Part shown: one piece after another, positions 1 to 13,398 of the stretch | Position numbering within the stretch: position 1 is the stretch's first letter | Layout: every line of letters begins with the position of its first letter | DNA from: Nitrospira sp. | GTDB lineage: Bacteria; UBA9089; CG2-30-40-21; SBAY01 | NCBI GenBank assembly: GCA_005239945.1 | Contig: SBAY01000326.1 | Coordinates: 1-13,398 of the forward strand | DNA length: 13,398 nt | Reading direction: 5' to 3' | The notes under the pieces: generated by a model | The model's database searches: none | Told to the model about the DNA's origin: nothing | Seen by the model: the letters and a program-made list of their open reading frames with translations, nothing else | Program-made: the position numbers and the translations under genes

Positions 1-27
1 CTGTGAACTCTGTGTCTCTGTGGCAGG

Positions 28-720
28 CTAAACACATACTAATAAGTGCCCGTTCTTCCTTAACCATCTTTTACTTTCTTGATAATCAGGGAGCATTAGC
101 CTTACTCTATCCCAAAACCGCTTTGAGTGATTTTTTTCTTTAATGTGGGCTAATTCATGAATAACCACATAATCTATAACACTTAAAGGAGCCATAATCA
201 GACGCAAAGCAAAATGGAGGTTGTTTTTGGCACTGCACGAGCCCCAACGTTTTTGGGCATTGGTTATACCGAATTTATTGTATTTGAGTCCAAATAGATT
301 GGAATGCCAATCTACTCGTTCCTTGATTTTCTGATAGGCTTGTTTTCTGTACCAATCATTAAATAGTTTTTTTGCCTCAGGAAGATATGCTCTTGATAGA
401 TAAAATTTTTTATCGAATAGAACAGGTTCGCCGAATTGTGACAAGGTATTTTCATTGACAATACAAAGATGGTAGGTATTTCCCAGGTATAAAAATTTCT
501 CTCCATGAACAAACCTTTTTGATTGAGCCTGGGCATATTTTTCTTTAACTAATTTTTGTTTCTTCTGTATCCAGAGCCGTTTCTTAAATATCAATTTTTC
601 GATATAACTTAAAGATGTTATTCTGGGGGCACGCACGATAAGTCTTGCATCAGTTGTAATCTCCAAAGACAGTGTTTTTCTTTTAGAACGGATTATCTGG
701 TCGATTTTTATGTTTGTCAT
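28..720 (-). CDS. YgjP/DUF45-family zinc-dependent hydrolase / M48-like metallopeptidase
   Basis: 230-aa ORF with an HELAH (HEXXH) zinc-binding motif near the C-terminus. The N-terminal segment IRSKRKTLSLEI resembles the RSxRRKTxxI start typical of DUF45/YgjP proteins. No Shine-Dalgarno precedes the ATG at 720. The lower-coordinate flank is outside the window. Confidence 0.7.
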   Translation of the reverse strand: MTNIKIDQIIRSKRKTLSLEITTDARLIVRAPRITSLSYIEKLIFKKRLWIQKKQKLVKEKYAQAQSKRFVHGEKFLYLGNTYHLCIVNENTLSQFGEPVLFDKKFYLSRAYLPEAKKLFNDWYRKQAYQKIKERVDWHSNLFGLKYNKFGITNAQKRWGSCSAKNNLHFALRLIMAPLSVIDYVVIHELAHIKEKNHSKRFWDRVRLMLPDYQESKRWLRKNGHLLVCV

Positions 721-871
721 TTTATTATTGAAGAGAATACTGGTAATTGGGTAAACATTCAGTCAGAACCCAAAAAATTGGGGAAAAAGCAAACCTAACG
801 ATTGGACACCTTTTCCTTTGACTGACCTAATTCCTTTAAAACTGATAGCTGACGGTTGAACGCTTACTTTA

Positions 872-2065
872 TTATCCTAACCTGTCAACAGCCTTCTGAA
901 TTCTCTCCAGCCCATTTTCTATATTTTTTAATGAGGTGGCGTAGGAGAGTCTGATATAATCTGGAGCGCCAAAGGCATCCCCAGGCACTACCGCCACCCT
1001 TGCTTCGTCAAACAGGAATTCAGTCAGGGCAAAAGAATTATTAATCGGTTTTCCATTGAATTTCAAGCCATAAACGCCGGAGGTGTTCGGGAAGGCATAA
1101 AATGCACCTTTGGGTATTCGGCAGGAAAAGCCTTTGATTTTATTTAGCCCGGCTACCATCACCTGTCGTCGCCTGTCAAATTCAGCCACCATTTGGGCAA
1201 TACAATCTTGTGGGCCTCCTAAAGCGGCTACGGCGGCTTTTTGGGAGATGGAGACGGCGTTTGATGTGGCATGCGATTGGACATTTGCCATTGCCTGAAT
1301 AATCTCCTTCGGCCCTGCCGCATAGCCAATTCGCCAGCCGGTCATCGAATATGCCTTTGAAACCCCATTAATCGTGATGGTTAAATCCTTTACTTTTTGA
1401 CTAAAACTGGCAATACTATGATGTTTTACACCGTCATAAACCAGATACTCGTAAATCTCATCGGCGATAATATGAATTCCATGCCCAACCGCAACATCCG
1501 CTAAAGCCTCCAATTCATCCCGCTCATAGACCGTTCCTGTTGGATTACATGGAGAGTTGAGGATAATTGCCTTAGTTTTAGGGGTGATTGCCTTCTGGAA
1601 TAATTCTGGGGTCAATTTAAAATCATTGGATTCCTGTGTCTGGACAATAACCGTGGTTGCCCCAGACATCTTTACCTGTTCTTCATAACTTACCCAGTAA
1701 GGAGCGGGAATAATCACCTCGTCTCCATCGTCACAAAGAACAAAGATGGCATTAAACAGGGAATGTTTGGCGCCTGAGGAAATCAGGATTTGTGACGGTT
1801 CATACTCAAGGTTATTGTCCCGTTTAAACTTTTCACACACCGCCTTTTTTAATTCTGGTATCCCTGAATCTGCGGTGTATTTAGTAAAACCCGATTCGAT
1901 AGCCGCAATAGCCGCTTCTTTGATTGGCTCGGGGGTATCGAAATCTGGCTCTCCTGCACCAAAACCAATAACATCAATCCCTTCTGCTTGCATCTGCTTA
2001 GCCTTAGCACTTATGGCCAATGTAATGGATGGAGCAATTTTACTTGCTCGCTTCGATAAAATCAT
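872..2065 (-). CDS. PLP-dependent class I (aspartate/aromatic-type) aminotransferase
   Basis: 397 aa. Carries the NSPCNPTG motif and SKAYSMTGWRIGY, which holds the PLP-binding lysine of fold-type I aminotransferases. RBS AAGGAGG lies 7 nt upstream of the ATG (minus-strand reading TTAAAAGGAGGTAATTTAATG). Confidence 0.85.
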   Translation of the reverse strand: MILSKRASKIAPSITLAISAKAKQMQAEGIDVIGFGAGEPDFDTPEPIKEAAIAAIESGFTKYTADSGIPELKKAVCEKFKRDNNLEYEPSQILISSGAKHSLFNAIFVLCDDGDEVIIPAPYWVSYEEQVKMSGATTVIVQTQESNDFKLTPELFQKAITPKTKAIILNSPCNPTGTVYERDELEALADVAVGHGIHIIADEIYEYLVYDGVKHHSIASFSQKVKDLTITINGVSKAYSMTGWRIGYAAGPKEIIQAMANVQSHATSNAVSISQKAAVAALGGPQDCIAQMVAEFDRRRQVMVAGLNKIKGFSCRIPKGAFYAFPNTSGVYGLKFNGKPINNSFALTEFLFDEARVAVVPGDAFGAPDYIRLSYATSLKNIENGLERIQKAVDRLG

Positions 2066-2085
2066 ATTAAATTACCTCCTTTTAA

Positions 2086-2121
2086 AGTCAGACAAGTCTA
2101 ACCTATCCGACTTGTCTGACT
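2086..2121 (-). other. Perfect 13-bp-stem inverted repeat (AGTCAGACAAGTC, loop TAACCTATCC, GACTTGTCTGACT) between the SPFH stop and the aminotransferase RBS; intra-operon stem-loop or weak terminator
   Basis: Read directly from the sequence. On the minus-strand transcript it sits 4 nt after the SPFH stop and is followed by only UUU before the AAGGAGG of the next gene, so full termination is unlikely. The loop sequence AACCTATCCGA recurs at 2993, at 3067 (reverse complement), and with one substitution (CCTGTCCGAC) at 7301. Confidence 0.45.
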
Positions 2122-2125
2122 AAAA

Positions 2126-2932
2126 TTATCTCTCCGGCGTAACACTGATAAACGGTATTGGGCCACTACCGGTGTATTGAGGTAGCACACCATTCCATTT
2201 TTCGATAGCCGCCATTTGAGCCTCTATCTTGCGTAATTCTATCAATTGTGGCGTAACCTGTTCTTTTTGTAATCGTAGTGCCTCTGCCTGAGCTTGAGCC
2301 TGGGCAACCTTTTGTTCTGCCTCGGTCCTGATACGCACTAAATCCCGCTGAGCCTTTAGGGCCAACTGCTCTGCCTGTTGCTTTGCCTCAATCGCCGCAT
2401 TAAATTCACCACTAAAATCAAAATCCGTAATAGATACCGCATCGACAAGCAAATAGTTTGTTTTTAAACGGGCATCCAACATTTCTTGCACTTGAGTCTT
2501 TACCTCTGTTCGTCGCTGGATAAGTTCCTCTGCGGTAAATCGTGCCATAACTGCCTTCACTGTTTCCTGGATAGCCGGGTCAATTATCCTGCTTTCAAAG
2601 TCAGGTCCTATTTCTTGCCAGAGTTTATTAACCATAACAGGATTTACTTGATAATTCAGGGTAATTTCTGTGTTGACTGTCTGCAAATCCTTACTTGCCG
2701 CACTGGCTTTAGACTCATGCTTGCGGATTTTGACATCCACTAATATCACCTTTTCCATTATAGGCACTCGCAAGTTTAACCCTTCACCCTTTATGGTCTC
2801 CTGCACCGCACCAAATCTTGTTACTACGCCGCGCTCACCAGGCCCTACAATCACAAACGGATTGAGCATCGACAAAAGCATGATAACCACAAACGCACCA
2901 ATACCCACCTTTACCAAAATTTTTGGATCCAT
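2126..2932 (-). CDS. SPFH/Band-7 (prohibitin/HflKC-like) membrane protein
   Basis: 268 aa with an N-terminal hydrophobic anchor (VKVGIGAFVVIMLLSML). The core PFVIVGPGERGVVTRFG...ITDFDFS is followed by an Ala/Gln-rich coiled-coil tail typical of prohibitin-family proteins. RBS AGGGGGTGA precedes the ATG at 2932. No NfeD partner gene is adjacent. Confidence 0.8.
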   Translation of the reverse strand: MDPKILVKVGIGAFVVIMLLSMLNPFVIVGPGERGVVTRFGAVQETIKGEGLNLRVPIMEKVILVDVKIRKHESKASAASKDLQTVNTEITLNYQVNPVMVNKLWQEIGPDFESRIIDPAIQETVKAVMARFTAEELIQRRTEVKTQVQEMLDARLKTNYLLVDAVSITDFDFSGEFNAAIEAKQQAEQLALKAQRDLVRIRTEAEQKVAQAQAQAEALRLQKEQVTPQLIELRKIEAQMAAIEKWNGVLPQYTGSGPIPFISVTPER

Positions 2933-2967
2933 TGTTTTTCACCCCCTTTTTAAATTTATAGGACTTA

Positions 2968-3095
2968 TGGGACATATAGGTCTTCCTAAGAACCTATCCG
3001 AAAAATCAACGGATGCCTCAACTTGGTTTAGGGGAAAATGCCCTGAACAAGTTCGGGTTTCCAACTTTTCGGATAGGCTCTAAGTCCTATTCTAC
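2968..3095. repeat. Two inverted copies of a small palindromic unit (ATAGG-N-CCTAT followed by CCGAAAA) bracketing a 60-bp core in the SPFH-pckG intergenic region
   Basis: Plus strand 2968-3004 reads ATAGGTCTTCCTAAGAACCTATCCGAAAAA. Minus strand 3095-3066 reads ATAGGACTTAGAGCCTATCCGAAAAG. The outer 12-bp inverted repeat is CCTATCCGAAAA (2993-3004) against TTTTCGGATAGG (3067-3078). A direct repeat AGTCCTATTCTAC occurs twice at 3082-3110, overlapping the pckG stop. Confidence 0.55.
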
Positions 3096-4870
3096 TGGAG
3101 TCCTATTCTACCGGCTAATGCCTCATATTCCTGACGCAGTTCAACCGGCAGGCGACTACCAATCGTATCCAGAAATTCACCCTGGCTTTTCACCTCCTCC
3201 TGCCATTGCGGAATATTGACACTTAAAACCGCCTCAAGCGTTTCTGGGGACAGGTCAAGACCGGTCATATCTAAGGATGCCGGTTGGGGCAGATAGCCAA
3301 TTGGGGTTTCAACTGCCTCCCTATTACCTTTGCATCGTTCGATAATCCATTCGATTACCCGCAGATTCTCACCATAACCAGGCCAGAGGAATTTATCTTT
3401 TTCATCGAGTCTAAACCAGTTAACATGAAATATTTTGGGTGGTTTCTGCATTCGTTTGCCCATTTCAAGCCAATGCCGGAAATAATCACCGATGTTGTAG
3501 CCGCAGAAAGGTAACATAGCCATTGGGTCGCGTCTGATCTCGCCAAATGTGCCAAACTGAGCCGCAGTTCGCTCTGAAGCCATAGTTGCTCCAACATAAA
3601 CCCCATGCTGCCAATTAAACGATTCATAGACCAGGGGAGCTACCTGTGCCCGCTTGCCACCAAAAATAATCGCCGTAATAGGCACACCATGATGATACTC
3701 TACCCGATTAGAAATCGTAGGACAGTTCATAATCGGCACCGTAAACCGGCTATTAGGATGTGCACCTTTGATTGGTTCACCCTTTTCATCCACCAGAGAC
3801 GGTTTCCATGGTCTTCCTTGCCAGTCAATCCCTTCTTCAGGAGCCTGTCCATCTCCTCCTTCCCACCAGACCGTCCCATCCGGTTTCAGGACAACATTGG
3901 TATAAATCGTATCCTTTTTAACCATCTCAACAGCATTGGGGTTAGTTTTGGAATTGGTGCCTGGGGCTACACCGAAGAATCCGTTTTCAGGATTGATGGC
4001 CCATAACCTGCCATCAGAGTCGATTCGCATCCAGGCAATGTCATCCCCGACAGTCCAGATACGATAGCCCTTTCTCTTTAATCCTTCGGGTGGAATAAGC
4101 ATAGCCAGATTGGTTTTCCCACAGGCACTTGGAAACGCCGCCGCAATATATTCGATATAACCGGTTGGGTCTTCTACCCCCATAATCAGCATATGCTCTG
4201 CCAGCCAGCCTTCTTGTCTGGCCATGTAACTGGCGATTCTAAGAGACAGGCATTTTTTCCCTAAAAGGGCATTACCACCGTAGCCTGAGCCAACACTCCA
4301 GATAGTATTTTCCTCTGGAAAATGTAAGATAAGCCGACGCTTGACATCTAAATCTGCCTTAGAGTGAAGGCATTTAGTAAAATCCTCATTTTCACCTAAG
4401 TGGTCAAAAACCGTTTTACCCATACGGGTCATAATCCGCATATTTAAAACAACATAGATGCTATCGGTTAATTGCACCCCAATCTTGCTGAAGGGAGAAC
4501 CGATTGGTCCCATAGAAAACGGCATGACATACATTGTCCGACCTTTCATTGAGCCATCAAAGATTGCCCCTGCTTTGGCATAGGCGTCTTCAGGTGTCAT
4601 CCAATTATTTGTTGGTCCAGCATCCTCCTGATAAGGTGTGCAGATAAAGGTTAAATCCTCTGTCCTGGCAACATCATTAATGGCTGTGCGATGAAATACA
4701 CAACCAGGCAATTTCTCCTGATTAAGTTTAATCAATTCACCGGTTTTGAATGCCTCCTCTTCTAACTGATTCTTTTCCTCAAGAGAACCATCACACCAAT
4801 GCACATGGTCTGGCTTGCATAGTTTTGCCATCTCATTAACCCATTCTAAAACTGCTTTGTTTTTTGTCAT
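3092..4870 (-). CDS. pckG: Phosphoenolpyruvate carboxykinase (GTP)
   Basis: 592 aa from the internal ATG at 4870, which has RBS AAGGAG 7 nt upstream; the track ORF extends 13 codons further with no RBS. Contains the GTP-PEPCK P-loop (kinase-1a) FPSACGKTN and the GSGYGGNALLGKK motif. The length is typical of GTP-type PEPCK. Confidence 0.9.
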   Translation of the reverse strand: MTKNKAVLEWVNEMAKLCKPDHVHWCDGSLEEKNQLEEEAFKTGELIKLNQEKLPGCVFHRTAINDVARTEDLTFICTPYQEDAGPTNNWMTPEDAYAKAGAIFDGSMKGRTMYVMPFSMGPIGSPFSKIGVQLTDSIYVVLNMRIMTRMGKTVFDHLGENEDFTKCLHSKADLDVKRRLILHFPEENTIWSVGSGYGGNALLGKKCLSLRIASYMARQEGWLAEHMLIMGVEDPTGYIEYIAAAFPSACGKTNLAMLIPPEGLKRKGYRIWTVGDDIAWMRIDSDGRLWAINPENGFFGVAPGTNSKTNPNAVEMVKKDTIYTNVVLKPDGTVWWEGGDGQAPEEGIDWQGRPWKPSLVDEKGEPIKGAHPNSRFTVPIMNCPTISNRVEYHHGVPITAIIFGGKRAQVAPLVYESFNWQHGVYVGATMASERTAAQFGTFGEIRRDPMAMLPFCGYNIGDYFRHWLEMGKRMQKPPKIFHVNWFRLDEKDKFLWPGYGENLRVIEWIIERCKGNREAVETPIGYLPQPASLDMTGLDLSPETLEAVLSVNIPQWQEEVKSQGEFLDTIGSRLPVELRQEYEALAGRIGLQ

Positions 4871-4908
4871 AATTCTTCTCCTTTTCCTTTTTTTTGTTTT
4901 CTCAACCA

Positions 4909-4937
4909 ATTATAACATATCCTTTAATAATTTGCAA
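4909..4937 (-). promoter_or_regulatory. sigma70-type promoter for pckG (minus strand: -35 TTGCAA, 17-nt spacer, -10 TATAAT)
   Basis: Minus-strand reading is TTGCAAattattaaaggatatgtTATAAT, followed about 30 nt later by the AAGGAG RBS. An A/T tract (ATAAAAAATTC) lies upstream of the -35. Confidence 0.55.
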
Positions 4938-4947
4938 GAATTTTTTA

Positions 4948-4976
4948 TTGACATACACCTTAATTAGTGATAAAAT
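4948..4976 (+). promoter_or_regulatory. sigma70-type promoter for the K+ channel-yfhO operon (-35 TTGACA, 17-nt spacer, -10 TAAAAT)
   Basis: TTGACA at 4948-4953, a 17-nt spacer, TAAAAT at 4971-4976, and an UP-like GAATTTTTTA directly upstream. The RBS AAAGGAG sits at 4996-5002 and the GTG start at 5008. This promoter is back to back with the pckG promoter, with the two -35 boxes 10 bp apart. Confidence 0.6.
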
Positions 4977-5007
4977 ACAATTATCAATTATTACAAAAGG
5001 AGTTCTT

Positions 5008-6015
5008 GTGTCTATTCAAAGAAAACTTTTGATTACCGGTCTAATCGTAGGATTTATATTTATTAGTGGGGTTAGTGGCTATGTTTTTATCGAGAAATGG
5101 TCATTTCTGGATGCAATTTATATGACCGTAATAACCTTAACCACAGTTGGTTTTGGAGAGGTTAATAAGTTATCTACCCATGGACGAATATTTACTATGG
5201 GATTACTTGTTTGTGGTATGGGAGTGCTTTTTTATGGCTTATCAATGGTAACAGCATTTATTATTGAAGGAGAATTTAAAAATATTTTAGGGAGAAGAAA
5301 GATGGAAAAAGAGATAAGTAAATTAAAAAATCATATTATTTTATGTGGAGTAGGCAAAACAGGGAAGCATATTATGCTGGAGTTTGTAAAGACAAAAATA
5401 CCTTTTGTAGTCATCGAACAAAATAATAGTCGAATAAGTCAAATGCAAAAATTGGCTGCATTTCTTTATTTAGAAGGAGACTCAACCACATCTGAACTAT
5501 TAATTAAAGCAGGAATTGAAAGGGCAAAAGGATTAATCACGACACTGCCGGTAGACAAAGATAACCTATTTGTAATTCTCACGGCAAGGGAGATTAATCC
5601 AAATCTAAAGATAATTAGTAGAGCCATAGAAGAGGAATCGATACATAAACTTTCTAAGGTAGGGGCTGATGTCGTCATTTCACCTAATGCCATCGGCGGT
5701 TTGAGAATGGCCTCGGAGATGATTAGACCTACGGTAGTCTCCTTCCTCGATATAATGATGCGAGACCCACAGCATACCATGAGAATGGAGGAGGTCTGTG
5801 TTCCTCCTAACTCAAGGCTTATTGGTCAATCAATAAAACAAGGTGCCATTCAGGAAAAGACAGGTCTTCTGGTAATTGCCTTGAAAAGGGCAGATGGCTC
5901 ATATCTATTCAATCCCCCTTCCAGTACGCAGATTAATGAACGGGATGTGTTGATAGTTTGCGGCAAAAAGGAACAGGTTGAAAAGATAAAAGAGGTTGTA
6001 GGAGAAAAGAGTTAG
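5008..6015 (+). CDS. 2TM potassium channel with C-terminal RCK (TrkA-N/TrkA-C) domain, MthK-like
   Basis: Two TM helices flank a pore helix and the selectivity filter TLTTVGFGE (TVGFGE in place of the canonical TVGYGD). These are followed by a Rossmann GxGxxG motif (LCGVGKTGKHIM) and a TrkA-C-like tail. The GTG start at 5008 has a well-spaced RBS. The track ORF start at 4894 would run through the promoter. Confidence 0.8.
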   Translation: MSIQRKLLITGLIVGFIFISGVSGYVFIEKWSFLDAIYMTVITLTTVGFGEVNKLSTHGRIFTMGLLVCGMGVLFYGLSMVTAFIIEGEFKNILGRRKMEKEISKLKNHIILCGVGKTGKHIMLEFVKTKIPFVVIEQNNSRISQMQKLAAFLYLEGDSTTSELLIKAGIERAKGLITTLPVDKDNLFVILTAREINPNLKIISRAIEEESIHKLSKVGADVVISPNAIGGLRMASEMIRPTVVSFLDIMMRDPQHTMRMEEVCVPPNSRLIGQSIKQGAIQEKTGLLVIALKRADGSYLFNPPSSTQINERDVLIVCGKKEQVEKIKEVVGEKS

Positions 6016-8505
6016 ATGCAAACACGAATAGGGCCCTTTTTTATTCTTCTGGGCATAACACTCCTATTTTTTGTCAATGCCTTATCTTCTGATTGGACCT
6101 TTGGCTACGGTGATATCCATCGCTATTTTTACCCAATTCGCTATTTTACCGCCTCCTCAATGAAAGAGGGTTTTCTGCCGTTGTGGAATCCGTATCTGTT
6201 TGCCGGCATTCCTAACTTAGCTGCCTTACAACCGGCGGTATTTTATCCGATTTCCATCCTACCCTATTTGTTTCCATTTTTTTATGGAATAGAACTTTTT
6301 ATCATTGTGCACTTCTTTTTAGCCAGTTTATTTACCTACCTGTTAATGAGGCATTTTAAGGTAAGCCGAGCAGGCGCCTTAATTTCAGCACTCACCTATG
6401 GTTTTGGTGGATTTCTTCTATCCGTAGTTGATATGCTCACCACGCTAAGTGCGGCTACCTGGACGCCGCTTATCTTCTTATGCTATCTTAAGGCGTTGGG
6501 GTCAGACCTTGAATATAGTAAGGCGTTGGGGTCTAAGGCGTTGGGGTCAGACCTTGAATATAGAATTTGCACACAAACGCAAATTCTATATTCAAGGTCT
6601 GACCCCAATCTTGCCAATCTTGTCTTCACCGGGCTATTTTTGGGAATCCAGTTTTTAGCCGGTGAACCCACCCAACTGTATGGCACTTTAATTACCTTGT
6701 CGCTATATACGGTGGCAAAGGCCTGGCAAATGTGGCGGCAAAAAGGGGAAAAGGAAAAAGTGACAAAAGCAAAACTGGTTAAGTTCTGCTTTCAAGGTTT
6801 GACCCCATGGCTTATTTGTTTAGGACTAACCCTTTTTCAGGTATTGCCTTTTTTGGAAATGGTTTTGCACTCAACCAGAACATCAGGGCTTAAATTCACC
6901 CATGCGACAAGCCTGTCATTGGGTCCACATGAATTACTAAACTTAGTCTTACCTTACTGGAGCGGTAATTTTATTGAAAAAAGTCATTTCTGGTTTGGAC
7001 AATCATGGTTAGAGAGTATCTACCTGGGGATTTTGCCCTTATTATTTGCCCTGGTAGCCATTGTTTTTGGACGGAAAAAAAGGATAGTGCTGTTTTTTAC
7101 CGGCATAATCTTTATTTTCTTGTTGCTTTCCTTTGGTAAGCTACTCCCCCTGTACAAGACACTTTATCAATATTTACCCGGCTTTAGCATGATTAGATAC
7201 CCGGTCAAATTCTTCTCGTTTGTTGTCCTGGGCATTAGTGTCCTGGCTGGCTTTGGGTTGGATAGGTTAGACGGCTCGGTCAAGTCAAACAAGTCTAACC
7301 TGTCCGACAAAATCTTAAAATTATTCTCTGGTTTTCTCTTGATTTATGCCGGTAGTTTTCTGGTCTTTTTTCTGAATCAACAACGGATTATTCCCTTTTT
7401 AAAGGAGATTTATTTCCCAGAAGCTCTGGATATTTATGTAGCGGCCTGGGCAGATAGTTTGTCAGGAAATTTTATGCTCGTTTGTCTGATTACCCTGGCC
7501 GGTATTCTGCTTATTTCTTTATTATTTAAGGGAAAAATCTCAACAAGGGTATTTAATCTGGGAATAATAGGCCTGGTGATTATAGACTTATTCATCTTTG
7601 GTATGAGAATCAATCCGCTTGTTCCGCAGAAAATTTATGCCTACAAGTCCCCTGCTTTAAGGTTTTTGTTACAGGATACCGATTGTTACCGCATCTTGTT
7701 AGAGCCAAAATCCGAGAGATATTTTCGAATCATCCGTGGCGAGACATTGGAAGATGCCCTGGTTGGTGTCCAGAATTCATTGGTCTCCAATTACGGGCTT
7801 TTTTATAAAATTTTTGATGCCCAGGGGTATGAATCCCTGACCTTAAACGATTACACCCGATTTTTAAAGCTGGTTACGGAACAGGGCGACTGGAATTTGT
7901 TGGATGTATTGAATATTAAATATGTGGTCTCTAAATTTGACTTGAAAATGAGGCAGTTAAAGTTAGTCTATGAGGATGAGTCAATTAAGATATACTGGAA
8001 TACTACCTGTTTGCCAAGGGCATTCTTTGTCCCAAAGGCAAGGGTAATCAGGGATAGACAAAGGGTATTGGAGGAGATGTCAGGTGTAGATTTTGACCCG
8101 CGAAAAGAAATAATTCTGGAAGAAAAAATTCGAAATCCAAATAAATTTTCGATTTTCGATTTTCGATTTTCGATTTCTTCAATCCAAAATCCAAAATCCA
8201 AAATCCAAAATCCTCGAATAATAGATTACCAGCCGAATAAAGTCATCATCACCGCTTCCTCGCCTGGTGCTTGCCTTTTATTCCTGAGCGACACCTATTA
8301 TCCTGGCTGGCGGGCTTTTATAGACGGTAAGCCGACAAAGATATATCGAGCAAACTATACCTTTAGAGCCATTAGTTTTCCTGAGGGTAGTCATACGGTA
8401 GAATTCGTTTATCTGCCTTTGAGTTTCTTAGTCGGAGTTATTGGGAGTGGGATAACGGTGTTTATATCGATAGGATTAATTTTAATGTGGAGGAAGAGAG
8501 GTTAA
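6016..8505 (+). CDS. YfhO-family polytopic membrane protein (putative glycosyl/lipid transferase)
   Basis: 829 aa. The N-terminal region (WTFGYGDIHRYFYPIRYF, LPLWNPYLFAGIPNLA, LLMRHFKVSRAGALISALTYGFGGFLL) matches the conserved YfhO N-terminus. It has many TM helices and a large C-terminal soluble domain. The ATG at 6016 directly abuts the TAG of the K+ channel gene (gtTAGATGcaa), indicating translational coupling. Confidence 0.7.
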   Translation: MQTRIGPFFILLGITLLFFVNALSSDWTFGYGDIHRYFYPIRYFTASSMKEGFLPLWNPYLFAGIPNLAALQPAVFYPISILPYLFPFFYGIELFIIVHFFLASLFTYLLMRHFKVSRAGALISALTYGFGGFLLSVVDMLTTLSAATWTPLIFLCYLKALGSDLEYSKALGSKALGSDLEYRICTQTQILYSRSDPNLANLVFTGLFLGIQFLAGEPTQLYGTLITLSLYTVAKAWQMWRQKGEKEKVTKAKLVKFCFQGLTPWLICLGLTLFQVLPFLEMVLHSTRTSGLKFTHATSLSLGPHELLNLVLPYWSGNFIEKSHFWFGQSWLESIYLGILPLLFALVAIVFGRKKRIVLFFTGIIFIFLLLSFGKLLPLYKTLYQYLPGFSMIRYPVKFFSFVVLGISVLAGFGLDRLDGSVKSNKSNLSDKILKLFSGFLLIYAGSFLVFFLNQQRIIPFLKEIYFPEALDIYVAAWADSLSGNFMLVCLITLAGILLISLLFKGKISTRVFNLGIIGLVIIDLFIFGMRINPLVPQKIYAYKSPALRFLLQDTDCYRILLEPKSERYFRIIRGETLEDALVGVQNSLVSNYGLFYKIFDAQGYESLTLNDYTRFLKLVTEQGDWNLLDVLNIKYVVSKFDLKMRQLKLVYEDESIKIYWNTTCLPRAFFVPKARVIRDRQRVLEEMSGVDFDPRKEIILEEKIRNPNKFSIFDFRFSISSIQNPKSKIQNPRIIDYQPNKVIITASSPGACLLFLSDTYYPGWRAFIDGKPTKIYRANYTFRAISFPEGSHTVEFVYLPLSFLVGVIGSGITVFISIGLILMWRKRG
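6490..6606. repeat. In-frame MITE-like palindromic element inside yfhO: direct repeats AAGGCGTTGGGGTC(AGACCTTGAATATAG) at 6490, 6520 and 6535, then a perfect 28-bp inverted repeat GGGGTCAGACCTTGAATATAGAATTTGC / GCAAATTCTATATTCAAGGTCTGACCCC with loop ACACAAAC
   Basis: Read directly from the sequence. The arms are at 6543-6570 and 6579-6606 with the loop at 6571-6578. The element is about 117 bp, a multiple of 3. It is open in the yfhO frame, where it encodes KALGSDLEYSKALGSKALGSDLEYRICTQTQILYSRSDPN. It is also open in two other frames, as shown by track ORFs 6449..6658 (+) and 6483..6686 (-). Confidence 0.8.
8146..8209. repeat. Two adjacent heptanucleotide tandem tracts inside yfhO: (TTTTCGA)x4 then (TCCAAAA)x4
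   Basis: 8146-8173 is TTTTCGA repeated four times. The spacer is TTTCTTCAA. 8182-8209 is TCCAAAA repeated four times. Both lie in frame in yfhO and encode FSIFDFRFSISSIQNPKSKIQNPRII. A related TTCGAAATCC sits upstream at 8129. Confidence 0.8.
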
Positions 8506-9170
8506 CCGAAGACATGGTGGGCGCGGTAGCGACCGCATTTCTCTCGCTTTTCTGCTACCTCAAGTTCTCTTGTCAAACGCTTTAAAACCTGGGTATTTTC
8601 TTTAGAGGTATAAATATAGAATCCCAGATTAACTAATTTGTCATTTTTAAGATAATAAAAACCCTGATGTTGCGTTAAAGGATCAAGAACTAATGCGGTT
8701 TGCCAGAAATGATTAAAAAAGTTACTTTGGATAAATTTATCCTCTGGTGATAAAAATATGCCCAGACCCGGATGTGTATGGTACCAACCCAATAATTGCT
8801 TATCCTGATGGTATTCAGACATGATACTGTCAATCATCTTCCAAACCTCATGGGTAAAGATAAACTCACCACTTTTATGTTGAATTTCCTTGACCTCAAT
8901 AATATCGGTTATCTGGATAAAGGTGTTTTCTTTTTCACGCATTGCCTTTCCTACAAGAAAACCACCCACCTCGCGGTCAACCCTTTTCTTGGCATGTCTT
9001 CTAACTCTAATAAAGGCATTAACATCTATAAAGATTCTCAAGTCTTTGCCGTCTATCTCTCCCCAGGACAGCAAAGCGTATTTATCCCGTTGATTAATAG
9101 GCATAATCCCTTCTTTTGGACTAAAGTCATAAACAGGATTCAAATTTATACTTATATCCTTTTGCATCAT
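8502..9170 (-). CDS. JAB/MPN+ (JAMM) zinc metalloprotease / isopeptidase-like protein
   Basis: The conserved Glu lies in REVGGFLVGK. The JAMM motif GWYHTHPGLGIFLSPED follows the H-x-H-x7-S-x2-D pattern and is almost identical to the Rpn11/CSN5 signature GWYHSHPGFGCWLSGVD. The start is placed at the ATG at 9170 (MMQKD...), which has RBS AAAGGTGA 6 nt upstream. The predicted transcription start lies downstream of the track's first ATG at 9200. The stop overlaps the yfhO stop on the opposite strand (TTAA at 8502-8505). Confidence 0.7.
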   Translation of the reverse strand: MMQKDISINLNPVYDFSPKEGIMPINQRDKYALLSWGEIDGKDLRIFIDVNAFIRVRRHAKKRVDREVGGFLVGKAMREKENTFIQITDIIEVKEIQHKSGEFIFTHEVWKMIDSIMSEYHQDKQLLGWYHTHPGLGIFLSPEDKFIQSNFFNHFWQTALVLDPLTQHQGFYYLKNDKLVNLGFYIYTSKENTQVLKRLTRELEVAEKREKCGRYRAHHVFG

Positions 9171-9190
9171 CAATTCACCTTTTGACATAA

Positions 9191-9219
9191 ATATTAACAT
9201 AAAATATTCCCTGTGTCAA
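9191..9219 (-). promoter_or_regulatory. sigma70-type promoter for the JAB/MPN gene (minus strand: -35 TTGACA, 17-nt spacer, -10 TAATAT)
   Basis: Minus-strand reading is gaattttttgTTGACAcagggaatattttatgtTAATAT. The -35 is the complement of 9214-9219 and the -10 the complement of 9191-9196. It shares the AATTTTTT tract seen at the other promoters in this window. Confidence 0.55.
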
Positions 9220-9366
9220 CAAAAAATTCAGGACAAATGTTTTGGGAATAAGTCATATATGTTATATAAATCCTATTCTTCCCGAACTCCAAATCCCGCT
9301 AAAAACCGATGATAGAAAATTCCCACAAATAACCGATCGATTAGATTAAAGTAAATTTTTTACAGT

Positions 9367-10512
9367 CTAATGGCTGATATCACCTTGTTTAACTTTAAAT
9401 ATGCACGCCTCCTTTACAAAATCTGAACTTAACTCATCTAAATGTGTTGTGGTAATAAAAACCTGTAGGCTTGCTTTATTAATATCTTTGCCTATAAAAT
9501 TTAAAAGAGCCTCCCGTTTGATTTCATCTAATTCAGAGGTTATATCATCTAACAAAAGAATAGGGAGTTCTTGAGTATGGTGGTATTGATATTGAAGTTC
9601 GGTTAATTTCAAACAAATAGCTATTGTCCTTTGTTGACCTTGAGAGGCAAAATACCTGGCATTAATATTATTTATATAAAAGGAAATATCATCTCGATGT
9701 GGCCCAATTAAGGTTGTCTCCTGCCTTATTTCATTTTCTTGTCTAACTTTCAGTTTTTCTCTAAAATCTTCCTCAACCACACAAGGTTTATAATCAATTT
9801 TTATCTCTTGTCGATGGCCACTAATCTGGTGATAAATTTCATTGATTAAAGGATTCAATTCGTTGAGTAACTCTTGTCTTTTTCTTATAATTGGGATACC
9901 TGTTTCCACTAATTGGTCATCCCAGGCCTCTAATTCTTTTAAGTCTAATTCCATATGAGGCATTATGCCCCTGTTTCTTTTGAGCATGGATAATATTTGA
10001 TTACGCTGTTTAATGATTTTGAGGTATCTCTGAAGGTTGTATAAATAACTGGGTGATACTTGAGACAGTTCGATATCAAGGAATCGTCTCCGTATTGCCG
10101 GACTACCCTTGACAATTTCCAAATCCTCCGGCGAAAAGACAACTACCTTTAATTGTCCGATTAAATCTATTATCCTTGTCAGGGCTTTATTATTTATCCT
10201 AACCTTCTTTTGAAGGCTTGCCTTGTTAAGGCTTGCCTCGTTATTAGCGGTAAATGAGATATTAATCTGGGTTTCGGTGTTTTCTTTTAATATTTTACCA
10301 TTTAAAAATAATTCCACTTCCCCAAATTTAATTAACTGTTTATCCTGGTTTGTGCGGAAGGATTTTAAAATCCCAAGAAAATAAATTGCCTCTAAAAGAT
10401 TTGTCTTCCCTGCTCCATTTTCTCCGACAAAGATGTTTATCCTTGAATCAAAGTTTAAATTCAGCTCGTTAAGATTTCGAAAGTTTTTTATGGTTATTTC
10501 TTTTAAAAACAA
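9367..10512 (-). CDS. recF: DNA replication and repair protein RecF
   Basis: 381 aa. Walker A GENGAGKTNLLEAI and the RecF-type N-terminus (KEITIKNFRNL) are present. An ABC/SMC-like signature region and a C-terminal LLLDDITSELDE Walker B/D-loop follow. A TTG start at 10512 is preceded by RBS GAGGGGG. Confidence 0.9.
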   Translation of the reverse strand: MFLKEITIKNFRNLNELNLNFDSRINIFVGENGAGKTNLLEAIYFLGILKSFRTNQDKQLIKFGEVELFLNGKILKENTETQINISFTANNEASLNKASLQKKVRINNKALTRIIDLIGQLKVVVFSPEDLEIVKGSPAIRRRFLDIELSQVSPSYLYNLQRYLKIIKQRNQILSMLKRNRGIMPHMELDLKELEAWDDQLVETGIPIIRKRQELLNELNPLINEIYHQISGHRQEIKIDYKPCVVEEDFREKLKVRQENEIRQETTLIGPHRDDISFYINNINARYFASQGQQRTIAICLKLTELQYQYHHTQELPILLLDDITSELDEIKREALLNFIGKDINKASLQVFITTTHLDELSSDFVKEACIFKVKQGDISH

Positions 10513-10535
10513 TTGTCCCCCTCATTATCCTATAA

Positions 10536-10760
10536 CTTCAATTCAGACATTAGATTTCAGGCTTTAGACATCAGACTTTTCGGTTCTTGCGGGTTTTTTG
10601 TGGAAGTGAATGATTGTAGAAACCAAAAATAATTCAATGTCCAATGTCCAATTAGCAATTAGCATTTTAAAATTATTTCTTTCATTGATGATTACTACTG
10701 CACATTTTTCTTCTCTTAGTCTAAATGTCTGATGTCTATGGTCTAATGTCTGAATTGAAG
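10536..10760. repeat. About 225-bp element filling the recF-larB intergenic region, bounded by inverted heptamer-repeat arms (about 41 nt, TCAGACA/TTAGACA-type units) with internal (AATGTCC)x2 and (AATTAGC)x2 tandems
   Basis: The left arm is CTTCAATTCAGACATTAGATTTCAGGCTTTAGACATCAGAC (10536-10576). The right arm is GTCTAAATGTCTGATGTCTATGGTCTAATGTCTGAATTGAAG (10719-10760). Its reverse complement matches the left arm except for a 7-nt indel. No target-site duplication is evident. Confidence 0.6.
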
Positions 10761-10765
10761 AAGTA

Positions 10766-11533
10766 TTATGCCATTCTTTTAGTAATCATACCGGCAAAGT
10801 AACCTGCCCCAAAACCATTGTCGATATTTACGACGACTATCCCTGGAACACAACTATTCAGCATAGTCAATAATGCCGCTAATCCTTTAAAACTTGCTCC
10901 ATAACCTATACTTGTAGGCACGGCGATAATAGGAACATTTACCAATCCTCCAACCACACTGGCTAATGCCCCTTCCATCCCGGCCACAACAATAATTACA
11001 GAGGCTTGAGTGATTTTTTCTTTCTGATTTAATAATCTATGGATGCCCGCTACCCCAACATCATATAATTTTTCTACCTTTATGCCCATAAGTTCTACAA
11101 CTACCACCGCCTCTTCTGCCACAGGAATATCTGATGTCCCGGCAGTAATAACTAAAACAGGGGTTCGTGATAAATCCAAAAAAGGAGGGGAGTCAATTAT
11201 AGTTATTGTGCCGGCAAGTGGATTGTATTGTGCGCGAGCATCAATTTTATGGATAGCATTGTATAGTTCCTCAGAGGCTCGGGTAATCAAAACATTGCTT
11301 TTTTGTTTAAGCATTGACCTGGTAATCTCAATTATATCTTCTTTCCTTTTGCCCAGTCCAAAGATAACCTCTGGGAATCCCCTTCGTAAAGCTCGGTGAT
11401 GGTCAATACGGGCAAAAGAGGTAGAGCCTAATTCCTCATACGGTAGAAATCTCAATTTATCTAATGCCTCTTCGAGCCCTAATTTTCCTTCCTTAACTTC
11501 CGCTAATAAACTCTTAATCTGGTTTGCTTCCAT
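10766..11533 (-). CDS. larB: Nickel-pincer cofactor biosynthesis protein LarB (PurE-like carboxylase/hydrolase)
   Basis: 255 aa. The N-terminal LarB-specific region (LGSTSFARIDHHRALRRGFPEVIFGLGK) is followed by a PurE-like Gly-rich fold (VITAGTSDIPVAEEA, VAGMEGALASVVGG). RBS AAGGAAAAATT precedes the ATG at 11533. No larC or larE is present in the window. Confidence 0.8.
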   Translation of the reverse strand: MEANQIKSLLAEVKEGKLGLEEALDKLRFLPYEELGSTSFARIDHHRALRRGFPEVIFGLGKRKEDIIEITRSMLKQKSNVLITRASEELYNAIHKIDARAQYNPLAGTITIIDSPPFLDLSRTPVLVITAGTSDIPVAEEAVVVVELMGIKVEKLYDVGVAGIHRLLNQKEKITQASVIIVVAGMEGALASVVGGLVNVPIIAVPTSIGYGASFKGLAALLTMLNSCVPGIVVVNIDNGFGAGYFAGMITKRMA

Positions 11534-11552
11534 AATTTTTCCTTACTTGTAA

Positions 11553-11685
11553 CGGTTCAAGGTTCAAAGTTCAAGGTTCAAGGTTTTAGGATAGTAGCTA
11601 ATGAGTAGTGGGTAGCCAGGAAAATAGTTTTCCACAACCCATAACCCATCCTTGATTTTTCATTATTACCCTGAACCTTGAACCC
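11553..11685. repeat. Inverted heptamer arrays in the larB 5' leader: (GGTTCAA)x4-5 at 11553-11590 and the inverted copy CCCTGAACCTTGAACCC at 11669-11685
   Basis: Read directly from the sequence. The two arrays are reverse complements about 80 bp apart and can form a long hairpin. A small palindrome GGAAAATAGTTTTCC lies between them. Confidence 0.65.
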
Positions 11686-11694
11686 TTTCCAACT

Positions 11695-11724
11695 ATTATA
11701 CCAAATAATCTGAATTCATGTCAA
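11695..11724 (-). promoter_or_regulatory. sigma70-type promoter for larB (minus strand: -35 TTGACA, 18-nt spacer, -10 TATAAT)
   Basis: Minus-strand reading is aaaaattgaaTTGACAtgaattcagattatttggTATAAT. This places the transcription start at about 11688, immediately at the inverted heptamer array, so the arrays would be transcribed into a roughly 155-nt leader. Confidence 0.5.
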
Positions 11725-11737
11725 TTCAATTTTTTAT

Positions 11738-11767
11738 TTGACAAATTCATCTTAATTATGATAGAAT
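11738..11767 (+). promoter_or_regulatory. Candidate divergent promoter P1 (-35 TTGACA, 18-nt spacer, -10 TAGAAT)
   Basis: caattttttatTTGACAaattcatcttaattatgaTAGAAT. Its -35 lies 13 bp from the larB -35 on the opposite strand. The palindromic arrangement is TGTCAA...TTGACA. Confidence 0.4.
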
Positions 11768-11885
11768 ATGTTTTGTAAGGATAAAAACATTATAGAGGCT
11801 GATTTTCAAAGGGATACCGGCAAGGAGAAGAAACATAAAAACACCCTTTAAAAATAAAAAAAGATAACAAAAGATAAAAAATTGC

Positions 11886-11914
11886 TTGACAAATTTTTAA
11901 AAATATGTTATATT
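11886..11914 (+). promoter_or_regulatory. Strong sigma70-consensus promoter P2 (-35 TTGACA, 17-nt spacer, -10 TATATT, overlapping TATAAT)
   Basis: TTGACA at 11886-11891, a 17-nt A/T spacer, TATATT at 11909-11914, and TATAAT at 11914-11919. The predicted transcription start is at about 11921. Confidence 0.6.
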
Positions 11915-11936
11915 ATAATTGCTCACTTCTCCTTCG

Positions 11937-12000
11937 CCCAGTGCTGTAGATGTTCTTTAATAAAGAACTTAATTTACGGCACTGGGTTCTTTGTATTTGT
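11937..12000 (+). terminator. Terminator-like nested hairpin plus U-tract about 20 nt downstream of promoter P2; candidate small RNA 3' end or transcription attenuator
   Basis: The outer stem is CCCAGTGC (11937-11944) paired with GCACTGGG (11979-11986). The inner element is the perfect palindrome GTTCTTTAATAAAGAAC (11952-11968). TTCTTTGTATTTGT (11987-12000) follows. The segment before the stem is CU-rich, CACTTCTCCTTCGCC, which has anti-Shine-Dalgarno character. Confidence 0.45.
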
Positions 12001-12156
12001 AAGCGGTCAACCTTTAGATTGAAGTAATACTTCTTTTAGAAGGTATTAATCCAACCTGAAGGCTAATAACTGAACGCTTACTTTATTTTCTATTAAAAAT
12101 TCATCCCTGGAAGGGGGTTCTATATATATTTTAGAGAAATTAAGGAGATGATTAAA

Positions 12157-12270
12157 ATGGAATTTAGATGTTATTATTGCCAGACTCCTATAAACAGAGA
12201 AAATTATTTAGAGATAATGTTTAAAGGAGAAATAATTGGTTACATCTGTAAACAATGTCCAGAAAATTAA
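12157..12270 (+). CDS. Small zinc-ribbon protein (37 aa, two CxxC pairs); not in the provided ORF track
   Basis: Translation is MEFRCYYCQTPINRENYLEIMFKGEIIGYICKQCPEN. The two CxxC motifs are 22 residues apart. RBS AAGGAG (12142-12147) lies 9 nt upstream of the ATG. The stop TAA at 12268-12270 is 3 nt before the RBS of the next gene, which suggests translational coupling. Confidence 0.5.
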   Translation: MEFRCYYCQTPINRENYLEIMFKGEIIGYICKQCPEN

Positions 12271-12290
12271 GGATAGGAGGAGAGGGAAAA

Positions 12291-12749
12291 ATGAAGAGAC
12301 AATTTGAAATTGTTCCTGTAGAAGGAAGTAAAGATTTAGTTGAAATTACCTTCAAGGAAGGTTTTAAATTCCAGGTGGATAAGAAAAATAAACTCTTTGT
12401 GAAATTTGTGATGATATTGTTGCACTACGCTGGTGGTGCGGCTACCTATTTTGCTCCTCTTTTAGGATTTACCGACCGTGCCTTCCACAATATAAAAGAA
12501 TATTTCAAGGAATCCGGGATTAAATCATTCTATCACGGAAATCATTACAGACAGAATGCCCGTAAAATAATGGATGAAGATATCGGCAGGATATTAACCT
12601 TGATTGTGCAACATCCGACAGAATCTAATCGAGTGATTGCAGATAGGTTTAATGAACAAAGAGATATTAAGATAAGTTTTAGAAGTGTAGAAAGACTGCG
12701 AAATCAATATAAACTATTGAAAAAGAAGAAAAGCAAAAAAATAAAGTAA
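12291..12749 (+). CDS. Hypothetical protein with a C-terminal helix-turn-helix-like segment (transposase/resolvase-type HTH?) and a Lys-rich tail
   Basis: 152 aa from the ATG at 12291, which has RBS AGGAGGAG. The track start at 12255 lies inside the upstream small ORF in another frame and lacks an RBS. The C-terminal segment DIGRILTLIVQHPTESNRVIADRFNEQRDIKISFRSVERLRNQY has an HTH-like pattern. The N-terminal 90 aa has no motif I recognise. Confidence 0.55.
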   Translation: MKRQFEIVPVEGSKDLVEITFKEGFKFQVDKKNKLFVKFVMILLHYAGGAATYFAPLLGFTDRAFHNIKEYFKESGIKSFYHGNHYRQNARKIMDEDIGRILTLIVQHPTESNRVIADRFNEQRDIKISFRSVERLRNQYKLLKKKKSKKIK

Positions 12750-12750
12750 G

Positions 12751-12828
12751 CGGTAATCAGGTAATCAGGTAATCGGTAATCAGGTAATCGGGTAATCGGG
12801 TAATGTAGGAGACCGCTCACCGATTACC
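12751..12828. repeat. (A/G)GGTAATC hepta/octamer tandem array of about 7 units followed by its inverted copy CGATTACC; intergenic hairpin between the 152-aa ORF and the downstream HTH-TPR gene
   Basis: 12751-12804 reads CGGTAATCAGGTAATCAGGTAATCGGTAATCAGGTAATCGGGTAATCGGGTAAT. The loop is GTAGGAGACCGCTCAC. CGATTACC at 12821-12828 is the reverse complement of GGTAATCG. No U-tract follows, so it is not a classic terminator. Confidence 0.7.
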
Positions 12829-12886
12829 AGATTCCACTTCAGATGGCTAAGGTGTTACAAAAAGAGAAGGACAAGGAGGGGTGAGT

Positions 12887-13398
12887 TTGAAGGAAGGACT
12901 TTTTCTCCTGACTGTAGATGAGGTAGCAGATATTCTTCGGGTCAAACAATTAGCCATATTTAAAATGGTTTATACAGGACAAATACGCTCAATCAAGATA
13001 GGGCAGAGAACACTTCGATTTAGAAAAACCGAACCGTATAGATATATCAATGAAAAAGAGAGCCAAAAATTTTATCTTAAAGGAATGAAATTTAAAAATA
13101 TAGGGGATTTAAAAACTGCGATTATTTGCTTTAAAGACGCAAGTAGTATCTATTCCCTGAATAAATTCGCTCAGTTTGAATTGGGTAAAATTTATTATGA
13201 TAATATAAATGAGGATAAAACCTATTATGATTTAGCTAAACGCCGATTTGAGAAGGCATTGGAACTTGATTTCGAGGATAGAAATCTACATTCATATTTA
13301 ACACAGCGCAGCAGAGCCGCAACCAAATCCCAACCTAACGGTTGGAAAAGGAGGTTTATCGCTTTAACCACACCAAGGTATGTCTTTAAAACCTTCTC
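12887..13398 (+). CDS. Partial (3'-truncated by the window end) protein with an N-terminal excisionase/MerR-type HTH (HTH_17-like) followed by TPR-like repeats
   Basis: The frame stays open from 12851 to the window end. The TTG at 12887 lies 7 nt after RBS AAGGAGGGG; an in-frame GTG at 12881 is the alternative start. The N-terminus LLTVDEVADILRVKQLAIFKMVYTGQIRSIKIGQRTLRFRK matches the excisionase-family DNA-binding pattern (LTVxEAAxxLxVSxxTIYRLIxxGxLPAxKIGxxxRI). Starting at the first ATG (12965) would truncate that domain. The downstream segment YYDLAKRRFEKALELD is TPR-like. The gene is absent from the ORF track because it has no stop and no ATG start. Confidence 0.55.
   Translation, partial: MKEGLFLLTVDEVADILRVKQLAIFKMVYTGQIRSIKIGQRTLRFRKTEPYRYINEKESQKFYLKGMKFKNIGDLKTAIICFKDASSIYSLNKFAQFELGKIYYDNINEDKTYYDLAKRRFEKALELDFEDRNLHSYLTQRSRAATKSQPNGWKRRFIALTTPRYVFKTF

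Follow-up and report, generated by a model that had tools for sequence, protein, structure and literature searches.

A probable 91-bp MITE in the pckG–SPFH spacer and a separate 9-bp repeat array, with an in-frame copy in yfhO, on a metagenome-assembled contig

Described repeat systems and the contig under study

[quoted passage not shown] The short tandemly repeated repetitive (STRR) sequences of cyanobacteria, STRR1–3, are heptamers. According to PMC2516522, the target recognised by IS1031-group elements is 3 nt long, and TAA is the duplication made by IS1237 of the IS5 family. Among cyanobacterial MITEs, Nezha is given as 130–170 bp long with ends shared with ISNpu3 (Zhou et al. 2008, as summarised in PMC3184786), and the same source cites the Rickettsia palindromic elements (RPEs) as Rickettsia-specific and 105–146 bp in length (Ogata et al. 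2000).

Here we analysed a whole metagenome-assembled contig of 13,398 bp with 39% G+C, referred to below as the window (Table 1). Its nearest relatives, found through homologues of YfhO and SPFH, are uncultured and are labelled "Nitrospirota bacterium" or only "bacterium". The closest of them, GCA_043816605.1 (L002), has an 80% identical YfhO and keeps the pckG–SPFH order; a second relative, L128, has an 87% identical SPFH protein and keeps the SPFH–aminotransferase adjacency. An independent Logan assembly of the same organism as the window (L001) was also available. No gene is called in L128 over the 1.9 kb upstream of SPFH (3437–5301), where 4900–5278 clearly encodes the PEPCK C-terminus, and the pckG gene of L128 may be frameshifted or miscalled.

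The explanation that we consider probable is that a MITE lies in the pckG–SPFH spacer, that a separate 9-bp repeat array forms the hairpin at 2086–2121 and was copied into yfhO, and that the resemblance between the two is coincidental. Both are known kinds of ordinary mobile or repeat DNA and hold no surprise for a mobile-element specialist. Like the IS5-family MITEs of the IS1031/IS427 type, the spacer element is small (91 bp) and has no ORF, carries ends of about 15 nt that start with GAG, is flanked by a 3-bp TNA (here TWA) duplication, folds over its whole length into a hairpin, belongs to a set with an intergenic bias, and shows filled and empty orthologous sites. It differs from them in that its transposase family is assigned indirectly, no insertion sequence (IS) with the same ends having been found, and in that a single 15-nt end is combined with no fewer than 29 unrelated interiors, spread over about 41 assemblies from several phyla. 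Nezha and other cyanobacterial MITEs belong to the same element class and are supported by evidence of the same type (a stable fold, direct and inverted repeats, and sites that are empty in some genomes and filled in others), and some copies of the present superfamily lie in cyanobacterial MAGs; Nezha is set apart from the window MITE by its description (size and ISNpu3 ends) rather than by an end-sequence comparison.

Table 1 Coordinates of genes and repeat features in the window, named according to the preferred reading
Feature	Positions	Strand	Remarks
YgjP-like gene	28–720	minus	
Class I/II aminotransferase gene	872–2065	minus	
Hairpin, 9-bp tandem array	2086–2121	minus	Four degenerate 9-bp units, AGTCAGACA AGTCGGATA GGTTAGACT TGTCTGACT
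SPFH/Band-7 gene	2126–2932	minus	
9-bp tandem array (TTATAGGAC) x 3.2	2956–2984		Host spacer outside the MITE; found with TRF
Target-site duplication TAA, left copy	2987–2989		Identical to 3081–3083
MITE, whole element	2990–3080	none	91 bp, without ORF; one long imperfect hairpin; end form GARCCTATCCGAAAA; interior stretch, e.g. TTTAGGGGAAAATGCCCTGAAC
Left terminal inverted repeat, GAACCTATCCGAAAAA	2990–3005	plus	Spacer inverted repeat; family consensus GAGCCTATCCGAAAA
Right terminal inverted repeat	3065–3080	minus	Minus strand reads GAGCCTATCCGAAAAG
Target-site duplication TAA, right copy	3081–3083		
Two direct copies of GTCCTATTCTAC	3084–3095, 3100–3111		Host, 3' end of pckG; also in L002
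pckG (GTP-dependent PEP carboxykinase)	3092–4909	minus	
TrkA-type K+ channel gene	4894–6015	plus	
yfhO	6016–8505	plus	
In-frame copy of the 9-bp repeat	7260–7308	plus	Variable yfhO loop; encodes DRLDGSVKSNKSNLSD

The element in the pckG–SPFH spacer and its relatives in other genomes

The pckG–SPFH spacer contains an inverted repeat (2986–3004 and 3066–3084) that matches at 17 of 19 positions and includes a perfect 12-mer. The 16-nt terminal inverted repeats agree at 14 of 16 positions, and the ends follow the pattern GA(A/G)CCTATCCGAAAA(A/G). With its 91 bp the element is smaller than about 500 bp, and it contains no ORF of its own of at least 80 aa; a mechanically called, unrelated plus-strand ORF (2670–3083) runs through it. 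The whole element is predicted to fold as one hairpin (−45.9 kcal/mol, z = −7.2). The orthologous site is uninterrupted both in L128 and in L002 (GGAC-TTA-TAAGAC): read in the mRNA sense, the L002 junction is ...GGAATAGGAC TTA TAAGACTTATATGTCC... with a single TTA/TAA, against ...GAATAGGAC TTA (GAGCCTATCCGAAAAG ... TTTTTCGGATAGGTTC) TTA GGAAGACCTATATGTCC... in the window, where the brackets enclose the element. The lack of an insertion in L002 and L128, together with the 16-nt ends and the 3-bp duplication, indicates that the window carries a 91-bp insertion at 2990–3080. The initial annotation had described the repeats as MITE-like, and for this spacer the description was apt, except that what was counted as two inverted copies is a single element with its two ends. 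All the strings that it quoted exist, a few bases away from where they had been placed: ATAGGTCTTCCTAAGAACCTATCCGAAAAA lies at 2976–3005 instead of 2968–3004, TTTTCGGATAGG at 3066–3077, TAACCTATCCGAC at 2099–2111 and the yfhO string at 7261–7314. The independent Logan contig stops 27 nt inside the MITE, as de Bruijn assemblies do at repeats; this is only a hint that the source genome has further copies.

The MITE is flanked by older host repeats. The (TTATAGGAC)n array is also found in L002, which has no MITE, and is cut down in L128 to a single ATAGGAC...GTCCTAT pair; it is ancestral, pre-dates the insertion and is the source of the ATAGG arm at 2976. On the other side, the direct copies of GTCCTATTCTAC are inverted relative to the ATAGGAC array, and the pckG stop codon (3092–3094, minus strand) falls within their region (3084–3111).

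The inverted copies had also been thought to bracket the pckG terminator and the SPFH promoter. What they bracket is the interior of the MITE instead of a terminator or promoter of the host. In L128 a gap of only about 23 nt, containing the Shine-Dalgarno sequence GGAGG, separates the pckG stop from the SPFH start, and the tight, empty junctions of L128 and L002 imply that the two genes originally met at an operon junction too short to accommodate a terminator and a promoter. A consensus scan for promoters and terminators over 1900–3300 was negative in both spacers. Like their counterparts in the relatives, pckG and SPFH are probably transcribed together. The annotation of this spacer is thereby corrected from host regulatory signals to a transposon insertion. 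In two more distant relatives the neighbouring spacers are enlarged, that of pckG–SPFH to 754 nt (L129, 5247–6000) and that of SPFH–aminotransferase to 485 nt (L131, 1221–1705), and they carry other inverted-repeat elements and (GGTAATTG)-type arrays; both spacers are recurrent landing sites for repeat DNA.

The pattern CCTATCCGAAAN{48,78}TTTCGGATAGG was then scanned against one genome per bacterial or archaeal species. At least 118 loci matched it from end to end, against a chance expectation that we estimate at about 2, and at least 123 elements with the MITE ends are present in other genomes, so that the window MITE is a member of a very large, end-defined family. The matches listed come from about 41 assemblies, labelled as Anaerolineae/Chloroflexota, Planctomycetota, Cyanobacteria, Desulfobacteraceae, Saprospiraceae, Sumerlaeota and Abditibacteriales, with one Lachnospiraceae bin and the cultured Neorhodopirellula pilleata Pla100 (Planctomycetota) also among them. 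Many copies per genome occur at unrelated loci, at least 30 of them in Anaerolineae H23_299. Nearly all copies listed read TNA–G(A/T)(G/A)CCTATCCGAAAA...TTTTCGGATAGG(C/T)(T/A)C–TNA, and the consensus of their 15–16-nt terminal inverted repeats is GAGCCTATCCGAAAA. The 3-bp flanks are identical in 78 of the 119 listed copies (TTA or TAA in 72 of these 78) and differ in the other 41; when the same comparison was made at seven other offsets, identity was seen in 0–2 of 118 listed copies at six of them and in 12 of 118 at the seventh. The terminal triplet is GAG at 59 left and 71 right ends of the 119. The listed copies fall inside a long open frame in 35% of cases, versus 86% for random segments of the same loci. 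Their interiors form at least 29 unrelated clusters, held by Chloroflexota, Planctomycetota, Cyanobacteria, Desulfobacterota, Bacteroidota and others, and the window MITE is a singleton that matches none of the other 122 copies listed. Viral contigs yielded one further MITE of about 130 bp with TAAGAGCCTATCCGAAAA, and no match to the interior of the window MITE. Full-text literature searches with the end sequences returned unrelated primer matches only and no description of the end, and a plasmid BLAST search with a cyanobacterial copy returned only noise. The largest cluster consists of L006, L008, L009 and 32 other Planctomycetota copies, and its CCTATCCGAAAA ends are followed immediately inwards by subterminal GGGGTCTGACCC/GGGTCAGACCCC arms; a GGGGTCAGACC core is common to this cluster and to an unrelated palindrome in the yfhO gene of the window, which may be a coincidence.

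The terminal inverted repeats, the fixed 3-bp TWA duplication and the empty sites define a cut-and-paste, DDE-type non-autonomous element. No autonomous IS was found among end pairs 600–2500 bp apart, which are separate MITEs flanking ordinary genes; orphan ends in 0.85 Mb of flanking DNA likewise adjoin ordinary genes and no IS, and none of the 1378 ORFs of the MITE loci is multi-copy (a count that covers the 0.85 Mb of flanks). Because no autonomous partner was found there, in the literature or in plasmids, we infer the parent from the duplication and the termini only, and these would place it in the IS5 family as an IS1031-like element: among the listed copies, the TNA duplication and the GAG termini fit the IS1031-type signature. 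A DDE transposase acting in trans would recognise the 15–16-nt ends and make staggered cuts, 3 nt apart, at a TWA target, and the element would have been pasted 11 nt downstream of the pckG stop codon with duplication of TAA. The MITE would now lie within the pckG–SPFH intercistronic RNA, where its −46 kcal/mol hairpin could form and might affect mRNA stability or read-through.

With its filled and empty states, this locus is a clear-cut case of a MITE insertion; the 15-nt ends of the element are found again in many phyla and are a useful key for searching metagenomes for the element class and for its transposase. A far wider reading would be that GAGCCTATCCGAAAA defines a very large cross-phyla MITE superfamily that no recognisable IS nearby mobilises and that is served by an undescribed or host-domesticated, horizontally spreading IS5/Harbinger-like transposase, and that, separately, the GTYNGAC arrays and GGGGTCAGACC palindromes are active repeats which, in this uncultured lineage, insert themselves in frame into the loops of membrane proteins. 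We regard this as an unlikely extension of the preferred reading, a MITE beside a separate 9-bp array. What is left of most interest is the breadth of the end-defined superfamily, for which no transposase was found, and the tolerance of YfhO for in-frame repeats.

The 9-bp array at 2086–2121 and the yfhO segment

The sequence at 2086–2121, between the SPFH stop codon (2126–2128) and the aminotransferase start (2065), forms a hairpin with a 12–13-bp stem (−21.1 kcal/mol, z = −4.5). Its units follow the consensus GTYNGACNN, with the core GTYNGAC and a period of 9. Since GTCAGAC and GTCTGAC are reverse complements of each other, such arrays fold on themselves. The SPFH–aminotransferase spacer of L128 (77 nt) holds six units, GTCAAACAG GTTAGACGA GTCAGACAG GTTAGACTC GTCCGACCT GTCTGAGCT, with a predicted fold of −29.2 kcal/mol (z = −5.1). 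The window array (four units) aligns with it at 83% identity once gaps of 9 and 8 nt are allowed, and these indels are unit-number variation of a degenerate 9-bp repeat. As in short tandem repeats generally, the units stand head to tail at a constant period and vary in number between orthologous loci. The hairpin sequence is identical in the independent Logan assembly and is therefore not an assembly artefact. It stands 4 nt behind the SPFH stop, with the Shine-Dalgarno sequence of the aminotransferase gene about 8 nt further on, and is followed by only three U residues; its role would be at most that of a REP-like intercistronic stem. According to this model, the array is ancestral to the spacer and changes by gain or loss of whole units.

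A second copy of the repeat lies within yfhO, where the segment reads GTTAGACGG CTCGGTCAA GTCAAACAA GTCTAACCT GTCCGACAA. The near-identical 25-mer reported earlier for yfhO and the hairpin is real, with 23 of 25 positions identical, or 25 of 27 over the longer span of 7282–7308 and 2085–2111. This is the only dispersed pair of such quality in the window, and none of 200 first-order Markov shuffles yielded one. In addition, 7261–7273 is the reverse complement of 2096–2108. TRF reports a period of 9 at 7281–7299, and the segment has a stable predicted fold (−27.4 kcal/mol, z = −5.7). Among 13 aligned YfhO proteins, DRLDGSVKSNKSNLSD is unique to the window and absent from the other 12; in other homologues the variable loop is 4 residues shorter, as in L002 with YDYLIPNIKEKGDK. 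At the nucleotide level, 48 nt of the window gene stand in place of 36 nt of L002, which is a replacement and not a simple insertion, and the segment has neither MITE-type terminal inverted repeats nor a target duplication. A conserved protein motif, KSNLSD, had been named as another possible source of the match; it is not conserved in the YfhO alignment.

The direction of copying can be read from the relatives: the spacer array is present in L128 and thus ancestral, the yfhO copy is absent elsewhere and thus derived, and hence the copying went from the spacer to yfhO. The yfhO copy shares window-specific variants (GTCG..., CTTGT) and keeps GAC where the spacer has GAT. We propose that three consecutive units and a 13-nt inverted piece would have been copied in frame into the variable yfhO loop in this lineage only, perhaps by ectopic conversion or by template switching between quasi-palindromes. 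The earlier idea of a repeat co-opted into coding sequence thus survives as a lineage-specific, in-frame repeat in yfhO, but the repeat is the 9-bp array and not the MITE. Further members of the 25-mer family, for which the initial annotation had suggested a motif search, were sought in a metagenome collection that does not contain the source genome: the 20-mer core ACAAGTCTAACCTRTCCGAC gave four chance-level matches in unrelated coding sequences, three of them in one and the same coding sequence (MTQQYKSNLSDK...).

Could the 36-nt hairpin and the yfhO segment be a REP-type palindrome mobilised by a RAYT (Y1) transposase? The size of 36 nt, the imperfect palindrome, the intercistronic place between co-oriented genes, which is the typical REP/BIME position, and the second copy elsewhere would all suit such an origin, and by analogy the hairpin could possibly have a REP-like consequence as a 3' stem on the upstream message. 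However, it carries no GTAG or CGTC head of the kind that PMC3733652 describes for REP superfamilies, no RAYT gene is seen in the window, the array is confined to two loci within about 98 kb of DNA of this lineage, and it differs from its orthologous locus by whole 9-bp units, as tandem repeats do. The MITE is likewise distinct from REP/BIME sequences, being 91 bp long with a target duplication. A REP origin therefore appears quite improbable to us, although a tandem-repeat array and a low-copy palindromic mobile unit are not fully separable for 2086–2121 and the yfhO segment, given only two loci in about 98 kb.

Even less tenable is the original proposal of a single CCTATCCGA family, in which all four sites would belong to one palindromic REP/MITE-like family (core CCTATCCGAMAAA) that recombines and enters coding sequence. 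In its favour are the 11-mer AACCTATCCGA common to 2100–2110 and 2991–3001, and the resemblance of CCTGTCCGACAAAATC in yfhO to CCTATCCGAAAAATC. This 11-mer is the sole sequence shared by what are two unrelated kinds of repeat, and in 15% of shuffled windows (P about 0.15) a stretch of at least 11 nt from the two 20-nt MITE ends is found again elsewhere. The window unit that resembles the MITE end, GTCGGATAG (plus strand CTATCCGAC), aligns with the L128 unit GTCAGACAG, and the orthologous L128 sequence is CCTGTCTGAC. Taken together, the L128 unit and the P value show the 11-nt resemblance to be a coincidence, produced by two substitutions in an ordinary unit. In yfhO, the GACAAAATC (DKI) that follows the segment is ancestral coding sequence also present in L002, so that the further agreement between CCGACAAAATC and CCGAAAAATC of the MITE end is coincidental as well. 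Moreover, the hairpin and yfhO copies have no GAG terminus, no AAAA tract, no partner repeat in MITE orientation and no TWA duplication. The one-family model is thus largely refuted, and we give it very little credence. The hairpin loop TAACCTATCCGAC was also considered as a solo remnant of a MITE end and rejected; it has no GAG triplet and A-tract and aligns to an ordinary L128 unit.

It is still harder to see the region 2990–3080 and its relatives as a conserved structured non-coding RNA closed by a CCUAUCCGAAAA/UUUUCGGAUAGG stem, a view that could appeal to the very stable fold, to ends that are invariant across phyla and to the location within a transcribed spacer. Rfam gave no match at any of the three sites at E ≤ 1 in a search of the whole window, where its only match is a spurious, sub-threshold one to the miRNA mir-266 at 6545–6604, in a palindrome hairpin of yfhO; ARAGORN found no tRNA or tmRNA. 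The at least 29 unrelated interior clusters, the 3-bp direct duplications outside the stem, the presence or absence of the element between close relatives, and its many copies per genome at unrelated loci, instead of one conserved gene context with covarying interior pairs, all speak against such an RNA. Finally, the inverted CCTATCCGAAAA pair, although consisting of perfect 12-mer sites upstream of SPFH, can hardly be a two-site transcription-factor operator controlling that gene, as the sites lie 61 nt from each other, are missing in L002 and L128 despite the same gene order, recur as ends at more than 100 unrelated loci in other phyla, and lie in a spacer without a promoter-like site.

Further repeats in yfhO and on the contig

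The in-frame repeats of yfhO show a tolerance for repeat DNA in the protein loops of this uncultured lineage, which matters for gene calling and for the reading of "insertions" in its proteins. The segment at 7260–7308 is comparable to the Rickettsia palindromic elements in that repeat DNA stands in frame within a gene and is tolerated in a loop; it has no sequence relationship to them, and its 48 nt partly replace host codons. The likeness to the Rickettsia in-frame palindromic insertions is more striking for another part of yfhO, a GGGGTCAGACC-type palindrome at 6484–6608. This in-frame palindrome reads TTGGGGTCAGACCTTGAATATAGAATTTGC-N8-reverse complement, with perfect 30-nt arms (6541–6570 and 6579–6608) and extra partial tandem copies (TAAGGCGTTGGGGTC x3). 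A shorter version occupies the same site in L002 (7320–7381), while ten more distant homologues lack the palindrome there and an eleventh (P0004) has a different insertion. In L126 the palindrome lies at a different yfhO site and in another reading frame (4397–4458, WGQTLNIEFRSKFNIQGLTP). A relic arm (FQGLTPW) is common to several YfhO homologues, and 6786–6808 of the window was listed with the palindrome. A search of viral contigs for the GGGGTCAGACC palindrome gave no match.

Further downstream in yfhO, two perfect heptamer arrays, (ATTTTCG)4.6 at 8145–8176 and (AATCCAA)4.7 at 8181–8213, encode part of a variable loop. At the same place L002 has (AAATTCG)n (8895–8950), and other homologues have 7-residue peptide repeats.

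Near the end of the contig, a plus-strand ORF of 164 aa (12255–12749) shows weak, sub-threshold matches to HTH_32 and HTH_29 and is followed by a (GGTAATCA)n array, beyond which the contig ends without another ORF; the 164 aa may represent the N-terminal part of a transposase.

The intergenic regions of the window contain additional 7- and 8-bp tandem arrays at 10513–10765, 11554–11585, 11668–11686 and 12746–12804. Their units are TTCAGAC/TTTAGAC (with an inverted copy 153 nt away), CAATGTC, GGTTCAA and GGTAATCA. The arrays share related cores, and the hexamer TYAGAC/GTCTRA occurs 28 times in the window against 9.4 expected. These intergenic arrays recall the cyanobacterial STRR sequences, but belong to a non-cyanobacterial lineage. 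As with STRR, short arrays (of 7, 8 and 9 bp) abound in the spacers and coding loops of this contig and its relatives; they differ from STRR1–3 in their unit sequences and in the occurrence of a 9-bp period.

Follow-up and report, generated by a model that had tools for sequence, protein, structure and literature searches.

A palindromic in-frame insertion in yfhO that is probably a dimer of TIRYT transposon ends

How did a gene for a polytopic membrane protein come to carry a perfect palindrome inside its coding sequence, and in what form has the insertion been tolerated? The question is raised by the stretch of DNA analyzed here (the window), one whole 13.4-kb contig of 13,398 nucleotides labelled Nitrospira sp. 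We find that the in-frame palindromic insertion in yfhO is real and is tolerated as an extra protein loop. As to its source, we think it likely that the hairpin is a nonautonomous "TIR dimer," in which two ~28- to 30-nt terminal inverted repeats (TIRs) of a TIRYT/TIRtron unit are joined, and that it goes back to an ancestral in-frame insertion into yfhO. The parent unit would be an IS-like element of ~1.05 kb whose gene product is a tyrosine transposase of the Y1 HUH type that also has a DnaA-C-like HTH domain. The features on which this reading draws are as follows.

6016 to 8505, plus strand: yfhO, the host gene; YfhO-family polytopic membrane protein of 829 aa with a GT-C glycosyltransferase fold, frame intact.
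6489 to 6548, plus strand: left-junction reiterations in the order A-B-A-A, followed by the true junction (A, TAAGGCGTTGGGGTC; B, AGACCTTGAATATAG).
6541 to 6570, no strand assigned: left arm of the core palindrome, TTGGGGTCAGACCTTGAATATAGAATTTGC, a perfect 30-nt inverted repeat, read as one TIRYT/TIRtron terminal inverted repeat.
6571 to 6578, no strand assigned: 8-nt loop, ACACAAAC; the L001 ortholog has just CC at the loop.
6579 to 6608, no strand assigned: right arm of the core palindrome, GCAAATTCTATATTCAAGGTCTGACCCCAA, which holds the compensating half of a paired difference from L001.
6605 to 6622, plus strand: right-junction tandem duplication, two copies of CCAATCTTG, in frame (TRF: period 9, 2.0 copies, 100% matches).
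6781 to 6806, plus strand: "site 2," the probable remnant of an older family member, of which the right half persists in decayed form (20/26 identity with the family right arm).

The host gene and its extra loop

The host protein matches the Pfam family YfhO (1.4e-17), has 430 homologs at E ≤ 1e-10, and yields an AlphaFold model with a mean pLDDT of 91.5 and a pTM of 0.93, for which Foldseek returned matches to AftD, ArnT, AglB, and AftA. As the preliminary description of this DNA had stated, the element lies within yfhO and leaves the frame unbroken, the open reading frame from 6016 to 8505 (+) being intact. A frame scan likewise agrees with it that a second plus frame (over 6449 to 6655) and one minus frame (over 6486 to 6791) are free of stops; the third frame on each strand has TGA/TAA/TAG codons. 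Alignment with orthologs identifies the segment as an insertion: the element is absent from 78 of 80 orthologs, empty-site DNA was found in ortholog L003, and the sole other carrier among the 80 is the closest ortholog (84% amino acid identity), with a shorter insert at the identical site. The region from P151 to T205 is 22 aa long in 56 of the 80 orthologs, 37 aa in P0002, and 55 aa in the window. The repeat-bearing stretch covers residues 158 to 198, and relative to the modal ortholog the protein has gained 33 residues net rather than the ~39 first proposed. About 9 nt of host sequence are gone at the insertion site, corresponding to the lost codons TYK.

The placement of the segment between transmembrane helices, also part of the earlier claim, agrees with the AlphaFold model, in which the insert is coil (pLDDT 46 to 63) between two confident helices (pLDDT >95). 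Judging from the model, the insert is probably a disordered, hydrophilic loop. Identity between the yfhO of the window and that of L001 is 86%, 93%, and 72% (71.6%) at codon positions 1, 2, and 3, respectively, a pattern that indicates purifying selection on yfhO with the insert present.

The core palindrome (6541 to 6608) measures 68 nt in a 30+8+30 arrangement, with arms that are 100% complementary, so that the reported perfect inverted repeat with an 8-nt loop stands, although its arms are of 30 rather than 28 nt. Three matches to either repeat motif occurred in 0 of 200 dinucleotide shuffles. Folding predicts a strong hairpin both as RNA (-70.9 kcal/mol, z = -9.4) and as single-stranded DNA (-34.8 kcal/mol, z = -14). 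The stem was not called as an intrinsic terminator and has no U-tract type tail, no terminator or promoter features of the element rose above shuffle expectation, and an Rfam scan of the window returned no families at the gathering threshold. A 30-bp perfect stem in the yfhO mRNA could slow ribosomes or attract RNase III.

Terminal repeats of Y1 transposon units

Both arms start with GGGGTCAG, which fits GGGGWSAS, the TIRYT end consensus given in PMC3733652 and PMC6006769, and the window arm is identical to the 3' TIR of a candidate unit, L013, at 28 of 30 positions. The arm motif was found at 34 genome loci and at no fewer than 80 metagenome loci, the latter obtained with a single-arm pattern, in a census that is incomplete and biased toward exact 19-mers; a gapped whole-hairpin pattern matched 0 stretches in the metagenomes. 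These loci place the palindrome in a dispersed repeat family. Contrary to what had been supposed, the family is not lineage-specific, since it was found in Planctomycetota, Desantisbacteria, Firestonebacteria, and other taxa; what is restricted to a lineage is residence inside genes. A scan of viral contigs gave four matches, none with extended family sequence, and a full-text literature search for the arm sequence gave unrelated primer matches only.

In inverted orientation, the arm motif flanks Y1 HUH genes at loci L013, L036, L040, L055, and L082, whose products match Pfam Y1_Tnp (3e-14) and Bac_DnaA_C (8e-8) and are only partly alike (726 down to 240 bits). The L013 unit spans positions 191 to 1237, and L040 is a whole contig of 1056 nt. 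Stand-alone contigs of 1045 to 1058 nt match this unit length. Recognizably the same ends also occur on distant TIRYTs (L118, at 39% identity, L119, and L120). All TIRYT units flanked by the arm motif are in genomes other than that of the host; one other MAG, Firestonebacteria JBDRBU01, holds the short repeat and a TIRYT together (L004, L120). Inverted end pairs bound elements of 41, 46 to 48, 55 to 58, 64, and 71 to 103 nt and longer ones of 169, 220, 268, 428, and 1047 nt. The gene-less pairs (41 to 428 nt) comprise 28 distinct elements, found along with solo ends in many taxa and phyla. Against the NCBIfam model REP_Tyr_transpos, the transposase scores 2e-19 and 69.9 bits, for a cutoff of 80 bits; JGI names some of its relatives "RayT." TIRYT relatives numbered 6,999 at E ≤ 1e-20 among the candidates scored; source names were sparse among the 120 best matches, which were examined for Nitrospirota labels.

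Among 33 elements or units compared, no consistent target-site duplication was seen, which is the behavior expected of the Y1/HUH class. The flanks tend to end in T on the left and start with A on the right, T being at position -1 in 60% of ends. The preliminary label of a MITE-like mobile palindrome can be kept for the palindromic repeat, while a classical DDE-type MITE is contradicted by the missing target-site duplications. The likeness to Rickettsia palindromic elements (RPEs) holds for the in-frame behavior and fails for identity, the arms being TIRYT terminal repeats of the Y1 class.

Age, junctions, and persistence of the hairpin

At the junctions, the copy in the window and that in L001 agree on both the left (TTG|GGG) and the right (CCC|AAY), and each has lost the TYK codons. 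Furthermore, they share an inner arm variant, GAATTTGC, that is absent from all other copies. Together these features indicate that both copies were inherited from one ancestral insertion, and the occurrence of the element at the same site in an ortholog at 84% amino acid identity shows that the insertion is not the recent one first proposed. The arms of the two copies are identical at 57 of 60 positions, and among their differences is a compensated pair change, TATAGAA/TTCTATA in the window against TATGGAA/TTCCATA in L001. In a scan of the MAG that holds L001, one arm-motif locus only was found.

The junctions have a history of their own. Three exact copies of TAAGGCGTTGGGGTC start at 6489, 6519, and 6534, confirming the three direct repeats reported earlier, and positions 6489 to 6518 are an exact 30-nt duplicate of 6534 to 6563. 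Each A unit consists of 10 nt of the host K-A-L codons and the first 5 to 6 nt of the element, the tip of the TIR; the host origin of TAAGGCGTTG is seen in the empty-site orthologs L003 and L002. The left reiterations add 45 nt, or 15 codons, in frame, and the unit duplicated on the right consists of the last 4 nt of the palindrome and 5 nt of host. Such "flank + tip" duplication is found at 10 of 124 family ends, compared with 99 of 50,000 control positions (0.2%), and we accordingly rejected an unrelated slippage accident as the source of the direct repeats. No microhomology that would explain the duplication was seen. The ~117-bp mobile unit of the preliminary description thus resolves into a hairpin of ~58 to 68 nt as the mobile unit and direct repeats that are junction reiteration.

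In the history that we favor, the ancestor shared by the window organism and MAG GCA_043816605.1 (labelled Nitrospirota) would have acquired a TIR dimer in a short, permissive loop of YfhO, lying between one helix at residues 150 to 160 and another at 199 to 214, at the cost of about three host codons. The insert would have persisted because it altered the length of the gene by a multiple of three and because two of the three repeat frames are without stops. Later, in the window lineage, both junctions would have been reiterated, the left by 45 nt and the right by 9 nt, bringing the loop to +33 residues. By analogy with IS200/IS605 TnpA and REP/RAYT, the element may have moved as a single-stranded DNA hairpin, with a TIRYT enzyme acting in trans, nicking near its base and making no target duplication; mobilization by a TIRYT transposase is our inference from that analogy. 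The junction sequences suggest a nick ~5 to 8 nt into the repeat, GGGGTC(A)^, a position read solely from the recurrent break point of the reiterations. TIR dimers are not known from experiment to be transposed by TIRYT enzymes. Other points that count against this history are the single locus in the MAG that holds L001, arm identity of 57/60 against 72% at synonymous positions, which neutral decay of a dead element does not predict, and the lack of a clean "element added" event, given the ~9 nt of missing host sequence.

A second site in the same gene may record an older event. For the similarity at 6781 to 6806, a second element that has since decayed is the better reading, given that MAG210 has, in its own YfhO ortholog (L031, 4399 to 4456), an intact 58-nt hairpin in the same loop and the same frame (WGQTLNIEFRSKFNIQGLTP). 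In L001 the remnant is 21/26 identical to the family right arm, and in the window it is now translated as KFCFQGLTP, where a helix begins. MAG210 (JBFMDD01) carries intragenic copies in YfhO, at this other site, in a PMT_2 glycosyltransferase, and in a GldG-like protein, where the insert adds 13 aa relative to 20 orthologs. Short elements inside genes were found only in the window lineage (yfhO at two sites, PMT_2, and GldG-like) and always in one of the two stop-free frames; the copies in MAG210, a related MAG, stay in frame.

The most serious challenge to a simple ancestral insertion is that the hairpin has been kept by selection or copy-correction, through a cis effect on yfhO expression or as a live substrate of a resident TIRYT enzyme. 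The cis effect might be a pause in translation between two transmembrane helices or a site for RNase III or some other nuclease. The arms differ so little (57/60) while third codon positions stand at 71.6%, a difference between them is compensated, the window copy is still a perfect 30-bp stem, and the decay at site 2 indicates that palindromes are not automatically preserved in yfhO. However, the comparison comprises two orthologous copies and its statistics are thin, and some ordinary 60-nt stretches of yfhO are equally conserved (95 to 97%). The variable position is polymorphic in the family, and gene conversion or intrastrand correction would give the same pattern; the hairpin also has no terminator-like tail and no Rfam match. 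We regard active maintenance as a doubtful account of the locus. The broader idea that the hairpin is no dead passenger, and is either a selected cis structure in the yfhO mRNA or DNA or still processed by a resident TIRYT enzyme, seems to us slightly less doubtful, though still unlikely.

If the lineages of the window and of L001 had each acquired the element on its own at one hot-spot nucleotide, recency would explain the high arm identity. The loop is a hot spot, P0004 having an unrelated 31-aa repeat-derived insert and several distant orthologs having others, and the family prefers T-rich flanks, with T at -1 in the majority of ends cited above. Nonetheless, such a bias in the flanks falls far short of specifying one site, and the identical junctions, the same TYK loss, and an arm variant found in no other copy make independent insertion very unlikely. 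Least credible of all is a local origin by de novo template switching or an assembly chimera: palindromes are classic assembly and amplification artifacts, the 45-nt and 9-nt reiterations are in the window assembly only, and the right arm resembles (20/26) a sequence 200 nt downstream, but the insert also occurs in the independent assembly of L001, the frame is preserved, the arms match transposon ends in unrelated phyla (28/30) and recur at the genome loci, which rules out such a source for the core element, and template switching from 6781 to 6806 is rejected given the intact element in the MAG210 loop.

Relation to known repeats and significance

An inherited TIR dimer has its closest counterpart in the TIRtrons (Di Nocera, De Gregorio & Rocco 2013, PMC3733652) or TIRYT repeats, Y1 subclass 2.1.2 (Quentin et al. 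2018, PMC6006769). Features in common with the present family are a Y1 HUH transposase that is a homolog of the RAYTs, with a C-terminal HTH of the Bac_DnaA_C type; a transposase gene that lies between long TIRs starting with GGGGWSAS and overlaps the repeat at its 3' end; and repeats dispersed as singles, dimers, and groups. In the portions of PMC3733652 and PMC6006769 consulted, TIR families are moderately abundant and extragenic in cultured bacteria, e.g., Stenotrophomonas and Koribacter, and mobilization of TIR repeats by TIRYT is offered as a hypothesis. Relative to those portions, the minimal 58- to 68-nt in-frame dimers, the repeated invasion of one gene, and the reiteration of flank plus tip appear to set the present elements apart.

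Comparison with other systems is less close. What these elements share with RPEs is the addition of surface or loop peptides, the presence of several frames free of stop codons, and toleration over long periods. RPEs, however, are 100 to 150 bp or short CGTC-tagged repeats, belong to obligate intracellular alphaproteobacteria, and show no sequence similarity to the 58- to 68-nt element, which has GGGG/CCCC ends and a candidate Y1 transposase. We know of no dedicated transposase for RPEs. Ogata et al. reportedly described RPEs in 2000 as palindromic repeats lying in frame in functional genes. The tag CGTC marks one end of the short RPE-4/-6 repeats (PMC3733652); neither CGTC nor GACG is present in the 68-nt element.

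REP/REPIN-RAYT systems resemble the present one: their short palindromic DNA is believed to travel as single-stranded hairpins under the action of a Y1 HUH enzyme, and copies of the repeat, in inverted orientation, bracket the gene for that enzyme. The enzyme here has an extra HTH domain and scores below the NCBIfam RAYT cutoff, and unlike REPs, the units behave as multicopy IS elements, with many contigs of just unit length. REPs carry a GTAG tag, and each unit is an imperfect palindrome of 20 to 40 nt; the element contains neither GTAG nor CTAC, and a single arm, self-complementary no further than GGTCAGACC, does not form a palindrome of the REP type. In some species, REPs too are known from within genes. 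Classical MITEs (Correia/NEMIS, ERIC, Nezha) are likewise nonautonomous, keep only the TIRs of their parent, form hairpins in RNA, and lie in or near genes, but they originate from DDE transposons and make target-site duplications, whereas the 33 elements here have none and the parent enzyme is a Y1 HUH.

These results tie a protein-invading palindrome, hitherto anonymous and from a lineage not in culture, to the Y1 TIRYT units, a concrete class of transposon that is very abundant in environmental bacteria and almost unstudied. They show that minimal 58- to 68-nt derivatives can act like RPEs, as stable extra loops in polytopic membrane enzymes, and that the same gene was struck repeatedly by TIR dimers. 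Annotators will meet inserts of this kind as inflated loops and low-complexity segments in MAG-derived proteins. If a resident TIRYT enzyme is still processing the hairpin, the reiterations of flank plus GGGGTC(A) would be footprints of nicking and rejoining 5 to 8 nt inside the repeat and would offer, for the first time, a clue from sequence to where and how TIRYT transposases cut, and the persistence of a 30-bp perfect stem through ~16% gene divergence would be explained. The conserved perfect stem and the recurrent flank-plus-tip reiterations are two leads for the study of mobile DNA, both directly testable.

A palindrome carried within the yfhO reading frame

The yfhO reading frame runs unbroken through a stretch in which direct repeats adjoin a perfect palindrome, as the preliminary description had claimed. 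Its three exact direct repeats and three open frames were recovered as well, and its inverted repeat is indeed perfect with an 8-nt loop, but the arms measure 30 nt rather than 28.

Features of yfhO in the window
6016 to 8505, + strand: yfhO, ORF of 829 aa (Pfam YfhO, 1.4e-17)
6489, 6519 and 6534: three copies of the exact direct repeat TAAGGCGTTGGGGTC
6489 to 6518 and 6534 to 6563: exact 30-nt duplicate
6541 to 6570 and 6579 to 6608: 30-nt arms of the perfect inverted repeat, separated by the 8-nt loop ACACAAAC
6605 to 6622: perfect 9-nt tandem duplication at the right junction, CCAATCTTG twice (TRF)

In 200 dinucleotide shuffles, neither motif ever matched three times. Besides the yfhO frame, a second plus frame (6449 to 6655) and one minus frame (6486 to 6791) are open across the hairpin, while the remaining frame on either strand contains TGA, TAA, and TAG. 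The folding proposed in the preliminary description gave −70.9 kcal/mol (z = −9.4) for RNA of the hairpin-bearing stretch, and the core folded as single-stranded DNA gave −34.8 kcal/mol (z = −14).

A homolog search returned 430 YfhO relatives, and alignment of 80 sequences showed an insertion: 56 orthologs have a spacing of 22 residues from the conserved P151 to T205, and the window protein has 55, more than any other sequence. The empty site in one fetched locus (L003) reads GCC TTA ACT TAC AAA CCT AAT, or K-A-L-T-Y-K-P-N. Outside the window, the element at this loop (site 1) was found solely in the closest relative, P0002 (contig L001 of the Nitrospirota-labelled MAG GCA_043816605.1; 84% amino acid and 83.6% nucleotide identity), which shares the gene order Band_7-PEPCK-TrkA channel-YfhO. 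The L001 element has junctions identical to those of the window and forms a 30+2+30 palindrome with one mismatch. Since the inner arm variant GAATTTGC is common to these two copies and found in no other, and since both lack the T-Y-K codons of the empty site, the economical reading is that they descend from one ancestral insertion. The insertion had been thought recent, but the same element with the same junctions at this distance shows that it is not very recent. Identities of 86%, 93%, and 72% at the three codon positions show that yfhO remained under purifying selection while carrying the insert. Between the window and L001, 57/60 positions of the site-1 arms agree, above the gene average (83.6%) and far above third positions (71.6%), and the opposite arm compensates for one of the changes. 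These two copies thus hint that the stem may be maintained by selection, conversion, or palindrome self-correction.

Arms shared with TIRYT transposon units

A scan for GGGGTCAGACCTTNAATAT in one genome per species, with exact 19-mers required, returned 34 loci against ~17 expected by chance (our own estimate), with several MAGs matched more than once; at least 80 metagenome loci carried the pattern under the same rule. In two loci, L013 and L036, the motif lies in inverted orientation on both sides of a 324-aa gene with Pfam Y1_Tnp (3e-14) and Bac_DnaA_C (8e-8) domains, and the TGA inside the 3′ repeat of these full-length units is the stop codon of this transposase gene. The window arm is identical to the L013 3′ repeat at 28/30 positions. 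When all fetched loci were searched with phmmer, transposase genes adjoined the motif in many settings. L013, L036, L040, L055, and L082 have both ends, and their proteins resemble one another only in part (726 to 240 bits); ends remain recognizably alike (e.g., GGGGTCAAAGCTTGAATAGTGAAT) in the more distant homologs L118 (39% identity), L119, and L120. L040, L118, and L119 are contigs consisting of nothing but a 1048- to 1058-nt unit, and many relatives lie on contigs of that size, which is the way multicopy insertion sequences assemble. After the 5′ terminal repeat, and immediately before the start of the transposase gene, full-length units have a TTGAC(A/T)-17 nt-TATAAT-like promoter (L061, 1971 to 2030; L055, 3203 to 3262; L119, 1 to 75).

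These arm-flanked units match a published class. Di Nocera et al. (2013, PMC3733652) named RAYT-like genes with long flanking terminal inverted repeats TIRYT/TIRtrons, gave the repeat consensus GGGGWSAS, and described dispersed families of single repeats, dimers, and groups. Quentin et al. (2018, PMC6006769) placed most TIRYTs in Y1 subclass 2.1, with a Bac_DnaA_C-like C-terminal domain as the mark of subgroup 2.1.2.

Gene-less relatives and their junctions

Besides the 1047-nt units, 28 distinct gene-less elements of 41 to 428 nt lie between inverted end pairs, forming a size series from 1047 down to 41 nt. The last base of the left flank is mostly T, and the first base of the right flank is A. 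Because none of the 33 elements or units examined had a consistent target-site duplication, their flanks fit Y1/HUH elements rather than DDE-type MITEs.

We scored an element as coding where a spanning ORF extended 40 or more codons beyond it in both directions. With MAG binning and palindrome assembly imperfect, long ORFs span only five short elements, those of the window, L001, and the related MAG JBFMDD01 (MAG210), and none of the ~23 short elements from other phyla.

Elements within genes of MAG210
L031: in-frame hairpin in YfhO (P0006), in a different loop from site 1
L005: in-frame hairpin in a PMT_2 glycosyltransferase
L015: in-frame hairpin in a GldG-like membrane protein
L024: half element in a methyltransferase

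Whether copies elsewhere also stay in frame had been raised earlier, and the three MAG210 hairpins do, being read as (W/R)GQTLNIEF..KF(N/H)IQGLTP; alignment with 20 orthologs places 13 extra residues of the L015 protein exactly at the hairpin. The window and L001 hairpins are read in the other open frame, as LGSDLEY..YSRSDP. This frame is also used in a Scalindua rubra GT9 heptosyltransferase (L037), where a 169-nt element (5210 to 5378) supplies the C-terminal residues (..MGSDLEY) together with the stop codon. In a Firestonebacteria MAG (L004), a solo end (5346 to 5364) lies in a cbiM-like leader, between the ribosome-binding region and upstream sequence.

The direct repeats had been counted with the palindrome as a single element. 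The palindrome stands as such, but the 15-nt repeat unit consists of T AAG GCG TTG, host K-A-L codons that empty-site orthologs also have, followed by the element tip GGGTC, so the direct repeats lie outside the transposing unit. Similar tandem duplications of adjacent flank plus repeat tip (units of 11 to 23 nt, at most 1 mismatch) occur at 10 of 124 distinct family ends, including those of full-length units (L013, L036, L048), compared with 99 of 50,000 positions drawn at random from these loci (0.2%). Reiteration covers the flank and the first 6 to 7 nt of the terminal repeat, e.g., GTAATGGGGTCAT|GTAATGGGGTCAGACC (L013, 150 to 190; L036, ~7690 to 7730; also L028, L048, L033, L094, L020, and L021), and the break point falls 5 to 8 nt into the repeat at 8 of the 10 ends. 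Two ideas may account for this: the Y1 enzyme could nick and rejoin the DNA at GGGGTC(A)^, or forks could stall where the hairpin has its base.

Repeat invasion of yfhO and its consequences

Farther along yfhO, 6781 to 6806 (AAGTTCTGCTTTCAAGGTTTGACCCC, encoding KFCFQGLTP) is identical to the family right arm at 20/26 positions; its L001 counterpart matches at 21/26 and retains left-arm traces. Because this decayed arm sits in the loop (site 2) that holds an intact hairpin in the YfhO of MAG210, the gene carries three layers: an old, decayed site-2 element, a younger, intact site-1 element, and window-specific reiterations at both site-1 junctions.

Other repeats were seen in the window and in YfhO orthologs. 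Between the Band_7 and PEPCK genes, an intergenic sequence (2998 to 3072, CCGAAAAATCAACGGATGCCTCAACTTGG...GAACAAGTTCGGGTTTCCAACTTTTCGG; also L002, ~2830 to 2915) is built of small palindromes and is ~88% identical over ~75 nt to an unrelated 31-aa in-frame insert of the ortholog P0004. Since that insert occupies the site-1 loop, two different repeat families have invaded it. A terminator-like hairpin after the aminotransferase gene (2085 to 2121, AGTCAGACAAGTC-10 nt-GACTTGTCTGACT) shares 25/27 nt with yfhO 7282 to 7308, with an inverted partial copy at 7257 to 7272; the protein segment at 7257 to 7308 is divergent and 4 aa longer (GLDRLDGSVKSNKSNLSDK versus GYDYLIPNIKEKGDK in P0002) and may be a third intragenic repeat. 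Perfect in-frame heptamer arrays at 8145 to 8213, (ATTTTCG)x4.6 and (AATCCAA)x4.7, encode FSIFDFRFSI..IQNPKSKIQNP, a linker (AlphaFold pLDDT 53 to 59) with variable IRNSKF/IQNPKS-type repeats in orthologs. Short-period arrays abound in intergenic 10536 to 10760, 11551 to 11687, and 12746 to 12804, some as inverted pairs: (TTCAGACTTTAGAC)n facing (ATGTCTG)n, (GGTTCAA)x4.6 facing (ACCCTGA / TGAACC)n, and (GGTAATCA)x6.8. The genome appears rich in heptamer and octamer repeats. Low-complexity inserts at both sites in distant orthologs (P0018, P0048, P0051; e.g., SGVRNQESGVRS, GQGVRC) resemble translations of GGGGTC-type or other repeats.

Among known systems, the element agrees with TIRtron-derived TIR repeats in every testable feature. 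The preliminary description likened it to Rickettsia palindromic elements; the likeness holds for its way of working, as an in-frame palindromic insert, but not for its sequence type, since it has no CGTC tag, is 58 to 68 nt long, and belongs to a different lineage. REP sequences differ in their GTAG and self-palindromic arms, and DDE-type MITEs in their target duplication. The available portions of published TIRtron accounts do not mention in-frame TIR dimers in genes, repeated invasion of one gene, or flank-plus-tip reiterations. Elements of this kind were known before, and so was behavior of this kind. By analogy with IS200/IS605 TnpA and REP/RAYT, the element would move as a single-stranded hairpin, catalyzed in trans by a TIRYT enzyme; we infer the nick position within the repeat.

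No T-run follows the stem, which was not called as a terminator and matched no Rfam family. Within coding sequence, a perfect 30-bp RNA duplex could hold ribosomes back or become a target of RNase III cleavage, and the stem may thus affect yfhO mRNA. In its AlphaFold model (mean pLDDT 91.5, pTM 0.93), the window protein has a GT-C glycosyltransferase fold, with Foldseek matches to AftD, ArnT, AglB, and AftA. Since residues 161 to 198 are modeled as coil (pLDDT 46 to 63) between confident helices (150 to 160 and 199 to 214, pLDDT > 95), the insert forms a tolerated, disordered loop.

Follow-up and report, generated by a model that had tools for sequence, protein, structure and literature searches.

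The window, that is, the whole 13,398-nt stretch of DNA that was analyzed, carries a minus-strand open reading frame at 8502–9200 which, in the ORF list and its translation, gives a protein of 232 aa when read from the first ATG. The ATG at 9170 is most likely the true start, because the relatives are 221–222 aa long, because the ATG at 9200 falls inside the promoter just 5' of the -10 hexamer, and because a Shine–Dalgarno-like AAAGGTG (9176–9182, minus strand, read from the sequence) precedes the ATG at 9170 by 5 nt. The 14 close homologs of 221–222 aa start at this same position. The TG of the ATG at 9200 is the TG of the extended -10 element, and the longer frame is probably not used. The gene start was therefore revised to 9170, giving a protein of 222 aa instead of 232 aa. 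As supported by the ORF list, translation, the Pfam JAB match, homolog starts and dN/dS, the coding sequence of this JAMM/MPN+ (Rpn11-like) metallopeptidase spans 8505–9170 on the minus strand, with its stop codon at 8502–8504. The dN/dS values were 0.08–0.23; the JAB gene is real, intact and kept by purifying selection.

The clade to which the gene belongs comprises 13 loci (the window, L001–L009 and L097–L099) in eight distinct contexts, the close relatives having 67–84% identity. A consensus scan identified a sigma-70-type promoter at 9191–9226 on the minus strand, with a T-run (9226–9221), the -35 element TTGACA (9219–9214), a 17-nt spacer and the extended -10 element TG-n-TAATAT (9199–9191). 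It matches the consensus at 10 of 12 positions, plus the TG. The window and four further loci of its clade (L008, L002, L003 and L097) all have an unchanged T-run, TTGACA and TATGnTA, while the sequence farther upstream is unrelated, which bears out the consensus promoter proposed for the gene in a preliminary description. The JAB gene is thus predicted to be transcribed alone from a conserved, strong sigma-70 promoter. At its 3' end, the stop codon overlaps that of yfhO on the opposite strand (8503–8505) within a TTAA, and the coordinates confirmed the convergent overlap described earlier. The accompanying statement that neither gene has a terminator held except for one weak terminator-like hairpin (8523–8536, plus strand) just past the yfhO stop.

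Pfam annotation of the window gave recF, YfhO, a K+ channel, PEPCK, Band_7, an aminotransferase, a YgjP-like protein and an AIRC/LarB-like protein as neighbors, and no ThiS, MoaD or CysO gene. Conjugation partners were sought by tblastn using the ubiquitin-like protein (Ubl), E2, E1, RING and STAND proteins of related operons as queries. None of these was detected in the window, in keeping with the preliminary description, and none of the 13 clade loci (eight distinct contexts) had a match to Ubl, E2 or E1 genes at E ≤ 1e-3. Where contexts were long enough to judge, Ubl, E1 and E2 were absent within about 2.7–8.5 kb of the gene. Neither the window nor any clade context contains a second MPN gene or paired JAB, and CD-NTase, Cap2, BilA, BilB, BilD, Bub and phage genes were likewise not found in them.

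The settings of the gene vary across the clade: in some it lies among core genes (recF, holA, pth, lptE), in others among genes of the cell surface and envelope. RecF is encoded upstream only in the window (one of eight contexts); other clade members lie 3' of a UPF0164/PorV-like gene, beside a divergent Poly_export gene, or 3' of holA. The only recurrent neighbor named across the clade is convergent yfhO, present in three of eight contexts, with overlapping stop codons in the window and L001. The UPF0164/PorV-like gene is directly upstream in L001 and L098/L099, its stop overlapping the JAB start in L098/L099. Upstream of it lies a gene for an FG-GAP protein, which in L001 has a weak, below-cut-off Pfam match to a T9SS sorting tail. 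Further clade neighbors encode Poly_export, LptE, FemAB-like, ABC exporter and CarboxypepD_reg proteins.

Both EVGGFLVG and GWYHTHPGLGIFLSPED are present in the reading frame, in the pattern E...HxHx7Sx2D, as found by regular expression and alignment. The JAMM motif H131-T-H133-PGLGIFL-S141-PE-D144 (8739–8780, minus strand) supplies the oxyanion serine as well as the zinc ligands, and the catalytic glutamate, E67 of the motif REVGGFL, is encoded at 8970–8972 (minus strand). All five residues are intact. They are invariant in a 15-sequence clade alignment; across 60 sequences E67, H131, H133 and S141 are invariant and D144 is kept in at least 90%. The protein passed the gathering cut-off of Pfam JAB PF01398 (46.8 bits, E 3.1e-12; cut-off 22.5), scored lower against Prok-JAB PF14464 (29.1 bits), and had no Pfam match to the RadC model at E ≤ 0.01.

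The best PDB sequence match is CsRpn11 (6fjv, 1.7e-12), followed by yeast and human Rpn11 and then CSN5. The AF2 model (pLDDT 85.3, pTM 0.84) retrieved 6fju/6fnn, Rpn11 and CSN5 as top Foldseek matches; there were 220 PDB matches at E ≤ 1e-3, and the best 50 of these 220 are all MPN proteins. Taken over the sequence and Foldseek searches, the order is CsRpn11, Rpn11, PSMD14, CSN5 and AMSH. By sequence and modeled fold, the window protein is an Rpn11/CSN5-type MPN+ enzyme, neither RadC nor a short prokaryotic JAB, as the preliminary description had proposed. No catalytic residue was lost, and neither a RadC-like assignment nor a housekeeping clade with a conserved neighborhood was found. The protein would be Rpn11-like in its chemistry, without the lid-subunit role, and we infer that it is a soluble, catalytically competent zinc isopeptidase.

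In the Rpn11 alignments and in the AF2 model, the MPN fold covers residues ~27–189 of 222, which leaves ~26 aa at the N-terminus and, at the C-terminus, a helix (190–212) with a 10-aa tail. The extensions of about 40 and 80 aa of unknown function described earlier were overstated and mostly reflect the short Pfam profile. The helix and basic tail (...LEVAEKREKCGRYRAHHVFG; 8505–8603, minus strand; AF2 secondary structure and alignment) form a subfamily signature, the tail being near-invariant within the clade. Among 211 collected proteins, EKRExxGRY[KR] is confined to the clade and two operon-linked relatives, P0063 and P0064. An Ins-1-like loop (residues ~94–106, EVKEIQHKSGEFI; 8853–8891, minus strand; AF2 and alignments) sits between the strand 82–93 and the helix 107–120. 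The pLDDT falls to 68–72 at this loop, the rest of the model being confident. Within the loop, KSGEFIFTHEVW does not vary across the clade, and FTH(E/Q)(V/T)W is common to many operon-linked relatives. The loop is predicted to be the docking site for the C-terminal tail of a Ubl, by analogy with the role of Ins-1 known from CsRpn11 (PMC6043591).

Relatives outside the clade are found in a different setting. Of the 47 non-clade loci that match the window protein at tblastn E ≤ 2e-20, 42 show a Ubl, E2 or E1 match, and the remaining five are short or truncated contigs. The distant relatives with enough flanking DNA almost all adjoin a YukD-like Ubl, a UQ_con E2 and a ThiF E1, often with an additional prokaryotic RING and a second JAB; P0016, P0026, P0043 and P0023 all lie within YukD/UQ_con/ThiF/JAB operons. 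The Ubls of these operons include a precursor (...ITAGL) and a Ubl–E2 fusion, both needing a peptidase, and the more distant relatives include JAB–TM–LysM fusions. Examination of gene neighborhoods, suggested in the preliminary description, thus gave no Ubl partner in the eight clade contexts and did reveal the Ubl/E2/E1/RING operons of the nearest non-clade relatives, which that description had missed.

The closest non-clade proteins, P0063 and P0064 (41–48% identity), have the tail EKRExxGRY[KR] in common with the clade. In each case the gene is the second of two tandem JABs and adjoins a STAND NTPase gene, and the longer contig also has an E2 upstream: the arrangement is E2–JAB–JAB(P0063)–STAND for P0063 (48%) and JAB–JAB(P0064)–NB-ARC for P0064 (41%). 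Both JABs of such bacterial tandem pairs keep the JAMM motif. Neighbor-joining recovered the clade as monophyletic (100% bootstrap), with these second JABs, JAB-B, as its sister group (100%), and the clade, JAB-B and JAB-A form a group at 78.5%. On this phylogeny the window gene is an orphaned operon JAB, its clade nesting among operon-encoded JABs. Since the nearest relatives lie in Ubl operons and the gene here stands alone with a promoter, the kind of enzyme is already known and there is no new system.

The favored explanation, with a probability of about 0.55, is that the gene encodes a catalytically competent Rpn11/CSN5-type isopeptidase, formerly the second JAB of an operon, which acts on a Ubl encoded elsewhere. 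Its ancestor would be the second member of a tandem JAB pair in a bacterial operon for ubiquitin-like conjugation, of the kind that contains a YukD-like Ubl with the C-terminal end ...ITAG, a UQ_con E2, an E1 of the ThiF type, frequently a prokaryotic RING, and FHA, vWA or STAND partners; the gene may have left the operon in a low-GC uncultured lineage. By homology with CsRpn11, Rpn11 and BubCD, Zn2+ is predicted to be held by H131, H133 and D144, with water activated by E67 and the oxyanion stabilized by S141. The Ins-1-like loop would pair with a beta-grasp Ubl along the latter's extended C-terminal tail, and the cut would fall immediately after the terminal Gly, so as to trim a Ubl precursor or fusion, remove a Ubl from target lysines, or both. 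CsRpn11 acts alone in solution on precursors and conjugates (PMC6043591), and the BubCD JAB cuts a Ubl–E2 fusion (PMC11601596). By analogy, processing or deconjugating a Ubl encoded elsewhere in the genome is the most likely function. The Ubl substrate and the E1 and E2 partners would then be supplied in trans, which is an assumption of this scheme. Counted against it are the lack of Ubl, E1 and E2 in eight distinct clade contexts, the absence of the other member of the ancestral JAB tandem, recurrent neighbors that are envelope genes (yfhO, UPF0164/PorV-like) and not Ubl genes, and the conserved basic tail, for which it does not account.

An unlikely alternative is that the lineage lost or never had an E1/E2/Ubl system, yet keeps the isopeptidase, under strong purifying selection and with its conserved promoter and basic tail, for a substrate other than a canonical, self-encoded Ubl conjugate. 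Such a substrate might be an envelope or secretion protein tied to the YfhO and PorV-like neighbors, or Ubl conjugates from phages or competing bacteria. If so, this would represent the first free-standing bacterial 'deubiquitinase' whose housekeeping role does not depend on a conjugation cascade.

A low probability is also given to the idea that the enzyme acts on a beta-grasp protein of the sulfur-carrier type (ThiS, MoaD, CysO or SAMP-like), either processing or deconjugating it. Mec+, QbsD and the archaeal JAMM1 desampylases act on such proteins, and their genes are often unlinked from the substrates; stand-alone JAMM genes acting on unlinked SAMPs are established in archaea and offer a precedent. 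The lack of a nearby E2 gene would fit. The NCBIfam haloarchaeal desampylase model does match weakly (NF041370, E 1.6e-4), but its 21.6 bits compare with a cut-off of 130 bits, and Prok-JAB, the model covering Mec+, QbsD and the desampylases, scores below the eukaryote-type JAB. Moreover, the genes linked to the near relatives are in all cases those for an E2 and YukD-like Ubls rather than ThiS/MoaD genes, and CsRpn11, the best structural match, does not cut SAMP precursors (PMC6043591).

Similarly unlikely is a non-Ubl substrate in cell-envelope or secretion biogenesis, adopted after loss of the Ubl system. The convergent yfhO, the UPF0164/PorV-like gene upstream in L001 and L098/L099 after the FG-GAP protein, the Poly_export, LptE, FemAB-like, ABC exporter and CarboxypepD_reg neighbors and the JAB–TM–LysM fusions are consistent with this. 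Nevertheless, no signal peptide or TM segment was seen on reading the window protein by eye, and the neighbors vary between contexts. Being convergent, the yfhO pair forms no operon, a promoter of its own precedes the JAB gene in five contexts, and the Ins-1-like loop and active site are as in the operon-linked relatives. The JAB–TM–LysM-like P0043 is itself in a Ubl/E2/E1 operon.

It is very unlikely that the protein is a component of anti-phage defense (CBASS Cap3, Bil or Bub type) or a phage-tail MPN module. PADLOC JAB models match it (best 42.7 bits), as does, faintly, a PHROG tail protein (17.8 bits), and the closest operon-linked relatives adjoin STAND/NB-ARC NTPases, typical of conflict systems (PMC7159879). 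However, the PADLOC and PHROG matches are at the domain level only, the defense and phage genes sought are missing from the window and clade contexts, and the neighbors are mostly ordinary chromosomal genes. Least probable is a DNA-repair-linked deconjugase partnering RecF, as hinted in the preliminary description: recF, on the same strand, terminates 196 nt before the ATG at 9170 and holA (DNA polymerase III delta) is upstream in L097, but the idea is unsupported because the recF adjacency is unique to the window, the JAB gene is set off from recF by a separate promoter, and none of the protein's relatives shows linkage to repair genes.

Among known systems, the JAMM peptidases BilC, Cap3 and BubCD serve either to process precursors or fusions of a Ubl or to reverse conjugation (PMC11601596). 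They always share an operon with, or are fused to, E1 and E2, and their likeness to the window protein is at the domain level only. HvJAMM1, PfJAMM1 and Mec+/QbsD provide a precedent for a JAMM gene unlinked from its Ubl, but belong to a subfamily other than that of the window protein. Eukaryotic Rpn11 (PSMD14) and CSN5 have the MPN+ fold and JAMM motif in common with it, and the Foldseek alignments to CSN5 and whole-lid Rpn11 span ~205 columns, so cover the post-MPN helix. Unlike Rpn11 and CSN5, the window protein has no MPN- partner, PCI lid or AAA+ unfoldase context. Whereas eukaryotes form MPN+/MPN- heterodimers, the related bacterial tandem pairs retain JAMM in both members.

JAB peptidases of bacterial Ubl–E2–E1–(RING) conjugation operons were reportedly described by Burroughs, Iyer and Aravind in 2011. 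They are also treated by Kaur et al. 2020 (PMC7159879). These enzymes have the full-length architecture and the catalytic and Ins-1 motifs in common with the window clade and, in P0063 and P0064, the tail. They differ in having Ubl/E2/E1 neighbors, absent in all eight clade contexts; the clade also lacks the paired JAB and STAND NTPase of the operon relatives, and the window gene has its own promoter. The closest enzyme by both sequence (E 1.7e-12) and fold (Foldseek E 9e-11) is CsRpn11 of Caldiarchaeum subterraneum (PDB 6FJU, 6FJV and 6FNN; PMC6043591). CsRpn11 is only ~25–27% identical, is without the EKRExxGRY[KR] tail and, unlike the window gene, lies in a Ub/E1/E2/RING operon. Like CsRpn11, the window protein is predicted to be a small MPN+ enzyme that is soluble and carries both an Ins-1 loop and a C-terminal helix.

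The Rpn11-like JAB gene on the minus strand encodes REVGGFLVG and GWYHTHPGLGIFLSPED, which together make up the full JAMM signature E...HxHx7Sx2D. Comparison of family profiles, which the preliminary description had proposed, ranked Pfam JAB (PF01398, 46.8 bits) above Prok-JAB (29.1 bits), and RadC was unmatched. The closest PDB sequences and folds are those of CsRpn11, Rpn11 and CSN5, in agreement with the eukaryote-like MPN+ type first assigned to the gene. Among PDB sequences, the Caldiarchaeum Rpn11 homologue (6fjv, E 1.7e-12) was followed by yeast and human Rpn11, then CSN5 and AMSH. A phage-tail MPN module was rejected, the match to PHROG being faint at 17.8 bits.

An AlphaFold2 model calculated from a 60-sequence alignment (pLDDT 85.3, pTM 0.84) places the MPN fold at residues ~27–189, followed by a long helix (190–212) and a short disordered tail. 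The top Foldseek matches were CsRpn11, Rpn11 and CSN5, with alignments to CSN5 and to Rpn11 in the whole lid covering ~205 columns. The N-terminal and C-terminal extensions of 40 and 80 residues initially described are thus largely an effect of the short Pfam profile, although ~26 residues at the N-terminus and, at the C-terminus, the helix and tail do lie outside the fold. Residues ~94–106, the sole low-confidence internal stretch (pLDDT 68–72), fall at the position of Ins-1 in Rpn11 and CsRpn11, the loop that forms a hairpin against the ubiquitin C-terminal tail (PMC6043591).

The protein and its close relatives form a clade of 15 sequences, all from metagenomes or MAGs, with 67–84% identity and a mean column identity of 78%. 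E67, H131, H133, S141 and D144, as well as KSGEFIFTHEVW, are invariant in all 15, and the C-terminus LE(V/I)(A/G)EKRE(K/R)(C/S)GRYRAHH is nearly so. Pairwise dN/dS among seven members was 0.08–0.23, with dS up to ~2. Judged from its sequence, the gene is real and functional. A proteasome-docking, HbYX-like function of the C-terminus (...HHIFT, ...HHVFG) was dropped: it has no support, and genes for a proteasome or an AAA+ protein are lacking nearby. The contig carrying the closest copy of the gene (82% identity) is labelled "MAG: Nitrospirota bacterium". PckG of the window is 90% identical to a "Nitrospirota bacterium" MAG protein and 71–76% identical to the next best, labelled "bacterium", Omnitrophota and Margulisiibacteriota. 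The GC content is 31–39% in clade contigs and 32–39% in the L093, L094 and L095 contigs. Searches of genome contigs with single-protein patterns were too specific and gave no match; a query built from the clade alignment gave matches. Searching metagenome contigs yielded no extra clade members among the matches listed, only relatives of ≤35% identity, and the operon-linked loci found in this way were added to the locus counts below.

The JAB reading frame (8502–9200, minus strand) encodes 232 residues from its first ATG. Three observations put the true start at ATG 9170, giving a protein of 222 residues. The 14 close homologues in the protein collection begin at this position and are 221–222 residues long where complete, the promoter spans the first ATG, and AAAGGTG stands 5 nt before ATG 9170 on the same strand. 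The promoter, also on the minus strand, is of sigma-70 type, with TTGACA at 9219–9214, a 17-nt spacer and TG-n-TAATAT at 9199–9191, and occupies the sequence just before the first ATG and the ATG itself. The T-run, TTGACA and TATGnTA are invariant in the window and four clade loci (L008, L002, L003 and L097), while the sequence farther upstream is unrelated; the promoter of its own first credited to the gene is thereby upheld. Promoter-like sites at 8300–9500 were not above shuffled expectation (4 found, 4.4 expected), so that the case for the promoter comes from cross-locus conservation and not from the consensus-site scan. The spacer (ATAgAGAATATTTTA) is also largely kept between these loci and window positions 9200–9226. 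The loci sharing it encode proteins only 67–82% identical, and its conservation hints at an operator or other regulatory constraint within the promoter. This conserved promoter is absent where the JAB gene follows a UPF0164/PorV-like gene (L001, L098/L099).

The JAB stop codon (8502–8504) does overlap that of the convergent yfhO (8503–8505) within TTAA, and the stop codons overlap in L001 as well. The accompanying statement that neither gene has a terminator needs slight amendment, the sole terminator-like feature being a weak hairpin at 8523–8536.

By Pfam, the genes of the window encode YgjP-like, aminotransferase, Band_7, PEPCK-GTP, TrkA-type K+ channel, YfhO, JAB, RecF and AIRC/LarB-like proteins, together with a weak HTH_32 match. 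E1, E2, Ubl, RING and second JAB genes are absent, consistent with the lack of conjugation partners remarked on initially. With 20 partner proteins of related operons as queries, tblastn found no match, hidden or decayed genes included, in the window or any clade locus. The small ORFs at 10.5–10.8 kb and 11.5–13.4 kb are unlike beta-grasp proteins, and the window contains no Rfam family and no tRNA. The clade gene occurs in eight contexts (the window, L001, L002 (= L009), L003/4/5/7, L006, L008, L097 and L098/99), none of which has a Ubl, E2 or E1 gene beside it.

Each of four more distant homologues that were examined, P0016, P0026, P0043 and P0023 (31–35% identity), lies in an operon with genes for a YukD-like Ubl, UQ_con E2, ThiF-type E1 and JAB, often with Prok-RING_1, FHA, vWA, FtsK or a second JAB. 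Such operons were reportedly described computationally by Burroughs et al. in 2011 as complete prokaryotic Ubl-conjugation systems. From 179 fetched loci, 47 outside the clade matched the window protein by tblastn at E ≤ 2e-20. Ubl, E2 or E1 matches were present in 42 of these, the other five being short or truncated contigs, and in 0 of 13 clade loci. The operon Ubls end in ...ITAG or ...ITPG; since one runs a residue further (...ITAGL) and another forms a fusion with E2, a peptidase is needed to expose the terminal Gly. Eukaryote-like operons holding JAB relatives were seen at L088, L090, L092, L093, L094 and L010–L022, with one or two YukD-like Ubls (...ITAG), one or two UQ_con E2s, a ThiF E1, and Prok-RING_1, FHA, vWA, FtsK or STAND genes. 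Two JABs are often in tandem there, the JAMM motif being kept in both.

Searched exhaustively with HMMER, 1.84 billion cluster representatives gave 4596 relatives, of which 2426 matched at E ≤ 1e-10 and 27 at E ≤ 1e-30. Three full-length, bridging homologues came out of this search, P0063 (48% identity), P0064 (41%) and P0065 (41%). P0063 and P0064 are each the second JAB of a tandem pair, in the orders E2–JAB (267 aa)–P0063–STAND/TPR NTPase and JAB (218 aa)–P0064–NB-ARC NTPase. The window protein is 46% and 41% identical to these second JABs, compared with 38% and 34% to the first. In a neighbor-joining tree computed from the MPN core (175 columns) with 200 bootstraps, values of 100% support both the monophyly of the orphan clade and its sister relation to the second JABs, and the first JABs are joined at 78.5%. 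The clade nests among operon-encoded JABs. The tail (A)(E/Q)KR(E/D)RSGRYK of P0063 and P0064 occurs nowhere else outside the clade among 211 collected proteins. Because both carry it, the basic C-terminal tail is older than the orphaning and is therefore no adaptation to solitary life. On these sequence relationships the JAB gene is a newly delineated, orphaned branch of bacterial Ubl-operon JABs, a known kind of enzyme and no new system.

Many other relatives of 290–310 aa (P0033–P0055, e.g. P0035, P0044 and P0047) have a JAB at the N-terminus and a LysM domain at the C-terminus, and a hydrophobic, TM-like segment is seen by eye between the two. This layout suggests that the peptidase is anchored in the membrane and that its ectodomain binds peptidoglycan. 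The related P0043 (306 aa) lacks a Pfam LysM match; its Ubl/E2/E1 operon also encodes a trypsin-like protease.

By homology, the JAB protein would be a Zn2+ isopeptidase in which H131, H133 and D144 hold the zinc, E67 acts as general base and S141 stabilizes the oxyanion. The Ins-1-like loop is predicted to place the extended C-terminus of a beta-grasp Ubl, and cleavage would occur directly after its terminal Gly, whether in a precursor, a fusion or a lysine conjugate. CsRpn11 alone in solution cleaves both precursors and conjugates (PMC6043591), and the bacterial JAB of BubCD is able to process a Ubl–E2 fusion (PMC11601596). What changed is the genomic organization: the gene is monocistronic, behind a conserved predicted strong promoter, and has no linked ligase gene. 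Read most simply, the enzyme would serve a Ubl system encoded elsewhere in the genome.

Alternatively, the substrate might be a sulfur-carrier or SAMP-type protein; the NCBIfam desampylase model scored 21.6 bits with the JAB protein against a cut-off of 130.

The substrate might also be new and envelope-related. Convergent yfhO accompanies the gene in the window, L001 and L002 (YfhO ~66% identical), and in L001 and L098/99 a UPF0164/PorV-like gene lies directly upstream of it, after an FG-GAP protein. Further clade neighbors are Poly_export, an ABC exporter, CarboxypepD_reg proteins, an HTH_3 gene, pth-lptE-holA and a FemAB-like gene. This envelope theme is loose, and weak because the yfhO pairing is convergent and the neighbors vary. 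In these two contexts (regions L001 2430–8495, L098 1–3447 and L099 14–1626) the UPF0164/PorV-like gene is an outer-membrane gene, and its stop overlaps the JAB start in L098/L099. The large FG-GAP repeat protein of L001 has a weak Pfam match, below the curated cut-off, to the T9SS C-terminal sorting domain. At L097, the one locus where it was noted, a 49-aa ORF lies upstream of the JAB gene.

A role in defence would be a further alternative; PADLOC and PHROG matches of the protein are at the domain level only. Least favored by the data is a recF-linked role: recF is upstream of the JAB gene in the window alone among the eight contexts, the others differing, so the hint at DNA repair in the preliminary description is unsupported and is corrected here.

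Many period-7 tandem repeats (e.g. ATTTTCG x4.6, AATCCAA x4.7 and GGTTCAA x4.6), with inverted repeats built from them, occur in the window at 6484–6608 and 8145–8213 (inside yfhO), 10536–10760, 11551–11687 and 12746–12804, including a perfect 30-nt inverted repeat at 6541–6608. Those in yfhO coincide with in-frame insertions (SDLEYSKALGSKALGSDLEY..., ...IRNPNKFSIFDFRFS...), which are missing from the YfhO orthologues of L001 and L002. The repeats look like small mobile or expandable elements tolerated within coding sequence. Within 12148–12749, a 164-aa ORF weakly matches HTH_32 (homeodomain-like, transposase-type); a 40-aa CxxC...CxxC ORF precedes and overlaps it, and ~650 nt of non-coding, repeat-bearing sequence follows to the contig end. 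This may be an insertion-sequence remnant. Counted from a TTG at 4909, the longest PEPCK ORF (3092–4909) has 605 aa, and its beginning overlaps that of the divergent K+ channel ORF (4894–6015). As homologues have ~592 aa, the true pckG start is probably ~13 codons downstream of the TTG.

Bacterial Ubl conjugation systems such as Bil, Bub and CBASS Cap2/Cap3 are under rapid characterization. Knowledge of the eukaryote-like Ubl/E2/E1/RING/JAB operons found in Chloroflexota and further phyla still comes mainly from comparative genomics. As the window gene shows, the second of two tandem JABs can be retained by itself on the chromosome of a low-GC uncultured lineage, with predicted good expression. 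Should partners be present in trans, it would simply be a Ubl system's dispersed peptidase, and a compact, predicted soluble enzyme of 222 aa suited to biochemical and structural work. If none exist, an Rpn11-type enzyme would have changed its substrate. Either way, no long-standing question is opened by the orphan JAB. The tandem JABs, first and second alike, retain a complete JAMM motif, which sets them apart from the eukaryotic MPN+/MPN− pairs. Computational work has described operons of this kind, with JAB, E1, RING-type E3 and a Ubl–E2 fusion, as complete prokaryotic systems for Ubl conjugation (PMC7159879); the Bil and Bub operons (PMC11601596, PMC11601603) differ from them.

Follow-up and report, generated by a model that had tools for sequence, protein, structure and literature searches.

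A conserved three-gene module

The window analysed here, a stretch of 13,398 nt, ends with a group of small genes on the plus strand (12157-13398) made up of a 37-aa ORF with four cysteines (ORF1), a gene for a 152-aa HTH protein (ORF2), and a gene for a protein that combines an excisionase-type HTH with TPR repeats (ORF3). All the features described below lie on this strand. The original prediction considered these genes a remnant or cargo of a mobile element, a defence-like module, or a small regulatory module. Whether they belong together at all, and which of these descriptions fits them, is the question that this locus raises.

The three genes were found at their predicted positions and strand. 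In a comparison with loci from related uncultured bacteria, the order ORF1-ORF2-ORF3, whose co-occurrence in other genomes was a point to be checked, is kept in eight of the nine informative loci; it is present in L002, L003, L004, L006/7, L015, L016/17, and L019-21. The set is kept together in about ten related uncultured bacteria, and the trio is a real, co-occurring three-gene module. All the sequences compared come from about ten close relatives belonging to two clades. Between loci, DNA identity is 79% for ORF1 and 78% for ORF2.

The families involved are small. Among 5.8 billion proteins, ORF2 and ORF3 each form about a dozen 90% clusters: 11 for ORF2, with all homologs of 142-152 aa, and about 12 for full-length ORF3, for which 14 proteins were returned, including two that are the frameshift halves of the L015 gene. 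Only one 50% cluster was found among 1.84 billion representatives. Distant ORF2 relatives (L008, and probably L022) lack ORF1 and the leader described below, and ORF3 was not found on the short contigs that carry them.

Features of the encoded proteins

ORF1 (12157-12270) encodes 37 aa with a CxxC-22-CxxC motif. The ATG at 12157, located 9 nt past the ribosome-binding site AAGGAG (12142-12147), was taken as its start, and an upstream ATG at 12148 was rejected. The ORF occurs in 10 distinct loci, in all of which the four cysteines are invariant, and ends at 37 aa with TAA in nine of them, being two codons longer in L002. With a median dN/dS of 0.28, ORF1 is under purifying selection. No family match was found for it in Pfam, NCBIfam, PADLOC, or PHROGs, and the invariant cysteine motif points to a putative, zinc-ribbon-like mini-protein. 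Although it had been described as unannotated, the exact 37-aa product is already on record for this contig. Translational coupling of ORF1 to ORF2 had also been proposed; such coupling is possible but not required, since ORF2 has its own GGAGG and does not overlap ORF1, the two genes lying 20 nt apart.

The start of ORF2 (12291-12749) was placed at 12291 because the N-terminus MKR.FEI is conserved in all the homologs. Its 152 aa are predicted to comprise a three-strand beta sheet (approximately residues 5-30), a first HTH (34-79), a flexible linker, a second HTH (95-139), and a lysine-rich tail. The invariant segments TDRAFHNIK and RS.ER.R fall in helices 62-79 and 130-139, respectively, so that the protein is most conserved in helix 3, the putative recognition helix, of both HTHs. 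The N-terminal 90 aa had been thought to match nothing, but only residues 1-33 are unmatched, with residues 41-96 forming the first HTH.

ORF2 matches the N-termini of IS630, ISNCY, and IS481 transposase models (E values of 3.8e-8, 1.4e-5, and 2.7e-3; 17-33 bits against cut-offs of 100-250), over the first ca. 115 positions of those models, and Pfam HTH_32 with 20 bits (cut-off 33.7). No DDE catalytic domain (DDE_3 or rve) was found in ORF2, which ends at 152 aa, or downstream, where the next gene is that of the HTH_17-TPR protein. A sequence search of the PDB gave no match for ORF2, and the best fold matches of its predicted structure were Pax paired domains, Mos1, TnsB, and Tc3. Taken together, these profile and fold matches suggest that ORF2 is a domesticated transposase DNA-binding module, consisting of a beta sheet and two homeodomain-like HTHs and devoid of a DDE domain. 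The idea that ORF2 might prove to be a member of a well-known family with an unrelated context is therefore half right: the likeness is to the DNA-binding N-terminus of transposases, at scores far below the family cut-offs, and the catalytic part is absent.

ORF3 begins at the TTG at 12887, and only its first unit, an excisionase-type winged HTH (HTH_17) followed by about three TPR-like repeats, is present in the window (12887-13306). The HTH_17 match of this fragment is at E = 5e-6 and 27.1 bits (cut-off 27), and its TPR matches are weak; the L002 ortholog matches TIGR01764 with 45.6 bits (cut-off 28.8). Full-length ORF3 is about 300 aa long (294-337 aa in the orthologs) and contains two units of HTH_17 plus about three TPRs, both halves of the full-length orthologs passing the HTH_17 and TIGR01764 thresholds. 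These domain matches show ORF3 to be an excisionase/MerR-like winged HTH joined to a few TPRs, the whole unit being duplicated in tandem. Sequence searches of the PDB and Foldseek searches with an ORF3 model rendered generic TPR matches only. The profile matches thus bear out the domain calls of the original prediction, namely a zinc-ribbon-like ORF, a transposase-type HTH, and an excisionase-type HTH with TPRs. On the other hand, ORF3 had been expected to run off the window, and its orthologs do reach about 300 aa, but homology already ends at nt 13306 (aa 140); up to that point (aa 1-140), the window protein is 86% identical to P0062 in tblastn. The last 92 nt at the contig end (13307-13398) are unrelated to the ORF3 orthologs and have no match in the relatives, representing either an insertion that disrupts ORF3 or an assembly break.

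Between ORF2 and ORF3, the supposed heptamer hairpin turned out to be a tandem array of about seven copies of GGTAATC(A/G), detected by TRF at 12746-12804, with units of 7-8 nt and one inverted copy. It folds no better than shuffled sequences (z = -0.95), and a role as terminator or attenuator was rejected because it is not significantly structured. Arrays of other units occupy the same spacer position in L002 and L015.

Promoter region and RNA leader

A predicted consensus sigma-70 promoter, which would be the main promoter of the operon, is located at 11886-11914 (TTGACA, 17 nt, TATATT, with TG at the extended -10) and agrees with the consensus at 11 of 12 positions. The -35 box is immediately preceded by three copies of AAAGATAAAA, A-tract repeats in a 10-bp phase (11850-11881; period 10 and 3.2 copies by TRF). 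This array is found at the same place in L002 (9525-9558) and L015 (8656-8689), is visible also in L006, L012, and L016, and possibly represents an UP-element, a bent-DNA region, or a direct-repeat binding site. A small ORF further upstream (11768-11851) was rejected, its frame not being conserved. Transcription would start near 11921. The region from -36 to +21 is nearly invariant in nine distinct loci, as compared to 79% identity in the ORFs, an invariance that could reflect constraints at the DNA level only.

The leader that follows the promoter and precedes ORF1 is 160-290 nt long. The long structured leader announced for the window is real, with a 252-nt stretch of MFE -75.1 kcal/mol and z = -5.7. 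It starts with a CU-rich 5' tail, UGCUCACUUCUCCUUCG (11920-11936), which is predicted to be single-stranded, is identical in all nine loci, and contains the anti-Shine-Dalgarno sequence CUUCUCCUU (11926-11934). It may be observed that any CU-rich run will pair with an SD. In the MFE fold of six of the nine loci, the UCA and UCUCCUU of the tail pair with the ORF1 ribosome-binding site, AAGGAGAUGA (12142-12151). This site is predicted to be sequestered, and the unpaired probability of the ORF1 SD core is 0.15 or lower in all nine leaders. L005 and L006 have a different SD (AAAGAGG) with no compensating change, and the tail is no longer predicted to pair with it; in L016 the partner of the SD is a nearer CU-rich stretch. 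Because the tail never varies, covariation lends no support to the tail-SD helix.

The tail is followed by hairpin P1 (11937-11986), with a 12-bp basal stem (11937-11948/11975-11986) and an apical stem, GUUCUUU/AAAGAAC. RNAalifold found the 12 basal pairs never broken in nine sequences; two of them change in a compensatory manner (AU/GC; UA/CG/UG), and another two show G.U wobbles. As the relatives are few and belong to two clades, one of these covariations amounts to a single event. Next comes a palindromic insertion (11999-12081) that folds as a long hairpin and is specific to the window; as seen from the alignment gaps, it is absent elsewhere, the other loci carrying different hairpin inserts there or after P2. 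Hairpin P2 (12103-12118), preceded by the conserved sequence AUUAAAAAUUCA, has a CCC/GGG stem followed by an AU-rich tract, is present in the nine loci, and was flagged as weakly terminator-like. Since its stem is invariant, P2 provides no covariation evidence. A CsrA-type GGA loop in P2 was rejected, as the GGA is found in the window only.

In 153 kb of related DNA, the leader motif occurs once per locus and always ahead of ORF1. The window gave no gathering-level match to Rfam 15, and a permissive scan yielded nothing beyond sub-threshold matches, the best being LhrC (22.7 bits vs 110, E = 1.7). A metagenome scan with a leader 20-mer rendered only three high-GC chance matches, in unrelated context (L009-L011).

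The upstream block could also be something other than, mainly, an mRNA leader: either a DNA operator/promoter bound by the proteins of the operon, with P1 as an inverted-repeat site, or a separate small RNA of ca. 70 nt, made of a 5' CU-rich seed and a terminator (P1), whose targets in trans would be ribosome-binding sites. We regard this as rather unlikely. The invariance does extend into non-transcribed promoter DNA, and loci with a changed ORF1 SD still have the same 5' tail, but pairing in P1 is kept through G.U wobbles (U.G 26:65, G.U 27:64, U.G 28:63) that would be mismatches in a DNA palindrome. Similarly, the UUCUUU that follows P1 in the window clade is terminator-like, and there is a weak, non-significant likeness to LhrC, a CU-rich sRNA; the second clade, however, has no U-tract after P1 (GGGUAAAAUA). 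Moreover, the shorter leaders have no second promoter downstream of P1 and ahead of ORF1, which means that ORF1-3 must be read through P1.

Mobile-element and defence interpretations

Under a mobile-element origin, as remnant or cargo, which we consider very unlikely, ORF2 would have decayed from an IS transposase, of which only the N-terminus is left, and ORF3 would go back to the excisionase (recombination directionality factor) of an integrative element. ORF2 indeed matches only transposase N-terminal models, and the HTH of ORF3 is of the excisionase family, as illustrated by the TIGR01764 match of L002, but all three ORFs are kept intact in length and frame among loci that are 58-92% identical, ORF1 is under the selection described above, and ORF3, of 300 aa and with TPRs, contrasts with Xis proteins of 50-80 aa. 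The genes flanking the module vary between loci, as they would around a mobile element, yet they are housekeeping genes, including those for LarB-like AIRC, LpxC/LpxD, PFK, and RecF. The interruption of the window ORF3 at 13306 and the presence in L005 of an IS4 that adjoins the module, in place of ORF3, could also be taken as traces of mobility; this IS4 is unrelated, however, and apart from it none of the loci has a DDE, integrase, or recombinase gene next to the module, nor is there an integrase within up to 10 kb of it in L002, L003, L004, and L006. Attachment-site-like direct repeats had been suggested as something to look for, but no direct or inverted repeats are conserved around the module between loci, the flanking repeats found being genome-specific REP-like elements in L003 and L004 only. 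Conserved terminal repeats were likewise not found, and no tRNA or tmRNA genes that might serve as attachment sites were found. There is one copy of the module per locus in the 153 kb of related DNA. It is also absent from IMG/VR, as searched with profiles of ORF2 and ORF3 and with the leader 20-mer, and from the phage and plasmid collections searched with ORF2 by tblastn.

That the trio is instead a toxin-antitoxin or anti-phage module, such as an MqsA-like pair of Zn ribbon and HTH antitoxin or a MADS-type HTH component, is hardly credible, since the small, tightly linked genes with HTH domains, the sub-threshold match of the ORF3 HTH to the MADS MAD1 HTH model (33 bits, 80-bit cut-off), and the BrxC/PglY-like gene that precedes the module by about 1.6 kb in L015 have to be set against the lack of any PADLOC match for ORF1, ORF2, or ORF3, PHROGs matches in ORF3 alone and within its HTH and TPR parts, the absence of toxin or enzyme domains among recognisable parts that are all DNA-binding or TPR, the restriction of the MAD1 match to a generic HTH_17 stretch, and the presence of the BREX-like neighbour in one locus only.

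Proposed role of the module

The small regulatory module is the best fit among the explanations originally offered. On balance, we favour the view that the locus is a single-copy, chromosomal, lineage-restricted regulatory operon encoding three predicted nucleic-acid-binding proteins and endowed with its own tightly conserved control region. In such an operon, the ORF1-3 proteins would act as transcription factors, and their action would probably include autoregulation at their own invariant promoter region. A single ORF3 chain would present two heads that read DNA and two surfaces that bind a protein or ligand, the TPR parts receiving a signal. Translation would be kept down by pairing of the 5' tail with the ORF1 ribosome-binding site and released by a factor or condition that opens this helix.

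The signal received by the TPR parts may have a connection with c-di-GMP signalling. This link is proposed because in L002 a third HTH_17-TPR unit, encoded right after ORF3, is fused to HD-GYP-REC-GGDEF, and because L003 and L006 have HD-GYP genes next to the module. None is nearby in L004, and such genes could merely be frequent throughout these genomes. A bolder proposal, which we judge unlikely, is that the 5' tail and P1 constitute a new class of cis-regulatory RNA, read by the Cys4 mini-protein or the transposase-derived HTH protein of the operon and controlling translation, and that the trio and the HTH_17-TPR-HD-GYP-REC-GGDEF paralog form a master-regulator circuit, so far undescribed and linked to c-di-GMP, that was assembled from domesticated DNA-binding domains of mobile elements.

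Were the regulatory operon to be confirmed, it would be a clean example of a transposase paired-like HTH and an excisionase HTH recruited as stand-alone chromosomal regulators, both kept together with a mini zinc-ribbon protein and behind a control region more conserved than the genes themselves. It would also give these poorly known uncultured bacteria a trio of uncharacterised regulators and a candidate RNA leader motif. Its reach is limited by the tiny size of the family, about a dozen clusters in 5.8 billion proteins, and nothing in it suggests a new biochemical principle.

Comparison with known systems

The leader resembles those that sequester the SD, such as translational attenuators, RNA thermometers, and riboswitch expression platforms, in that a CU-rich anti-SD is predicted to pair with the SD of the first gene across a structured leader. 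It differs from them in that 220 nt separate the SD from the anti-SD, which occupies the very 5' end, and large hairpin insertions are tolerated between them. It shows no aptamer-like multi-helix core and no Rfam match, but one long hairpin (P1) and the small P2.

With regard to ORF3, its halves begin, like recombination directionality factors of the Xis/AlpA type, with a winged HTH (HTH_17/TIGR01764), whereas the protein is about 300 aa long, has the HTH duplicated and each copy followed by about three TPRs, and has no partner integrase. BldC is a precedent for an HTH_17-type domain that works as a transcription factor on direct repeats; ORF3 reaches only 20 bits with the BldC model (cut-off 77). 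In comparison with the MerR-family activators, the promoter spacer has here the optimal 17 bp instead of an over-long 19-20 bp, and the HTH of ORF3 is followed by TPRs rather than by a coiled coil and an effector pocket. No sequence match of the module proteins to the XRE or RRNPP families was found. The general logic of the RRNPP regulators (PlcR, NprR, Rgg), a DNA-binding head plus a TPR surface that could bind a peptide, a protein, or a ligand, with a very small ORF adjoining, is nonetheless common to ORF3. The HTH of ORF3 is of the HTH_17 and not the XRE type, its TPR part is much shorter, its architecture is duplicated, and ORF1 is a cytoplasmic-looking Cys4 mini-protein instead of a recognisable secreted pro-peptide.

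Finally, ORF2 compares with the paired-like domain of Tc3, Mos1, and Pax and with the two-part N-terminal domain (HTH_29 + HTH_32) of the IS630/Tc1-mariner, ISNCY, and IS481 transposases, with which it shares two three-helix HTHs joined by a flexible linker. In contrast to those of the IS630, ISNCY, and IS481 families, with scores far below their cut-offs, ORF2 has no DDE or rve domain, is found in single copy and without terminal inverted repeats, adds an N-terminal three-strand sheet, and is conserved as a stand-alone protein of 142-152 aa.

Gene organization and conservation

The best-supported reading of the module is a lineage-specific chromosomal operon for three predicted nucleic-acid-binding proteins, two of which are clearly made of domesticated domains typical of mobile elements. 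As originally predicted, and as confirmed by their coordinates and domains, three ORFs lie on the forward strand: ORF1 (12157-12270; 37 aa, CxxC-22-CxxC), starting at ATG 12157 with AAGGAG 9 nt before it; ORF2 (12291-12749; 152 aa), whose start is placed at ATG 12291 because the N-terminus MKR.FEI is conserved; and ORF3, an open reading frame extending from TTG 12887 to the contig end. They are preceded by an intergenic stretch of 620 nt. The DNA is AT-rich (GC 31-49% per 500 nt) and chromosomal, bearing aspartate aminotransferase-like, GTP-PEPCK-like and RecF-like housekeeping genes as well as, on the reverse strand, a LarB/AIRC gene (10766-11533; AIRC domain confirmed), and neither tRNA genes nor matches to Rfam families were found in the window. 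Tandem arrays with short repeat units (7-9 and 14-15 nt) are found at a density of about one per kb across the window (2956-2984, 8145-8213, 10542-10753, 11554-11686 and 12746-12804) and the related loci L002 and L015, often with an inverted copy nearby (GGTTCAA x4.6 at 11554-11585 versus 11668-11686). Some are intragenic, such as ATTTTCG and AATCCAA within the ORF for an 829-aa membrane protein, and the ORF2-ORF3 spacer carries an array in all three contigs, with differing repeat units.

The order ORF1-ORF2-ORF3 is kept in L002, L003, L004, L006/7, L015, L016/17 and L019-21, and the trio co-occurs as a three-gene module, as first proposed. L005 retains ORF1-ORF2, with an IS4-family DDE transposase gene replacing ORF3 (1229-2653), and L012 is uninformative since its contig stops after ORF2. 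In the more distant ORF2 relatives, in L008 (58% identity) and, probably, L022 (69% identity), both ORF1 and the leader are missing. The former (P0011; L008, 1181-2354) is the most distant, and ORF3 was not found on its short contig either; two receiver-only response-regulator genes come after it, and the sample that yielded L008 also yielded L016, where the module is complete. Only 11 clusters of the ORF2 family (58-100% identity, 142-152 aa) were present among 5.8 billion proteins, and its profile rendered a single 50% cluster among 1.84 billion representatives, past which only small HTH_29/HTH_32 proteins matched weakly. The ORF3 family is similarly small, comprising some 12 full-length clusters with identities of 64% or more throughout. 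The module is thus genuine and conserved, yet rare.

The encoded proteins

On sequence grounds ORF1 is a genuine gene, with four Cys invariant in all 10 distinct versions, a length of 37 aa plus TAA in nine of them (two codons longer in L002) and a median dN/dS of 0.28. The exact 37-aa product is already on record for this contig, contrary to its first description as unannotated, and it has no family match at all in Pfam, NCBIfam, PADLOC or PHROGs. ORF2 resembles the ISNCY_2, IS630 and IS481 transposase models in their N-terminal, DNA-binding region alone (E 3.8e-8 to 2.7e-3, far under the cut-offs) and weakly matches Pfam HTH_32 and HTH_29; unlike the transposases that it resembles in this region, it has no catalytic domain. 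The AF2 model (pLDDT 72) predicts a three-strand sheet with three helices and, after a disordered linker, three further helices, and the invariant stretches TDRAFHNIK and RS.ER.R would correspond, by alignment and model, to the third helix of each HTH.

Full-length ORF3 orthologs (294-337 aa) consist of two homologous units with 33% identity between them, in each of which a winged HTH of the excisionase type (HTH_17/TIGR01764, scoring above threshold) precedes about three TPRs. This 2 x (HTH_17-TPR) architecture is unusual, and the PDB, searched by fold and by sequence, yielded generic TPR matches only. In the window, homology to the orthologs stops at aa 140 (nt 13306), and the remaining 92 nt up to the contig end (13307-13398) match no related locus; they probably represent either the terminus of an inserted element or a break in the assembly within ORF3. 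This segment has a higher GC content than its surroundings and a palindrome, TCCCAACC-TAAC-GGTTGGAA, at 13328-13347. A frameshift splits the L015 gene (9628-10559) into 174 and 131 aa. The loss or damage of ORF3 in L005 and L015, together with its break in the window, suggests that it is the most dispensable or the most error-prone part of the module.

In L002, the gene after ORF3 (11463-13616) encodes a 717-aa protein in which a third, N-terminal HTH_17-TPR unit (48% identical) is fused to HD-GYP, REC (receiver) and GGDEF domains, and HD-GYP genes also lie next to the module in L003 (4363-6387) and L006 (38-1540). The module may therefore be tied to c-di-GMP signalling.

The domains of ORF2 and ORF3 could also be read as those of a mobile-element remnant or cargo, as was first proposed. 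This explanation is less well supported: the flanks, LarB/AIRC (window, L002, L015), LpxC (L004) or HD-GYP (L006), vary by locus and are all housekeeping; apart from the unrelated IS4 in L005, genes for an integrase, a recombinase or a DDE enzyme are absent beside the module in all loci; flanking repeats common to the loci were not found, L003 and L004 having their own REP-like repeats around the module; and searches of IMG/VR and of phage and plasmid collections found no relatives. On these grounds the mobile-element reading is unlikely.

The control region

The most striking feature of the locus is its control region, which lies upstream of 12157-13398, the interval given for the original prediction. 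The intergenic region contains three consensus promoters: the main, proximal one on the forward strand (11886-11914; TTGACA-17-TATATT, with TG) and two near-perfect sigma-70 promoters placed back to back within 11695-11885, at 11724-11695 (reverse) and 11738-11767 (forward). Three 10-bp-phased AAAGATAAAA repeats lie 5' of the proximal promoter, as they do in L002 and L015. In nine distinct loci, positions -36 to +21 are nearly invariant, whereas DNA identity in these loci is only 79% in ORF1 and 78% in ORF2; the operon would be transcribed from a promoter that is strong and under tight constraint. The 190 nt from the back-to-back pair to the main promoter are non-coding, with 85-90% conservation among the four loci adjacent to LarB. 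Within them, AAGGAGAAG (11822-11830) is the exact reverse complement of the invariant leader sequence CUUCUCCUU, a complementarity that L002 and L015 retain by way of G.U changes; on RNAs started at the upstream promoter, this segment could compete as an anti-anti-SD.

The inferred leader RNA begins with the invariant UGCUCACUUCUCCUUCG, followed by hairpin P1 (11937-11986, forward), whose 12 basal pairs are never broken across loci. Compensatory changes at two pairs of P1 and G.U wobbles at two others speak for a structured RNA rather than a palindrome in the DNA. The alternative that the conserved block is instead an operator or a small RNA is less well supported. Each locus has a single copy of the leader motif, and in every case it stands in front of ORF1. 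Besides P1, the leader includes a conserved small CCC/GGG hairpin (P2) and a conserved block at the ORF1 ribosome-binding site (SD), and between these elements lie unrelated hairpin-forming insertions that differ by locus. Such long inserts (window, 11999-12081, forward; L002, 9735-9837; also the L012 and L015 leaders) are located in the P1-P2 or the P2-SD interval and leave the conserved blocks undisturbed, so the leader tolerates insertions of 80-150 nt at two defined sites. The long structured leader originally described is borne out by a whole-leader fold much better than that of shuffled sequences (z = -5.7).

Each of the nine leaders has its SD paired in the predicted fold, and in six the minimum-free-energy structure pairs the 5' tail UCA..UCUCCUU with AAGGAGAUGA of ORF1, closing the leader. 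The tail never varies, and hence this helix lacks covariation support; as it is also missing from the L005 and L006 folds, in which the SD is different, we treat it as a prediction. It is possible that the SD is sequestered in this way and that the operon is autoregulated, its control being probably exerted at the leader.

Comparison with known systems

A toxin-antitoxin or defence module, the latter also suggested at first, is the least likely explanation; PADLOC gave no matches for the module proteins. The favoured reading remains a small regulatory operon of co-occurring genes, of modest significance given the tiny family and the lack of any pointer to new biochemistry. HTH regulators derived from domesticated mobile-element domains are of a known kind; the 2 x (HTH_17-TPR) architecture is unusual and the conserved leader undescribed.
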